A stretch of 64,000 nucleotides of DNA from Podarcis erhardii (lineage: Eukaryota): assembly GCA_964252035.1 (NCBI GenBank), contig OZ176205.1; one strand, written 5' to 3'. The notes below the pieces were generated by a model. The model was given only the letters and a program-made list of their open reading frames with translations. It ran no database searches and was not told the DNA's origin. The translations under genes were made by a program, and so were the position numbers. Shown here piece after piece: positions 1 through 64,000 of this stretch; position 1 is the stretch's first letter; each line of letters opens with the position of its first letter.

Positions 1-29
1 GGCTTATGAGTTCAGGTCCTGTCTAAATA

Positions 30-910
30 AAAATCTTCTTGCCTACCAACAGGAGGTCACTAAGAGATGGGAACAGCCAGACCTCCCTGTGGCGATCACA
101 TAGGGTCCCCGGATGTTTCACCGTCTATTGATCCCTGCGCCACCACTTTATTTCTCGCTGCCACCACCTAGACCCTACCTGGTAGAATACTGAGTCCAGT
201 CAGGATTAAATTGGAACATAAACTTTTGTTTATTTATTGCAGTTTAACAAGCGTGTGGTTTCATAAACAGTATCGGTCAATTACAATCATGGGGTGCCTA
301 TCCAGACCTATAACTTCCGCTACCTGCTCTTACTCACTAAACCACCTCTCAGCTATTTACTTGTCTTCCTAGCCCCTAACTATTCCTGACTCAGCTTATT
401 TTGTTACACTAACTCAACCTACCCACAAACTCTATCCCAATTCACTCCGACTCCAACCAACCACCCAACTCCCAACGAACTCCTCCCTTTGCCCCTCCCA
501 GAGCTGGTTTTGTAGTCCCTCTGACTCCACCCCCTGGGTTCTGATTGGGTAACCTGTTTAACTATTTCACCTCCAGCACTCTCATATGTTAACGTCACAC
601 TTCCTTGGCAAGGACTTCTACAGCAGCCATCAAGAAGGTCTTCTCTTAAGTTCCACCAAATGTGGTTCTGATGTTAGCCGGACTGACAGAAGGACCTCTC
701 TTCGAGAATCTTAAAACCTGGACCGCATCATATAGAAAAATGTAACCTTTCAGACAGCCTCATTCCAAGATGTGTAAGGCTTTGTAGGTGACAGCTAACA
801 CTTTGAATTGTGCCCAGGAATGGACTGGTAGCCAGTGAGACTGTTGTAAATGGGGGGGGGGGAGTAGCCCCCATAACTGGCCCCATCAATTTACGCTTCC
901 ACCAGCTGCA
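30..910 (-). mobile_element. Degraded L2-clade LINE 3' remnant, interrupted by the solo LTR at 88-599
   Basis: Minus strand around 760-840 reads LPVHSWAQFKVLAVTYKAL, matching the L2 ORF2 C-terminal motif (LP.RFRAQFKVLVLTYKAL). Outer boundaries are approximate. Confidence 0.55.
88..599 (-). mobile_element. Solo LTR (512 bp) of an LTR retrotransposon/ERV
   Basis: TG...CA termini with an imperfect terminal inverted repeat (TGTGGCG / TGTGACG). Flanks CTCCC (83-87) and CTTCC (600-604) form a 5-bp TSD with one mismatch. Minus strand has a CCAATCAG box followed later by AATAAA motifs. Confidence 0.7.
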
Positions 911-2002
911 AACCAGACAATGCACAATCAGGCACAGTTCAAGCCAAATTCCCTACAATGTTTCTCAAATTAAAAGTTGACAAACTTCAAACACATAACT
1001 TTTTTAAACATAACCCAAAGCACAGCTGAGTTTCATGTTCAGGGTTTAATGTCCTTTCCCTATCAATGATGCTTACTTCCAGTGCACTGGTCTCAGCAAA
1101 GCACTCAGAGGCACCAGGCAAATACCAGATCAGTTTCACATACCTGGTACCAGCGTATACAAATCAAGAGAGCTGTACCAATTTACTAGGTCAAGTGAGT
1201 GGTGGTGGACAGGAACAAGACACCCACAGGGACCACAGAAATCGCATTTCAAGTGTATTATTCCTTACTCAGGGCTGTTTTCATCTAGTTTATTTTTGCT
1301 TTTGCCACTCCTTTAATAAGAAATGGTTTGCTTTGGTTTATCTTTCTTTGTCTATTTTAAAATCATGTTTCCGCTGAACCTTCCTGCCCCTGTTTCATGG
1401 GAAATTGCTGTTAGCTGGAGGTTGTGCAAAAAAATAATTCTTGCCAACAGCTTTTTCAGGCAGTTGCGACCCAACCACATGCCTGTGAATGAACCAGAAG
1501 CTCTGGAAATGCACTGATGCTGTAGCTTCTGCTTCAGTAGCAAGTCCCCAGACATTGATTTTGCAGTCACAATTAACAACGGTTCCATTCATGAATGCTG
1601 GAGCTAACTGTGATTAGAAATAATTTAGAGGAGATTATGCCACGATTACCAGCCGCTTAGAGAATTTGCAGCAATTGCTCCATTTGCATGCATGTTTTAT
1701 ACTGTCACTTCAGAAGGAATGCTTCCCTGCTATCTTCTTTTTAAAATGTCTTGTGACAGGACCAATGGACTTGAATCCTTATTGAGAATCTAAGTAGCAA
1801 GAATGACCCTTTCGTCACAAGCAAGTTGCTCCTAGCCGTGGCTCTAGTCCACAAATTATGAAGAGTGACATAATATATGGCAGTCACGAGTGTCATTGAC
1901 AAGAAACCCACCCCCCGATGAATTTAACATTCTAAAACTCTTCTCCTTTTTGCACTCCTCTCCCACTGTTACCCTACCTGGGTGGGCATTCCTCTCATTC
2001 TC

Positions 2003-2376
2003 TCTGACCTTTAAAGCCCTAAACGGCCTCAGTCCAGTATACCTGAAGGAGCGTCTCCACCTCCATCGTTCTGCCCAGACGCTGAGGTCCAGCTCGGAGG
2101 GCCTTCTGATGGTTCCCTCAGTGCGAGAAGCCAAGTTACAGGGAACCAGGCAGAGGGCCTTCTCGGTAGTGGCACCTGCCCTGTGGAACGCCCTCCCACC
2201 AGATGTCAAAGAGAAAAATAACTACCAAACTTTTAGAAGACATCTAAGGCAGCCCTGTTTAGGGAAGCTTTTAATGTTTAATAGGTTATTGTATTTTAGT
2301 GTTTTGTTGGAAGCCGCCCAGAGTGGCTGGGGAGACCCAGCCAGATGGGCGGGGTATAAATAAATTATTATTATTG

Positions 2377-2408
<32 letters not shown>
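2003..2408 (+). mobile_element. L2-clade LINE, 5'-truncated 3' end with (ATT)n tail
   Basis: Frame LTFKALNGLSPVYLKERL...RAFSVVAPALWNALP is the L2 ORF2 C-terminus. The 3' UTR ends GATGGGCGGGGTATAAATAAA then (ATT)n. Closely similar to 8184-8572. Confidence 0.85.
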
Positions 2409-2411
<3 letters not shown>

Positions 2412-2469
2412 TTTAAAACCCCTTTAAAATTGATCACTAAAGTCAATCTTATGGCACCTGGTAAAAGTA

Positions 2470-2990
2470 ATTTTTTTTCCCCTACACTTTTGAGGTCCTT
2501 AACAAGAATTCCACAGGACAAATAGGGACAAGGTAGGCCCAAAGATGCAGCACCTTGGAGAGTTCCAAAAGAGCCTGCAAATTGAAGCCTTTCATTCTTC
2601 CAGGACCAGATCACAACCTCCCAGGCTCTGCCCCTTCCTAAAGCGATGTTTTTGAGTCCTTTGGCCTCAAGCCTAGCACACCTTAATTCCCTCCAGAATG
2701 AGTGACATGGAGACACATAGTGTCTCTGCTGAGGATGAGGACAGGTCCTTTGGGAGGGTGCAGGCCCAGAGGTTGTTGACTGGAGGTCTTAATTCAGGGG
2801 TCTCTAGCTCATGGTATCCAAGTTCAGTAGGTTCTAGCTAAGGAATAGCCATTATGCTGGTGTCTGGATATTTATCTCCTCCAGTGCTGCTGATCTGACT
2901 GTCCACTTCCCAGTCCAGCTGTTCAGGGTGGGGTACATGATCGTTCTTGTGGTCTCTTAGCCAGAAGGTTTATATAGGGTGAGGCTGCCT
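2470..2990 (-). mobile_element. Possible highly degraded LINE fragment (endonuclease-like region)
   Basis: Minus-strand GRGRA..(frameshift)..GG..LV segment resembles the GRGGG motif of APE endonucleases; many stops. Weak. Confidence 0.2.
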
Positions 2991-4027
2991 TAGCTTCAGC
3001 CATAAAACTGCACCATCCCAATGCCACACTGAGGTGCAATAACAGGCATGACTTCACATAAACCGATTTCTCTTTTTAAGCATGATGAAATCCACACAGA
3101 ATTCTCTATCTAATGTGTCATGCTCCTGACCACTAAAGAACAGCAAGTCAAATCTTCAGCCCAGGTGGCAAATGAACGTTGAACACTTTCACAGGTTTCA
3201 AGTGAACGCAAAAATAATCACATGCTGGGATAATTAGTCCGCTTTCAGATTAGCCTGGTGCTTATCCTTTGTTTACCTGCACAAGACCAACCATAACCCC
3301 AGGGAAAGCATGGATTGCTGGGGAGTGGAAACTTCACCCCTGGATTCTTAAGGCAAGTGACTCTGTGAAAGCTTTTAGCCAAATCAAAGGGAGAGAGAGC
3401 AACAAAGGCAGGAGACATTACCTACGGCTATCTTTAATTAAGGACACTCTCAAGGGAGATCAGCCCTTCTCTCTTGACCAGCTCGTAATTAAAGAAATTA
3501 GTTCAGGCAGCAACACAAAGAACCCTAAGACATGCACCCTCGTTTATTACGGTCTTGCACTACAACAGACATAGAAAAACAATCACATGTCATTTTGAGG
3601 AAAATGGGCTGTATTCTAGGATACCCATGTCACCTGAAAGCTTAAGGAGGGAAATGGGTTCTATTTCTGACTCTTGTCATCGATGAACTAGGACTTGCGA
3701 TTCCCCCCACCTTCCCCTATTCCCACATTTAGCTCCACTTCCCCCCCAACAAGGATGAATAAAGCTACCAAGAGGTCAAAATTCTTGCCTCATTTATACT
3801 TGGGGATTTTTCTATAGAAGACTCCCACCAAAGACAGATTTCAATTAAGCCACCTCCTATTTATTGCAGCCATTTACTTACTTTTCTTCTTAAACCAAAG
3901 TATGTGACATGGGGGGGGGGGACTGCCCAACCTCAAACACCAAGTATTACTGCAGGAGGTAGTCAGAACTTGAGATTTAGGTCCCCATTAAATGTGGTCT
4001 GAGAGGAACAGGGGTCGTTTCCAAGTA

Positions 4028-4269
4028 CAGTGGTACCTCGGGTTAAGTACTTAATTCGTTTCGGAGGTCCGTTCTTAACCTGAAACTGTTGTTAACCTGA
4101 AGCACCACTTTAATTAATGGGGCCTCCTGCTGCTGCCGCGCCGCTGGAGCACGATTTCTGTTCTCATCCTGAAGCAAAGTTCTTAACCCGAGGTAATATT
4201 TCTGGGTTAGCGAAGTCTGAAACCTGAAGCGTATGTAACTTGAAGTGCATGTAACTCGAGGTACCACAG
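4028..4269. mobile_element. Tc1/mariner-superfamily (pogo/Tigger-like) MITE, family A
   Basis: TIR CAGTGGTACCTCGGGTTA with a near-complement at the right end; TA TSD at 4026-4027 and 4270-4271. Six further copies in the window. Confidence 0.9.
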
Positions 4270-5155
4270 TAGTGTGAGCCCATTTAGGTTTAGGCTGTGT
4301 GTGAATTATCACTTTTAACTACATGTATATCCTTCCCTGCCTCCCAAAGGACTCCAGGATGATTAATACAGATAACAAAACAATTAAAATATCTCAAAAC
4401 AATTCCAAGACAAATGCAGACACTACAGTATGGGCAAGACCAATCACATGGTTTTTCCCCACCTGACCAGCTATGGAATCACATCATAGCACTCCCATAC
4501 CACTGTGGCTACATTTGACAGGAGCCTTAGATAAATCTAAGTAGGGAACAATCATTTTCACTGCATTCAACGAAAACAAATTACGCTTCCACACTGGCAC
4601 AGAAATGGGAGCTCTTGCAGTTTTAAAAACCATACTGAGAAGGCAGACACATGGTTCTGAACAAATTACTATAAATATGATTAATAATGCTATTGCTAGG
4701 TACTAATTTTATGAAACCCCGAAGTGAAAACATACTTTTAAATATCCAGTCCCTCTAGCACAGAAACATCAATAAACCAAATAGGCTCTCCATCCCATTT
4801 TGCCAAAATCACCAAGCTGCCTTTATTCCACAACAGCATTAAGCAATTTGTTTCCTATCAACATCTGAGCCATTCTCCTATAAGTGGTGGGACTCAATTC
4901 TGGGGGGAAAAACCAGGGGCTGCAAAAAAGTGAGTCTATTGACTGCATTTGACATATGCACATTACAGGTTTTAGCTCAAGGGTGTTTCATTCTGTAGTC
5001 CTCTGGGATGCACTATGCTTTGTGGTATAGAGAAGTGTAGATGTAATAGCCTGTTCCTAAAAACCACCCACAACATTCAGGCCAAAGCAAAGCAGAGAGA
5101 AAAATGGCTGCGGGGGAAACAAAAAAAGGGTAACATGAAATGAGCAAACACCCAC

Positions 5156-5673
5156 CTGGTCTTCTTGGGTCTGGCTTTGGGGGGAGACTCCGAGTTGCTC
5201 TTCTTCTCTTTAGGCTCCTTTGGGACTTTGGGCTCCCGAGGCTTTCTGGGTTTCTTTGCCCCCTCCTGCTTGGGCTCCTTGGCCTTCTTAGGCTCCTTGG
5301 GCTTTTTGGGTTCTTTTGGTTCCTTAGGCTCTCTCTTTCTCTTTGGTTTGGCTTCTCTTTCACCCCCTGGTTCCTGCTGCCCCAGCTCTTTTTTCTTCCG
5401 TTTCTTCTTCACCCCAGTGCCCCCACCCCTGTTGTCCTGCATCCCATTAAGGGATGTCACCATGTTCTGCACAATCTCATCGGGCACCTCAACAGGCACC
5501 ACATCCTGCTGGTCCTTCTGGGCCAGGCTCACGCTGGCCAAGTTGGAGATTGTCACCAGGTCATGCAAATCTTCCTGATCTGTGCTGTCCGCAAAAGGGG
5601 ACTGTGGCTTGCATTCAAAGGTGATGGAGGCATCAGACATTGGGGAATGACTCAGCACATTAAAATTTGGCAG
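5156..5673 (-). CDS. CHD6: CHD6 exon 3 (second coding exon, 518 nt): N-terminal Lys/Glu/Pro-rich region of chromodomain-helicase-DNA-binding protein 6
   Basis: Translation LPNFNVLSHSPMSDA...GGGTGVKKKRKKKE...EAKPKRKREPKEPKEPKK...GAKKPRKPRE matches the vertebrate CHD6 N-terminus as I recall it. Acceptor TTTGCAG|CTG (phase 0) and donor AG|GTGGGT (phase 2). Confidence 0.96.
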
Positions 5674-6119
5674 CTGCAAAGAGAACACAGAAAGAAATGT
5701 CACCACACATGTACAGAGGAGTGTGTATTGCTGCTGAGAGCTTGAGAGCCAATCCTGGCCGCTGTATTTAACAAGGTAATGACAAGTGGCCTGTCCTTCT
5801 CGCATGATTTTGAATAAAAGTTAGCTTTGACAAAAACAGCAGAAAGTTTCACTCAGTTAATCCACACTGATGCCAGAGTTTCCATCCAGGTCTTAGGCAA
5901 CCTACCACGTTACTAGGATTTTTCTCTGTGCTAGAAATAGTGCATTCCCTAAAAAAAGGTATGCATGACTGGCTGCCTCAGGATTATGGATTATGACATT
6001 GAAAAATGCATATGCCCGGCAAAAGAAGAGACAGTTGATTATTAAAGGATACATACATACTCAGAATTCAAAGTAAATGCTGGAACAGGTAATATGTGAA
6101 GCCATTCTCTACATACATT

Positions 6120-6460
6120 ACAGAGTTGGAGGAATTAATGCAGATTCTGAAGGGATCCCAGGGGCCATCTACTCCAACCTCCTGTGATGCAGTAATCACA
6201 GCTAAAGCATCCCTGACAGATGGCCAGCCAACCTCTGTTTAAAAACTCTCCGATGAAGGAGGGACCATCGCCTTCTGAGGTAGTTCATTTCACTGTCAAA
6301 ACAGCTCTTACCATGAGAAAGTTCTTCCTAATGTCTTGTCAGAATCTCCTTTCTTGCAATTTGTATCCGCTGGTTCAGGTCCTACCCTCTGAAGGAGGAG
6401 AAAATAAGCTTCCTCCCGTCTTTCATGACACAGCCGTCCAGATATTTGAAGCTGCTGTTG
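6120..6460 (-). mobile_element. CR1 LINE 3' end fragment
   Basis: Reverse complement of the typical squamate CR1 3' region (GAAGGGA-CCCA-GG-CATCTA-TCCAAC...AGAAAGTTCTTCCTAATGT...). Confidence 0.75.
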
Positions 6461-8183
6461 ACCTGACAATTCACACCTGCTGTTGGCCTGCTATGCTAGC
6501 CGGAGGGTGTAAATGACTGAGCTGCCACAGAAACATACCCTCTCTGCTTTGTATAAAAGAGATGTAGCGGGCCCTGTCTCTAAGATAAAATTTTGGTTCT
6601 CTGGGAAATTCTAGCTACCATTGCTGGCCTCTAATCACTACATCACAAATAGCCAAGATCCTATACAAAGATGTATGATTATGAAGAAAGAGGAAAGGGT
6701 GACTAAGGTCTTGACACAGCTGTTCCCCCAGTTGTTTTAGAACTCCCAGCCTTTCAAAACCACTGAAAATTATTATTATTATTAGTAGTAGTAGTAGTAG
6801 TAGTAATATCCCTTCCACAACAGCAATGGCTGTCCTAAAGACATACCTGTCAAGTCCATTATATCAGGAACCATTTTTGTGAACCATTTTTGATACATGG
6901 CAGTGCACTTTAAGTGATTAATTTGTATAGAGAAGAATAGGTATGTGTACTGTTTTGATTGTCAGAAGCATTTCATATGACAACAAGCTGGGCAGAAATG
7001 GAAATTCAGTTCCACTGGGATTTCTTGCATTTCCTTTTCTCCCTGCACCATCTCTAAATCTGTTCCAGAGGTTCCCTCAACCCACCAGAGCAAATTTAGT
7101 GCAGAGGGTAGGGAAGTTCTTACTGCACAGCTAAAAATGCTTGCAGTAGTGAAATTGTTTAGTTGGGTACTGCCCATTGTGCAAGTTCTCATAAAAATAA
7201 GGTAAAAGAGCAGATAGCCAAATAGCCCCTTGCAAACAAATGCACAAGTGGCACCCCTGTCCTAATGTAACTACAACTTAGCCAACATTTCATTACGACA
7301 CAGCACATCCCAAGCAAAATAAACCCTTTCCCACTATCCTGCTAGCACTAACTTTGCCTCATACTCTCTTTCAATCTAGCACAGTGGTCCTCCAAATCTT
7401 GCCAACTCCCATCAGCCAAAGGTTGGTGGCAGCTGTATTCCAATAACACCTGGAAGTACATAGGTTTCCTATGCCTGACCTAGTACAACTTCCGTAAACT
7501 CGCCTTGGCAGGTACCAACATGAGGGAAAATGTGTCTCGAGGCTATGGCTGCAGGAGCAAGATAAAGCTTTGCTATCGCCATCAACAAATAAACAAGTAC
7601 CAACGGATAACCATTTACCACAGTGGCCACTACTTGCAAACTTTGCAAAGAAGCATACGCAGCCACACGCGAACCTGGTTGTACAAACCTGGCTGAACAT
7701 CAGATATCTGGAACAGTAAAGATGTTCTAAAAATCACTTCACTGTGCAATGCAATGCAACAACCCAACTTATCACATGGCTGCATGGGGAAAATCCAGCA
7801 GCAATGAAGCTACATTCAAGCCAACTCCTGTTTTAAATTGAGTTTTCCTGTAATATTCCTGTGTATTTTCAAATTCAGTGTAACACTTTTCAGCTGCTGC
7901 ATTATTTCACAGCAAAGACATAACAGTACACCCAAAAACTTAAGAGAGCATTTCACTGCAGTGAGGCAGAGCTGCCAATTTCAGGGAGAAAGATATGGCT
8001 CTCCTGACTCCTGGCATGGATTAGCAGAGTCATCCTCAGCCATGTAATAAAAGAAACAAACAAACTGGACTTAACGGTCAGGGGTCCCTTTACTCACATA
8101 GTATGAACTCTTGATGAAAAATGAGGTGCCTTTCCTAAAAGACAGTATTTTAAAATGCTTCTGCAAATAAAAAGATTTTATAT

Positions 8184-8526
8184 AAATGGCCTCGGCCCAG
8201 TATACCTGAAGGAGTGTCTCCACCCCCATCGTTCTGCCTGGACACTGAGGTCCAGTTCTGAGGGCCTTCTGGCGGTTCCCTCACTGCAAGAAGCGAAGTT
8301 ACAGGGAACCAGGCAGAGGGCCTTCTCGGTAGTGGTGCCTGCCCTGTGGAACGCCCTCCCATCAGATGTCAAGGAAATAAACAACTATCTGACTTTTAGA
8401 AGGCATCTGAAGGCAGCCCTGTTTAGGGATGTTTTTAATGTTTTATTGTGTTTTAACTATTCTGTTGGAAACCACCAGAGTGGCTGGGGAGGCCCGGCCA
8501 GATGGGCGGGGTATAAGTAATGGTCG

Positions 8527-8572
<46 letters not shown>
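8184..8572 (+). mobile_element. L2-clade LINE, 5'-truncated 3' end with (GAT)n tail
   Basis: Frame NGLGPVYLKECLHPHRSAWTLRSSSEGLLAVPS...RAFSVVVPALWNALP; same family as 2003-2408; (GAT)n tail at 8527-8572. Confidence 0.85.
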
Positions 8573-8575
<3 letters not shown>

Positions 8576-8682
8576 AACCCAGCACTGAAAGGCATATAAT
8601 TTCACTGCCAGGATAAAGATGTATATGATCTGAAGAGAAACCATTGTATATACAGAGAAGACTCTCCTCAGAGAATGGGTAA

Positions 8683-9110
8683 GGGCCATAGTTTAGTGGT
8701 AGAGCATCTACTCAGCATGCAGAAGGTCCCAGTGTGAGAGCCAGTGTGGTGTAGTGGTTAAGAGCAGTAGCCTCGTAATCTGGGGGACCAGGTTCGCTTC
8801 TCCTCTCCTCCACATGCAGCTGCTGGGTGACCTTGGGCCAGTCCCACCTCTCTGAAGTCTCTCAGCCCCACTCACCTCACAGAGTGTTTGTTGTGGGGGA
8901 GGAAGGGAAAGGAGATTGTTAGCCACTTTGAGACTCCTTCGGGTAGTGATAAAATGGGGTATCAAATCCAAACTCTTCTTCTTCTTCCCCCTAGGTTCAA
9001 TCACTGACATCTCCAGGTAGGGCTAGGAGAGATCACTGCCTGAAACCCCTGGAGAGCGGCTGCCAGTCGGTGTGGACAATACAAAGTGAGAGGCACCAGT
9101 GGTCAGACTC
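8683..9110 (+). mobile_element. tRNA-derived SINE (Squam2-like), split by a second SINE
   Basis: A-box-like GGGCCATAGTTTAGTGGTAGAGC and a B box split as GGTCCCAG | GGTTCAATC on either side of the insertion at 8736-8987; body continues to GGTCAGACTCAG. Confidence 0.6.
8736..8987 (+). mobile_element. tRNA-derived SINE with (CTT)n tail (Squam3-like)
   Basis: tRNA-like head AGCCAGTGTGGTGTAGTGGTTAAGAG...GGTTCGC and (CTT)n tail; highly similar second copy at 59109-59359. Confidence 0.75.
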
Positions 9111-10097
9111 AGCTAGCTAGGGATGATGGGAGATGTAGTCCAACAACAGCTGGAGATCCAAGTTTGAGAAAAACAGTCTTAACTTGTAGAGCCAGAGCAG
9201 CGTTTCATCTGCATTGCCGATTTAGATATTGCTAGAATCTCCTTTCCGTCATGAAACCCCACAGATTGGCCCTGGGCAAGTCATTCCTCTCTCAGTCTAA
9301 GCTACCACACAGAGTTATTGCAGCAATAAAATGAGATGATCCCATGTACATTGCCTCAAGCTACTTGGAAGAAGAGCAGGATACTGATGTGATTTTAAAA
9401 ATAGTTTGGAAAAGACTAAACCAATGGCATTTAAACACATCTGCAACTGATGTGGCCATCTGCAATAACTGATTGCAAATATGTAAAAGAATATTGGTGT
9501 CCTTTTATACAGGGAATCTGGAAATACAAATCATAAACATGCTGCAATCTAAATAAGAAAATTGTGACTAGAATTGAGCTTCATATAGTGCATTTACTTG
9601 CAACAGACGTGCCCTCTCCTCCATTGATGTTTATAGTGTGTAATATGTAAAACAATGGAAACAAAAAAAATTAATGAACTACTGTAGCCCCAGCAAACCT
9701 TATCTGAGTCCTGCAGGAACCTCAGAACTGAATTAGATTTGTTACACCTGTACAACTACAATGGAAGAACCCTGATGTACAAAATAATCTGAGCAGTTAA
9801 TGATCTTAAATTTAGTTTTCAAAATAGCTGTTTGAAATGAGTAGTTATTGAAATGTACTACTCTTTCATAATTGAAAAATCAACCTAGTTAAAAATACAG
9901 CTTTAAAATTAACACTGAAAGAAATGGGATGAAGCAGTCACCTTTTCCTTAAATCGATATTTTAAGTCAGTCTGCGTCTATTTCTACACAACTTCTTAAT
10001 AAAGAAGTTAACAATTAATAAGCATTTGTATAATTCCTAACAAAACTCTATTGCTCTTTTCTGACAGATTTGCTTGTTCTCTTAGGTTTGAAGATTA

Positions 10098-10328
10098 CAG
10101 TGGTACCTCGGGTTAAGTACTTAATTCATTCTGGAGGTCTGTACTTAACCTGAAACTGTTCTTAACCTGAAGCACCACTTTATCTAATGGGGCCTCCTGC
10201 TTCCGCTGCTCGATTTCTGTTCTCATCCTGAAGCAAAGTTCTTAACCTGAAGCACTATTTCTGGGTTAGCGGAGTCTGTAACCTGAAGCGTATGTAACCT
10301 GAAGTGTATGTAACCTGAGGTACTACTG
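10098..10328. mobile_element. Tc1/mariner-type MITE, family A
   Basis: Same TIRs and internal sequence as 4028-4269; TA on both sides. Confidence 0.9.
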
Positions 10329-11293
10329 TATTTCTTAGCTAGTTTTATATTATTTTTAAAATCTTTCTTAATCACCTGAAGAGGCAGGATGGCTAAGCAT
10401 ACAATTTTAACAGCATAATTCTATGCAGTCTTACCCAGATGGAAGCATTATTGAGTTCAATAGGACTTACTCCTAGCTAAGTGTTTTTAGTATTGTAACC
10501 TAAATAAATATGACTGCATTACGTCCCTTTCTGGACATTATGAATGTTAAATTGTTGAAAAACACATAAAAACCAAGTTGTTAAAAAATTATTTAATTGC
10601 AAATATGTAGCAGACTTATTTTTTGGAAGAGCAACATGCTTGGCCCATCCTTCATTTTGAATATTATTATATACGGTACATTTTCCTATAAAAGGGATAG
10701 GTGGAATCATTTTGTGGGAACTGGTTGAAAGTCAGACATGTTTTACTTCTATCTACTGTACTATTTTTGATAGGAAAATCAAAACAGGATAAAATTTGTT
10801 GCAGCCTTATCCATGCTTTAAATTAACACAGTCAACATAATTATTTGTTCTGCAGCCACATCATTACCTACTAGTTCAGGCCCCCTATTGGGGAGAATAA
10901 ATAAATATGTTTTCAGAAAATTATACTTCCTAACACCAACTGCAGCTTCTAATTCCATTAACACTTAAAGTTCTCTTGACACATGCAAGTTTTCCATGTC
11001 CAGCTTTGGCATGTGAAATTCTAATGCAGTTAACCAATAGCAGCACAGACACTTCCTTTTCTTTTTCCTTCTCATGTGTGACTTGACATCTGCTCAAAAT
11101 ACTCCATTTTAGCTGCATGCCTATGCCTCCATAACCTTGCATTTTCAAATTTTCACCAATAAACCATCATAACAAAATATCTCACTTAAAGTTAATTTGC
11201 ATCTCTGGGATCATCATAGTAGCAATAGCACAGTTGGATTACAGATGAAGGCAGGTCGGTTCTATACCCCGAAAACACCTGTAGTTGGATATA

Positions 11294-11519
11294 CAGTGGT
11301 ACCTCGGGTTAAGTATTTAATTCGTTCCGGAGGTCCATACTTAACGTGAAACTGTTCTTAACCTGAAGCACCACTTTAGCTAATGGGGCCTCCTGATGCT
11401 GCTACGCCGCCGGAGCACAATTTCTGTTCTCATCCTGAAGCAAAGTTCTTAACCTGAAGCACTATTTCTGGGTTAGCGGAGTCTGTAACCTGAAGCGTAT
11501 GTAACCCGAGGTACCACTG
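11294..11519. mobile_element. Tc1/mariner-type MITE, family A
   Basis: Perfect TIR pair CAGTGGTACCTCGGGTTA / TAACCCGAGGTACCACTG with TA TSD. Confidence 0.92.
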
Positions 11520-14500
11520 TACATAGGAACTACCATACCTCTGGAAGATAAGACAGGTCTTACAATCCTTCTTCATTTATTTGGCTCTGTTAAAGCAATG
11601 GCTCAGCATCTAATGCTGGTTGGCAGATTTGCAAATAGAATTTGTATCTCTAATAATAAAAGAGAGCAGAGAATAGAAACATCAGCAAAAAAAATCTCTC
11701 TGTGTTTGTGTTCATGTTGCACAACTTCCCAAAACCTGTCCTGGATCTGGCACTATGAATCTCAGTGAAAGCCAATGGGAATTCAAGTACACCCAGAGCA
11801 GGATGGAGGGGGAAGAGAAAAAACTTATCTGCTTCCAATCAGGAGCTGCTGTGAACATAGTGAGAGAGAGAGATGCACTTTAAAGGCAAACTGTCAAGGT
11901 TAGTAGGCCTCAAAAGTATGACCTACTTTTTTTTAACTGCTTGCCTGTTTGTATTTGCAGAGACCAGCGTTCTTTAGGCAAGCTCTGAAAAAAATACTTC
12001 AATAGAAGCCACTAAAATTTAATTAACCCGCCACCCTTGATGAGCTCTTCAGCTCCACGTCTGCAACCTTACAGCACCGATCTATCACCATGAAACACTG
12101 TACTAAACTGCTTCACATGTGTCCTTCTCTAACACAAAGATCAAACCAGTACAAGAACTTGAAATAACAGAAATGGTGTGTCCCCAAAGAAGAAAAGAAG
12201 GGTGCTTAGTCTGCCATTCATTTTTCAAGCTGCATGTGTCCTCATACAGGAGAGGGAAAAGCAGCCGGGCCTTTACTTTATTTTTTCACTGAACAGGTTT
12301 CAAAGAAAAAAAGCTATTTTGGCTTAAAAAGCAGACTGCCTCTCCAGCACTGGGAAATACTAGAACAAAGAGAGAAAGTTAAACCCTTAATACTGAGGTA
12401 AGTTTTTCCCTTATCTGTCTGTGAACATACCCGAACTTTAGATTCTGGCCTGGAAAAAAAGGTGTCCCCATTCTAAAAGTATAAAATACCCTATACAATG
12501 CACAGGTGTATACTATTTTGAACCTGAAATGCAAAACACTGTGCAAAAGGCAAACCAAGGACAAGGACATGCCTGGAAGCTCGCAATCTAATTTAAACAT
12601 AAAACATAAAGGGGAAAGATGGGGAAGGTAATGCAGTTAAGGAAAGGAAAACAAGGGTTTTTGTTTTTTAAAAAGCAGGTGGATCTTAAATAAGTCGGGA
12701 ATAAGAAGGATATCCAACTATCTTGGGCACTGAACCCCAAAAGAGTTGTGAAGTTAGAAAGGCCAAGGATGAAAGAGATTATTATGAATTTAAAGAGGCG
12801 AGTTCTTGATGATCGAAGGGTGTGAGATGAGATAGAGAAAGGCAGAAGAGACAGAATGAACAGATTAGGAGGTTATAGTGATGGTGAAAAGAGAAGAGGC
12901 AGGGAGGTATTGATGATGGTGGAAAACATAGGGTTAGGAATGCAGGAGAGGGGACTGAAGAGATTAATATATAATCTCCTTCCTGGTCATGCCCAGTCTC
13001 ATGTGGTCAGCAACCCAAGTCTTCCTCACCTAGATGTTCCAGGCCACGTTCTCCCAAACCTCTTGCCTGTTCCTTGCCTTCCAACACACTTCCTCTTTAG
13101 GTATTAGTCAGCTCTCAGACCTAACTGTAGGAACAGCCTTATGAAACATACAAGAAAAGAAAACCCACAGAACTGGCTAGTTACCAGCCTCAATCCACTG
13201 CCACCATGCAGGGCAGACCCCTGGTAACTCTGCGACATTTCAGGGGAAATCACAGTGGTATTATAGGTGCCATATCTAATTTCACATATCCCTGCATGTT
13301 ACAAATTTCCCTAAAAGCCCTGTTAGGTACAGGCTGCAAATGGAAACATTCCAGGCCATTCAGCACTGACCTTGCCAAGATACCTCTACTCAACTCCGTA
13401 TCATCAGAGCCACAGAACCAAAGAGGTGAGACAAAGCAAAGCTTAACCCCTCATGGGTTGCCATTTCAGGGAGAAACATTTGTTCAGTTCATTTTTCAGA
13501 ATTCATTTTTCACCAATCTCCAGCGTGATCCTATCTCTCACAACAACACTTAACATTGGCAGCAGTTAAGTGCTCATGCTCTTCACTCATCAATAGGCCC
13601 TTCTCAACTGTATCAGACACTGTGAGTATCATTAATCCTTTCTGTATATACAAGAAAAGAGTCAGGTGGGTTTTTAGCCAAACCAGAGAGCTCAAGTCTA
13701 TTGCACAAGCCAAAATGTAGATTGAACGAGAGGGTTTTTTCTCTGCGGTGTACCCCATATGTGGAACTTCACTGCTTTAAGTGGGTATCTTTCTCCCTAG
13801 TTGTATTCCAATATTAGTTCTCTTGAAACAAGCTTTTAATTCAGTTCTTGCTAGAACTTAATTTATTATTATATTTCTTTACATCTCACCTCTTTCCCAG
13901 ACTGGAACTCAAACCAGCAGCTTACACAAATTAAAACAACACATGTAAAATACAGAAAGCTAAAAACAGACAAGATACTAGTTAAAAAGTAAAAAAAAAA
14001 CCTATAATAAAATTTAAACAATATAAAAATAAATCTATTGAAATACAAATAATATTTTTGCCTCTAAGGGTTGTATCCAACATTAGGAGTTCTGCAACAG
14101 AACTTCCCCTCCCTCTCCTCCCCACCCCACTCGCTCCCAAACTCTGTTCTGTGGTTTTCGCCAATCGTCCAAGCAGATCTGAGTGGCACATAGGGAGAAA
14201 AGAGAGGAAATTCTGTTGTGGAAGTCAAAAAGCTTACGCTAACAAAACAACCTTTCGTGTTTTTCCTTACTGATGCTGCTCTTCGTCTGGTAATGGTGTT
14301 TTAACTACGGGACATTATTATTTTCATGCTTATTTTAAATTTTGTAAGCTGCAACTCTTTTGGGGAGGGGAAACAAGAAGCACATATTTTGGTGTAAGTA
14401 ACGAAATAAATTGCCACCAGCATAGACCAAACAAGAGCAATCCTCACTACTTATGAGCAAACTCAAGAAGTATTCAGCTAGAAGCAGATTACATTCCAGA

Positions 14501-14666
14501 TAAGCCATCTTTGACTAGCATAAGGCATGTTAACATAATAGTTATATCTTGGTATTCTAAGTTAACAAAACGACTTACAAAAGTGTCTCATTAAAACAAT
14601 CAAAATGTGGAGATAAACCACAATGGTAGCAAGGACATCCCAACAAACAATTAAAATCTAAGAATA

Positions 14667-14907
14667 CAGTGGCACCTCAGATTGAGAACAGTCCAGTTTA
14701 AGAACAATTTGGTTTACGAACTCTGCAAAACCGGAAATAGTGTCCCAGTTTGAGAACTCTACCTCGGTCTAAGAATGGAATCCGAATGGTGGAAGGGCAC
14801 CGGCGGTGGGAGGCCTCATTAGGGAAAGCGTGCCTTGGTTTAAGAACAGTTTCGGTTTATGAACGGACTTCCGGAACGGATTAAGTTCATAAACCGAGGT
14901 ACCACTG
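14667..14907. mobile_element. Tc1/mariner-type MITE, related family B
   Basis: TA-CAGTGGCACCTC...GAGGTACCACTG-TA termini; internal sequence differs from family A. Confidence 0.8.
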
Positions 14908-15940
14908 TATTAGATTTTAATATGCAGCAAGGACAGAGATAAAATCCCTGAAAAAATAAAAACTTACTAACCCAAAGGACATTTTGGTGGTCCGCAAACT
15001 AGCACGGGGGGGCACTTCAACTGAAAAGGCCCTCTCAGCAGTCACTACTCACATAAACTCTGACAACGCCAAGAGAAGTGAAAACATGTGTGAACAAGCC
15101 ATTAGATGGACACCAGCAGACCAAGTCATTCACAAACTGCTCTACAACAAGCCCACCTGTTGATTCTTAGGCAGGTTCATTCACCTAAGAAACTCCATCA
15201 GTGGAAGCATGGCACAATGACTTCCACTTACCCAATGGAGATTTTTATCCTCTCCTCACCCTGCACGCCCCAGAACTGGCTCAGTAGGGGGGGTGGGTCC
15301 AGGAAATTTCCTCAGAAAAGTGAGGGGGGGGGGTTCTTCCGTCTGGCAAGCTGAAATACTTGTGCAGGCAGAATGTTCATAATAGCACAATGTTGAATTC
15401 CACCCTATGTCTTGTTGGTTTTATGATGGGTTGCTGGGTTTTTTCTTTTCCCCCTGTAATTTTACCTACTTCACTGCATTCCCTCCCCTTCTTCTTAATG
15501 TAACCATTCTGAAAATTTGAATGAGAGGCAACTTATGAAGGTTCAAAGTTGTACCATCAGGGACAATAAGAAGCTTCAAGAGGGATTTTTTTTTAATCCA
15601 AACAGCACAGGGGCACTAAAGGTTAACCAAGGGTTAAAAACCCTTTCCACACACTCCTCTAACCTCCCAATCCAGATTAGGAGACCCCCCACCACCCTGC
15701 AGCTGTTTATTGTTAAGAACAAGGTGTGTCCAGACCTAAGTTTGCTATTCAAACACACTACTGTGTAATGTGTAATTTGGCCCCGAAGTAGCTACCCATA
15801 TTTGCTGTTTTATTCAGAAAAACTACACATGCGAAAGCGCACCAGAGCTTAATAAAGCATTCCACTTCTGATCCCTGCACATTATGTCAGCCTCCCCCAC
15901 TTCTAAAATCCACACTAGCCCCAAATCTAGGGGACAAGCC

Positions 15941-15970
<30 letters not shown>

Positions 15971-15971
<1 letters not shown>

Positions 15972-16169
15972 AGATAGGTAGCCGTGTTGGTCTGCCATGG
16001 TCAAAACAAAATAAAAAAATTCCTTCCAGTAGCACCTTAAAGACCAACTGGGTTAGTTCTAGGTATGAGCTTTCGTGTGCATGCACATGGTATCTGAAGA
16101 AGTGTGCATGCACACGAAAGCTCATACCTAGAACTAACCCAGTTGGTCTTTAAGGTGCTACTGGAAGGA

Positions 16170-16173
<4 letters not shown>
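15971..16173 (+). mobile_element. Penelope-like element (PLE) terminal-repeat remnant with a partial inverted copy, inserted in an (ATT)n tract
   Basis: Contains GTATCTGAAGAAGTGTGCATGCACACGAAAGCTCATAC, typical of squamate PLE pseudo-LTRs. Perfect 71-bp inverted arms 16017-16087 and 16103-16173. (ATT)n on both flanks. Confidence 0.8.
16089..16128 (+). ncRNA. Minimal type I hammerhead ribozyme motif (PLE type)
   Basis: GGUAU-CUGAAGA-A-GUGUG(CAUG)CACAC-GAAA-GC-UC|-AUACC: 5-bp stem I, intact CUGANGA/GAAA core, 5-bp stem II, palindromic AGCU minimal stem III. Predicted cleavage after C16123. Confidence 0.85.
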
Positions 16174-16211
<38 letters not shown>

Positions 16212-17618
16212 CATACCTCCAGGTTAAATTGGAGATTTTTTCAGTCCCAGAAGAATAACCAGTTTTGCTGCCCTGAATGCTCTCCTTTCTCCCCTGCCCT
16301 CTTTCAAGCCCAAAACTCTCAAGTTAGTCAACAAGTGAAGAAAAACCAGTGGAACAAGAATGTCCCCTTTGCTCGCACTGGAGGAAGGAAAAGTGGGGGG
16401 AAAGAAAAAGCTTTGACAAGATGCTGATATTATGAAGGCGGAGTGTTGGGGGGACACACAATGATTCCTCTGTCTAATATTACCTCATCTGCAGCACAAA
16501 CCCTTGAAAATCACTTAAAATATTTCTCATGTCAAATCCAGAACATCCAGCTGAGCATTTCTTTCAGCCAGCCTCCCACCTAGACTTCCTGTATGGGAAA
16601 CACACAGCATTAGAGGTCACTTTTGGCTGCTGCATATGTGAAAAAACAACCAGTGGCTGTTTCTCTCCCTGTAAGGTAGCAGCAGCCCTTCTGACTGCCT
16701 GTCCTTTCCCCTTCCAGGGATCATAAGTTTTTGCAGATCACAAAGGAGGAGCTACATCCCACAGGCCACCAACAATACCTACCCCTTAACAGCCTCACTA
16801 GAAATTATTAGTAAGAGGAAGGAGGCAATGTAAATGCCGAGGCTCTGATGGTATCTTGCATTATGTGGATACAATAAAAATAGACTTGCAAGGGAAAGCA
16901 TAAATCTTGGCATCCCAGCTCCATGCAAGGAGAAAAACACCCAAGGCAGCAGTGCAGACTCTGCAAGGCTAAAAAGAACTAGGCAGTGGTGCTATCGAGG
17001 CAGGACTGTAAGGCAGATATCAAGGGTCCTATTTAGCAGAATGAATTGGGGTGGCAGGGCAAATGCAGCCATCCTGGCTTACCACGTTTTGAAGCAAGTG
17101 GGGCAATATACATTACCATCTACAGAGGGGCTCCTCCCTAAGCCCATCAAGTTGCCTGACTACATCACTGGAATGAGACAAAACATGTGTTTGTGTGAAC
17201 AGGGTGCAAGAGCAGTCCTTTAGAATTCAGTTGCAACAGCCAAGCCTACATGCTGGCACGGTTTCTAATGATGGGGTTTTACTGCGGCTTTACAGTGAAT
17301 CAGACCAATTGTATGTCTAGCACGGTATCCGTCTACCTGGTCCCTTTCTGTAAGTAGTTTCCCCCATAATTCCTGCCCAAATTATTTTTAAGTGGAAGCT
17401 CCAAAGACATCACACACACAGGACATGTGCTTTGTCACTGAATTATGGGTACCCCTGCACACTCCTGGTCACTATTTCCTGTATCTGTGCCCCTCAGTTT
17501 CTGCCACACACACCCCTGCATTTTCTAAATCCTGGATACAGAACTGGGCAAAATAACGATATGCAAATTAGGCATGTCAACCTGGCTTTAGACCGTTTGA
17601 GGTGCATATTTTAAGGAC

Positions 17619-17619
<1 letters not shown>

Positions 17620-17654
<35 letters not shown>

Positions 17655-17782
17655 CTTATTATTTATACCCCGCCCATCTGGCTGGGTTTCCCCAGCCACT
17701 CTGGGCAGCTTCCAACAAAATATTAAAATACAATAGTCTGCTAAACATTTAAAGCTTCCCTAAACAGGGCTGCCTTCAGATC
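17620..17782 (-). mobile_element. L2-clade LINE extreme 3' end with (ATT)n tail
   Basis: Reverse complement of the same 3' UTR as 2003-2408 (TTTATACCCCGCCCATCTGGCTGGG...AAAGCTTCCCTAAACAGGGCTGCC). Confidence 0.8.
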
Positions 17783-18867
17783 TTATCTTATTTCTGTAAC
17801 TGTAAGTTGTTTTAAGCTGTTGTTAAAGTTGTGTTGCAATGTTGCAACCCACCCTGGGACCTTACGGTGAAGGGCAGGTGAGAAATTAAAGAGTAGCAAC
17901 AGCATAAATAATATTAATATGCTGGATACAGAAAACGAATGCTATGAGAATGAGAAAAGGGCATTTTATCATCCATTAAAAGAAGAAGCAAGTTGCATCA
18001 ATTTGCACAATGCGTGAAAAAGGGCATGGCTGGGAGAAGGCTACCAGCAAAACAGCTGTTTCTTAAAGAACAAAGAAGAACAACATGACCAACTAGGAAG
18101 TGGCAAAATGTGTGCTGCTCTAGAGACAAGAACTGGGATACAATGTTAACTAGAATGATGGAAGAAACCTTAGCAGTAGGATCGGCAGGTGAGAATTTAG
18201 TTTCTTTTTGTTCCTTTGAAATATCAGAAAGGGATAAAGTTGTTGGCCAACATCACTTTAAAGACTTTGTTTCAGAACAGGCTTAGAAGAGAAGATTTGT
18301 TCCTTTCTAACAAACTCACTTTAAAAATCCCCATTTAAAACAAGGCAGGACACAAAACAGCACGGAGCAGATTGGTTTGTTCCATGCTTCCATATATTAA
18401 AGCAAGCTCCTTCCCTTTATCACATAGGCCACAGTTAGGTTTGACAGTGTGCACACACAGAAAATACAATGATGGCTGCTTCATCAATCTCTCAGGCATA
18501 CTTGGTTTATAAATGGCACCAGCATAGCAAAAGCAGCAGATCCAGACACACAGAGGAAGGAATGGCCTTTCAGAGGCATGAAGAATTTTTAGTTAATTTT
18601 TTGGCTTTCAAAAGATTGATCAAATTTAAATCAATTCACATACTACCTACATATTAATGTATGTGCCATTTTTTTGTGAGAGGAACAAAGTGTAAGTTAC
18701 TATCCATAACAAAAACAACACTTAGCATTTGAATAGTGCTTATAAGTCTTTAAATTGAATTGAGAATTGTAGAATTGGAAGGGACTGCCAAGGGTCATCT
18801 AGTCCAGCCCCCTATAATGCCGCAGCTGTCATTATCTTGTTAAAATCCTTACAAGAACACTGCAAGG

Positions 18868-19005
18868 CAGGTGTGGGGAAGCTTGGGCCTCCCAGATATT
18901 GCTGAACTACAACTCACATCAGTCCCAGTAAGCATGGGCAGCGCCCAGGGAAGATGGGAGTTGTAGTTCAGCAACATCTGGAGAACCAAAGCGTCCCCAC
19001 CCCTG
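18868..19005. mobile_element. Near-palindromic hAT-type MITE (138 bp)
   Basis: Termini CAGGTGTGGGGA / TCCCCACCCCTG. 8-bp TSD CTGCAAGG (18860-18867) vs CTGTAAGG (19006-19013). Internal arms CCAGATATTGCTGAACTACAACTC / GAGTTGTAGTTCAGCAACATCTGG. Confidence 0.75.
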
Positions 19006-19019
19006 CTGTAAGGTAAGGC

Positions 19020-19170
19020 AATATTATTATTCCCGTTTTGCAGAAAGGAGGACTGAGGCAGAGAAGGAATTGCTTGTCTAAGTCATCTAATGGGATTCCT
19101 GGCAGAGGCAAGATTTGAACTACGGACTTTCTGATTCATAACTCATTCTCTTAGCCACTACACCACAGTA
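19020..19170 (-). mobile_element. Ancient CORE/MIR-like SINE fragment
   Basis: CCCGTTTTGCAGAAAGGAGGACTGAGGC...GGCAGAGGCAAGATTTGAAC resembles the reverse complement of the MIR core and B box. Confidence 0.5.
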
Positions 19171-19446
19171 AGGAATTTAACAATGAACTGCAACTATGGA
19201 CTTGCATTTATATTTTAAAAATTGTTTATCTTATGATAGCACTTCCTAGGATTTAAACTGCATGATAGTGGGATTAGGTTTAAGCAAGCTATTCACATTA
19301 AGAGGTTTGGAGATTCTGCTGCCCACAGAAACTAAAGTTGTTAAGGAGGTTCCTTTCGCCATATGGCAAAAAGGACTCAACTTCCTCAAATCCAGTTGAA
19401 TAAAGGACCCTAGGGAATGCTTCTCCTTCTCCCTCTCCCTCCCTTG

Positions 19447-19450
19447 CACA

Positions 19451-19506
<56 letters not shown>
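19447..19506. repeat. Compound microsatellite (CA)n(GA)n
   Basis: (CA)11 at 19447-19468 directly followed by (GA)19 at 19469-19506, starting 24 nt into CHD6 intron 2. Confidence 0.98.
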
Positions 19507-19509
<3 letters not shown>

Positions 19510-19530
19510 ACAAAGGAAAGGGTTGCCAAC

Positions 19531-19563
19531 CTGTTTTTCTTTCTTCTGTATTTTCATTATCAT
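19531..19563 (-). CDS. CHD6: CHD6 exon 2 coding part (MIMKIQKKEKQ); full exon 19586-19531 including 23 nt of 5' UTR
   Basis: ATG at 19563-19561; 11 codons match the CHD6 N-terminus (human MKMKIQKKEKQ). Acceptor TTTTTACAG|AAG, donor CAG|GTTGGC. Phase 0 joins exon 3 in frame. Confidence 0.93.
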
Positions 19564-19802
19564 CAAATTTGGGGTGTATATTACTTCTGTAAAAACACAA
19601 GACAAAAAGGTCATGTTAACACTGAAAGCACACAAGAACTGCTTGTAAAGTATTTTTAATACAGCACCCTCTCTAAAGAGCAGTGACACACTCAGATATA
19701 AGTCCTGCTCAAAAATACTCTGTATTACTCAAGAAGGAAGGGCCTTTTGGAGTCTAAACAGATAACCCTGTGGCACTGATTTACATGACTAGGAGCCATA
19801 CA

Positions 19803-19858
<56 letters not shown>
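19803..19858. repeat. (ATAG)n tetranucleotide microsatellite
   Basis: 14 perfect ATAG units. Confidence 0.97.
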
Positions 19859-20330
19859 TTTTGAAATTTCCTCATTACAGCTATAACTCTACAGTGGGGA
19901 TGGGGAATCTGCCATCCTCCAGATGTGATTGGACTCCCACCAGACCCGGTCAGCATTGCTTATGGTCATGGAAAATTCTATCTCCCCAGCCCTTGAAGGC
20001 TTATCAGGGGTCTGTCCATCCCATTGATGTCAAACAGGGATTTCTCAGAGTGTTAAGTAGAGGTCTTCCAAATCTTAGCCATTCAGATCCTTTGGGAACT
20101 TCATGCATTATGCACCTTAATGATACGTCTAAGATTTATTTAATTCTACATTTAAAAATGTAATGGGGGGACAGTTAATGCATACAACATACAGATACGC
20201 TAAAGAGGGAGGGAGAGAGTTGGTTAGTGACCTGCTGAGTATAAACACTATTAGATGTTGTGCAATGTGTGCAATTGCTTTGGGATGCAAAGTAGTCAGA
20301 TGGGTGGGGTACAAAACATTTATTATTATC

Positions 20331-20331
<1 letters not shown>

Positions 20332-20367
<36 letters not shown>
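20332..20367. repeat. (ATC)n trinucleotide microsatellite
   Basis: Direct reading; source of the spurious poly-His, poly-Met and poly-Ser ORFs. Confidence 0.97.
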
Positions 20368-20369
<2 letters not shown>

Positions 20370-22018
20370 GGGGCTTTATAGAAACAAAAGAAAGTACTCT
20401 ACCAATTAAAAATATCCTTTCCCACTTGAAAATATGGCCCTATAAAAGTCCGGCAACACTTCCTGCTCTCCCATACCTATGCAGATTGAGAAACATGCAT
20501 TTACCTTCTCCAGGAGCAATACATTGCCTTCTTTGAGGAGGAGAGGGATGAAGGATCTTCTTTAGTTGGAAAGCGGGGAAAAGAAGAATGTGCACACTCT
20601 GGGGTCAGAGCCAGGCCATTCTCATTTCAGTATCCTGGAAGGGGAAGGGACATAACCAAAAGAGACACAGTCAGCCTAGCAGCACAATTAGGAAATAAAT
20701 GGTATCCATTAAATATCAAAACAATACATGTGACAGAGTGGTGTAGTAGTTAAGGTTGAAATAAGACTGGCAGGAAACATGACAATCAGCCATATGCCAA
20801 GTTCAATTATGTGTATGCTGTGGGTGGAATTTAACATTGTGTAATTACAAATGTTCCATTTGTGCAAGCATTGCTGCTTGCCAGACGGAGTGATTCCCCT
20901 CTACCCTCCCTCTCCATGCTGTTTTGGGGGTTCTCCCAACTTTCCCAGAGCTCATTTCAAGGGATGCAGGGGGTTTTCACTGACAAGGTTGGTTTGATGA
21001 CTATAAACAAGTACAGTCAACTGGAAGCCCAACCTCTTTGAGATGCAAAAGAGGCCATGTGCTATATACTGCAAGCAACCCTCAAATAGCTCTACCCCTG
21101 CTTCAATTTGTGTTGCAGAGCAATAAATTCTAAATGCCATGCCCACCTACTCTGGTTTCAGCCCTGGAGTTGATCTCTCTGACACAGAGATTTACTTTGC
21201 CTTCTGAACTTTATGTCCTGGATGGGTGAAAACCAAATCCAAGCTCACTTCAGTTTCCCAAGTACTGAAATGGGTGGTGCAGTTCACAGTGCTGGCAAAA
21301 GAACAGGGCTCTTCATAAGAGTCTCCATCCTCAATCGTTCAATGGACTGAAGATCCTGTTTTGACAGAGAGCAACTCACAAATACATATTTAGAAACATT
21401 TGGCAGTATACACAGAACTCTATGCTTACACCGCTTGTCTCTTGTGCCCAGGCCCAACAACAATAATAGTTCCAAACTCTGAATATAAAAAAATGCTATG
21501 ACCTGAGGCATTTATGATCACTATTAAATCCAGCGGTATTTTTGAGCATGTTTAAATTAAATAATTATTATTATTATTTTGTCCAGGGGGCTGGGAGCGG
21601 GAATGCATATACGCCCAATGCCTGAACCAAAAATCCACCTATATCTGTAGTTAATAAAGTTGAGCCATCTGTAATTCAGATCACTGTCTGCTTGAGTTTA
21701 TTAATCACATCTTACATTTAGCCACTGCTGGGTGTGTGGGTGTGTGGAATGCCACTGTGACTGGTACTGTGATAAACTAACTTCATGGTGAGTTCCCCCA
21801 ACTTTTTTCCAGAAAAAACAACACTGATTACATCCCAATTTGTATCTTTTCTCTTGCCCCCTTTTTCCTCCTTTCCACACCTCTTCCTGTTCATATGTTT
21901 TAAAATGAACAATCAATATAAGTATTAATAAACGAACGAAGAAGCAGAAAAATAGAGCTACATGAGAAATGACCTGTACACTGATAACTGTTGGGCATTG
22001 CTTGAGTTACACTGTGAC

Positions 22019-22520
22019 CCAGTGTGGTGCAGTGGTTAGAGTGATGGACTAAGAGCTGGGAGATCAGGGTTCAAATGCCCACTCATCAGTGAAGTTCACT
22101 GTGTGGCCCTGGGCAGAGTCACCGCCTCTTAGTTTGACAGGGATAACATGAGAATAAAATGGGGAAGAGGAGAAGTACCGTATTTTTCGCCCCATAGGAC
22201 GCACCAAGTTTTTTGGGGGGAGGAAATAAAGAAAAAAATATATCAGCCTCCAAACCACATCGGGAGACAGCAGGATGGCGGCGTTCCGCCTCCCCGCTGT
22301 CCCCCGACCTTGTGGGGCTGGCGCTGGGGCTCTCCTGAAGCCTGGAGAGCGAGAGGGGTCGGTGCGCACTGACCCCTCTCGCTCTGCAGGCTTCAGCGAA
22401 AGCCTGCATTCGCCCCATAGGACGCACACACATTTCCCCTTCATTTTTGGAGGGGAAAAAGAGCGTCGTATAGAGTGAAAAATACGGTATATACTGAGCT
22501 CCTTGGAGGAAAGGTGAGAT
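22019..22520 (+). mobile_element. Old tRNA-derived SINE interrupted by a MITE
   Basis: Head CCAGTGTGGTGCAGTGGTTAGAG...GGGTTCAAATGCCC; the tail GAGCTCCTTGGAGGAAAGG resumes after the insertion at 22178-22487. Confidence 0.55.
22178..22487. mobile_element. Tc1/mariner-superfamily MITE with CCGTATTTTTC TIRs
   Basis: TA-CCGTATTTTTCGC...GTGAAAAATACGG-TA; CpG-rich interior. Confidence 0.85.
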
Positions 22521-22529
22521 ATACAGTGG

Positions 22530-22850
22530 TATACGGACAAATTGCATGAAAAGGACAATAGTGACTTTGGAAAAGAATGGGAACCCTTTACAACATACTT
22601 GCAGAAACAACAATAAAAATGGACTCGTTGGCAGAATTTAAATAAACATTTACAACTTTATTTACAGAGAACAAGAAATATAATTAGTGATAACAGATCA
22701 TTTTGTATAAACAGCAGAATGTAACATTTGATGTAACAAACCAGAAATGGAAGTTGGAGGAAGTCAACAGGGAGAGGGGGAAAGCAGAAAATGGATGTTA
22801 AATGATGATATTGAATAATTGTTATGAGACAAGAAAATCAATAAAAATTA
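22530..22850 (+). mobile_element. L1-clade LINE 3' end
   Basis: Frame KEWEPFTTYLQKQQ..MDSLAEFK* resembles squamate L1 ORF2 C-termini, followed by an A-rich 3' UTR ending in AATAAA. Confidence 0.55.
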
Positions 22851-22865
22851 TTACACACACACATA

Positions 22866-22899
<34 letters not shown>

Positions 22900-22903
<4 letters not shown>

Positions 22904-23125
22904 GGTACCTCTGGTTACGAACTTAATCCGTTCCAGAGGTCCATTCTTAACCTGAAACCGTTCTTAAGATGAGGTACCACTTTAGCTAATGGAGCCTCCT
23001 GCTGCCTCTGTGCCGCAGGCATGTGATTTCTGTTCTCATCCTGAGGTAAAGTTCTTAACCCGAGGTACTACTTCCAGGTTAGCAGAGTCTGTAACCTGAG
23101 GTGTTTGTAACCCGAGGTACCACAG
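22900..23125. mobile_element. Tc1/mariner-type MITE, family A variant, with the left TSD replaced by (CA)n
   Basis: CAGTGGTACCTCTGGTTA...TAACCCGAGGTACCACAG-TA; the (CA)n tract 22853-22900 abuts the left end. Confidence 0.88.
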
Positions 23126-24599
23126 TAAATATATTCAGTAACTAAATGAAATAAACTGGCTGCTATAAAGCTAGAGTTGCTGGTAGATTGCTAGGGCAGA
23201 GGGATGAACAGACCAAAAAGTCTAAGGCCACCAGATTATTTGTTAATTTCTTTTATTGTTGATAAATAAATCCAACACACAACTCTTTTTTCTAAAAATT
23301 AAATCTCAATTTGAAGATCATTACAGCTTCTGGAAGAACAATATCGATGCCCTTCTGAATAACCCTGCTTAAACCACGCTCAGCATTTTTGGCTCAGGTG
23401 GAGAAACTGGGCTGATGCTGCTCCCACAAGCAACGGAGATCTCTTTTGTGTCTCTTTTGCTTTCCTACTCCAAAGTGGTTACAGCCGCACAGTAGCTCCC
23501 CAGCTAGGAGGCGAAAGCCATGTGACAAAGAACACGGCAAGCAACACAGCAGCAGGGAGAAGCCAGAGAACAAGGAGCAGGCTAGTTGAGCACAGCATGC
23601 TGGGAATTTTCTGCAGGTCAAATTTCCACCATGCATGCATAATCTGGGCTTCATTACTGGCATCTTAATTGGGTGGAGTGGGAAGGGGGGGAATCAGTTA
23701 TGGAAATCATGCCTCAGCAAAGCCAGAGAAAGGTGGGGTCAGGGAACCCTGGAAGGCATGTCTGGAGCAAGGAGAGGATTGTCTCAGCTTCCTGGAAGCA
23801 TTAAGCAGCCTCTCCATCTTTTTCTTTTTCTAAATCAAGCTTGCACAAGGCTGCAAAGCTACCCAGTCTCCACAGGATGGCACCAGCCCAGAAACGCTGG
23901 ACGACCCAGCAAAGTTGATTTTACTTTACCTCTTATTCTAAAGCCCAAGAGCCTCAAATTTGCTGCATCCATTAGGTACAAAGATTTTAACCAAGAGATG
24001 ATTTGCAAACCAGCTCAAGTACACCCTTCATAAGTATCAAAAGAACCTGCCTCAGCTGTGCAAATTTAACATATCATCAAGTGCATATGATGATCTCTCA
24101 ACTACCAACAAGCACGCAGCGCCAAAAGGATAAGAATCCCATTACAAAATATTTTATCTGTAAGTTGCCAAACAATGGTGGGTGATATCCAATATTGATT
24201 ACAGTAAATCCACTTAAGTGCATTAATTTCAATGGGCCTTACTCTAAGTATGTCTAAGATAAAATATTACCCAGTGTCATAATAAAATAAAACAAAAACC
24301 ACAGAATAAAAACAGGATAAAAATTCCAGCGGTAGAAACAGCACACAGCATCACTAAAAACATATACAGATCTAAAAATCAGTGGATTGCAAATGTATTC
24401 ACCTGCCACTGAAAAGACCACAAGGAAGGTGCCAGGCAATCGTCTCTGGGGGTGGCATTCTATAACCAAGTGCCAATACAAAGAAGGTCCTTTACCTGGT
24501 AGCTAACCACATAATTTCTCTTGGTGGGGGCACCTGCAGCAGAGCCTCTCAATATTTAAATTAGTACAGGAGGAGGAGATCCATCAGGTAAAATTGTCT

Positions 24600-25030
24600 C
24601 AAGCTTTTTAGGCTTTAAACGACAAGATCTGCACACTGACTTAGGCTAGGAAGTGAACTGGAAGCCACTGCAGAGATTAGCATGATAAATTCTAAGAAGC
24701 CAAAATGGGGAAGGGTCAAGGGGGCAGGTGGCCAGATACAATTTTTCAAGCAGCTGGTCACATCCTCAGGCCACAATAATTGAAAGTGATCCAGTACAAA
24801 TGAAATGGACAGTGCACTGGACACCACCACTGTCTAAACACTTTTGTCTCTAAAGTGCCTTGTAAAGTTGTTGCAGCAGGTCTCCAAAGATGTCAGAGCA
24901 ATGCTCTCTTGCCTGGATGACAAAACCTCATTCATCTGCCAGATGGATGTGATGGTGGCGGAGAACCAAGCTTTCTTCACTACCGTATGGTAGTCCCGAT
25001 GGTGCAACCTCGTCTGTACTGAGATGTATG
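24600..25030 (-). mobile_element. Degraded L2-clade LINE ORF2 (inter-domain/RT-proximal) fragment
   Basis: Minus frames contain RDYHTVVKKAWFSA and ATCPLDP-like segments resembling L2 ORF2 (TCPLDPCPSWL); multiple stops. Confidence 0.45.
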
Positions 25031-28000
25031 CCACCTGAGCTCTAGCTGCTGACCCTCATATTTTGTCACGTGCTGGTCACTAGAGTACCATGTTGACCTA
25101 CACACTCCAGAGATAGCAAATAGTACTCAGGAGCAATTGTGTCAACGGCTCTGTGCATCTCACCATTCCACAAGTGAGACTTGAGCTTTAGCCATGTCAG
25201 CTAGAAAATCCCTCCCAGCATTCAGGAAGCCATCAGATTCCATTAAGTCTCAGAGGGCAGACCATATCAATAGGTAACTCCACTCTTGCAGAAGAGAGTA
25301 GCTGCATCCAAACCACGTGTTAGTCGTTTTTAAAGCATTATTTGTACATTTATGCAATGTAAAGTTAATTCATCCCCTTAACTAAAACCACACAAACATG
25401 TAAGATTTCTCAGGTGCCTACCCATCAATACTGTGCACAGCTGCCTTCTGCTGTAAACTAGCAGAACTGAGCACAGTGCTGGAGAAAAAGGAATATATTT
25501 GCAAAAATCATGGCACACCACTTGAGCAATGCTTCATTTGTTATGCAGCTTTACTTGCCACATTATCTTCTTACTGTCCAGGAGCTTAAGTCCCAGTTGT
25601 ATATCTCCTTTCTTATTATTCTTCATCTATCATCAGTACTATTTTTTTCTGCATGTTTCTTCCTAACTCATCCTGCTTTACAACCTATTCATTTGTGCCT
25701 CCATGTTGTTGCTTTGATGGGGATAAAGGCTACATTCCTACAAAGCAGGTTTTTCTTTGTGCCCCAAACCCTTTTTTGACCTCCAATAACCAATTGTGTA
25801 CTTTCACAGTGGCACTTTGGCAGGCCATCTCATGAGGGACATGAATTTTACCATCACCACTAAGCACATGCCTCTCCTCTATCCCTAAAAGAGCTGCCAG
25901 ATTTTGTTCCTTTACTGCACTATTCCTGTGTGCAAAACCTCCCAGCATCCCAGTTTAAGATCCACCTGTACACTTTGACAAGCAGATATGCCAACATCCC
26001 CGCTTCTGCATTAAATATACAGAGATTAAAATCTCTGTTTAATCTCAAACAAGGCTGCCTAATTTTCTAATGAAGCTGCAGTTTTCTCATGAAGATAAGG
26101 GTGTTTTTGCCGGTGTACTACATTAAGTGTTTCGACTGTTTAATTTGAACTTCATTGCCAATTATTAGAAATGGACAGATTTTATGTTTCATTCCATTAT
26201 GGTTTTTATGTTAACTCAGTATACTATTGATATTCCTTATCAAGATGCAAAATCATCCCATAAGCAGAAGCAGGAGCATCAAGCTACATTCAACACAGCC
26301 AGAAATAAACATTTCCTAACAGGTGAGACTATCAGACTGGGCAACTGAATCATCACTGAGGCTGTTCTAAGTAGCCGACTCTCTGCTAGTACCATTGCTG
26401 GGATTGAAGCATCTGCCTATTACCCTGCTCTCTTTGATTTATTTTCATTTTCCCAAGTGTGACACATTCCTCCAACGAGGCTGAAACAAAATCAAGTTCC
26501 AATTATGCATCCTTTCCGTCTGGGTTCTCCTGGGAATTCTCAGAGACACATAACACATACAGGAGAAAAGCTGTTACCGAATCCACAAAATCCACTTCAA
26601 TCTACTTTAGAACAGATACTATCCATGGTAGCCTCAAGCTACACAGCTGACAGAGTAAGAAATGCAAGGACCACAAATGCTCCACTGTATAGCCACAGCC
26701 AAGTTTTGCTGGACTGTCGGCAGCAGATTTCAATCAGAGGTTGACAAATATCTCTTACCCATCACGTACTTTTCAGCTATGAAAAGTGACTCATTCAGAC
26801 CCACGAGGCCAGATTTGCAAAAACAAACAAGCAAAAAGATGCATAAACAACTTCTGCATTGCAGTTGAAATCACAATTGCGCTAGCAGTACTACAGTACT
26901 AATCTTGGTACTAGCAGCTTGTCAGTATGCCATTATGTATTCACATCACAGCAACAATCTGTTAATTTGTCCACAGCAGATTTCTAAAAGTAAAGCTAGA
27001 CCTTTAAGGTGCAAGATAACCTCAGGGACTCTGGGACTTGAAGCAGAAGCCTGAGGGCCTTAGGCTGGACCCAGCCTGAAACGCTACTATGAGCTGTGTG
27101 TGCTAAAGCCTCAGAGCCTTCTTCAGATACAGAAAGGAGGAGGTACATGTAGTATCAGCCACCTGGTAGCATAAAACCCCTGGACTGCTGGCCTTCTGCC
27201 TTTCTCTCGTCAACAAAGCTGTACTGCCTTGCTTACTGGTACTTCATGAACAAGATACCTACTCAAACCCTCCAGGTCCAGATTATGCTATGGCCACCCA
27301 CACCCCTGAATGGGCTCCAACTGGATCCACTATATGATCATGCAAATTTGATAATAAAATCTGGAACTTAGTGGTGATCCCTCCTAGTATGTGTCTGCAA
27401 TAGTCCTCAGTGTACAAACTGGGTAACCTGGTAGACGAAGCTCAAGTTTGCAGGGAAGGTTATCCTGAGTAAAAAGAAAGGGCAAGCTCACAGAACTAGT
27501 ATGCAGGAGAGGACACTAGCAGAAAGCACATTCAGGTGAAGGATCCATAACTAGTCAACATACACTGCTGAGTCACATGGTAGAAAGTGGCATGCCTGCA
27601 ACACGGAGCAGGGAGTGCATATCGTTCTTCTAAAAGGCAAACAGTTATTTCTAGCTTGAGGCAAGCTACTCTTGCGAAGAAAACTGTTCTTCCCAGCTAC
27701 AAAAAAACAACCCTTGTTGTTACTGCAGAGTTACTCACCAGAGTGGGTGAGTGGGTAGAGAAGGCTGGTTTAAAAACTTTCCACCAGGTATTTGCTACTT
27801 GCTGAATCTAGGCACAGCCCTCAGTTCCCAAGAGCAGATTCAAAAAACTATCTCCCTGCCTGTTTTCTCAACATCACGTGGTTTGACCTGATGATGAGAC
27901 ATGTGGAACTTGTTCTAATGGTAAGGCTCATAAGGTAGAATTCAATATCGCACACTTCCAATCATTCCATCAGTACAGCATTGGAGCCTTCCAAATGGAA

Positions 28001-28889
28001 TGGTCTTCTCTCCTCTCACTGTATACTGTTCTGAAGGTTTTCCTGACTCACACCCACCCTTGGACGTGAAAGAGGAAGAGAGAAGGAAATCCCTGTTGTA
28101 CAAGCAGAAATCATTGCACAGGGCTTCTGCTGAAAGGAGTGATTAGATGAATCCCACCCATGGTTCAGTGGTTCAGAGTGCTGGACTAGGCTCTGAGAGA
28201 CTCATGTTCAAATTCCCATTCAGCCATGAATCTTACTCAATGATCTTGGGCTGCAAATATAAAATGGTGATGGGGGAACCATATGTGCTGCCTTGAGCTC
28301 CCTTGGGTAAAGATGGGATATAAATGTGGTGGTGGTGATGTCGTCTGGCTGGCCCAAATTTATTTATTCTTCCTCATCACTTAGGCGGAGGGCTATCATT
28401 CTTGACAGCAATATACCAGGGGAAATACCAGGGGAAGAGGACAGCAGTTAATGGGCACGAGTAGAGCCAGTTCTCTATCCCTTAGCATTTCATGATGCAA
28501 AGGTGCAGATTGAAAGAGAGACAGGAAATGACATGGTCTCTACAGGGTGAAGCAACACCTGAAAGACAACAGCTCCCAAGGCAGGCAACATGCAAAAGCA
28601 AGAAAGGACAACAGAGCGCAGAGAGCAAGCAGATTCCCTACAGAGGAACAGAAAGCATACTTCCAAAGCATGACTGGCTGTGTTTTTATTTATTTATTTT
28701 ACTTAAATATTTTTAGCAAAGCCCTTAAAAAGCAGCTTACATAAAATAATCATACAATATCACCTTTCATTAAAAGCACCTGTTTGACACAGTACTTTAA
28801 ACCAATACGTAGGCCAGCAATGTGCCATTATAAATCAGCTAGAACAATTTCAAACAATTTCAGCAGCTCATAAAATCTTTATGAAAAAG

Positions 28890-29260
28890 CAGCTTGCAAT
28901 AAGTGGGTATTTAAGATCCCTTTAAAATCCTGTACTGATGGGTCATACACACAGATGTGTTGGGAAGGAATTTCACAGAGGAGAGGCTGCCTCTGAAAGA
29001 GTTGTGCCTTTTATGCCCGCCAATCTAAATTTTACAAAGCGGGACGTTAAAGCTTTGTAACTGCATGGGTGGGTTCATATTGGTGAAGATAGTCAGTCAG
29101 ATTAACTGGCCACAAACATTTTACGGCTTTAAAGATCAGTACTAGCACTTTAAACTGGGCCCCAAAATCTACCAACTCCCAGTGGAACTGGTAAAATATA
29201 GGCATTAAATGTCCCGACCACCTTCCACGCCGCCCCAAAATCCAAGCAGACTCATTTTGC
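28890..29260 (-). mobile_element. Older L2-clade LINE 3' fragment
   Basis: Minus frame FHWELVDFGAQFKVLVLIFKAVKCLWPVNLTDYLHQYEP matches the L2 C-terminal motif. Confidence 0.7.
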
Positions 29261-30022
29261 ACCCAGTGAATATATGGCATCTATGCCAATGCATCATGCT
29301 GAACAGGAAACATACGACTTGGGCATCTGACCAATGTATCAAAAATACAAGGTCAATTATTGTCAAATAACTGTGAATTATATTTAATCTTTGTTTATAG
29401 TGTTTTCAAAACATACATATGGAACAACAACAGAAAATAACCGTACAGCTTGGTGCAAGCCCAGCTAAACAGAGAACCCATAAAGAAGAGAGCTTCACTA
29501 GGATCAACACTAGAAATACCATGGTAACAGGTTCTTCCATAATTGGTTTTTTTGTGACCAGAGAACACCACAGTTCCACCCTGTCAAGTCACAAACACTA
29601 TTTAAGACATTAATTTATTAGAACTATAGCAAATTACACCAACTGCAAAACAAAACAAAACAAAACAAAACCAATTTCTCTAAAAAATTGACGTTTTCTA
29701 TTAGAAATAAATTCCAATTTACACGTATTGGCACTGACCTCGAGAAAAGTTTAGTGCAGAAATACCGCAAATCAAAAAAGTGCATCTGGTAGCAAAGGTA
29801 ATTATTTAAAAAAATCCCTCAAGGCAGTCAGATTGCCACCAGATGTCAAGCTGGAATCTGGAACTCTGTATCAGAGGATTCCTACGGCAGAAGGATTCTC
29901 TGCAAAATGAGCAGCCTGTTGAACTTCATAAGGCTGAAAGGCAGAGGTGCAAGGGGCCAGCCAAAGGAGGGAGGAAGAGGAGGAAGTATTTCTGGGGTTC
30001 TCGTGACTGGCTAAAAATCATA

Positions 30023-30317
30023 CAGTGGTGCCCCGCAAGACGAATGCCTTGCAAGACGAAAAACCCGCTAAACGAAAGGGTTTTCCGTTTTTCGAGGCGC
30101 TTCGCAAGACGAATTTCCCTATGGGCTTGCTTCGCAAGACGAAAATGTCTTGCGAGTTCCTGCGATTTTTTTCGCTCCCCCCCCCTTTTTCTAAGCCGCT
30201 AAGCCGCTAATAGCGCTAATCCACTAAGCCGCTAATAGGGTTGCTTCGCAAGACGAAAAAACCACAAGATGAAGAGACTCGCGGAACGGATTCTTTTCGT
30301 CTTGCGAGGCACCACTG
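30023..30317. mobile_element. Tc1/mariner-type MITE, family C (young, CpG-rich)
   Basis: TA-CAGTGGTGCCCCGCAAGACGAA...TTCGTCTTGCGAGGCACCACTG-TA; internal repeats of GCAAGACGAA and CTAAGCCG. Confidence 0.88.
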
Positions 30318-30835
30318 TACCAGTACACACCTTATAAGCCCAGACACCTAAGAAGAGTCAGCAAATTGTTCAGTTTGGTTTAGCATTTTTAAATGTTTAA
30401 TTTATTGTTTAAGACTACTTTTGTTGCATTGAGGTTATGTATTTTTTTCATGTTGTAAACCACCTGAGCATGTTTTGAACTATGGAAAGGTGGCATACAA
30501 ATAAAAGTTTGTTTGTTTGTTTGTATGTATGCATAAAATACCTATTTTGTTCACCATCCTCTTTCATACAGCAGCCAACTAGAAATCTTTTAGAAGCTGA
30601 TAAACAGGAATCGAGACCAAGACTGTTGTTGCTTTCCAATAGCTGATATTCAGAGAGATGTTGTGTCTGAACCTGGAAGTAGGTAGCACATAACCATCAG
30701 TATCCATTCATAATCTTAGCTTCCATGAATTTGTATTCAGAAATCTGTCAGAAAGCCTTCACTCAGAAAGTATTTGGTTAATGCCACTCAAACCCCTTGT
30801 AATATCCAAATGTACATATATTATTTCTGTTACAC

Positions 30836-31035
30836 AGAGCAGGAAGGAGCGCAGAGAGAAGAAACACCATGGTTCATCTGCAGCAGCACAACCGGATGCC
30901 TTCATCTGCCCCAGCTGCAACAAAACATGTCTATCCCATACAGCAGGCGCTGAAATCTTCCAACAGTTTGACTTCACCCGCAAAAGCGCAACTCCTCCAC
31001 TGTCTCCCAAGAAAGACGGATGCCAACAATAACAA
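30836..31035 (+). mobile_element. RTE-clade LINE 3' end
   Basis: Frame ERREKKHHGSSAAAQPDAFICPSCNKTCLSH resembles the C-terminal C2H2 finger of RTE ORFs; ends in a CAA-rich tail. Confidence 0.65.
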
Positions 31036-31143
31036 AGCAACAAAGACAATCCCCACAGGATCCCTAGCATATACGACAAAGCGAGGGAAATATGAACTAA
31101 TCATCCCAATGGCATGACCTGGACAACAGATCAGGCTACCAAG

Positions 31144-31312
31144 CAGTGGCGTAGTGTGGGTTGTCAGCACCCGGGGCAAGGCAAGTAATTTGCGCCCCCT
31201 AACCCATGGATTTGCGCCCCCTAACCCGTGGATTTACGCCCCCTAACCCTAACCCCCAGATGTTGTGCCCGGTGCGGCCGGCCCCCCCTGCACCCCCCAC
31301 GCTACGCCACTG
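31144..31312. mobile_element. hAT-type MITE (169 bp) with an internal 22-bp tandem repeat
   Basis: TIR CAGTGGCGTAG(T/C)G. Perfect 8-bp TSD CTACCAAG (31136-31143; 31313-31320). Three units of ATTTGCGCCCCCTAACCC. Confidence 0.9.
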
Positions 31313-31809
31313 CTACCAAGGGAAGAGGCTCAGAACAACCACTATTTTCTCCATTTCTCCAGGAAGTTCAAGACAAGGTGCACGTGGGAAGCGAATTGCC
31401 ATCATACCAGTCTAGCAGCTATCTGAAACTAAGAATGGCAATGATCTCTTGTCAATACTTACCTAAATTCTTGGTGAGAAAACAGATGTGCATCAGCTAC
31501 ACACAAGGTACGTATCTACGTTAAAGAAAGAAAAGTCCCCTTTCGGCACAAACCGTAATCTTTATCTAAATACAATGTTTTGTTTATCTTGCCTTCCCTG
31601 TGAGCCAGCCATTTGTTTGGACAATTTTCTGAGTGATGGAGTAAGTTTCTGTATTTTTATCACATTTGTGAAATCAATCAACTGGTTTAAAATACGCAAT
31701 TCTTTAGTTTTCACACTGTTGTTTTTGTTTATTTGTGCACTATTTGGCTTTTCAGTTACTGTTCTGCCATTTCTACAACTGCCATTTTGTAATGCATTTG
31801 GCTCAATGT

Positions 31810-32189
31810 AAAAGAAAGGTAAAGGACCCCTGGATGGTTAAGTCCAGTCAAAGGCGACTTTGAGATGAGATGCGCATCTCGCTTTCAAGCCGAGGGAGCC
31901 GACATTTGTTCACAGACAGCTTTCCGGGTCATGTGGCCAGCATGACTAAACCGCTTCTAGCGCAACAGAGCACTGTGATGAGTGCCAGAGTGCACGGAAA
32001 TGCCGTTTACTTCCCGCCGCAGTGGTACCTATTTATCTACTTGCACTGGTGTGCTTTTGAACTGCTAGGTTGGCAGGAGCTGGGACAGAGCAACGGGAGC
32101 TTAGCCCGTCACAGGGATTTGAACCACTGACCTTCTGATTAGCAAGCCCAAGAGGCTCAGTGGTTTAGGTCACAGCGCCACCCGCATCC
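31810..32189 (-). mobile_element. Sauria SINE (older subfamily)
   Basis: tRNA-like head, Bov-B-related tail ending (ACCTTT)n on the minus strand; 13-bp TSD TTTGGCTCAATGT (31797-31809; 32190-32202). Confidence 0.92.
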
Positions 32190-32439
32190 TTTGGCTCAAT
32201 GTGCCCTGGATGGCACCGTATGGAAACCCCCTGAGTTTCCACACAATCTAATCAGTGCCTGCTGTGTTTCCCATCAACACACCTGTACTGAGACACATTC
32301 GGCATTAAAAAAATGGGCCAGCTACTGAACACATGGTTTTGTTTTGTTTTTAGTTCACCCAACAACCAGGGAAAACCTGAAGATGAACTAAAAGGGAAGT
32401 TAGTTTTTAAACCCACAAAGATATTTTTAATGTTGTTTT

Positions 32440-32830
32440 TTTAAAAAACATATTTCTTATTAAAGATTTCTTGGTTTACAAAAGTATGTGCAATGTCTTT
32501 TCCCCCAAGTTACATTTTCTACAGATCGGTTTCATTTGTTGAGACATTAGTATTACATTAGGAAGAAAAGGGGAAAAGAGGTGGAGGGGGGCTTGGTGAC
32601 TGGGGTCGGGTGGCAATGTTTCTGTTCTACTTAATGTATGTGGGGGGGTTTGTGTCGGTGTCGCTTGTGCAGGTTCTCTTTACTATTCGCTTGCATTCCT
32701 TTGGTGGTAAGAGAGGTTAGGGTTGGCCTAGAGTGTGGTTGTTTGTTTTTTGATTGGCTGTGGTGAACTTTTTATTTTCATGTGTGAGTGGGGTGGGTGT
32801 GTTGATATTTATGAATAGGTATTTTTAATG
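32440..32830 (-). mobile_element. Probable L1/Tx1 LINE 3' UTR
   Basis: Minus strand is C/A-rich and ends ...GTAAACCAAGAAATCTTTAATAAGAAATATGTTTTTTAAAAAAA, typical of a polyadenylated LINE tail. Confidence 0.4.
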
Positions 32831-35800
32831 TTTAGATTTTGAAACACCATTTAATCCATTTTAAAAACATGCAACTGCTCCCACGTTATCTCTCTGTCAC
32901 ACACACACACACACACACACAACATGCACACACACCTGCAATTATACACACACCTGCAATTAGACCATGCACACACACTTGCAAACAATATTATAGAAGA
33001 GCATGCATACTACTTTATACAGAGTATAAAGTACTGGTTCATTTGGCCTAGCGCCATCTTCTTTCCCAGCAGCAGATTCCTAGGATCTCAGCTCCCAGCC
33101 CTGAGGCCTGAAATCTTTAAAAATGAACTAACACCAGGTAAAGCCATGAATTGAACCTGCATGCAAAAGATGCGCTTTACCATTGAGCTATGGGTTTTTC
33201 CCTGTGTAACATATGTGTTAACATTTATCACATCTCCAAAACTTAGCAGACTCAAAAACTCCGAAATGATACCTTGTTTAGAGAAGAAAAGGTTAATGTG
33301 TAAAATAAGTACAATGACTAGAATAAAACTGAACAGCTGCACAACCCGGGCCTTGGACATCTCATTCAAAATCCTGCCCATTTCCGATTAAATCTTCAGG
33401 TCACTGAAGGAATACTCACAAGAGTTTTAAAGCCTGTTTTTTACAGGCTGCAAAGTTAGTTGTGTCCATAAAACCGTTGACTTTGCTTTATGGCAAGGAT
33501 TTTAATGCCATTTCATGGGTTCACAGATGTTTTGCCATCCAATCAGCAGCTAGAAGCATCCCTCCTCAATTGCCACAAAGCATACTAATTTCCCTCAAGA
33601 ACCAAGGTGTCCTTTCAAAAACAACACCATTTAACTGAATATTGAAGCCATGCCCCTGACTCCATACACATGACTCCTTCCCAGCACCTTTTAGTGAAAG
33701 CTATACTTCCAAATGCACAAACCACCCAAACGAATTGTTTATATTGAGTCAAAAACAAGCCTGAACTAAGCAGGCTTCCCAATGAAAAATATCACACAGA
33801 GAGATGGCAATTTTACAGACACAGCAGAGTCTCTATCAGTAACAGTCATCAAGCTGGGACTGGTCAGAGGTTTTAGCTGTCTTAGAACGTGGCAGCATCA
33901 ATCCTGACAGATATGAGTCAATGGAACCACATTGTACTAGCCCTTCAGAATCTGCGCTGCCATTATGGTTTATCCTAATACAGTACAGATATTGTCCCAA
34001 TAAAGATTTTGGACAGTTTGGGGATACATACCATGTTACTGCAGAAAAGCTGTGATTGCTAATACTATCAGAACTGTCATCTAGCCCAACCCCCTGCAAT
34101 CACACACACACCCAAACCCACCCAAAGAGGACGATGAAAGTAATCTTGCAAGCAATTCAGCACACTTATGCACTGACTCTAATGCTCCCAGTGTCACAAT
34201 TCAATGGATACCAAGGATTATATAAGCCGCTCTGCCAATAAGCCACTCCACTTTTACATTCTAACATCCTGATAGCAGAATAACAGATATACAACAACTG
34301 TCTTATTTTAAATTCTGCTTTTGAAGCAGCAATTTCAGAGTAAGTTTTGCAGTAGAAGCTAAGACCAACGACTGCGGCTCCATGTTCACTACACCAATAT
34401 CCAAAACGACATTAGTTACGTGGAACTAAAACTGACACTAAACTATTGTCTGGGATGAGGCAAACAGTACCAGAGTTATATGTTCTATCTGATCTGTGCT
34501 GGCTACCTTCTAGTTTCTGAGCTAGATTCAATGTGGTGATCCAAATCTTTACAACCCTAAAAGGCCTGAGACCTGGGTACCTTAAAACCCACCTTATGTT
34601 TCTTCCTTAAGCTTTCCACTCCATATTGGATACTTCTTTTCCACATTCCCCTGCTAAGTATAATGCAGTGGCTGGGCACATGAGCAAGTGTTTTCTGTTG
34701 TGGCTCCTACACTCTGGAATACTGATGAACAACCACTAGCTCCCCGTTAACCTATTTTTTGTCATGGGAAGGGTAGCATTTTGGCTTTAAATTTTGGCCA
34801 TGGCTGGTTTTTGTGTATGTTTCCCCCCAGTGCCTTTTTCATTGATTTATTTTATCTGTTATACTGTATATATTTTATCTGTTATACTGTGGCCATTTTG
34901 GTGATGATAGTTTATGGGGGTGGGTTTGTCTTATGATGTTACTGTTTTCTCTCACACTTATTTCAGTTTTGTAATTTGACATTTTGTTGGTGCTTTACAG
35001 TGACTTTCCTAGCAGCCTCAGACGTTTAGGGAAAGGAGGGCATTGTTTTTAAAATTAAAATGTGTTTACTTGCAAGAAAAATGGGGTAAATATACTTAAA
35101 AACAAGTAAGTAAATCGCACGTTTACACATGCCATTTATGACTTGCAGTGTATTTCCAATACAACCCACAATACTGGAAAGCTTGCCGAATTTCAGTCTA
35201 TATGCAAAACAGCAACCTGGACAGGTTAGGGCTTTGAACGGGAACCTGCAGGTACAGCTGCCATATAAGAGATTTTGGCTGGCAGCAAGGCTGTTAATTG
35301 ATGTACATGACTTGAAGCATCGCCACCTGTCTTGTTGCCCTTCTCCAATTCCACAAAGTAAGCAGAGATGCATACAGCATCTCAGGTCTGCGAGGAAAGC
35401 TCGCAGCTTTTGTTCACAGCTAGGGCAGCTCAGCCGGACATGTCTTGGCCAGCAAAAGCGGCTGCCACTTGAAAGCAAGGTATCTGTGGTGCAATCCAGT
35501 GGGAACTCAAACAACAACATTCCTGTGGACTGAAGGGGAGTGGGGGAAGGGCTTCTCTGTGAAAGATGCAGCCAGCCATGCCAGGCAATTCCACAGAGGA
35601 ATGTCTCCTCCCCTTCCCCGGAATTTGCTAAGATGCTTGAAAGGAGAGAGGGACAGGTGCGTTTTGCAGCAGAGAGAGATAATTCAGCGCCTTCAGATAT
35701 GGAGGAAGCAAACCTCCTCTCCACAGCATTCTGCAGCAAGTTCTGTTTATGTCTACACTGCAGCTGCCGGGCTCTTGTACGGAGTGGGTGGGGGTGTGCA

Positions 35801-36523
35801 TTTGCTGAGGGAAACCAAGCTGAAACTCCAGCATGGCAGCTCTGTTGTGTTCTCACTTCACTGCCTCGGGAATCAGAGCCGCAAAGCCTAGCAGGATGTG
35901 ACCCAGGCCTCCTAGGAAGCCAACAGGCCCCGCTTTCCCTGCACTCCCTTCCCCAATGCCCCACCTTCCTTCCATTGTTGGGGCACACAGAAGGATGCAG
36001 GGATTTGTGCCAAGTAGAAAACAAAACAGCAGCGCAGTAGCAAGGGCAGCAAGGCAATCAAAGCACAGGGCTCACAGCCGACAGGCATGCAAAAATGTGC
36101 TGGCCCAAGGAAAAGTAGGCAGGGGCAGTGTGTCTGTGCGTACACTGCCCTTTAAAACAAATCACACTGAAATTCAGCAGCAAGGTAATCCAAATTCTGC
36201 ACCAAAAGAAGCTAACTGTACACATGATGCACGTCTATTTTGATTGAACTACTGAAGTATGTAAAAGAAAGCAGGTTTGCATGGGGATGCTGCGGCCCTC
36301 CAAATGTTTGTTGGGCTTCAACCCCCAACATCACTGACCACTGACCATGCTGGCTGAGGCTGATAAGAGCTGGAATCCAACAACATCAGTAGAGCCACAG
36401 GTTCCTTATCCCTGCTTATTTTAAGATCAGAATTAAGAAAGAAGAATTTTTTGAAATGGGGATATTTAAACAGGGCTATTGTTCTGTGAACATTTTTTTT
36501 TACTGCATTGTACATTGCTTTGG

Positions 36524-36871
36524 GGGATGCGGGTGGCACTGTGGGTTAAACCACAGAGCCTAGGGCTTGCCGATCTGAAGGTGGCCGGTTCGAATCCCCG
36601 CAATAGGGTGAGCTCCCGTTGCTCGGTCCCTGCTCCTGCCAACCTAGCAGTTCGAAAGCATGTCAAAGTGCAAGTGTACATAGATACCACTCTGGCAGGA
36701 AGGTAAAAGGCGTTTCCGTGCACTGCTCTGGTTCACCAGAAGCGGCTTAGTCATGCTGGTGACATGACCTGGAAGCTGTATGCCGGCTCCCTCAGCCAGT
36801 AAAGCGGGATGAGCGCCGCAACCCCAGAGTCATTCACGACTGGACCTAACAGTCAGATGTCCCTTTACCTT
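36524..36871 (+). mobile_element. Sauria SINE
   Basis: A box TGGCACTGTGG, B box GGTTCGAATCC, tail CCCTTTACCTT; 13-bp TSD TACATTGCTTTGG (36511-36523; 36872-36884). Confidence 0.93.
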
Positions 36872-36935
36872 TACATTGCTTTGGGGTGCTTCATGGGAAG
36901 CAAATCATTAATATAATTAATAATTAATAAGAATA

Positions 36936-37150
36936 AAGTGGTACCTCGGGTTACAGATGCTTCAGGTTATAGACTCCGCTAACCCAGAAATGGTACCTCG
37001 GGTTAAGAACTTTGCTTCAGGATGAGAACAGAAATCGCGCGGTGGCAGCAGGAGGCCCCATTAGCTAAAATGGTACCTCAGGTTGAGAACAGTTTCAGGT
37101 TAAGAACGGACCTCCAGAACAAATTAAGTTCTTAACCCAAGGTACCACTG
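36936..37150. mobile_element. Tc1/mariner-type MITE, family A (opposite orientation to the other six copies)
   Basis: Reverse complement of the family A interior; TIRs (C>A)AGTGGTACCTCGGGTTA / TAACCCAAGGTACCACTG. Confidence 0.88.
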
Positions 37151-37152
37151 TA

Positions 37153-37398
37153 CAGTCATACCTCGGGTTACAGATGCTTCAGGTTGTGTTTCTTCGGGTT
37201 GAGGATCACCGAAACCCGGAAGTACCGGAACGGGTTCCTTCCAGGTTTCGGCAGTCGTGCATGCGCAGAAGCGCTAAATCGTGCTTTGCGCAGAAGCGCC
37301 GAATCGCAACCTGTGCGTGCGCAGACGCGCATTGCGAATGCTGCGGGTTGCGAACGTGCATCCCGCACGGATCATGTTCACAATCCGAGTGTCCACTG
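37153..37398. mobile_element. Tc1/mariner-type MITE, family D (CpG-rich), abutting the previous MITE through one TA
   Basis: TA-CAGTCATACCTCGGGTT...AATCCGAGTGTCCACTG-TA. Confidence 0.8.
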
Positions 37399-37569
37399 TA
37401 TATCAATGGACAAGATTCACCTAATCATCCATGTCAGCAGAAGCCCTGCACAATGAGCTCTGCTTGTACAATGAGGCTTCCCTCTCCTCCTAGCACCCCC
37501 AAAACTGGGTTGGGGAGCAGGGTCAGGACAACCACCAGAACCATGGATGCAAGAGAACATTGTTGAATT

Positions 37570-37990
37570 CCACCCTGAATATTTATCATAACCTTCCCTA
37601 AGTTGAAGGGATAGTGCTTGCTTCAAAGACTCCATCGATAAAGAAATCTGCAAATGTGATGAGTATCCCCTCAATTCCTTCATCCACGTCATTTATATGC
37701 ATGTTGAACAACAACAGGCCCAGGACAGATCCCCGTAGCACATCACCTATCACATTTTCCCCAGGATAATCAAGAATCATTAGTGAATACTCTTTGGGTT
37801 TGATCAGTCAACCAGCTACAAATCTACCTAACAGTTACCTTGCCCAGTCCACATTTTACCAGCTTCTCCACAAAAATATCATGGGGGCCTTTGTCTACAG
37901 CCTTACTGAAATCAAGATACACTATCCCCACAGCATTCCCCTGATCCACCAAGTTTGTAACTCTATCAGAAGAAAGAAGGCAGGGTGACA
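37570..37990 (-). mobile_element. CR1 LINE reverse-transcriptase fragment (degenerate)
   Basis: Minus frames give DRVTNLVDQGNAVGIVYLDFSKAVDKGPHDI and GSVLGLLLFNMHINDVDEGIEGILITFAD, the CR1 RT motifs YLDFSKAFD, GSVLGP.LFN.FIND and FADD. Confidence 0.85.
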
Positions 37991-38329
37991 CATTTTCTGC
38001 ATGTATGTATGCATGCACCTCAGTCAGCTAAGTTGCACAGATGCTGTGAGAAGTTGCCAGAACAGGAGAAAGCAACAATACACAACCTGAAGAGTGGAAT
38101 GGCAACTGCTATGGATTTGAACGCCCATGCCAAGGCCACAAAGCTGACAAAAGTGGGCTAAACTTCATCTTCAGAGATGCACCAATCCTCCCCCTTTGCT
38201 CCAGGGATTCCTTTCCTTTTGCTTTACCTCCAGGGAATCCATTCCTTTTGCTTTACCTCATTGGCTTACCTGAAACTAGGAGCTTTTCCACAAAAGGATC
38301 TGAATCAAGCACTGAAACTGCAGGGCGAG

Positions 38330-38580
38330 ATCAGATGGTAAAGGAAGCTAGAGCAGAGCCTATGCATGGCATAACTGATTTCCACTCCATTTTCCCCAGA
38401 GTTCTTACATGTATCTTGAATAAGAAGGGGGGGGTAGGAGAGGCCCCTTCAAGATGCTGCAGCACCATCCTGAGAGGCACCCCTGAAAATATCAACCACC
38501 ACCATTCCAGAATGCTCTTGTAAAAGCGCAGCAGGTCCTCCACCATCAAGAGTATTAAAGGCAGCCAAAGATCTAAAGTG
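38330..38580 (-). mobile_element. Possible very old L2 RT fragment
   Basis: GASPTPPFLFKIHVRTLGK loosely resembles GSILSP.LFNIYMKPLG. Weak. Confidence 0.3.
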
Positions 38581-40544
38581 ATCAGTAGGGTAAAATTACA
38601 GTTACTGATTTCAAAGCAAGCATAATCAATCTATCAAGGTTGTAAAATAGCATCTCAATGTCATACCAAGTACAATATCTAAACCAGCAGGAGCTCAAGA
38701 AACAAGTGTCTCAAAGTAACAGAGGAAACTCTTTTTAAAGGAACTTACAAACCAATGGCCACAACTTTTGTTATTCAGTTTAAAAATTATTTTTTTACAG
38801 AGTATTGAATTTAATCATTTGACATAAATGATTAATTGGTTCTGCCATATTTTTGAATTTTTCCAGCACCTCCGCCACACATTGCAGAAAATATAGACCA
38901 TTCAAAATTTCTCACTCATTCAATTCTCTGTGAATTTAGCAGAACAATTTTTGTTATGTAAATTATCTAAGTTTTCTTCAAGGGTCAAAACATGAGGATT
39001 GCTCCTCCAGCTATTTGCCTTATGGACAATAGTCCTTCATTTCAATGAGAATCATAAGCGAGTTTGCAGCTACCAGATAACTTCTTTTCTCTAAACCACC
39101 AATTCTCCAGGCCACTTAATAAACTTTTTTTTGTTCTACAAATTGAAGAACACACATGATTCATATTTTAATATAGTTTTTTCACTTTGGATGCAATGGA
39201 TGTGCCTGTTTTGTGAGCAACATTATGTGCAGCTGATCTCTGTTATCGGGGGGGGGGGGAATGTATTTGTGAAGGGCAAATTGCTGTGTTGCAGGGGTTA
39301 GACTAGATTACCCTTGTAGCCCCTTCCATCTCTAAAATTCTTTGATTCTATGAAAGTGCCAATATGCTCACTGCTCTACAACATTTCTGTGGATCACCAG
39401 AATAAAGCGCTTGTGCAGTGGTCCATGGATAGCAATGTGGGTTTTCTAGAAAATTTTGAACTGTAAAATAAAATTCAAGATATTTCCCCCCCCCCGTACA
39501 AATTTGGCTGATTTGCACTGAAAATTTCTGATGCCCTAGAGAGTGATCTAATTTAGTGATCTAAGGGTTTACGTGTGCAAACCATGCTTTAAAAATGCCC
39601 CAAATTTTTGTCCCAATACAATACAATTTGACCTGCAATATTTAAGGGAGGAAATTAACAGTGCACTTAATGCGATTTCAATGCTCTGTTAAGAATAACG
39701 TCTTTTGGAATGCAAAAATTCAAAGACAACCGAATGTACACTGAATTTTCATTGCACTGTTTGTATTTGGGGGGAAGGAAGCACTGAAAACTGCTGAAAT
39801 GTTAGTATCCCCCAAAACTGTGGATGATGTTCTGACTTACCTACTTGCTAGGGATAATCACCTTAGAAAAACATTAATTATAATTTTGGAAGCTGCCAAA
39901 CTTGCCTTTTATTGTATTTGCCACTGGCATCTATTGGTTGCTACTAATAAAACTTATGAAAAAGACATTTATCTATGGCAAAATAACGCACCAGAAAATT
40001 TCCCATAGACCACAAATTTAAAAGCATCTCTTCTACAGTGCTCTTAATGGCAAGTCCAATTATTCCATAAACAATCTCCCTAAAAACTGATATCTTTACA
40101 TCTTTACCAAGACCTGGCTGATCAGAATAATTGAGACACTAACTGCCCCTCTGAGACAGAAAGAGAGATTTGCATATAACATGTACAAGCATCTCATGCT
40201 CAGAGCCATTGTCTATAGAGCCATGAAACATGCTTATCTTCCCGGTGGGAGTTTTCTTAAGCCTCAAGTGCATACATGGCGGACTACATGAGAACAAGAA
40301 GCTCACATGAACATTTCTGTTTTGTTCTGGTTATCCTGAAAACTGCACTGAAGGTTCAGAATTATGAGTCAATCTGTCTCCAAAATGCTGCTGGCCACAA
40401 AAAGGGAAAAAATAAAGGTTTATATTTTCACTTATGGTGTGTCCCCCAGTGGCAGCTTTTGGGGCAATGGTGTTCTCAGAAATTATTTTAATAACAAAAC
40501 AAGAATTGTAACCAGCCTCTTTGCCAGCATTACTGGGGATATGG

Positions 40545-40800
40545 GATGGGCCAAATGAAGACAGTTTGGATAAAGAATTTATTCTATATTTATTGTCAAC
40601 TGCCAGGATCGTTATTGCAAGAAAACTGAAATATTTGGAGGGATTAAATAAGCATTTATGGTACAGTCAAATGTGGCCCAGGCTGCTGCAGAAAAATTAA
40701 CTCAAAAATTAAGGCACACTAGAGGAGAAGCAAAAACAAATCAACTTTCAACAATGTGGCAAGAAATATTTTATACATTAATGATGGCAAAAATGTTAAA
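40545..40800 (+). mobile_element. L1/Tx1 ORF2 C-terminal fragment
   Basis: Frame DKEFILYLLSTARIVIARKLK...LWYSQMW resembles L1 C-terminal motifs (LL.AAR..IA..WK....W). Confidence 0.45.
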
Positions 40801-40926
40801 ACGTTTACTATGAAATATGCTGCTCTTTGGAATTCTTAGTAACTTAGTAACTTTTCAGCTTTAAGTGAGACTATCATAAGACCTCAAGGACAATATCCAT
40901 ATATATATATATATATATATATATAT

Positions 40927-41980
40927 GCTTTCGTAGATTTTCACGGGTACAGGAATGCAGGTTTTGGCGTCCTCGGGTGTCTTCCCGTGTAAAAGTTGGG
41001 GTGTCTAGGCGACGTTTCGACGAGGTCTCACTCGTCATCTTCAGGCTGGTGCTTTCGGCTTCTTGTTACTGGAACAGAGCAGGATCTCAGTGTTTGAGTT
41101 CCTATAAATACTGTAGAGGGGGTGTGGTGTATAGCCTCCAATGTTCTGGGCAGAGAGGAAGTTCCCAGGCTAGTGTGCCTTTTCTTCTTTTGTTCCTTAA
41201 TTACTTGAGAGATATCTTGAGTGATTTCTTGAGTGATATCCTGAGTACCACTTAGGTGGGTCATTAGGTGTGGATTAGTTGTTAAAGTCTTTGTGTCTTG
41301 ACCTCTTGAACTTTGTGAAGAGTTTTCCTGAGAAGATGGCTGTACTGTACTTAGTTGTGCTCTGGCTTGGCTTCGTGTATAGGGGCGAGCTGTGGTTTTG
41401 TGGCTTGTGTCAGCCAGATCTGTGTAGGGATTGCAGGGGGGTGCAGCATCCGGAGGTGCCACCATGGATTGGCTACTGGATGGTGTCTGTAATTCATCTG
41501 TGGAGAGGGTCTGGGTTTGGGTCTGGTGTGGTTGATTGGTGTTGGCGTTCTGTGTGCCTCTGGATCTGGTGTCAGTTTTTGTGGGGAGGGCTAATTTCCA
41601 GATGTCTGGCAAGCGGGATGTGTCGTCACGCTTGTTCATGTTGTGAGGGTGTTTCTCTATCTCGATGGCTTCCATGATTATTCTCTTGTGGTGATGTTCC
41701 GTGTTAAAGAGCAATTTGGAATCTGCAAAATTAATTTCGTGTCCTGTTTCTTTCATGTGTTGGAAAAGAGAGGAAGTTTTTTCTTCTTTTTTGACGGCAT
41801 TCTTGTGTTCTGCGATACGTGCATTTATTCGTCTGTTTGTTTGTCCAATGTACGTGGCTGGGCAGACTTTGCAGGGTATTTCATAGATCCCTTGGTTTTC
41901 CAACTGGATTTTATCCTTGGGGTTTCTGAGGATATTGGCTATTTTTTGGTTGGTGCAAAAGGCTGTTTTGATATTGTGTT
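40927..41980 (-). mobile_element. 5'-truncated Penelope-like retroelement: GIY-YIG endonuclease region plus terminal repeat, inserted in a (TA)n tract
   Basis: Stop-free frame with GIYEIPCKVC-(4 aa)-YIGQT.R...RIAEH...QH...RIIMEAIEI...NMNKRDD, i.e. GIY-YIG motifs plus the PLE CCHH residues. Stop TGA at 41030-41028. (TA)n at 40899-40926 and 41981-42002. Confidence 0.93.
41005..41052 (-). ncRNA. Minimal type I hammerhead ribozyme motif (PLE type), in the CHD6 sense orientation
   Basis: Minus strand GCACCAGC-CUGAAGA-U-GACGAG(UGAGAC)CUCGUC-GAAA-CG-UC|-GCCUAG: intact core, 6-bp stem II, palindromic ACGU minimal stem III, GUC cleavage triplet (cut between 41011 and 41010). Stem I has only 2 contiguous canonical pairs. 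Confidence 0.75.
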
Positions 41981-44300
41981 TATATATATATATATATATA
42001 TAAAAAATACTACTACCCCTGTCCACACACCAGGAACCCACATTTGCATTTGTGTGTGTGTATTTCAATTTTCGTTTTTATTTAATTGCATTGCTTTTCT
42101 TTATTCTTGTATGCCACTGAAGTATAGGTTCTTGCTTAAATCATTAAAAAGCTTTTCTTTGAAAAAATATGTGTACTACAGATTTTCCACATTTTTAAGT
42201 ATGCAAATGGATATAATATGCAATATATTGAGTTGTATACAGATTCAAAAATAGTTTAATATTTTGGTTACAATCATAGCACCTGGTGCTCTATCATAAT
42301 GGATATATGTTGGTTTATAGTAACTCTGAACATTGTATGTATAAAACATAACCATAAAACCAATTTCCTGCTGATCCTTAAGTCAGTACTCTGTTTAAAA
42401 TTACACACGTTCAGTTCCTGAGTTTCGCTGTTAAACGCAGCAATGCCTTCTACACCTGCACAATAATGTGAAGACAGTTTTCCTTTTATAGCAAAGGCTG
42501 TAGCTTTGGTTTGTTCACAACGACATTTTCTGTGCAAACCCTCCCACCCCCCGGCAGTAGCAGAGGAACACAGTGTGAACAGTTCGGCAGACTGCACTAG
42601 CTGCTCATTCATGGTAACTCGGGTTTCTGGCAGTGTTCACTAACCTAGTACCCTCCAGCTGTTTGGGATGACAACTTGGGCGTGCTGGCTGAGGCTGAGA
42701 GGAGTTGAAGTCCAAAACAGCTGGAGGGCACCAGATTGGCAAAGACTGACTTAGAGCAGACTTCTTGTTTGAGCACAGCCATCTAAAGCTCAATGACGTA
42801 TACTTTAATTCAAGAAGAAACCTAGCAGAATATGTGTTTATTACACTTCTAATGTTTTTAAGTAATCAACATATTTCTTTGAACAGCAACCAATGTACTG
42901 TTTGTGCACTGATCGCCAATAATTTGTTTTCCTGGAGGGGCAGAGGACTTTTATTTCCTCTTACTTAAAAGTGAGTTCTATCAACAAATAATTTATACTA
43001 AAACTAATTTATACAAAACTACAGGAAAAAGAGGAGGCTATTTTGTGGGAAGCAGTCCAAACAGGCCAACCATATTCTGTAGAGTAACTTTAAATGTGTC
43101 TGAGACTGATGAATCCGTAATCAATGGCTTTGGAAAATCACTAGACTTGTTGCAGACAGGCAGACAAGTCCCATTGGCATTTAGCATCGGGATGGCAAAG
43201 TCAAAAAAAGCCAGACGGCTACCAGCTGAATATTCAGCTCCATGAGGACACACATGAATAAAGACAGGAATGGACTACAGCACTACTGCTGCTACCAGAA
43301 CTCAGTTAATGCAGTTGAGAACTGAGTTTACTGACCAGCCCTCTGCTAAAGGTGCTGTAGCCTGCAAACAGTGTATATAACAATCCAGCATGCAGACATT
43401 ACCTTTGGTTTTAACAGTGCCCTCCAAGGAAGCTCTACAGAGAATCATCAACCCCTATTGCTGCAACAAATTCAGACTAAGACTAAAGAAACTAATATTT
43501 GGAACCATAATAACTAGTGGCAGATCTGAAAAAGCTAGTAGTGATAGTTACTAGCTAGATGCCCTTAGAAAGGGCTGAGACAAATACATAGGAACAAAAA
43601 GCCTGAGGAAGAATTATGAGGAATTTGAGAGCTTGCTTGCTATTTTGTGACATTTGGGTTGGTTCTAATAATGGTATTGCCCAGCTATAGTTTTTGGAAT
43701 CATATAAGATTGCCTCTCAATTTGGAGGTTCCATTTCATTGTTGTGGCTTACAGGGACATCACTGGCTATGTGCTGGCAGAACATCATCTGCTGGAGAGC
43801 ATGAGTGGGATAGGGCTGCTGTCCTCAAGTCCCACTTTTGAGTTTCCCATAAGCATCTATTGCTTCAAGGTATTTTATGGGACATGGCCAATAAATGGGA
43901 TAAATAATAATAATAAATCAATCTAGCTGTGGGAAAGAGGTGGGTGGACTAGATAGGCCTTTGGTCTGATTGGGCTTTTCTTATGCTCTTACTGCACTAC
44001 TAGGTGGTCAATACGTTATCATGCCCAAATCCTTTGCCAGCAGCAGCCCTGATTTCCTCCAAAAACAGCTGTTATCAATTTCTCGACCTCAAGCAACTGT
44101 TGAGTGTTGAAATTCCAAGTGTACAATCCCTCAGGCAAAAGTGTCCCTTAATCCTATTCGTGAGTTATACATACTTCACCACCACCAACACCACCATCTT
44201 TTTAAAAAAGAGTAACAATCAAGTTATTTCGCAAATAAAATAATAATAATAAATCAGCAACGTACTCCTACACTGCAAAGTAGGAAGGCTATTTTTACCT

Positions 44301-44676
44301 AAAGGTAAAGGTAAAGGTAAAGGGACCCCTGACAATTAAGTCCAGTTGCAAACGACTCTGGGGTTGCGGTGCTCATCTCACTTTACAGGCCGAGGGAGCC
44401 GGCATTTGTCCGCTTCCACAGACAGTTTTTCCAGGTCATGTGGCCAGCATGACTAAGCTGCTTCTGGCGAAACCAGAGCAGCGTATGGAAATGCCGTTTA
44501 CCTTCCCACCAGTGCAGTACCTATTTATCTACTTGCACTGCGTGCTTTCGAACTGCTAGGTTGGCAGGAGCTGGGACCAAACAACAGGAGCTCACTCCGT
44601 CGCAGGGATTCGAACCGCTGACCTTTCGATCGGCAAGCCCAAGCAGCTCAGTGGTTTAACCCACAGCGCCACCCGC
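44301..44676 (-). mobile_element. Sauria SINE
   Basis: (ACCTTT)n tail, full body and B box on the minus strand; 5' end slightly truncated; no clear TSD. Confidence 0.9.
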
Positions 44677-45833
44677 TAGAGGCCCTTAAAATCAAGGCTG
44701 CCTCCAAACCTCAAACACCATCAATCTGACAAAACCTATGAGGCAGTATGGAATACGACACTCCTCCAAGTTCAAGGTCACACATGTAAGATCAGGCATG
44801 TGTATTTTCCAAGTCTGAGGATGCAGGACCCATTCTGCTGTAAACCCACACTTTACACCTTGCAAGGCATTCTACTGAATTTAGCACAACTCACGGAAGT
44901 GTGAAAAATCAAGCACGTTATTAAGTGTTTGCTTTAAAACCACAATCCTTCAATATATGACAACCTGATCTATATTTATAAAGATTCACCTTGAAATCTC
45001 GTTAAAGCTGTTCCTTACTACCGCCTGAGCCTCGTATAAGATGGAGGGGAAACAGCCTGCATATAAAAAGTCATTAAAGTTTGATGAGGGCTCATTGAGT
45101 CAGCATATTTCTAAACTTTATTCAAGTGACATAACAAATTGCACTAAGCTTAAGGTTTAACACAGGTTGAAATAACGTTAATTTCAAGTAGATTTTTTTA
45201 AAGCACTATCGTTTTTCTTCATTGAAAACTACCATTCATGTCTTTTAAAAGAATTATTCAATATTTTATTCACCCTTCAGGTGCACAGCAAAACCATGGG
45301 CATAATTCAACAAGAAGGTCTCCTATGCGAGCTCTGTTGCTCTTGCATATCTCCCATTCACTTCAAGGGGGAAAGCACATGAGATCATTCTCCTGGACTG
45401 TGCCCTTTATGTTCTGAGAGGCTTAGATATCACAGTCCTCTGAGCTCCAAGCACCCATTGAAGCAGGCGAACAGTGGTGGGTCAGCACTTGATTGTCTTC
45501 GCATGCAGGAGAAATGCCTAACTCACTGAGGTTTAAGATCCATCAGCTACTATCACCTGGATTAGACAGCCAATCAAAGCCGTTCCCAGGGTGTGGCCAC
45601 TGTCACATGCTGACAGTTTGCAGGGGCCACAGGTGAAAGCTGAGTGTAGGGTGGGGAGCAATGGTGGACAAATTACCCTAGAAAGAGCATGACGTGCCCC
45701 CTAGCATTGGTACTACCCCTCCACAAACACCCCAGTCCTGTAAGAAAGAAGCACTATGACACATTTCATAGGTTACCTTTTAAACACAGCAAACCACAAT
45801 GTGTTAAGTTTTGCATAGTGTACATTAAGAGCA

Positions 45834-46197
45834 AAAAAAAGGTAAAGGTACCCCTGACTGTTAGGTCCAGTCGCGGACGACTCTGGGGTTGCGCGCTCAT
45901 CTCGCTCTATAGACCGAGGAAGCCAGTGTTTGTCCGCAGACAGCTTCTGGGTCATGTGGCTAGCATGACTAAGCCACTTCTGGTGAACCACAGCAGCGCA
46001 CGGAAACGCCGTTTACCTTTCCGCCAGAGCGGTACCTATTTATCTACTTGCACTTTGACGTGCTTTCGAACTGCTAGGTGGGCAGGAGCTGGGACCGAAC
46101 AATGGGAGCTCACCCTGTCGCGGGGATTCGAACTGCTGACCTTCTGATCAGCAAGCCCTAGGCTCTGTGGTTTAGACCACAGTGCCACCCACGTCCC
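45834..46197 (-). mobile_element. Sauria SINE
   Basis: Full length; 12-bp TSD ACATTAAGAGCA (45822-45833; 46198-46209). Confidence 0.93.
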
Positions 46198-47714
46198 ACA
46201 TTAAGAGCAGGGGGGCTTTTTTTCAGCCAGGAGCTACAGTCCCTTAGGCAATCTATTGAGGGCATCCTCAACATCCCTGCATTAGATCATGGGTTCTCCA
46301 GTGTTGTTAACAGTCTTTTTGCCTGTCAAAACAAGTTGAATAAGCAGGGCCTAATGGTCCAAGAGAATGCATTGAAGACCCTAATGGTGCAACTGCACAA
46401 AAACGTAATATCTAAATAACCTTCTGGTTTTTTGTTTGTGTTTGTTTGTTTATGGCTAACATCACAACCGTCCTAAGACCCCAGGACCACCTACGGGTAC
46501 AAATACAAAGATTTAAATCACGGTATATATTTTCTATATAATAATATTGTATTAATTTGTTAATTCAAAATAGAACTCTGAAACACACTGATCATACAGA
46601 ATCGTGTGCAAAAAAGCAAGCTTTCAGCTGGCGCCTAAATCTATACAATGTTGGCACCGACTGAACTTCCAGAAGGAGTGCATTCCTCAAGCAAGGCACT
46701 GCTGCTATTGTAGCCACATTTTTAAAAATCTGCACACAAAGACGTTTCCAGCTCATTTTGCCTTTACAACACAGCAACCACATTTCCAAGCTTTCTCCAT
46801 CACAATGAGAACTAGAAACACTTTGTTTCCAGAAGAGGGGCTGGCCTTCACAGGATTCCAGAGATATGTCGCACAGAACCTGCAAGTCAGCCATACGTTT
46901 CCCAAACGAGGCTTATAGCCCGTAAAAGGAGTGTTTCGGTTCTTTGAAAATCTCTGCCTCAAAAACCACACCCACACAGGCACTGTTACTATAACATTAC
47001 CGTTACAGACCAAAAGCACAAGATAGAACTGTTCAATCTGGGGTTGCCTGCTTATTACTTAGAAGACATGCATATAGACTTGTGGTGTTAAGACTGGCCC
47101 GTTGCCCTCCCTTCCCTTTCACAGGCTCTTCTCTTCCTTCAAACTGCTTCCACGTGGCTGTAGTTGCTACTTAAGTTGAAAAGTCAGTGTACCTAAAATC
47201 GCCTGCCTACAAACAAATACATTTTCTCCTGTGATTTAAATTAATTGAACTATCTTCCATTAAAACTGTAAGAAGGTGCGCTAAAGGTCAAAACAACAAA
47301 TGCACAGCCCAACTATATACATCCCTGTTGCTGCACAAAGACTGACAGTGCAAACTCCCACCTTTGCAGTAACTACTAGAAACATTAGACCTAGTACTAA
47401 GCATCTTATATCATCCATCTGCAATTGCCCAGGGGCTCTTAAGATCTAGCATTAAGAGAACTATGTTCCCTTCCCGATGCACCAGTGCAGGATAGAGATA
47501 GCCTTTATCAAGAGGAAAAATGAGACAGGTGCCTCAGATAAAAGAGAGGGAGACAGATATCATCGCCACCGGGAATTTTCTCATGTGCAAGCTGCAATGA
47601 AATAAATAGGAACTGCACGGGAGCGTTACTGAGCTGTTGCACAACTCCTGTTCATTGCACAGGAAGTAGCTGCAGAGAAGCCATTCCTGACGGATTGCAT
47701 CCTGTGGTAAACGC

Positions 47715-47860
47715 ATAAGAAGAGCCTGCTGGAAAGGCTAGTGGACCATGTAGTCCAGTAGCCTGTTCTCATAGTGGCCAGATGCCTAAGGGAAGCTCAC
47801 AAGCAGGAACTGAGCACAAGAACTCAGAAGGAGACTGCCTCTGACAGTAGAGGAAAACAT
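47715..47860 (-). mobile_element. CR1 LINE extreme 3' end (second CR1 family)
   Basis: CATAAGAAGAGCCTGCTGG...AGTCCAG...CTGTTCTCA.AGTGGCC...AGATGCC is the reverse complement of a squamate CR1 tail; related remnants near 30560-30760 and 59360-59520. Confidence 0.6.
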
Positions 47861-48274
47861 ACATGATCATCAGCATTTGGATTTTCTGCCCCAGGCACCA
47901 CTGTGTCTTGGGCTTGCTCTGGTTGAGTCCTTGCTGGGCACCAGGAACTATGTGGCCAGTGTCTATAGAAATAGACCAGGCCATTAAAGAAAACTTCAGA
48001 GAATTCTTTACTTTTACCCAATTCCCCCAAATATACAACAAAACAAGTTCACTTTCCTTAGAAACACAAGTCCTATATTCTCTTATCATATATAAACACA
48101 CACATAAAGCAACTCTTAATTTAGAGGATTTAAAAATAAAGCCTATACCCTAAGGTTCAAACTAAAACAGCTGCCATCATCACCCACACAAAGCCTCTCC
48201 CCTCCAACATTGACACAACACTTGTTTCACAGGTAAGATGCCTTCTAGTACTAGAGCTTGGCTGTGAGTAGGGA

Positions 48275-48313
<39 letters not shown>

Positions 48314-50186
48314 TAAACTGTCCTTCATCCAAAGATCCCAGGGAAGTTTACATTACTAAAAGGGCAATTTACAATATACATTAAAAGATACAGAAATGGT
48401 CTAATAACAATAAAATAATAGCAACACACAATAATTAACAAGACACAAAAGAGAAAATGTATGAGATTTATCAAAGCTCTTGCTTAAAATATACAAGGCA
48501 CAGGTGGGAGAATGATAAGAGAATGAGAATAACTATCAAGGGTTAATTGACTTTCAGTTGTGTTATAATGCTTTTTCTCTGCAGATTTAAACCCACTGGC
48601 ATTTAGGGATATCTAGGGCTGACATAGTCGTATAGAAATCCTGCTAAGGCTAAATATGAAATTTCAGTAAAGTTTTCATTGCAATCAGCATGCTTGGGAA
48701 CTTGGCCAATTGTTACATATTTTGCAAGCGTTCAAGGCATGGGCAATTACTGACTTGCACGCCATTTTCAGCCCCAGAAGGGGGCAGAACAGGGCAGGGT
48801 GGGCTTATGCATGCCCCAACAACACACAGTATGACCCGAAACGCAACACTGCGCAAATGGGGAGTTGCCTGTACGGTATTGGAATTTGCTACTCAAGCAT
48901 TTTGTGAAGAGTTTGATGCTCTTGAGGTATAAAAAGGATCAGTGCTGTGATGCCCTTGAAAGATGCCCAGCTGTGCTAATCTATAGGCTAAAGGAGTAAA
49001 GAGAAAGGGGAATCTATGGCAGGCCAGTCTGGAGGCTACGGGGGATTATCAGATGATGACCTCTATTTTTTCTCAAAAATAGTTGCTGACCACTGAGTGT
49101 AAACTGTCAGATAGATACTTAATAATTACATATATTCATGTAAGAGGATAGGGGTTTATTCTCCTCACCAGTATGCCCCATTTGCTTTAAAAAGCAGAGC
49201 TCCCCACCCCAGTTAATACACAACAGAGGCAGACCCAAGTTTCAGCAAATACTGCCATCACATGTAGTTTGTGTCTCAGAGGTCATACAAGGCACAGATG
49301 CCTCAAGCTTATGGTTTCTGCAGCTGTTCTTAAAAAGAAGTTCACATTTCAAGCTACCTTCCTGACCAAAAAGAAAACTGGCCAAAGAAAATAAATTTGC
49401 TTTGCATAATCCACCTGTACATCTTTACGACGCCTCTGAAGACATAAAGCGAAAATACTGTCAGAAATATTATTGGCATACCTTTTGGCAAATCAAAATT
49501 ATTAAAAACTAACAATACTGAAGCAGGAAACTCAGGTTTTGTTATAAAAGCAAAGCAACTTGTAGCATGTAAAGGTTCGCGTTTTTGCTTATGCATGGAG
49601 TCAGATAAACCATAAGAAGGCTAAACCAAAGAAAGGCTTAGTTCTAGGCTAAGGAGAAAAGGAGGAGCTGAGCGGTAGCTATTTTTCCTGTGAGTATCCA
49701 CATGATAGTGCAATTGCTAACGTAGTAGAAAAATCAGCTAGAGAACTAGTACGGCCGAGAGCAAACAGAGGAAGCACAAAGGCAGCCTTTTAATAAATGG
49801 CTTACACCAGAGTCAGACTTCATTTATCACATTTGTATTCCATCCCTCCTCCTAACAGCTCAGGGTACATGGCGTTATCTCATTCTTTCCTAATATCAGC
49901 CCTGAGAGGAAGTCTGGGACTGGCCCAAGGCCACCAACTTAGTGGTCAAGGAAAAATATGAAATCAGATATTCTATTCTTCCATCCAGCATACAACTTGG
50001 GCTCTACAGTCAGTACAGTGTGATCTGGGAAAGAGCTAGAATGCCTCATAACAGGAGAGAGAGTGTGAAATAAAATTTGTAGAATACAGATGAGAGAGGA
50101 AACTGTTTCCAACACAAACATTCAATGACCATTGTCACAGTACTTTCCAGGTAGTATTCTGGTCCACAGCATGATGAAATAGAGTA

Positions 50187-50413
50187 CAGTGGTACCTCTG
50201 GTTATGAACTTAATTCGTTCCAGAGGTCCGCTCTTAACCTGAAACCGTTCTTAACCTGAAGTTCCATTTTAGCTAATGGAATTGCCACTGTCACGCAATT
50301 TCTGTTCTCATCCTGGGGCAAAGTTCTTAACCCGAGGTACTACTTCCGGGTTAGCAGAGTATGTAAACCAAAGTGTATGTAACCCAAGATGTTTGTAACC
50401 CGAGGTACCACTG
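50187..50413. mobile_element. Tc1/mariner-type MITE, family A variant
   Basis: CAGTGGTACCTCTGGTTA / TAACCCGAGGTACCACTG; left TA intact, right TSD reads CA. Confidence 0.88.
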
Positions 50414-52019
50414 CACAGCTGCACCCCACTAAACCATGCAAAGCTTAGTTGCACATTGCATGATGGGAAAACAAAAACACATTGTAAAAATGTTTGCTCA
50501 ATTTATGATGCCACACTAGTTAATATTTACCACAGAGCCCTAAAAGCAGTCAGTCACATTCTTCAGCACCTTTTAAAATGCGACTTTCATCTTCCATGTA
50601 AGTATTTTCTTGAACCACACACTTCTATAATATATGGCTTGATTATTTTAGTTTAATGTTTACTACTGTATCAATTTTGTGTATGGCACCTAAAGTAATT
50701 TTGACAGATGGTTGGGATGTAAATTGTGAAAATAAACAAATGGGGGGAACTTGCAAGCCATACATATTCATCTGTTCTTGCTGTGCATAGATGCGCTGGA
50801 AAGCCACAACTGAATGGTGCCTCTTAGGGCATGTACACCAAATGTGCATCTGAAGACATCATACGCACCTAACGTATGGTTTTCCTCCTTTTCCCCATAT
50901 ACTTAGCACTCACATGACTGAGAATGTGTGTTTTTGTGTGTCTGTTTCAGTCAATAGGCAGTAGAGAATGAATGTATATGAAGTGTCTGAATACTCTAAA
51001 ATGCTATTATTATGATTATGTTAGTACTATGATATGTGAAGGAAGACTATCACCTTTGAAGTGGCTCTTAGAAAGCAACTATTGGTGATTTTCTTTCACT
51101 TTGATACAAATAGCTGAAGAAGAAATAGCACATATTTCAGGATGTTTGAATGTAAACAAGAGAAACACTAAATCAACCTCACCCTCCTAATTTTGATTTT
51201 CTGAAACACATTTTTATTCTTTTTAGACACCAGCAATTCATGTGTGCACCAGTGCTGAGATTTATAGTATAATACTATGCATTTTTACTCAAAATTCATC
51301 TATGTTTAATAGGGCCCTAGTAACTGTTCATAGGATGGGCAGATCACATCACAAACCAGTACCTGTCTATATCATTATTTTAGTACCTGTCTATATCATT
51401 ATTTTAATAAATTTATTGCTCTCTGTTCCACTAAAATAAGTTAACAAAGCAGCAAATTTCACATACAGCAAAAATGTAAATAGAAGCAATCCGTAACAAT
51501 TGAAATACAAATGAAACTGAAAAGACAAAAACAAATTGCATCAAGATAATCACTTAATAGCCAGGAAAAATCTTTCTATAGCAACGTTGTCCCAGGCCTG
51601 GCAGCAGAATGAAAGCAAAGAAGCTGTTTGATAGATATTTCTCAAAAGAGAATTCCAGAAGATAATAGCCATAGTCAGAGCAGATGTGTTGAAATTAATG
51701 GGCACGACTAATTCAGGTCCTTTAATTTTAACAGGTCTACTCTGAGTACAACTCAGTGGAACACAAAGATTGAGTACAGTACAGAAGAGTCCCTTTTCAG
51801 TTGACCTAGCCAATGAACCCACAATACTTCTGTTCCAAGCCTCTTTGATTGGTCCACTGGGAAGAAATTCTTCCTGTGCATTTCTATCTAAGCCAAAAAG
51901 CCCTTCCAATAGGTAATACATCTACTACAACGAAGGTTATTATTTATATACCGCCCATCTGCCCCAGCCACTCTGGGCAGCTCCCAACAAAATATTAAAA
52001 ACATCAAATGAACATAGTA

Positions 52020-52245
52020 CAGTGGTACCTCGGGTTAAGTATTTAATTCGTTCCAGAGGTCTGTTCTTAACCTGAAACTGTTCTTAACCTGAAACACCAC
52101 TTTAGCTAATGGGGCCTCCTGCTGCTGCCGTGCCACCGCTGCACGATTTCTGTTCTCATCCTGAAGCAAAGTTCTTAACCCAATGTACTATTTCTGGGTT
52201 AGTGGAGTCTGTAACCTGAAGCATATGTAACCCGAGGTACCACTG
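52020..52245. mobile_element. Tc1/mariner-type MITE, family A
   Basis: Perfect TIRs and TA TSD. Confidence 0.92.
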
Positions 52246-52626
52246 TATGCATGTGCATTCAACTGCCTCCCTAAAGGTATCCGCGTCACCCAGGAAATGG
52301 CAGCCGCAGTCTGGAAAGGTCCCTTCCTGGTAGACATGGAAAAGCTGTTTTGAACAAAGCCCAGTGACGGAAGCACGCAGCTGTGTTGAGGCAGCATTGG
52401 GTGTTGAAATTTTGAGCCCAGGGCAACTGCTCCTGTGCCCCCACCCCCACGCTACACCATTGGCCTGAATTCTAAAGGGAGACCTCGCAGAACCAGGTGG
52501 TAAAATGTTTCCTGCATGATATTGGTGGCAGGGAGGAAAGTGACTTTGTTTGAATTTTTGTCAAAGAAGCTACCAAACCATCCAGCTCATCACTGCGGCC
52601 TATCCTAGCCACCAGGAGTTCTCCAA

Positions 52627-52773
52627 AATCATAGAATCATAGAGTTGGAAGGGACCCCAAGGATCATCTAGTCCAACCCCCTGCAATGCAGGAATATGCA
52701 GCTGTCCCATAGGGGGATCAAACCTGCAATCTTGGCATTATCTGCACTATACTGTGACCAACTGAGCAATCCA
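52627..52773 (-). mobile_element. Short tRNA-derived SINE with a CR1-type 3' tail
   Basis: Minus strand TGGATTGCTCAGTTGG...GGTTTGATCCCC (A/B-box-like) followed by GGGGGTTGGACTAGATGATCC...CCCTTCCAACTCTATGATTCTATGATT (CR1 tail). Confidence 0.75.
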
Positions 52774-52976
52774 TGGCCCCAGACAAAATATATTATTTTT
52801 GCTTAGTGGAGAAGAATTCAAACATGTTATCTTCCTACTTGTAGCTTGAAGTAATACTGCCCAGGAAAAGAATTACCACTTGATATTTACTGGTGTGACT
52901 AGCATACTCAAAAACCAGCACATCTTTATTTTTTTGCTGTACTGCATGCTCTGCTTCCTTTACTTCTTTACACACG

Positions 52977-53313
52977 TAAAGGTAAAGGGACCCCTGAACA
53001 TTAGGTCCAGTCGTGGCCGACTCTGGGGTTGCGGCGCTCATCTCGCTTTATTGGCCGAGGGAGCCGGCGTACAGCATCCGGGTCATGTGGCCAGCATGAC
53101 TAAGCTGCTTCTGGCGAACCAGAGCAGCGCACAGAAACGCCATTTACCTTCCCGCTGGAGCGATACTTATTTATCAACTTGCACTTTGACGTGCTTTCGA
53201 ACTGCTAGGTTGGCAGGAGCTGGGACCAAGCAACGGGAGCTCACCCCATCGTGGGGATTCGAACCGCTGACCTTCTGATCAGCAAGTCCTAGGCTCTATG
53301 GTTTAACCCACAG
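52977..53313 (-). mobile_element. Sauria SINE (young subfamily, 5' end clipped)
   Basis: High identity to the copies at 60957 and 63170; ends after GGTTTAACCCACAG. Confidence 0.92.
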
Positions 53314-53884
53314 GTACCTGGCACCAAATCCAGGACCATTTTTGCTGCTGCTTGTCCTTCAGATAATTTTTTTTGCTTGATAATTTTTTTCTCCCAAGCA
53401 TACAGTATGGTAATTTGATGAAACATTTATTTGGCCCCTTATTTTTTTAAAAAAAAATCCTTTTAAAAAAACCAAACCTTTGAACTACTCTTGAACGGAT
53501 TACGGGAGTAACTCTGCAATTGACATGACTGTCACAAAGGTGAGCCAAAAAGCAGTCTCCACAGCCAGATTATCATGGAAAGAGAAAGAATTGGTTGTTC
53601 CCACCTGAGGAATGCTAACTTACACATACACACACGGCAATTGTGGATGCACACCTTATGCAGCTTTCAACAAGAGATTTCAACCTATCCTGACAAAATC
53701 TCCTGTTACCTACAAAAGCTCAAGCCTATTTCCATATCTGCCTCTTTGAATAAAAGTCTACTGCCTCTAATCTCCTCCATCATTTTATTAATGATTTCTC
53801 TTCTTGCATTTGCCTCTCGTTTCTACCACCAAGTTTTGCAAATGCTAAAGAAAATGAAGAGATGCATAATTGTAATGATACCAG

Positions 53885-54053
53885 CTTCATTAGCAAAGAT
53901 ACATGAATTGTAGTTTTTATTTTGTAAATTTGTTTTTTGTATGGATTCCAGTTTAATTAATCCACACAATTAATTAATTAATTAAACTGGAATCCACACA
54001 AAAAACAAATTTACAAAATGAAAACTAAAATTCATGTATCTTTGCTAATGAAG
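53885..54053. repeat. Long inverted repeat: 77-bp arms, 3 mismatches, 15-bp spacer
   Basis: Arm 53885-53961 is the reverse complement of 53977-54053 except at three positions; spacer CCACACAATTAATTA. Confidence 0.95.
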
Positions 54054-56849
54054 GATGAGTATGAAAGTAGTTTTACTTTCCAAAGGAAAATGTTCAGCGA
54101 GTGAAATGATGGACAAATACAAATAAATTAAGTTTTGTAGCAAAGTCTCAGAGCCCCGTGCTTTCAAGACATCAGAGAGGAAACATTCCAAAGAGATTTA
54201 GTGATTTCATCAAAGGTCCCACCAGGGATTGCAGAGACAATCTCTCACCAGGGAATACAAGGAACAGGTTGTTCAATTCCTGTTTGGTCCCAAGAGACAT
54301 GACATCTCAACCTCTCCCAATACTAAGGTGCAACTTTGAACAATATTACTGAAATTTCTCATTAGGACTGCTCAAAACAACTTAGCACTACCACTGTTCC
54401 GCCTTGGAACTTTATGCAAAATGACAGGATAATACATGTATTATTAAAATATACAGGCAACACCTTTCAGTAAATGACAGCTGTACTTCTATGCATCACT
54501 TACATACTATGAGTAAACCCAGCTGAACAAAGTGGGACTTATTTCAAAGAAAACAAGAACAGGACAGTCATTTTACTAAAATATGGTGTTCCAAACTAAC
54601 AGCAGTCGACAAGTACACGCTACTTTTTTTAAAAAAAGAGGGACCTCTTTTTCAAGTTAAGTCAAGAAGCACTGTATCACTGACACAACAATCCTGCACA
54701 CTTCCCTTGCAGCATCAGGATAATATGCCTGCAATGCTACCAAAGGATACTACCAAATTGTATCCTGTAACAAGGATACAATGGAGAAGCAGGCCATGAT
54801 TCTTCATCCTAAGAACATGTTTTTGGCTCAGCTAAAACCTAGTTCTCACTAGATGTGGTAAATCAGTGTCTGGGCTATAACTGCTTTAGATGGGTGAGGA
54901 GCTGCTCATCACTGAATGGTTCATACCACAACCAACAAGATCCCCAGGCATGCACATCCAGATGGTGGAGACGTCAGGCACCATCCTGGCACCCAGGCAT
55001 CTTTGCTTGGTCGCAAGTGGTCAAAAGCCAGGTGCAAAATGCGCCTGGCAACTGCCTAATTTCGAACACTGCCAACAACAACAACAAAACCCTGTTTCCA
55101 CATAGAAAAGCTGATGTCAAAGGGTCTCCGAGTTCTAGCTTTGTCAAGACATGGGTTCACAACCACAGTGAGAAATATGCCTAAGTCTAGGGATCAAACT
55201 AATAAATTTGAAAAATCTATGCAGGCTAGCAAATACTTACTTACTTACTTACTGTTTTCATTTATTACACACTTATTTCATATTTCCTCCAGGGAGCTCA
55301 GAGCAGCATACATTCCCCACATTTCATCTTTACAACCATGGTGCAATGTAGCCAAAGCTGAGAGGCTGTGACTGATCCAGTCCATCAATCACATTGACAC
55401 TAGACTGGCTCTCAGAACATCTAACCCTGCTGTCAAGAGTAGTATCGCAAATATCAAATGGCTCACCAGTCTCAGACATTCCCAACTTTATTTAAAGTTT
55501 TGAGTAATTATCATAAAGGCAAGTCAATACAGAGAAAACGCTTGGTATATTATAAAAAATGGTTTCACCAGCCAGCAGCAACGTATGATTTATTCCCCCC
55601 ACCTTTTTTTAACATTCTGTTTGGGAGTGTGTGGGTTTCCCTTTGACTTCTTATAGCATTTAGACCGAGAAGCTTATTGATCAATACGAAGAAATCCATT
55701 CCGATTACCAGTAAAAAGTCATTGGTACAAGACATAAAGAATTCCCCCAAGAAGTGATCAAAATGATGAGGATTAAGGCTGCGTAATGAGACTACAAGTT
55801 CACAGGGAGACAGCGACAACAGAGTGAATGAGAAGTGACTCTAATGTGACTTGCCATGCCTCTTCTATTGCGACTACCACTGCAAAGTCACAAAAGATCT
55901 GTGTCTGCTCTGCACACAGCAAAAGAGAAGGAATGGATCAGCTGGCAGCAACGATAGTTGCCGCTTTTACAGCACAGAAAGCCTTGCTCATTAATTGCTT
56001 TCATTAGCAGATTTCATTTGTGTTTTCTAATCCACTTCAGGGTTAGAAGATGCCCTTGCTTCCCCTAGGTCAAGAAGCTGTGGGTGATGATATTCCAGAT
56101 TTGAAATTAATGAGTTGTTTTGCTGGTTGCAGTGTTAGGAGACTGGCAATGAATTGACATTTTGCTACAATAGTGGGGGAAGTACAAAAATGTCATCAAA
56201 ATCACAGCTTGTATAGTATCAGTCTAACGAATGCCAGTATCCCACAGCAGAGATGCTTCTTATCTGCGGTGTTTCTTACCACGTACTGGTAGCAGACCAG
56301 GTCTATAACCATTCTTTAGTATGTAAACTTCATACTCCATGTGGAATCCCAGGTTATTGGAAAACACTTCTCTCAATGATAAGTCCCATTTCAGTATGCA
56401 TCACCCTGTACTACACGTACACTTTTTAAGTCACTAGTCCACAGGGACAGTGTACACAGTTTGCAGGTTCCAAGTCTCCCCCTCCAAGACAGACACACAA
56501 ACACACAGCCATGCAGGCTTGCTGTGTACCATTTTTGTAAACTCTGGAATGCTTACCGAACACGTCTCATAGCTCAAAACATACAGCGCTGTGGCGGTCA
56601 CAAAATCAAACAAGATGGGGAGTTGCTCTTTCACCCTGGGAATTCAGGGCCTCCCGATTTGCTTTTTAATCTGCAAATATTTACAAGCCCTCTACAAAAC
56701 ATCACTACCTCTCGGCGGCATAATTCGGAAGGTGGCAACACGGACGCAAAACAATGAAAGGAGGAGTAGATTGGGGATGGATTGAGTTTCCAACTCTCCT
56801 TCGATGCTAATCTCTCCCTAGCCCCGGAATTGCACCAAACTTGGTCATG

Positions 56850-58350
56850 GTTGCAGGAATGCACATGACTCATGGCCGTATTGTGGATGGATCTGCAAAA
56901 GAGGCAGGTGGGCTGGACTGTGCGTTGTGTGTGTGTGCGCGTTTCTGTGCGTGAGCGCCTCGGAGGGAGGGCTGGGGGGGGGGCGAGAGAAAGCAAACTG
57001 CAGTGCGTGGGACTAGACCCAAGGGGAGTCGCAGATGGGGTTGGACGGCGCATCCTCCCGATCGCCACCCATGCAAAACAGTGGGCAGGCGCAGAGAACT
57101 TCTGGGGGTGAGAGGGTCAGCGGCAGCAGCCCCAGCCATAGCCCACAGCCTGCCTGCACACAGGGGGAGAGGGAGGAGCTGCAGATCATCTTCCCTCCCT
57201 CCCCCATCCCCCGCTCGCTCTCCTCCCCGAGCCTTGCGCTTTAAGGGGGAAGCTTTGCGCTGCAAGGGGAACCTGCGGGGCATCCCTGCTCGGCTCCACA
57301 TGGGCATCCTCTCCCTCCTTGCAACTCTGCGCAAGGGCACCATCACACGCAGCACCCCGTCCCCCGGCGCCCAGCTCTGCTTCCCAAGGACAGAGCCTCG
57401 CCAACGCCATGACAGTGTCTGAGAGGAGAAACTAAGCGCTTGGCAAGACCCCCCCCTCCCCGCCCGCCCGCCCGCCGGCCGAGCCCGGGCCGCCTGACCA
57501 GCCGCCGGCTCCTTGGCCCCTGCCGCCTGCCCTGCCCGGCGAGCGCAGAGTTCATTCATAGGCTGGCCCCGGGCCGCCTTGCGCACCCCGCGCACCCCTC
57601 ACTCGCGCACGGCGCGCCAATAAAAAGTTCAGAGCCCAACTTACCTAAAATGGCTCCTGCAGCAGCCAAAATACAAACAGCTATTATTTGGTGAAGTTTA
57701 GCCCAGACACCCTGCAAGGACAGCCTAGCCTGGCCCCGGCACGCCCCCGCGCTGCAGCCACTGGCCACCCGCAGCCCCCCGGCGCCTGCCATTGGAGAGG
57801 CGGCCCGTCAGCCAAGCGCAGCCCGCTCCAAGCTTGGCTGCAGCGCGCTTATTGCTAGCTCCATTGTGCTCCTATTTGCATTGATGTGATCGCTGCCGGG
57901 ATTGGCTGTGGCGAGGACCGAGCATTCCCCCCCCCCCCGCACCCTCCCCGCAATTCCTTTTGCCTCCCGGATCTGCAGCCCCGGTCCTTCTCTGCCCTGC
58001 CTCCCGCCCCCTTCCAGCTCTCCAGCTCGGTTGCCCAACGCAACTGTAGCTGCAACTTTCCAAAGGCTAGCAGAGGAGAGAAGGATTTCGCCCCCCACTC
58101 CCGTATCCTCCAATCAAGGGGTTTTTTACTTACTTCAGCCAGCATTAAAAGCGGAGGAGAAGAAGGGAGGGGAGGAGAAGCGGGGGAGAACCTCTCCCCC
58201 TTTGCATTCCACGTCTTTGCTCGCTTTTCATGTCCCGGATGTGAGATTTCCTGCATTTAAAGCACAGTGTCTGGAGGTGGAATGTGCAACCTCCGAGCGG
58301 GACGATGCAGGTCTTTTTTGTCGCGTGTGGGAAGGAGAAATGGGCATAAT
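56850..58350. promoter_or_regulatory. CHD6: CpG island / CHD6 promoter region
   Basis: Sharp rise in GC and CpG content relative to the CpG-depleted background. GC boxes at 57460-57476, CCAAT boxes (minus strand) at 57791-57795 and 57901-57905, octamer at 57874-57881, YY1-like AAAATGGC at 57647-57654. Boundaries estimated by eye. Confidence 0.85.
57645..57770 (-). other. CHD6: Candidate CHD6 exon 1 (5' UTR); 5' boundary unknown
   Basis: Consensus donor TAG|GTAAGT (intron starts at 57644) inside the only CpG island, on the CHD6 strand. TSS position is inferred. Confidence 0.65.
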
Positions 58351-59108
58351 ACTGGGGTGAGGGGAAGGATGCCAACTTTCCTTGTTCTAAGAGATGTGGG
58401 GTAGCGCCAATCTAGACGAGCTATTCCTTAGCGTAGCTTTCCTCTCCTCCCCCTCAAAAAAAAAATCTGTTGAGTAATGGTTGCAGTGGGAGTTAATCAA
58501 ACACATTCTGAAGACCTTTCTTTTGCTAACTGGTTTTAATGTTATTTTATTGGTTCCAGGCTAATGTGCGCAGTTGATACGCCGGTTGAATGGTGCACCT
58601 ATGGAACATTCCTGGAAAAGAAACATTGAAATAAGACCTCTTGCCTTCTGCCAGTTATGTTATTTTCTTTCCCCCATATGTAGGCTGGTGAGTAGGGTGT
58701 TACTCTTTGGAAAATATGAACAAGCTGATACAGCATGAGCAGAGTAGATCCTTGCCAAACATCTGTACGCCGATTCAGTCATGGAATTACTTCACAATGT
58801 GCCTAGTGCCCAAATTCACCCACATTTACCACAGGGACAGCTCAGTGCAGCTTTGTTGTGGCATAGCAGAAGTGGATGGACTTAGCAGATGGGGGGCATG
58901 GCACAAAGCAATCACACCAAGTGCTTCCCCATATGCTAAACGTGATGGTAGGGCCCAAGTTTTGCATGAACCAGGTTTCTGGTTCAATTTCCGATACTTG
59001 CTTAAGGTGCTGCTGCCTATTTTTGATGACCCAGCTGTAGAAGGAAGGGTTTGCTGCAGTTCTGATAGAGATACAGCAAATGTATAGCCTATATAGATGA
59101 ACATATAT

Positions 59109-59359
59109 GGAGCCAGTGTGGTGTAGTGGTTAAGAGCGGTAGCCTTGTAATCTGGGGAACCGGGTTCGCGTCTCCGCTCCTCCACATGCAGCTGCTGGGT
59201 GACCTTGGGCCAGTCACACTTCTCTGAAGTCTCTCAGCCCCACTGACCTCACAGAGTGTTTGATGTGGGGGAGGAAGGGAAAGGAGATTGTTAGCCGCTT
59301 TGAGACTCCTGAAGGGGAGTGAAAGGCGGGATATCAAATCCAAACTCTTCTTCTTCTTC
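59109..59359 (+). mobile_element. tRNA-derived SINE with (CTT)n tail (Squam3-like), young copy
   Basis: Same family as 8736-8987 with CpGs retained. Confidence 0.8.
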
Positions 59360-59699
59360 ACCAGGCCCAGCATCCCCTTCTCGCAATGGCCAACCAGATG
59401 CCTGTGGGAAGCCCAAGCATGACCTGAATGCAACAACATCCTACCAGCATTCAAAGCTGCTTTGCTGGAATAGATGGTCAGAAGCTGACTCACCATAGTA
59501 TGCAGATGAGGAGAATGGTCAGTCAGGGACACAATACTGTAATGTGATTCCCCGTCCTATCTTATATGGACAAGTCACTTTAAACCACCAATATTCCAAA
59601 ATCTCTCCTTTTGGAGAGATGCATTATTCTGAGGGTCAAAGGAATGGGTAAGACGTGAGGTGTTTAGGCAAGTTGTATAAAGACAGTGAAGGGTTCAAT

Positions 59700-59862
59700 A
59701 TAAGAAGCTGCCTTACACCAAGTCAGAACATTGGTCCATCTAGATCAGTATATTCTACACTGACTGGAAGTGGCTCCTCAGGGTTTTGGATGGTTTTTTT
59801 CACTCCTACTGAAGATGCTGGGGACTGAACCAGGGAGCTGTATGCAAACCTACTAAGCTAGA
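59700..59862 (-). mobile_element. Degraded tRNA-derived SINE (Squam2-like)
   Basis: Reverse complement of the family at 8683-9110 (AAGCTGCCTTA...CATTGGTCCATCTAG.TCAGTA). Confidence 0.55.
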
Positions 59863-60956
59863 AGCCCTTCCCCAGTATGCATATGTTACACAGTAGGCAT
59901 ATGGATACACACACCGAAAAATGTCGTTCTAGGTGAGAAGTTGATTTCTTGCTGCACAATTAAATACAAAGTATATTTTAAAAAAACCAACAACTGTGTA
60001 AGACCTCCAACTGGAGTACCACTACCAGCTGGGAGTAGAAGATCCTAGACTAGCATTCATGCCCATGCTAACTAGGGAGTTGTCCACTTAGCTGGTCAAG
60101 CTGGTCCTTCTGCACAGATCCATTCAACCAACCTTCTGAATATGTCCATTTGGTCATATAAATCAGTCCTCAATCAAATTAAGAATAGACCAAAGTACCA
60201 AACAAAGCTGCAACATTTCCAAAGTCACGGAAGCATGCTGTTACCCACATGGGAAATAAATATGTCTGCTACACTGATAGAAATTGTAGTAAGGAAATCT
60301 CAAAATACTAAAGTTTGCAAACATTTGACTAAAATGTTATAGTTCCATGTTAGAAGTTAAGTTTTCTAGTTTACATCTTCAGACTTCCATTTTCTCAGTT
60401 ACTTCTATGAGGTAAGCTAAGGATATATTGCAATAGGTTCCTTTTCCCTCCATTTACAGCTGTTGTCATCAAGAAGGTACACTGCACTACTTATTTCTAA
60501 ACACATTCTGTTCTGTACTTCCATTTGCCTGTTATAGTTCTTCTAAATCCATCTTCATATTATCACACTTATTTCCTTTACCTTCTCACAGCTCTTGTTC
60601 TGGACAGATTTACCAAGCATGTCATCTTCCTTATTTCTCCAGACATTGTACTCAAATTTCCGAAATAAATGATGAACTGAGTTACAAAATACTTTGTAAT
60701 TGTTCTCATACCAAACATCTAATTCCTTCCTTCGCTATCTCCTACACATTCATTTTATAATATGAATTTTACTGATTTATTTTTTTGAACATATGGCACC
60801 TTGCATCCTTTATCAGTTGCAATGCACAATCATACCTGGGTTCAAATAATGAAATTTTCACATATTTTCTGCATGTTAAAGAACCCCTGTGCTTCCACTG
60901 TAGAAACCCAAGCTATTGTTTACCTGGCCTATATTGTTTACTCTTTCTGTTTTTAG

Positions 60957-61309
60957 GCAAAGGTAAAGGGACCCCTGACCATTAGGTCCAGTCGTGACCG
61001 ACTCTGGGGTTGCGGCGCTCATCTCGCTTTATTGGCCGAGGGAGCTGGTGTACAGTTTCTGGGTCATGTGGCCAGCATGACTAAGCCGCTTCTGGCTAAC
61101 CAGAGCTGCGCACAGAAATGCCGTTTACCTTCCCACCAGAGCAGTACCTATTTATCTACTTGCACTTTGACATGCTTTCGGACTGCTAGGTTGGCAGGAA
61201 CAGGGACCGAGCAACGGGAGCTCACCCCGTCGCGGGGATTCGAACTGCCAACCACCTGATGGGCAAGTCCTAGGCTCTGTGATTTAACCCACAGCACCAC
61301 CCGTGTCCC
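60957..61309 (-). mobile_element. Sauria SINE (young subfamily)
   Basis: Full length; TSD TTTCTGTTTTTAG (60944-60956; 61312-61324). Confidence 0.93.
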
Positions 61310-62177
61310 TGTTTCTGTTTTTAGAGATCCCATCAAAAATGGTAACTGGTTCCGTTCTTAGAAGATCACTGGAGCAAATAATATCATGGTCATGTAAAGA
61401 AGACGACATAATTTTGGAAGTCAGCTTTACAAAAGGCACCATGCTAGATCTTTCATTTTAGTATTAAAGAATTCCAAGGGATGAAATCCAACTGCTGCTG
61501 TCCGTGTGCTGATAAATGGGAAATGAGGTGAAACTGTAGATCAAAAGAAACCAGTAACATTTGTTTTACATTCTGTTGCTTTTGTAACATCTGTGACACT
61601 AGCATCTGAGTAACTAGAAGAAGTGTCTAAATGTCTGTTTCACAAGTATTGTTCAGATCTTTTGGAGAATTTTCCTTATCAAATGCTGCATCTGAGATAC
61701 AGATATAGATACAGATATAGATATGCCTACTATGGAAAAGCTTGTGATCCACCCCCTGCCCCTTCCCAGTATCTTATTATATGAGATTTACAAAAATACA
61801 ACTGCTACTGTTTTTTTAACGAAGTGTCCTTAGCCCTGTGGATTTTTTGCACACTGCCAGTGACTCTAGCAGAACCTGAGTAACGTTTCAGCAAACTAGC
61901 AGTCAACAAAAACTGCATCCCTTATACTATGGGCAAGAACAGTTAAGCCACCTAGCTATTTTGTCTATTGAGTGTCAACTTGGAAGAGAATTTGGGGAAA
62001 TTATACATGCTTTTGCAATGAAAAAGACCAGAAAAATAAAATTTTTAAGTTAACTGGTTTATTTATCAAATGTGTGCAGTAATGTTCTTACATTAGTATA
62101 AAAGCAGAATGCAACAGACTGCTGATGGAAGCACATTGCCAATAACATGTGACACGATTGTAAAAACATTCTGTGCT

Positions 62178-62500
62178 GGCTGCCCATCTACTACCGATCC
62201 AGGTTCAAGGTTCTTGTATTAATTTACAAAGCCCTGAATAACCGAGGTCCAGGGACTACCTGGACCCTTATATTCCAGCTCAGTCACTGAGATCATCTGT
62301 TAGGAGCATCGCTGCTTGTCCCCCAAGTTCTAAAGCTCATGGGACTTCAACCTGAAACCAAGCCTTTCATGTCATTGATCTAGTTGAGTAGGGTGCTCTT
62401 CAACTAGCAAATTAGGAGGTATACTCTATATTAGCCTTTGAATATTTGCTGCAAACCTTTCTGTAATAGCTGGTGATCTGTTATAAATTTTAATGTATTT
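62178..62500 (+). mobile_element. Old L2-clade LINE 3' fragment
   Basis: Frame WLPIYYRSRFKVLVLIYKALNN matches the L2 C-terminal motif. Confidence 0.65.
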
Positions 62501-63169
62501 TTATTGTGGTCCTATAATGGTTGTAAACAACTTTGATTTTTTTTTTTAAAAAATGAAATAACAGTACACAAATATTTTTATAAAATAAAGATAACATCAA
62601 CAGGATAATATTTTTATTAGGAGCAACAACAACAAAGTTACAAAATAAAAATCTTTATAAAACTCTTCTTCAAGCCGAATAGTATATGAAACAAAAATAG
62701 TGAATGATTACTTTTTTCAGGTGGATGGTAGAAAAGCCATGAGATTGTAGGTGTAGGGTGGGACAGGGGCCTGCATTACAAGTTTGTACCCACCAAAATG
62801 ATGCTTGAGCTCTGTGTTCCATCCCAAGGGAATGAAATATAAAGGCATATTTGACAGCTGCCCCCACAAACCATGTCAACTGTCTAGAGATTTGTCAAAG
62901 TCTGAGCCTCAGTATTTTCCAGAATCTACTATAAATCTTGGTGCATCAATGTTTGATATGCGTTTGGACACCTCTAAAGATAACCTAACCAATTTTTGCA
63001 TAGCAATTCCAAAGATCAGGAATAAAGTTTTTGTCTGTGTTTAGATACAACTAGATGCCATTTTGAATCAAGATGGCAGTCTAAACTTTTTAAACACCAA
63101 ATCCTATCAGCTCTAGTTAGCATGGCCAATGGTCAGGAATGATTAGAGTCATAGTACAACCACATCTGA

Positions 63170-63518
63170 GGGACGCGGGTGGCACTGTGGTCTAAACCAC
63201 AGAGCCTAGGGCTTGCCAATCAGAAGGTCGGCGGTTCAAATCCCCATGACAGGGTGAGCTCCCGTTGCTCGCTCCCTGCTCCTGCCCACCTAGCAGTTCG
63301 AAAGCACGTCAAAGTGCAAATAGATAAATAGGTACCGCTTCGGCGGGAAGGTAAATGGCGTTTCCATGCGCTGCTCTGGTTCGCCAGAAGCGCTTAGTCA
63401 TGCTAGCCACATGACCCGGAAGCTGTACATCAGCTCCCTCGGCCAATAAAGCGAGATGAGCGCCGCAACCCCAGAGTCGGTCACGACTGGACCTAATGGT
63501 CTGGGGTCCCTTTACCTT
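63170..63518 (+). mobile_element. Sauria SINE (young subfamily)
   Basis: Full length GGGACGCGGGTGGCACTGTGG...CCCTTTACCTT; TSD TACAACCACATCT (63155-63167; 63519-63531). Confidence 0.94.
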
Positions 63519-64000
63519 TACAACCACATCTAGAGAGCCACAAGTTAGCCTCCCACTCTTCCTGCTGTTATTACAGTAGTAGTGAAGTTGAACAAAACAG
63601 AATTTCTGAACAGCTGCAGCTGCTTGTGAAGAGACGAGAAAATCTGTATCTACTGTAATGATCTCTTTTGCACAATTATCATGAGCCCCAACACTTCAAA
63701 ATCCAAAAGAGATCCAGGAAGTTACAGAGCTGTCTAATTGCTTCAATAGTGAGAAGTTTGGGAAATTAATGAGAAATATTATCCATGCTAAGAAGAAGAA
63801 CAACCAAACTCTCTTTTTCTCCAATATCTATGCTTTTTAATATAGTTAATATAGTTGCAACTTGCAAGTAATGCATGAAACACAAGGAATGGATAATTCA
63901 TGATAACTGCAGGGAAATGAGTCATAGCTAGAATGTGGGAAAACCAAACAAACATTTATTCTACGTGTACTTTGAATATGGGACATAGTCACCATGGAAA

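What the first reader, a model, noticed from the sequence alone, without database searches (positions are those of the whole stretch)
41005..41052. Hammerhead ribozyme motif in the sense strand of the CHD6 pre-mRNA (intron 1)
Seen: the minus strand reads GCACCAGC CUGAAGA U GACGAG(UGAGAC)CUCGUC GAAA CG UC|GCCUAG, with a complete catalytic core, a perfect 6-bp stem II and a GUC cleavage triplet. It lies on the strand that transcribes CHD6, about 16.6 kb after the exon 1 donor. Known: Penelope-like elements carry minimal type I hammerheads whose palindromic stem III (here ACGU) favours cleavage as dimers. Inference: each CHD6 transcript passes through a potential self-cleaving site, which could cut the nascent RNA before exon 2 and lower CHD6 output in carriers. 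It may instead be tolerated because the copy is single and stem I is weak (2 contiguous pairs, extendable only with a bulge).
Basis: partly seen in the sequence, partly recalled or inferred. Interest (0 to 1): 0.72.

Follow-up and report, generated by a model that had tools for sequence, protein, structure and literature searches.

The report
Lone Penelope retrotransposon hammerhead in CHD6 intron
The hammerhead ribozyme motif is real, but it is the standard tail module of a truncated copy of a very abundant lizard Penelope-like retrotransposon that landed in the first CHD6 intron, and as a single copy it most likely cannot cut the CHD6 transcript.

Summary
The minus strand at 41054-41001 carries a hammerhead core: CUGAAGA, one extra U, a 6-bp helix II, GAAA, the palindrome ACGU, and a cut site after GUC at 41011|41010. 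A strict descriptor expects about 0.003 such motifs per shuffled window. The motif recurs in related elements of other squamates, with compensatory changes in helix II and helix I.

It is not a free-standing host ribozyme. It lies about 55 nt from the canonical 3' end of a 5'-truncated Penelope-like element (41980-40926, minus strand). That copy has a GIY-YIG endonuclease ORF remnant and (TA)n on both sides, and it belongs to a family with roughly thousands of copies.

Every feature matches the published "min-HHR" of metazoan Penelope-like elements (Cervera and de la Peña 2014). Single copies of that class showed no detectable cleavage in vitro, and dimers cleaved only weakly.

The gene context holds. 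CHD6 runs on the minus strand and the motif is sense, in the intron between a 5' exon (donor at 57645) and the ATG exon (19586-19531).

The proposed cutting of CHD6 RNA is unsupported. The window holds no second copy, helix III cannot form in a monomer, and family RNA reads show no pile-up of ends.

This scan already holds 147 notes with the words hammerhead and Penelope in this genome. The finding is an ordinary new member of a known kind.

The parts
41001..41054 (-). Minimal type I hammerhead motif (min-HHR). CUGAAGA 41044-41038; bulged U 41037; helix II 41036-41031 / 41024-41019; GAAA 41018-41015; palindrome ACGU 41015-41012; C17 at 41011; predicted cut 41011|41010; helix I G41046-C41045 with G41010-C41009.
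   Evidence: Sequence. Descriptor scan and shuffles. Covariation. Covariance-model hit at 79 bits (this site is one of the model's own rows).
40955..41980 (-). 5'-truncated Penelope-like element copy: end of the RT-EN linker, GIY-YIG endonuclease, an A/C-rich open tail, the hammerhead, and a 55-nt 3' end.
   Evidence: About 99% identical to the longer copy L001 from another run. Homologues carry RVT_1, HTH_animal and GIY-YIG. Word depth is 3e5-7e5 against about 97 on the flanks.
41028..42068 (-). Open frame of 346 codons. The GIY-YIG endonuclease remnant with the CCHH motif lies at about 41891-41620. The stop codon UGA at 41030-41028 is the first three bases of hammerhead loop 2. The first ~29 codons are flank and (TA)n, not element.
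   Evidence: ORF; Pfam GIY-YIG E 9.7e-4, 19.8 bits, below the 22.6 cutoff; homologues down to E 5.6e-200.
40926..40954 (-). Extra 28-29 nt tail between the canonical 3' end of the element (40955) and the (TA)n.
   Evidence: Absent from L001. Loose ends of DNA contigs and RNA reads turn into (TA)n at 40955. Tails of 30-40 bp are described for these elements (PMC8557442).
41981..42002 (.). (TA)n microsatellite flanking the 5' side of the insertion.
40894..40925 (.). (TA)n microsatellite flanking the 3' side of the insertion.
   Evidence: (TA)n is a known preferred target of Penelope-like elements (PMC8557442).
57645..57720 (-). Putative non-coding CHD6 exon 1 end inside a CpG island, with donor AG|GTAAGT (exon ends 57645). 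The start of the exon was not determined.
   Evidence: GC 0.56 at 56-58 kb; sequence. No RNA evidence was obtained.
19531..19586 (-). CHD6 exon with the start codon (ATG at 19563-19561, reading MIMKIQKKEKQ), preceded by a pyrimidine-rich acceptor ...ACAG| and followed by donor CAG|GT.
   Evidence: The match to the CHD6 N-terminus rests on my own knowledge for this short exon.
5158..5673 (-). The next CHD6 coding exon (172 codons).
   Evidence: Searched alone by reference. Hits named chromodomain-helicase-DNA-binding protein 6 (Castor E 1.2e-32, Rousettus E 3.8e-30) and 70-98% identical squamate fragments.

Best explanation
The motif is the minimal hammerhead (min-HHR) in the 3'-terminal module of a Penelope-like retrotransposon. 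The element belongs to the canonical group with a C-terminal endonuclease. It has a Penelope/Poseidon-like linker and lacks the extra Neptune-type zinc finger.

This copy is a 5'-truncated, non-autonomous insertion of about 1.03 kb plus a 28-nt tail. It landed in a (TA)n microsatellite in the first large intron of CHD6, in the same orientation as the gene.

In complete, tandemly arranged elements, two copies of the motif are thought to pair through the ACGU palindrome. That would build a shared helix III (a double hammerhead), cut after GUC, and so process element RNA. This step is inferred from the literature, not shown here.

A lone copy cannot build helix III, and here helix I has only 2 pairs. 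In the CHD6 pre-mRNA the motif is therefore most likely a silent passenger that is spliced out with the intron.
For: Shown here:
- The motif is present and far beyond chance.
- It sits at the end of an ORF whose homologues carry RVT_1, HTH_animal and GIY-YIG domains in lizards and snakes.
- A copy about 99% identical, with a longer 5' part, exists in another run and also ends in (TA)n.
- The same motif at the same place occurs in Phrynocephalus, Ahaetulla and two Logan contigs. The core, the bulged U and GAAACGUC are invariant. Helix II is 100% paired, with 3 pairs changed on both sides. One helix I pair switches G-C to A-U.
- Element word depth is 3e5-7e5 against about 97 for the flanks, which suggests roughly thousands of copies.
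- There is only one copy of this motif in the 64-kb window.
- The monomer fold shows only helix II, and the double-hammerhead fold is thermodynamically disfavoured.
- RNA reads of the family show no clustering of ends at the cut site.

From the literature:
- The same paper reports no detectable cleavage by single motifs and low cleavage by dimers and trimers.
- PMC8557442 describes (TA)n targets and 30-40 bp tails.
- PMC6765202 summarises the dimer model.
Against: - No cleavage assay exists for this sequence.
- The RNA reads came from a related species (organism F), not the source species, and none covered the CHD6 intron flanks. Cleavage of the CHD6 transcript itself was therefore not tested.
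- Nearest-neighbour energies ignore tertiary contacts and protein chaperones.
- The family is transcribed, so trans partners exist in the cell.
- Pfam GIY-YIG alone is below its curated cutoff. Membership rests on the homologues.
Confidence: 0.86

Rival explanations
1. One reading: the sense-strand motif self-cleaves the nascent CHD6 pre-mRNA, alone or paired in trans with abundant Penelope transcripts. Transcription would then end before exon 2, and carriers would make less CHD6.
For: - The orientation is sense and the position is intronic, 21.4 kb before the ATG exon.
- The core is intact and identical to the expressed family copies.
- The family is transcribed, mainly in sense if the library is of the usual stranded kind.
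- A 2026 preprint (10.64898/2026.07.22.740005) reports depletion of hammerhead retrozyme sequences from introns in Xenopus, which hints that genic copies can be harmful.
Against: - Helix III is impossible in a monomer, and helix I has 2 bp.
- No cis partner exists in the window.
- A 4-bp trans helix is very weak, with pair probability about 3e-5.
- Published single min-HHRs are inactive and dimers are slow (PMC4209133).
- Family RNA shows no pile-up of ends.
- The scan's index holds 147 notes with these words in this genome, and several of the eight shown describe intronic copies, some sense to the host gene. These are unchecked notes.
Confidence: 0.04
2. The conserved fold is kept mainly for something other than self-cleavage. 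It could be the 5' leader of transcripts that start just upstream of the motif, or a handle for the element's reverse transcriptase at the 3' module. On this reading the hammerhead core is a by-product or a parasite of the element. In the CHD6 intron it would be equally inert.
For: - A 92-nt unitig spans exactly 40955-41046.
- RNA loose ends at 41045-41047 show copies that begin right at the 5' edge of the motif.
- Earlier notes of this scan report the same fixed start (s1-234774).
- PMC4209133 and PMC8557442 both leave non-cleavage roles, or parasitism by the hammerhead, open.
Against: - All core positions needed only for catalysis are invariant across diverged copies.
- Penelope elements of plants and fungi carry fully active hammerheads (PMC4209133).
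Confidence: 0.09
3. A chance match to a short, degenerate pattern.
For: The loose pattern alone is common: 18 matches against 7 expected. Rfam models do not hit.
Against: The strict descriptor expects 0.003 per window. The motif is conserved with covariation at the same place of homologous elements in other genera.
Confidence: 0.01

Closest known systems
min-HHR of metazoan Penelope-like elements (Cervera and de la Peña 2014, PMC4209133; dimer cleavage per Lünse et al. 2017, cited in PMC6765202 and not readable here)
   Same: Type I topology. An unpaired nucleotide between A9 and 10.1. The G10.1-C11.1 pair. No loop 3, with palindromic 15.2-16.2 (C-G) so that ACGU can pair with a second copy. 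A 6-bp helix II and a very short helix I. Location in the terminal region next to the RT-EN ORF.
   Different: Nothing essential. This is a lizard family. The published survey named turtles and snakes among reptiles. Here the ORF stop codon lies inside the motif.
Double hammerheads of newt satellite 2 and avocado sunblotch viroid RNAs (Forster et al. 1988, cited in PMC4209133)
   Same: An unstable helix III, so that activity needs two copies.
   Different: Those have a 1-2 bp helix III with a small loop, longer helix I, and loop-loop contacts. They occur as tandem repeats, whereas this copy is alone.
Conserved intronic hammerheads of amniote genes (Rfam HH9 and HH10)
   Same: The motif is sense to the host gene and inside an intron.
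   Different: Those are stable monomeric ribozymes conserved at orthologous sites. This one gives no Rfam hit, belongs to a young high-copy transposon, and may be absent at this site in a sister species (weak evidence).
Non-LTR retrozymes of animals (PMC7229834; bioRxiv 10.64898/2026.07.22.740005)
   Same: Type I hammerheads related to Penelope terminal repeats.
   Different: Retrozymes are short tandem units without an ORF that give circular RNAs. This is a single truncated copy of an autonomous element with an ORF remnant.

Membership tests
Hammerhead ribozyme (general) | Core boxes C3-U4-G5-A6-N7-G8-A9 and G12-A13-A14, with A15.1-U16.1 and H17 at the cut site | tested here: met
   41044-41038, 41018-41015, and U41012-C41011. 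Invariant in 7 homologous copies. One extra U lies between A9 and 10.1.
Hammerhead ribozyme (general) | Three helices around the core, formed by one molecule | tested here: not met
   Helix II has 6 bp and helix I has 2 bp. Helix III would enclose 2 nt, so it cannot form in a monomer. The MFE fold has helix II only.
Hammerhead ribozyme (general) | Match to curated Rfam hammerhead models | tested here: not met
   No hit at gathering scores or at E<=10 on 4 kb and 141 nt. Probably because Rfam's hammerhead models include a helix III, which this class lacks (my inference; not checked against the models).
Hammerhead ribozyme (general) | Site-specific self-cleavage | not testable with these tools
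   Only indirect evidence: family RNA reads show no clustering of ends at 41010/41011.
Penelope-type min-HHR (PMC4209133) | [quoted passage not shown] | tested here: met
   U41037, present in all 7 copies.
Penelope-type min-HHR (PMC4209133) | G10.1-C11.1 pair and a long helix II with covariation | tested here: met
   G41036-C41019. Helix II is 100% paired, with 3 of 6 pairs changed on both sides.
Penelope-type min-HHR (PMC4209133) | No loop 3; palindromic 15.2-16.2 allowing a dimeric helix III | tested here: met
   A-C-G-U at 41015-41012, invariant.
Penelope-type min-HHR (PMC4209133) | Sits in the terminal region of a Penelope-like element | tested here: met
   55 nt from the canonical 3' end, directly after the EN-containing ORF.
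Penelope-like element, canonical C-terminal-EN type | GIY-YIG endonuclease with the CCHH motif | tested here: met
   Pfam E 9.7e-4, below the cutoff. Homologues carry GIY-YIG, and the pattern C-x2-C ... H ... H is visible in the ORF.
Penelope-like element, canonical C-terminal-EN type | Reverse transcriptase upstream of EN | tested here: not met
   Missing in this copy because of the 5' truncation at about 41980. Present in relatives P0006 and P0007 (RVT_1, HTH_animal).
Penelope-like element, canonical C-terminal-EN type | Pseudo-LTRs or partial tandem arrangement | tested here: not met
   Single truncated copy with no second motif in the window. An inverted pair is seen in Phrynocephalus locus L002.
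Neptune clade of Penelope-like elements | CX2-5CxxC zinc-finger-like linker before GIY-YIG | tested here: not met
   The RT-EN linker of P0001, P0006 and P0007 has no such cysteine cluster. The element is therefore Penelope/Poseidon-like rather than Neptune. No tree was built.
Host-gene regulatory intronic ribozyme | Conserved at the orthologous site independently of a transposon | tested here: inconclusive
   It is part of a young transposon. One contig of organism B joins 40874 to 42096 at single-copy depth, which may be an empty site, but the letters in between are unknown and the shorter side is 30 nt.

The most novel reading that the evidence does not exclude
The lone sense-strand motif is cut in vivo after pairing in trans, through ACGU plus chaperones, with the abundant transcripts of its own family. 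A young and possibly polymorphic insertion would then act as a weak co-transcriptional terminator of CHD6. The thousands of intronic sense copies would together form a transposon-dependent layer of host gene attenuation.
Probability: 0.04. Interest if true: 0.7.

Novelty: new member of a known kind. Interest (0 to 1): 0.15.

Why it matters
The direct value is small. It is one more copy of a ribozyme class described in 2014, in a genome where this scan has noted the class many times.

It is useful as a clean annotation. It fixes the CHD6 5' exon structure and strand in this window, and it shows the element's (TA)n target, tail and truncation. It also records that Rfam models miss this class, so Rfam-negative hammerhead cores next to GIY-YIG remnants should be read as Penelope modules.

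The open question it touches is whether min-HHRs cleave at all in vivo. That question is better addressed at the family level than at this locus.

Tried and rejected
- Rfam at gathering and at E<=10 gave no hammerhead hit. I rejected this as evidence against the motif, probably because Rfam's hammerhead models include a helix III that this class lacks (my inference).
- My first descriptor required helix II to start directly after A9 and found nothing. The extra U explains this, and the descriptor was corrected.
- A search for the CHD6 start as MK[MIL]K found nothing. The lizard reads MIMK, which one search found.
- My first double-hammerhead dot-bracket string was mis-nested and gave a nonsense energy. 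It was redone as a domain-swapped dimer.
- Lünse et al. 2017 (PMC5785218) is not held.
- The joint 40707->42118 in the source-species run has a 21-nt side. I did not take it as an empty allele.
- A>G and T>C excess in the RNA reads was considered as possible editing. I rejected this because the changes are near 100% and some are also in DNA of organism B, so they are subfamily or species differences.
- The CHD6 exons were searched or read one by one by reference.
The aligner prints a consensus line on its own.

Full report
**1. The observation**

The parts are:

- CUGAAGA at 41044-41038
- one unpaired U at 41037
- a perfect 6-bp helix II, 41036-41031 with 41024-41019, closed by a 6-nt loop
- GAAA at 41018-41015
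- C-G-U-C at 41014-41011
- a predicted cut between C41011 and G41010

Helix I has only two pairs, G41046-C41045 with G41010-C41009.

The loose text pattern is common in the window: 18 matches against about 7 expected. A strict descriptor is not. It required the core box, an optional one-base bulge, a helix II of at least 5 bp, GAAA, complementary 15.2/16.2, then U and H. It found two sites in the window, against a mean of 0.003 in 300 dinucleotide-preserving shuffles.

Rfam reports no hammerhead at gathering scores. It also reports none at E<=10 on a 4-kb or a 141-nt stretch.

**2. What surrounds it**

The motif overlaps the end of a 346-codon open frame on the same strand, 42068-41028. Its stop codon UGA (41030-41028) is the start of the helix II loop.

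The frame has a weak Pfam GIY-YIG match, E 9.7e-4 and below the curated cutoff. A word search is far clearer:

- a fragment 96% identical from a Logan contig
- fragments 59-94% identical from lizards and snakes (Podarcis, Phrynocephalus, Ahaetulla, Pseudonaja), carrying RVT_1, HTH_animal (PF26215) and GIY-YIG
- insect relatives 41-57% identical

The linker before GIY-YIG in the longer relatives has no CX2-5CxxC cysteine cluster. The element therefore looks like a Penelope/Poseidon-type Penelope-like element (PLE) rather than a Neptune-type one. I built no tree.

The Logan contig L001 is about 99% identical over about 1.03 kb. It extends further 5' into the RT-EN linker and also ends in (TA)n.

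The window copy starts abruptly at about 41980, directly after a (TA)11 run. It ends in a (TA)n run at 40925-40894. So it is a 5'-truncated copy inserted in a (TA)n microsatellite, a target preference described for these elements (PMC8557442).

Between the canonical 3' end (40955) and the (TA)n the window copy has 28-29 extra bases. L001 lacks them, and so do most copies: DNA and RNA loose ends turn into (TA)n at 40955. This matches the "tail" described in PMC8557442.

**3. Is the motif a conserved part of that element?**

Yes. The same motif lies at the same place, just after the endonuclease ORF, in five other loci:

- two Phrynocephalus loci, one holding an inverted pair
- one Ahaetulla locus
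- two further Logan contigs

In an ungapped 54-column alignment of seven copies (six distinct), the core boxes, the bulged U and GAAACGUCG never vary.

For the named structure, 92.6% of cells pair, against 20-59% when the partners are slid. Helix II is paired in every sequence, with three of its six pairs changed on both sides. In helix I, the second pair switches G-C to A-U, and the third is paired only in two sequences. The sample is small and the rows are related, so these counts support the fold but do not prove it.

**4. Comparison with the known class**

Cervera and de la Peña (PMC4209133) defined the min-HHR of metazoan Penelope-like elements by these traits:

- a conserved G10.1-C11.1 pair
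- palindromic 15.2-16.2, with or without a tiny loop 3
- a longer than usual helix II
- a short helix I (as short as 2 bp in Drosophila virilis)
- location in the terminal repeats of the element

All are met here. The same paper found such motifs in reptiles. It reports that a single motif gave no detectable self-cleavage. Dimeric and trimeric constructs cleaved weakly, mostly at non-physiological Mg2+. A later review states the same (PMC6765202). The motif is therefore a member of a known class.

**5. Gene context**

Stop-free stretches of the minus strand and the sequence itself show a 56-nt exon at 19586-19531. It has a good acceptor, an ATG at 19563 and a CAG|GT donor.

A 172-codon exon lies at 5673-5158. 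I searched that exon alone, by reference. It hits fragments named chromodomain-helicase-DNA-binding protein 6 (E 1e-32 and 4e-30) and squamate fragments 70-98% identical.

A CpG island lies at 56-58 kb.

Exon 1 has no RNA support here. "Intron 1" assumes there is no further 5' exon in between. I did not build or search a joined coding sequence.

The motif is thus sense to CHD6, about 21.4 kb before the ATG exon.

**6. Can it cut the CHD6 transcript?**

Four lines of evidence argue against it.

- **Monomer geometry.** In a monomer, A15.1 and U16.1 would enclose only two bases, so helix III cannot form. The predicted monomer fold contains helix II only.
- **No cis partner.** A covariance model built from the seven copies finds this site at 79 bits and nothing else above 13 bits on either strand of the window. 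There is no partner within 64 kb.
- **Dimer energetics.** For two molecules, the domain-swapped double hammerhead scores -19.1 kcal/mol against -29.4 for the best dimer fold. The helix III pairs have a probability of about 3e-5. These energies ignore tertiary contacts and proteins.
- **Reads**:
  - In contigs of the source species the element reaches word depths of 3e5-7e5, against about 97 on the flanks. This is a rough sign of thousands of copies, not a count.
  - Two bulk RNA runs of a related species (organism F) cover the element at depth 20-95 on both strands, more often with the first mate on plus.
  - Those RNA runs do not cover the unique flanks.
  - No variant is listed within the motif.
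  - No place is flagged where many molecules begin or end, so no pile-up at 41010/41011 was seen.
  - This is family-level evidence from another species. It does not test the CHD6 transcript itself.

**7. Other things seen in the reads**

A 92-nt unitig spans exactly 40955-41046. RNA reads have loose ends at 41045-41047. So some copies or transcripts begin right at the 5' edge of the motif. Earlier notes of this scan report the same fixed start in this genome.

One contig of organism B joins 40874 to 42096 at single-copy depth. This could be the empty site, but the evidence is weak.

**8. Verdict**

- The class assignment and the strand and intron context are supported.
- The proposed effect on CHD6 is unsupported and unlikely.
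- The scan's index already holds 147 notes with the words hammerhead and Penelope in this genome, some on intronic copies (unchecked notes).
- This is an ordinary new member of a known kind.

Noticed in passing
window 16094-16130 (+): A second min-HHR-type motif on the other strand: CUGAAGA, a bulged A, a 5-bp helix II, GAAA, and the palindrome AGCU. Helix I looks like 5 bp by eye. Its palindrome differs, so it could not pair with the motif at 41 kb.
   Followed up: partly
window 41030-41028; L005 905-907; L007 1329-1331: The element's ORF ends inside the hammerhead. In the window and L001 the stop is the UGA that opens loop 2. In L005 and L007 it is the UGA of the CUGA box, in another frame. 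This may simply reflect the T-poor, A/C-rich tail, in which the first stop codons appear only in the motif.
   Followed up: partly
window 40926-40954 (-): A 28-29 nt tail after the canonical 3' end. Its sequence resembles a stretch near the start of L001 (a GTGAA..CTACGAAA block), which suggests a template switch during insertion.
   Followed up: no
window 40955-41046 and RNA loose ends at 41045-41047: A 92-nt unitig and RNA reads that leave the element exactly at the 5' edge of the motif. They indicate mini-copies or transcripts made only of the hammerhead-to-3'-end module.
   Followed up: partly
window 42616-42763: An inverted repeat with 61-nt arms (70% complementary). It has very high copy depth and is transcribed in the related species. 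It gives sub-threshold miRNA-like hits (mir-5408, mir-727, E about 0.2). It looks like a MITE-type repeat.
   Followed up: no
proteins P0004, P0007, P0008, P0015: Penelope endonuclease fragments are embedded in database proteins named translin-associated factor X (Podarcis), P2Y purinoceptor 1 isoform X3 (Ahaetulla), acyl-CoA thioesterase 12 (Pseudonaja) and olfactory receptor 10A7-like (Erythrolamprus). These are gene-model errors or exonised insertions.
   Followed up: no
window 36529-36880, 44296-44676, 45821-46000: Copies of a SINE, in direct and inverted orientation (85-94% alike). The (GGTAAA)n-GGGACCCCTGAC start recalls, from memory, squamate Sauria SINEs.
   Followed up: no
L009 6942 (+), weevil Cylas formicarius: An insect relative of the endonuclease (42% identity) has nearby a min-HHR-like motif with a bulged A and the palindrome AGCU. 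This shows the same module across phyla.
   Followed up: no
window 41110-41103 (-): A TATA-like TATTTATA lies 64 nt upstream of the 5' edge of the motif.
   Followed up: no
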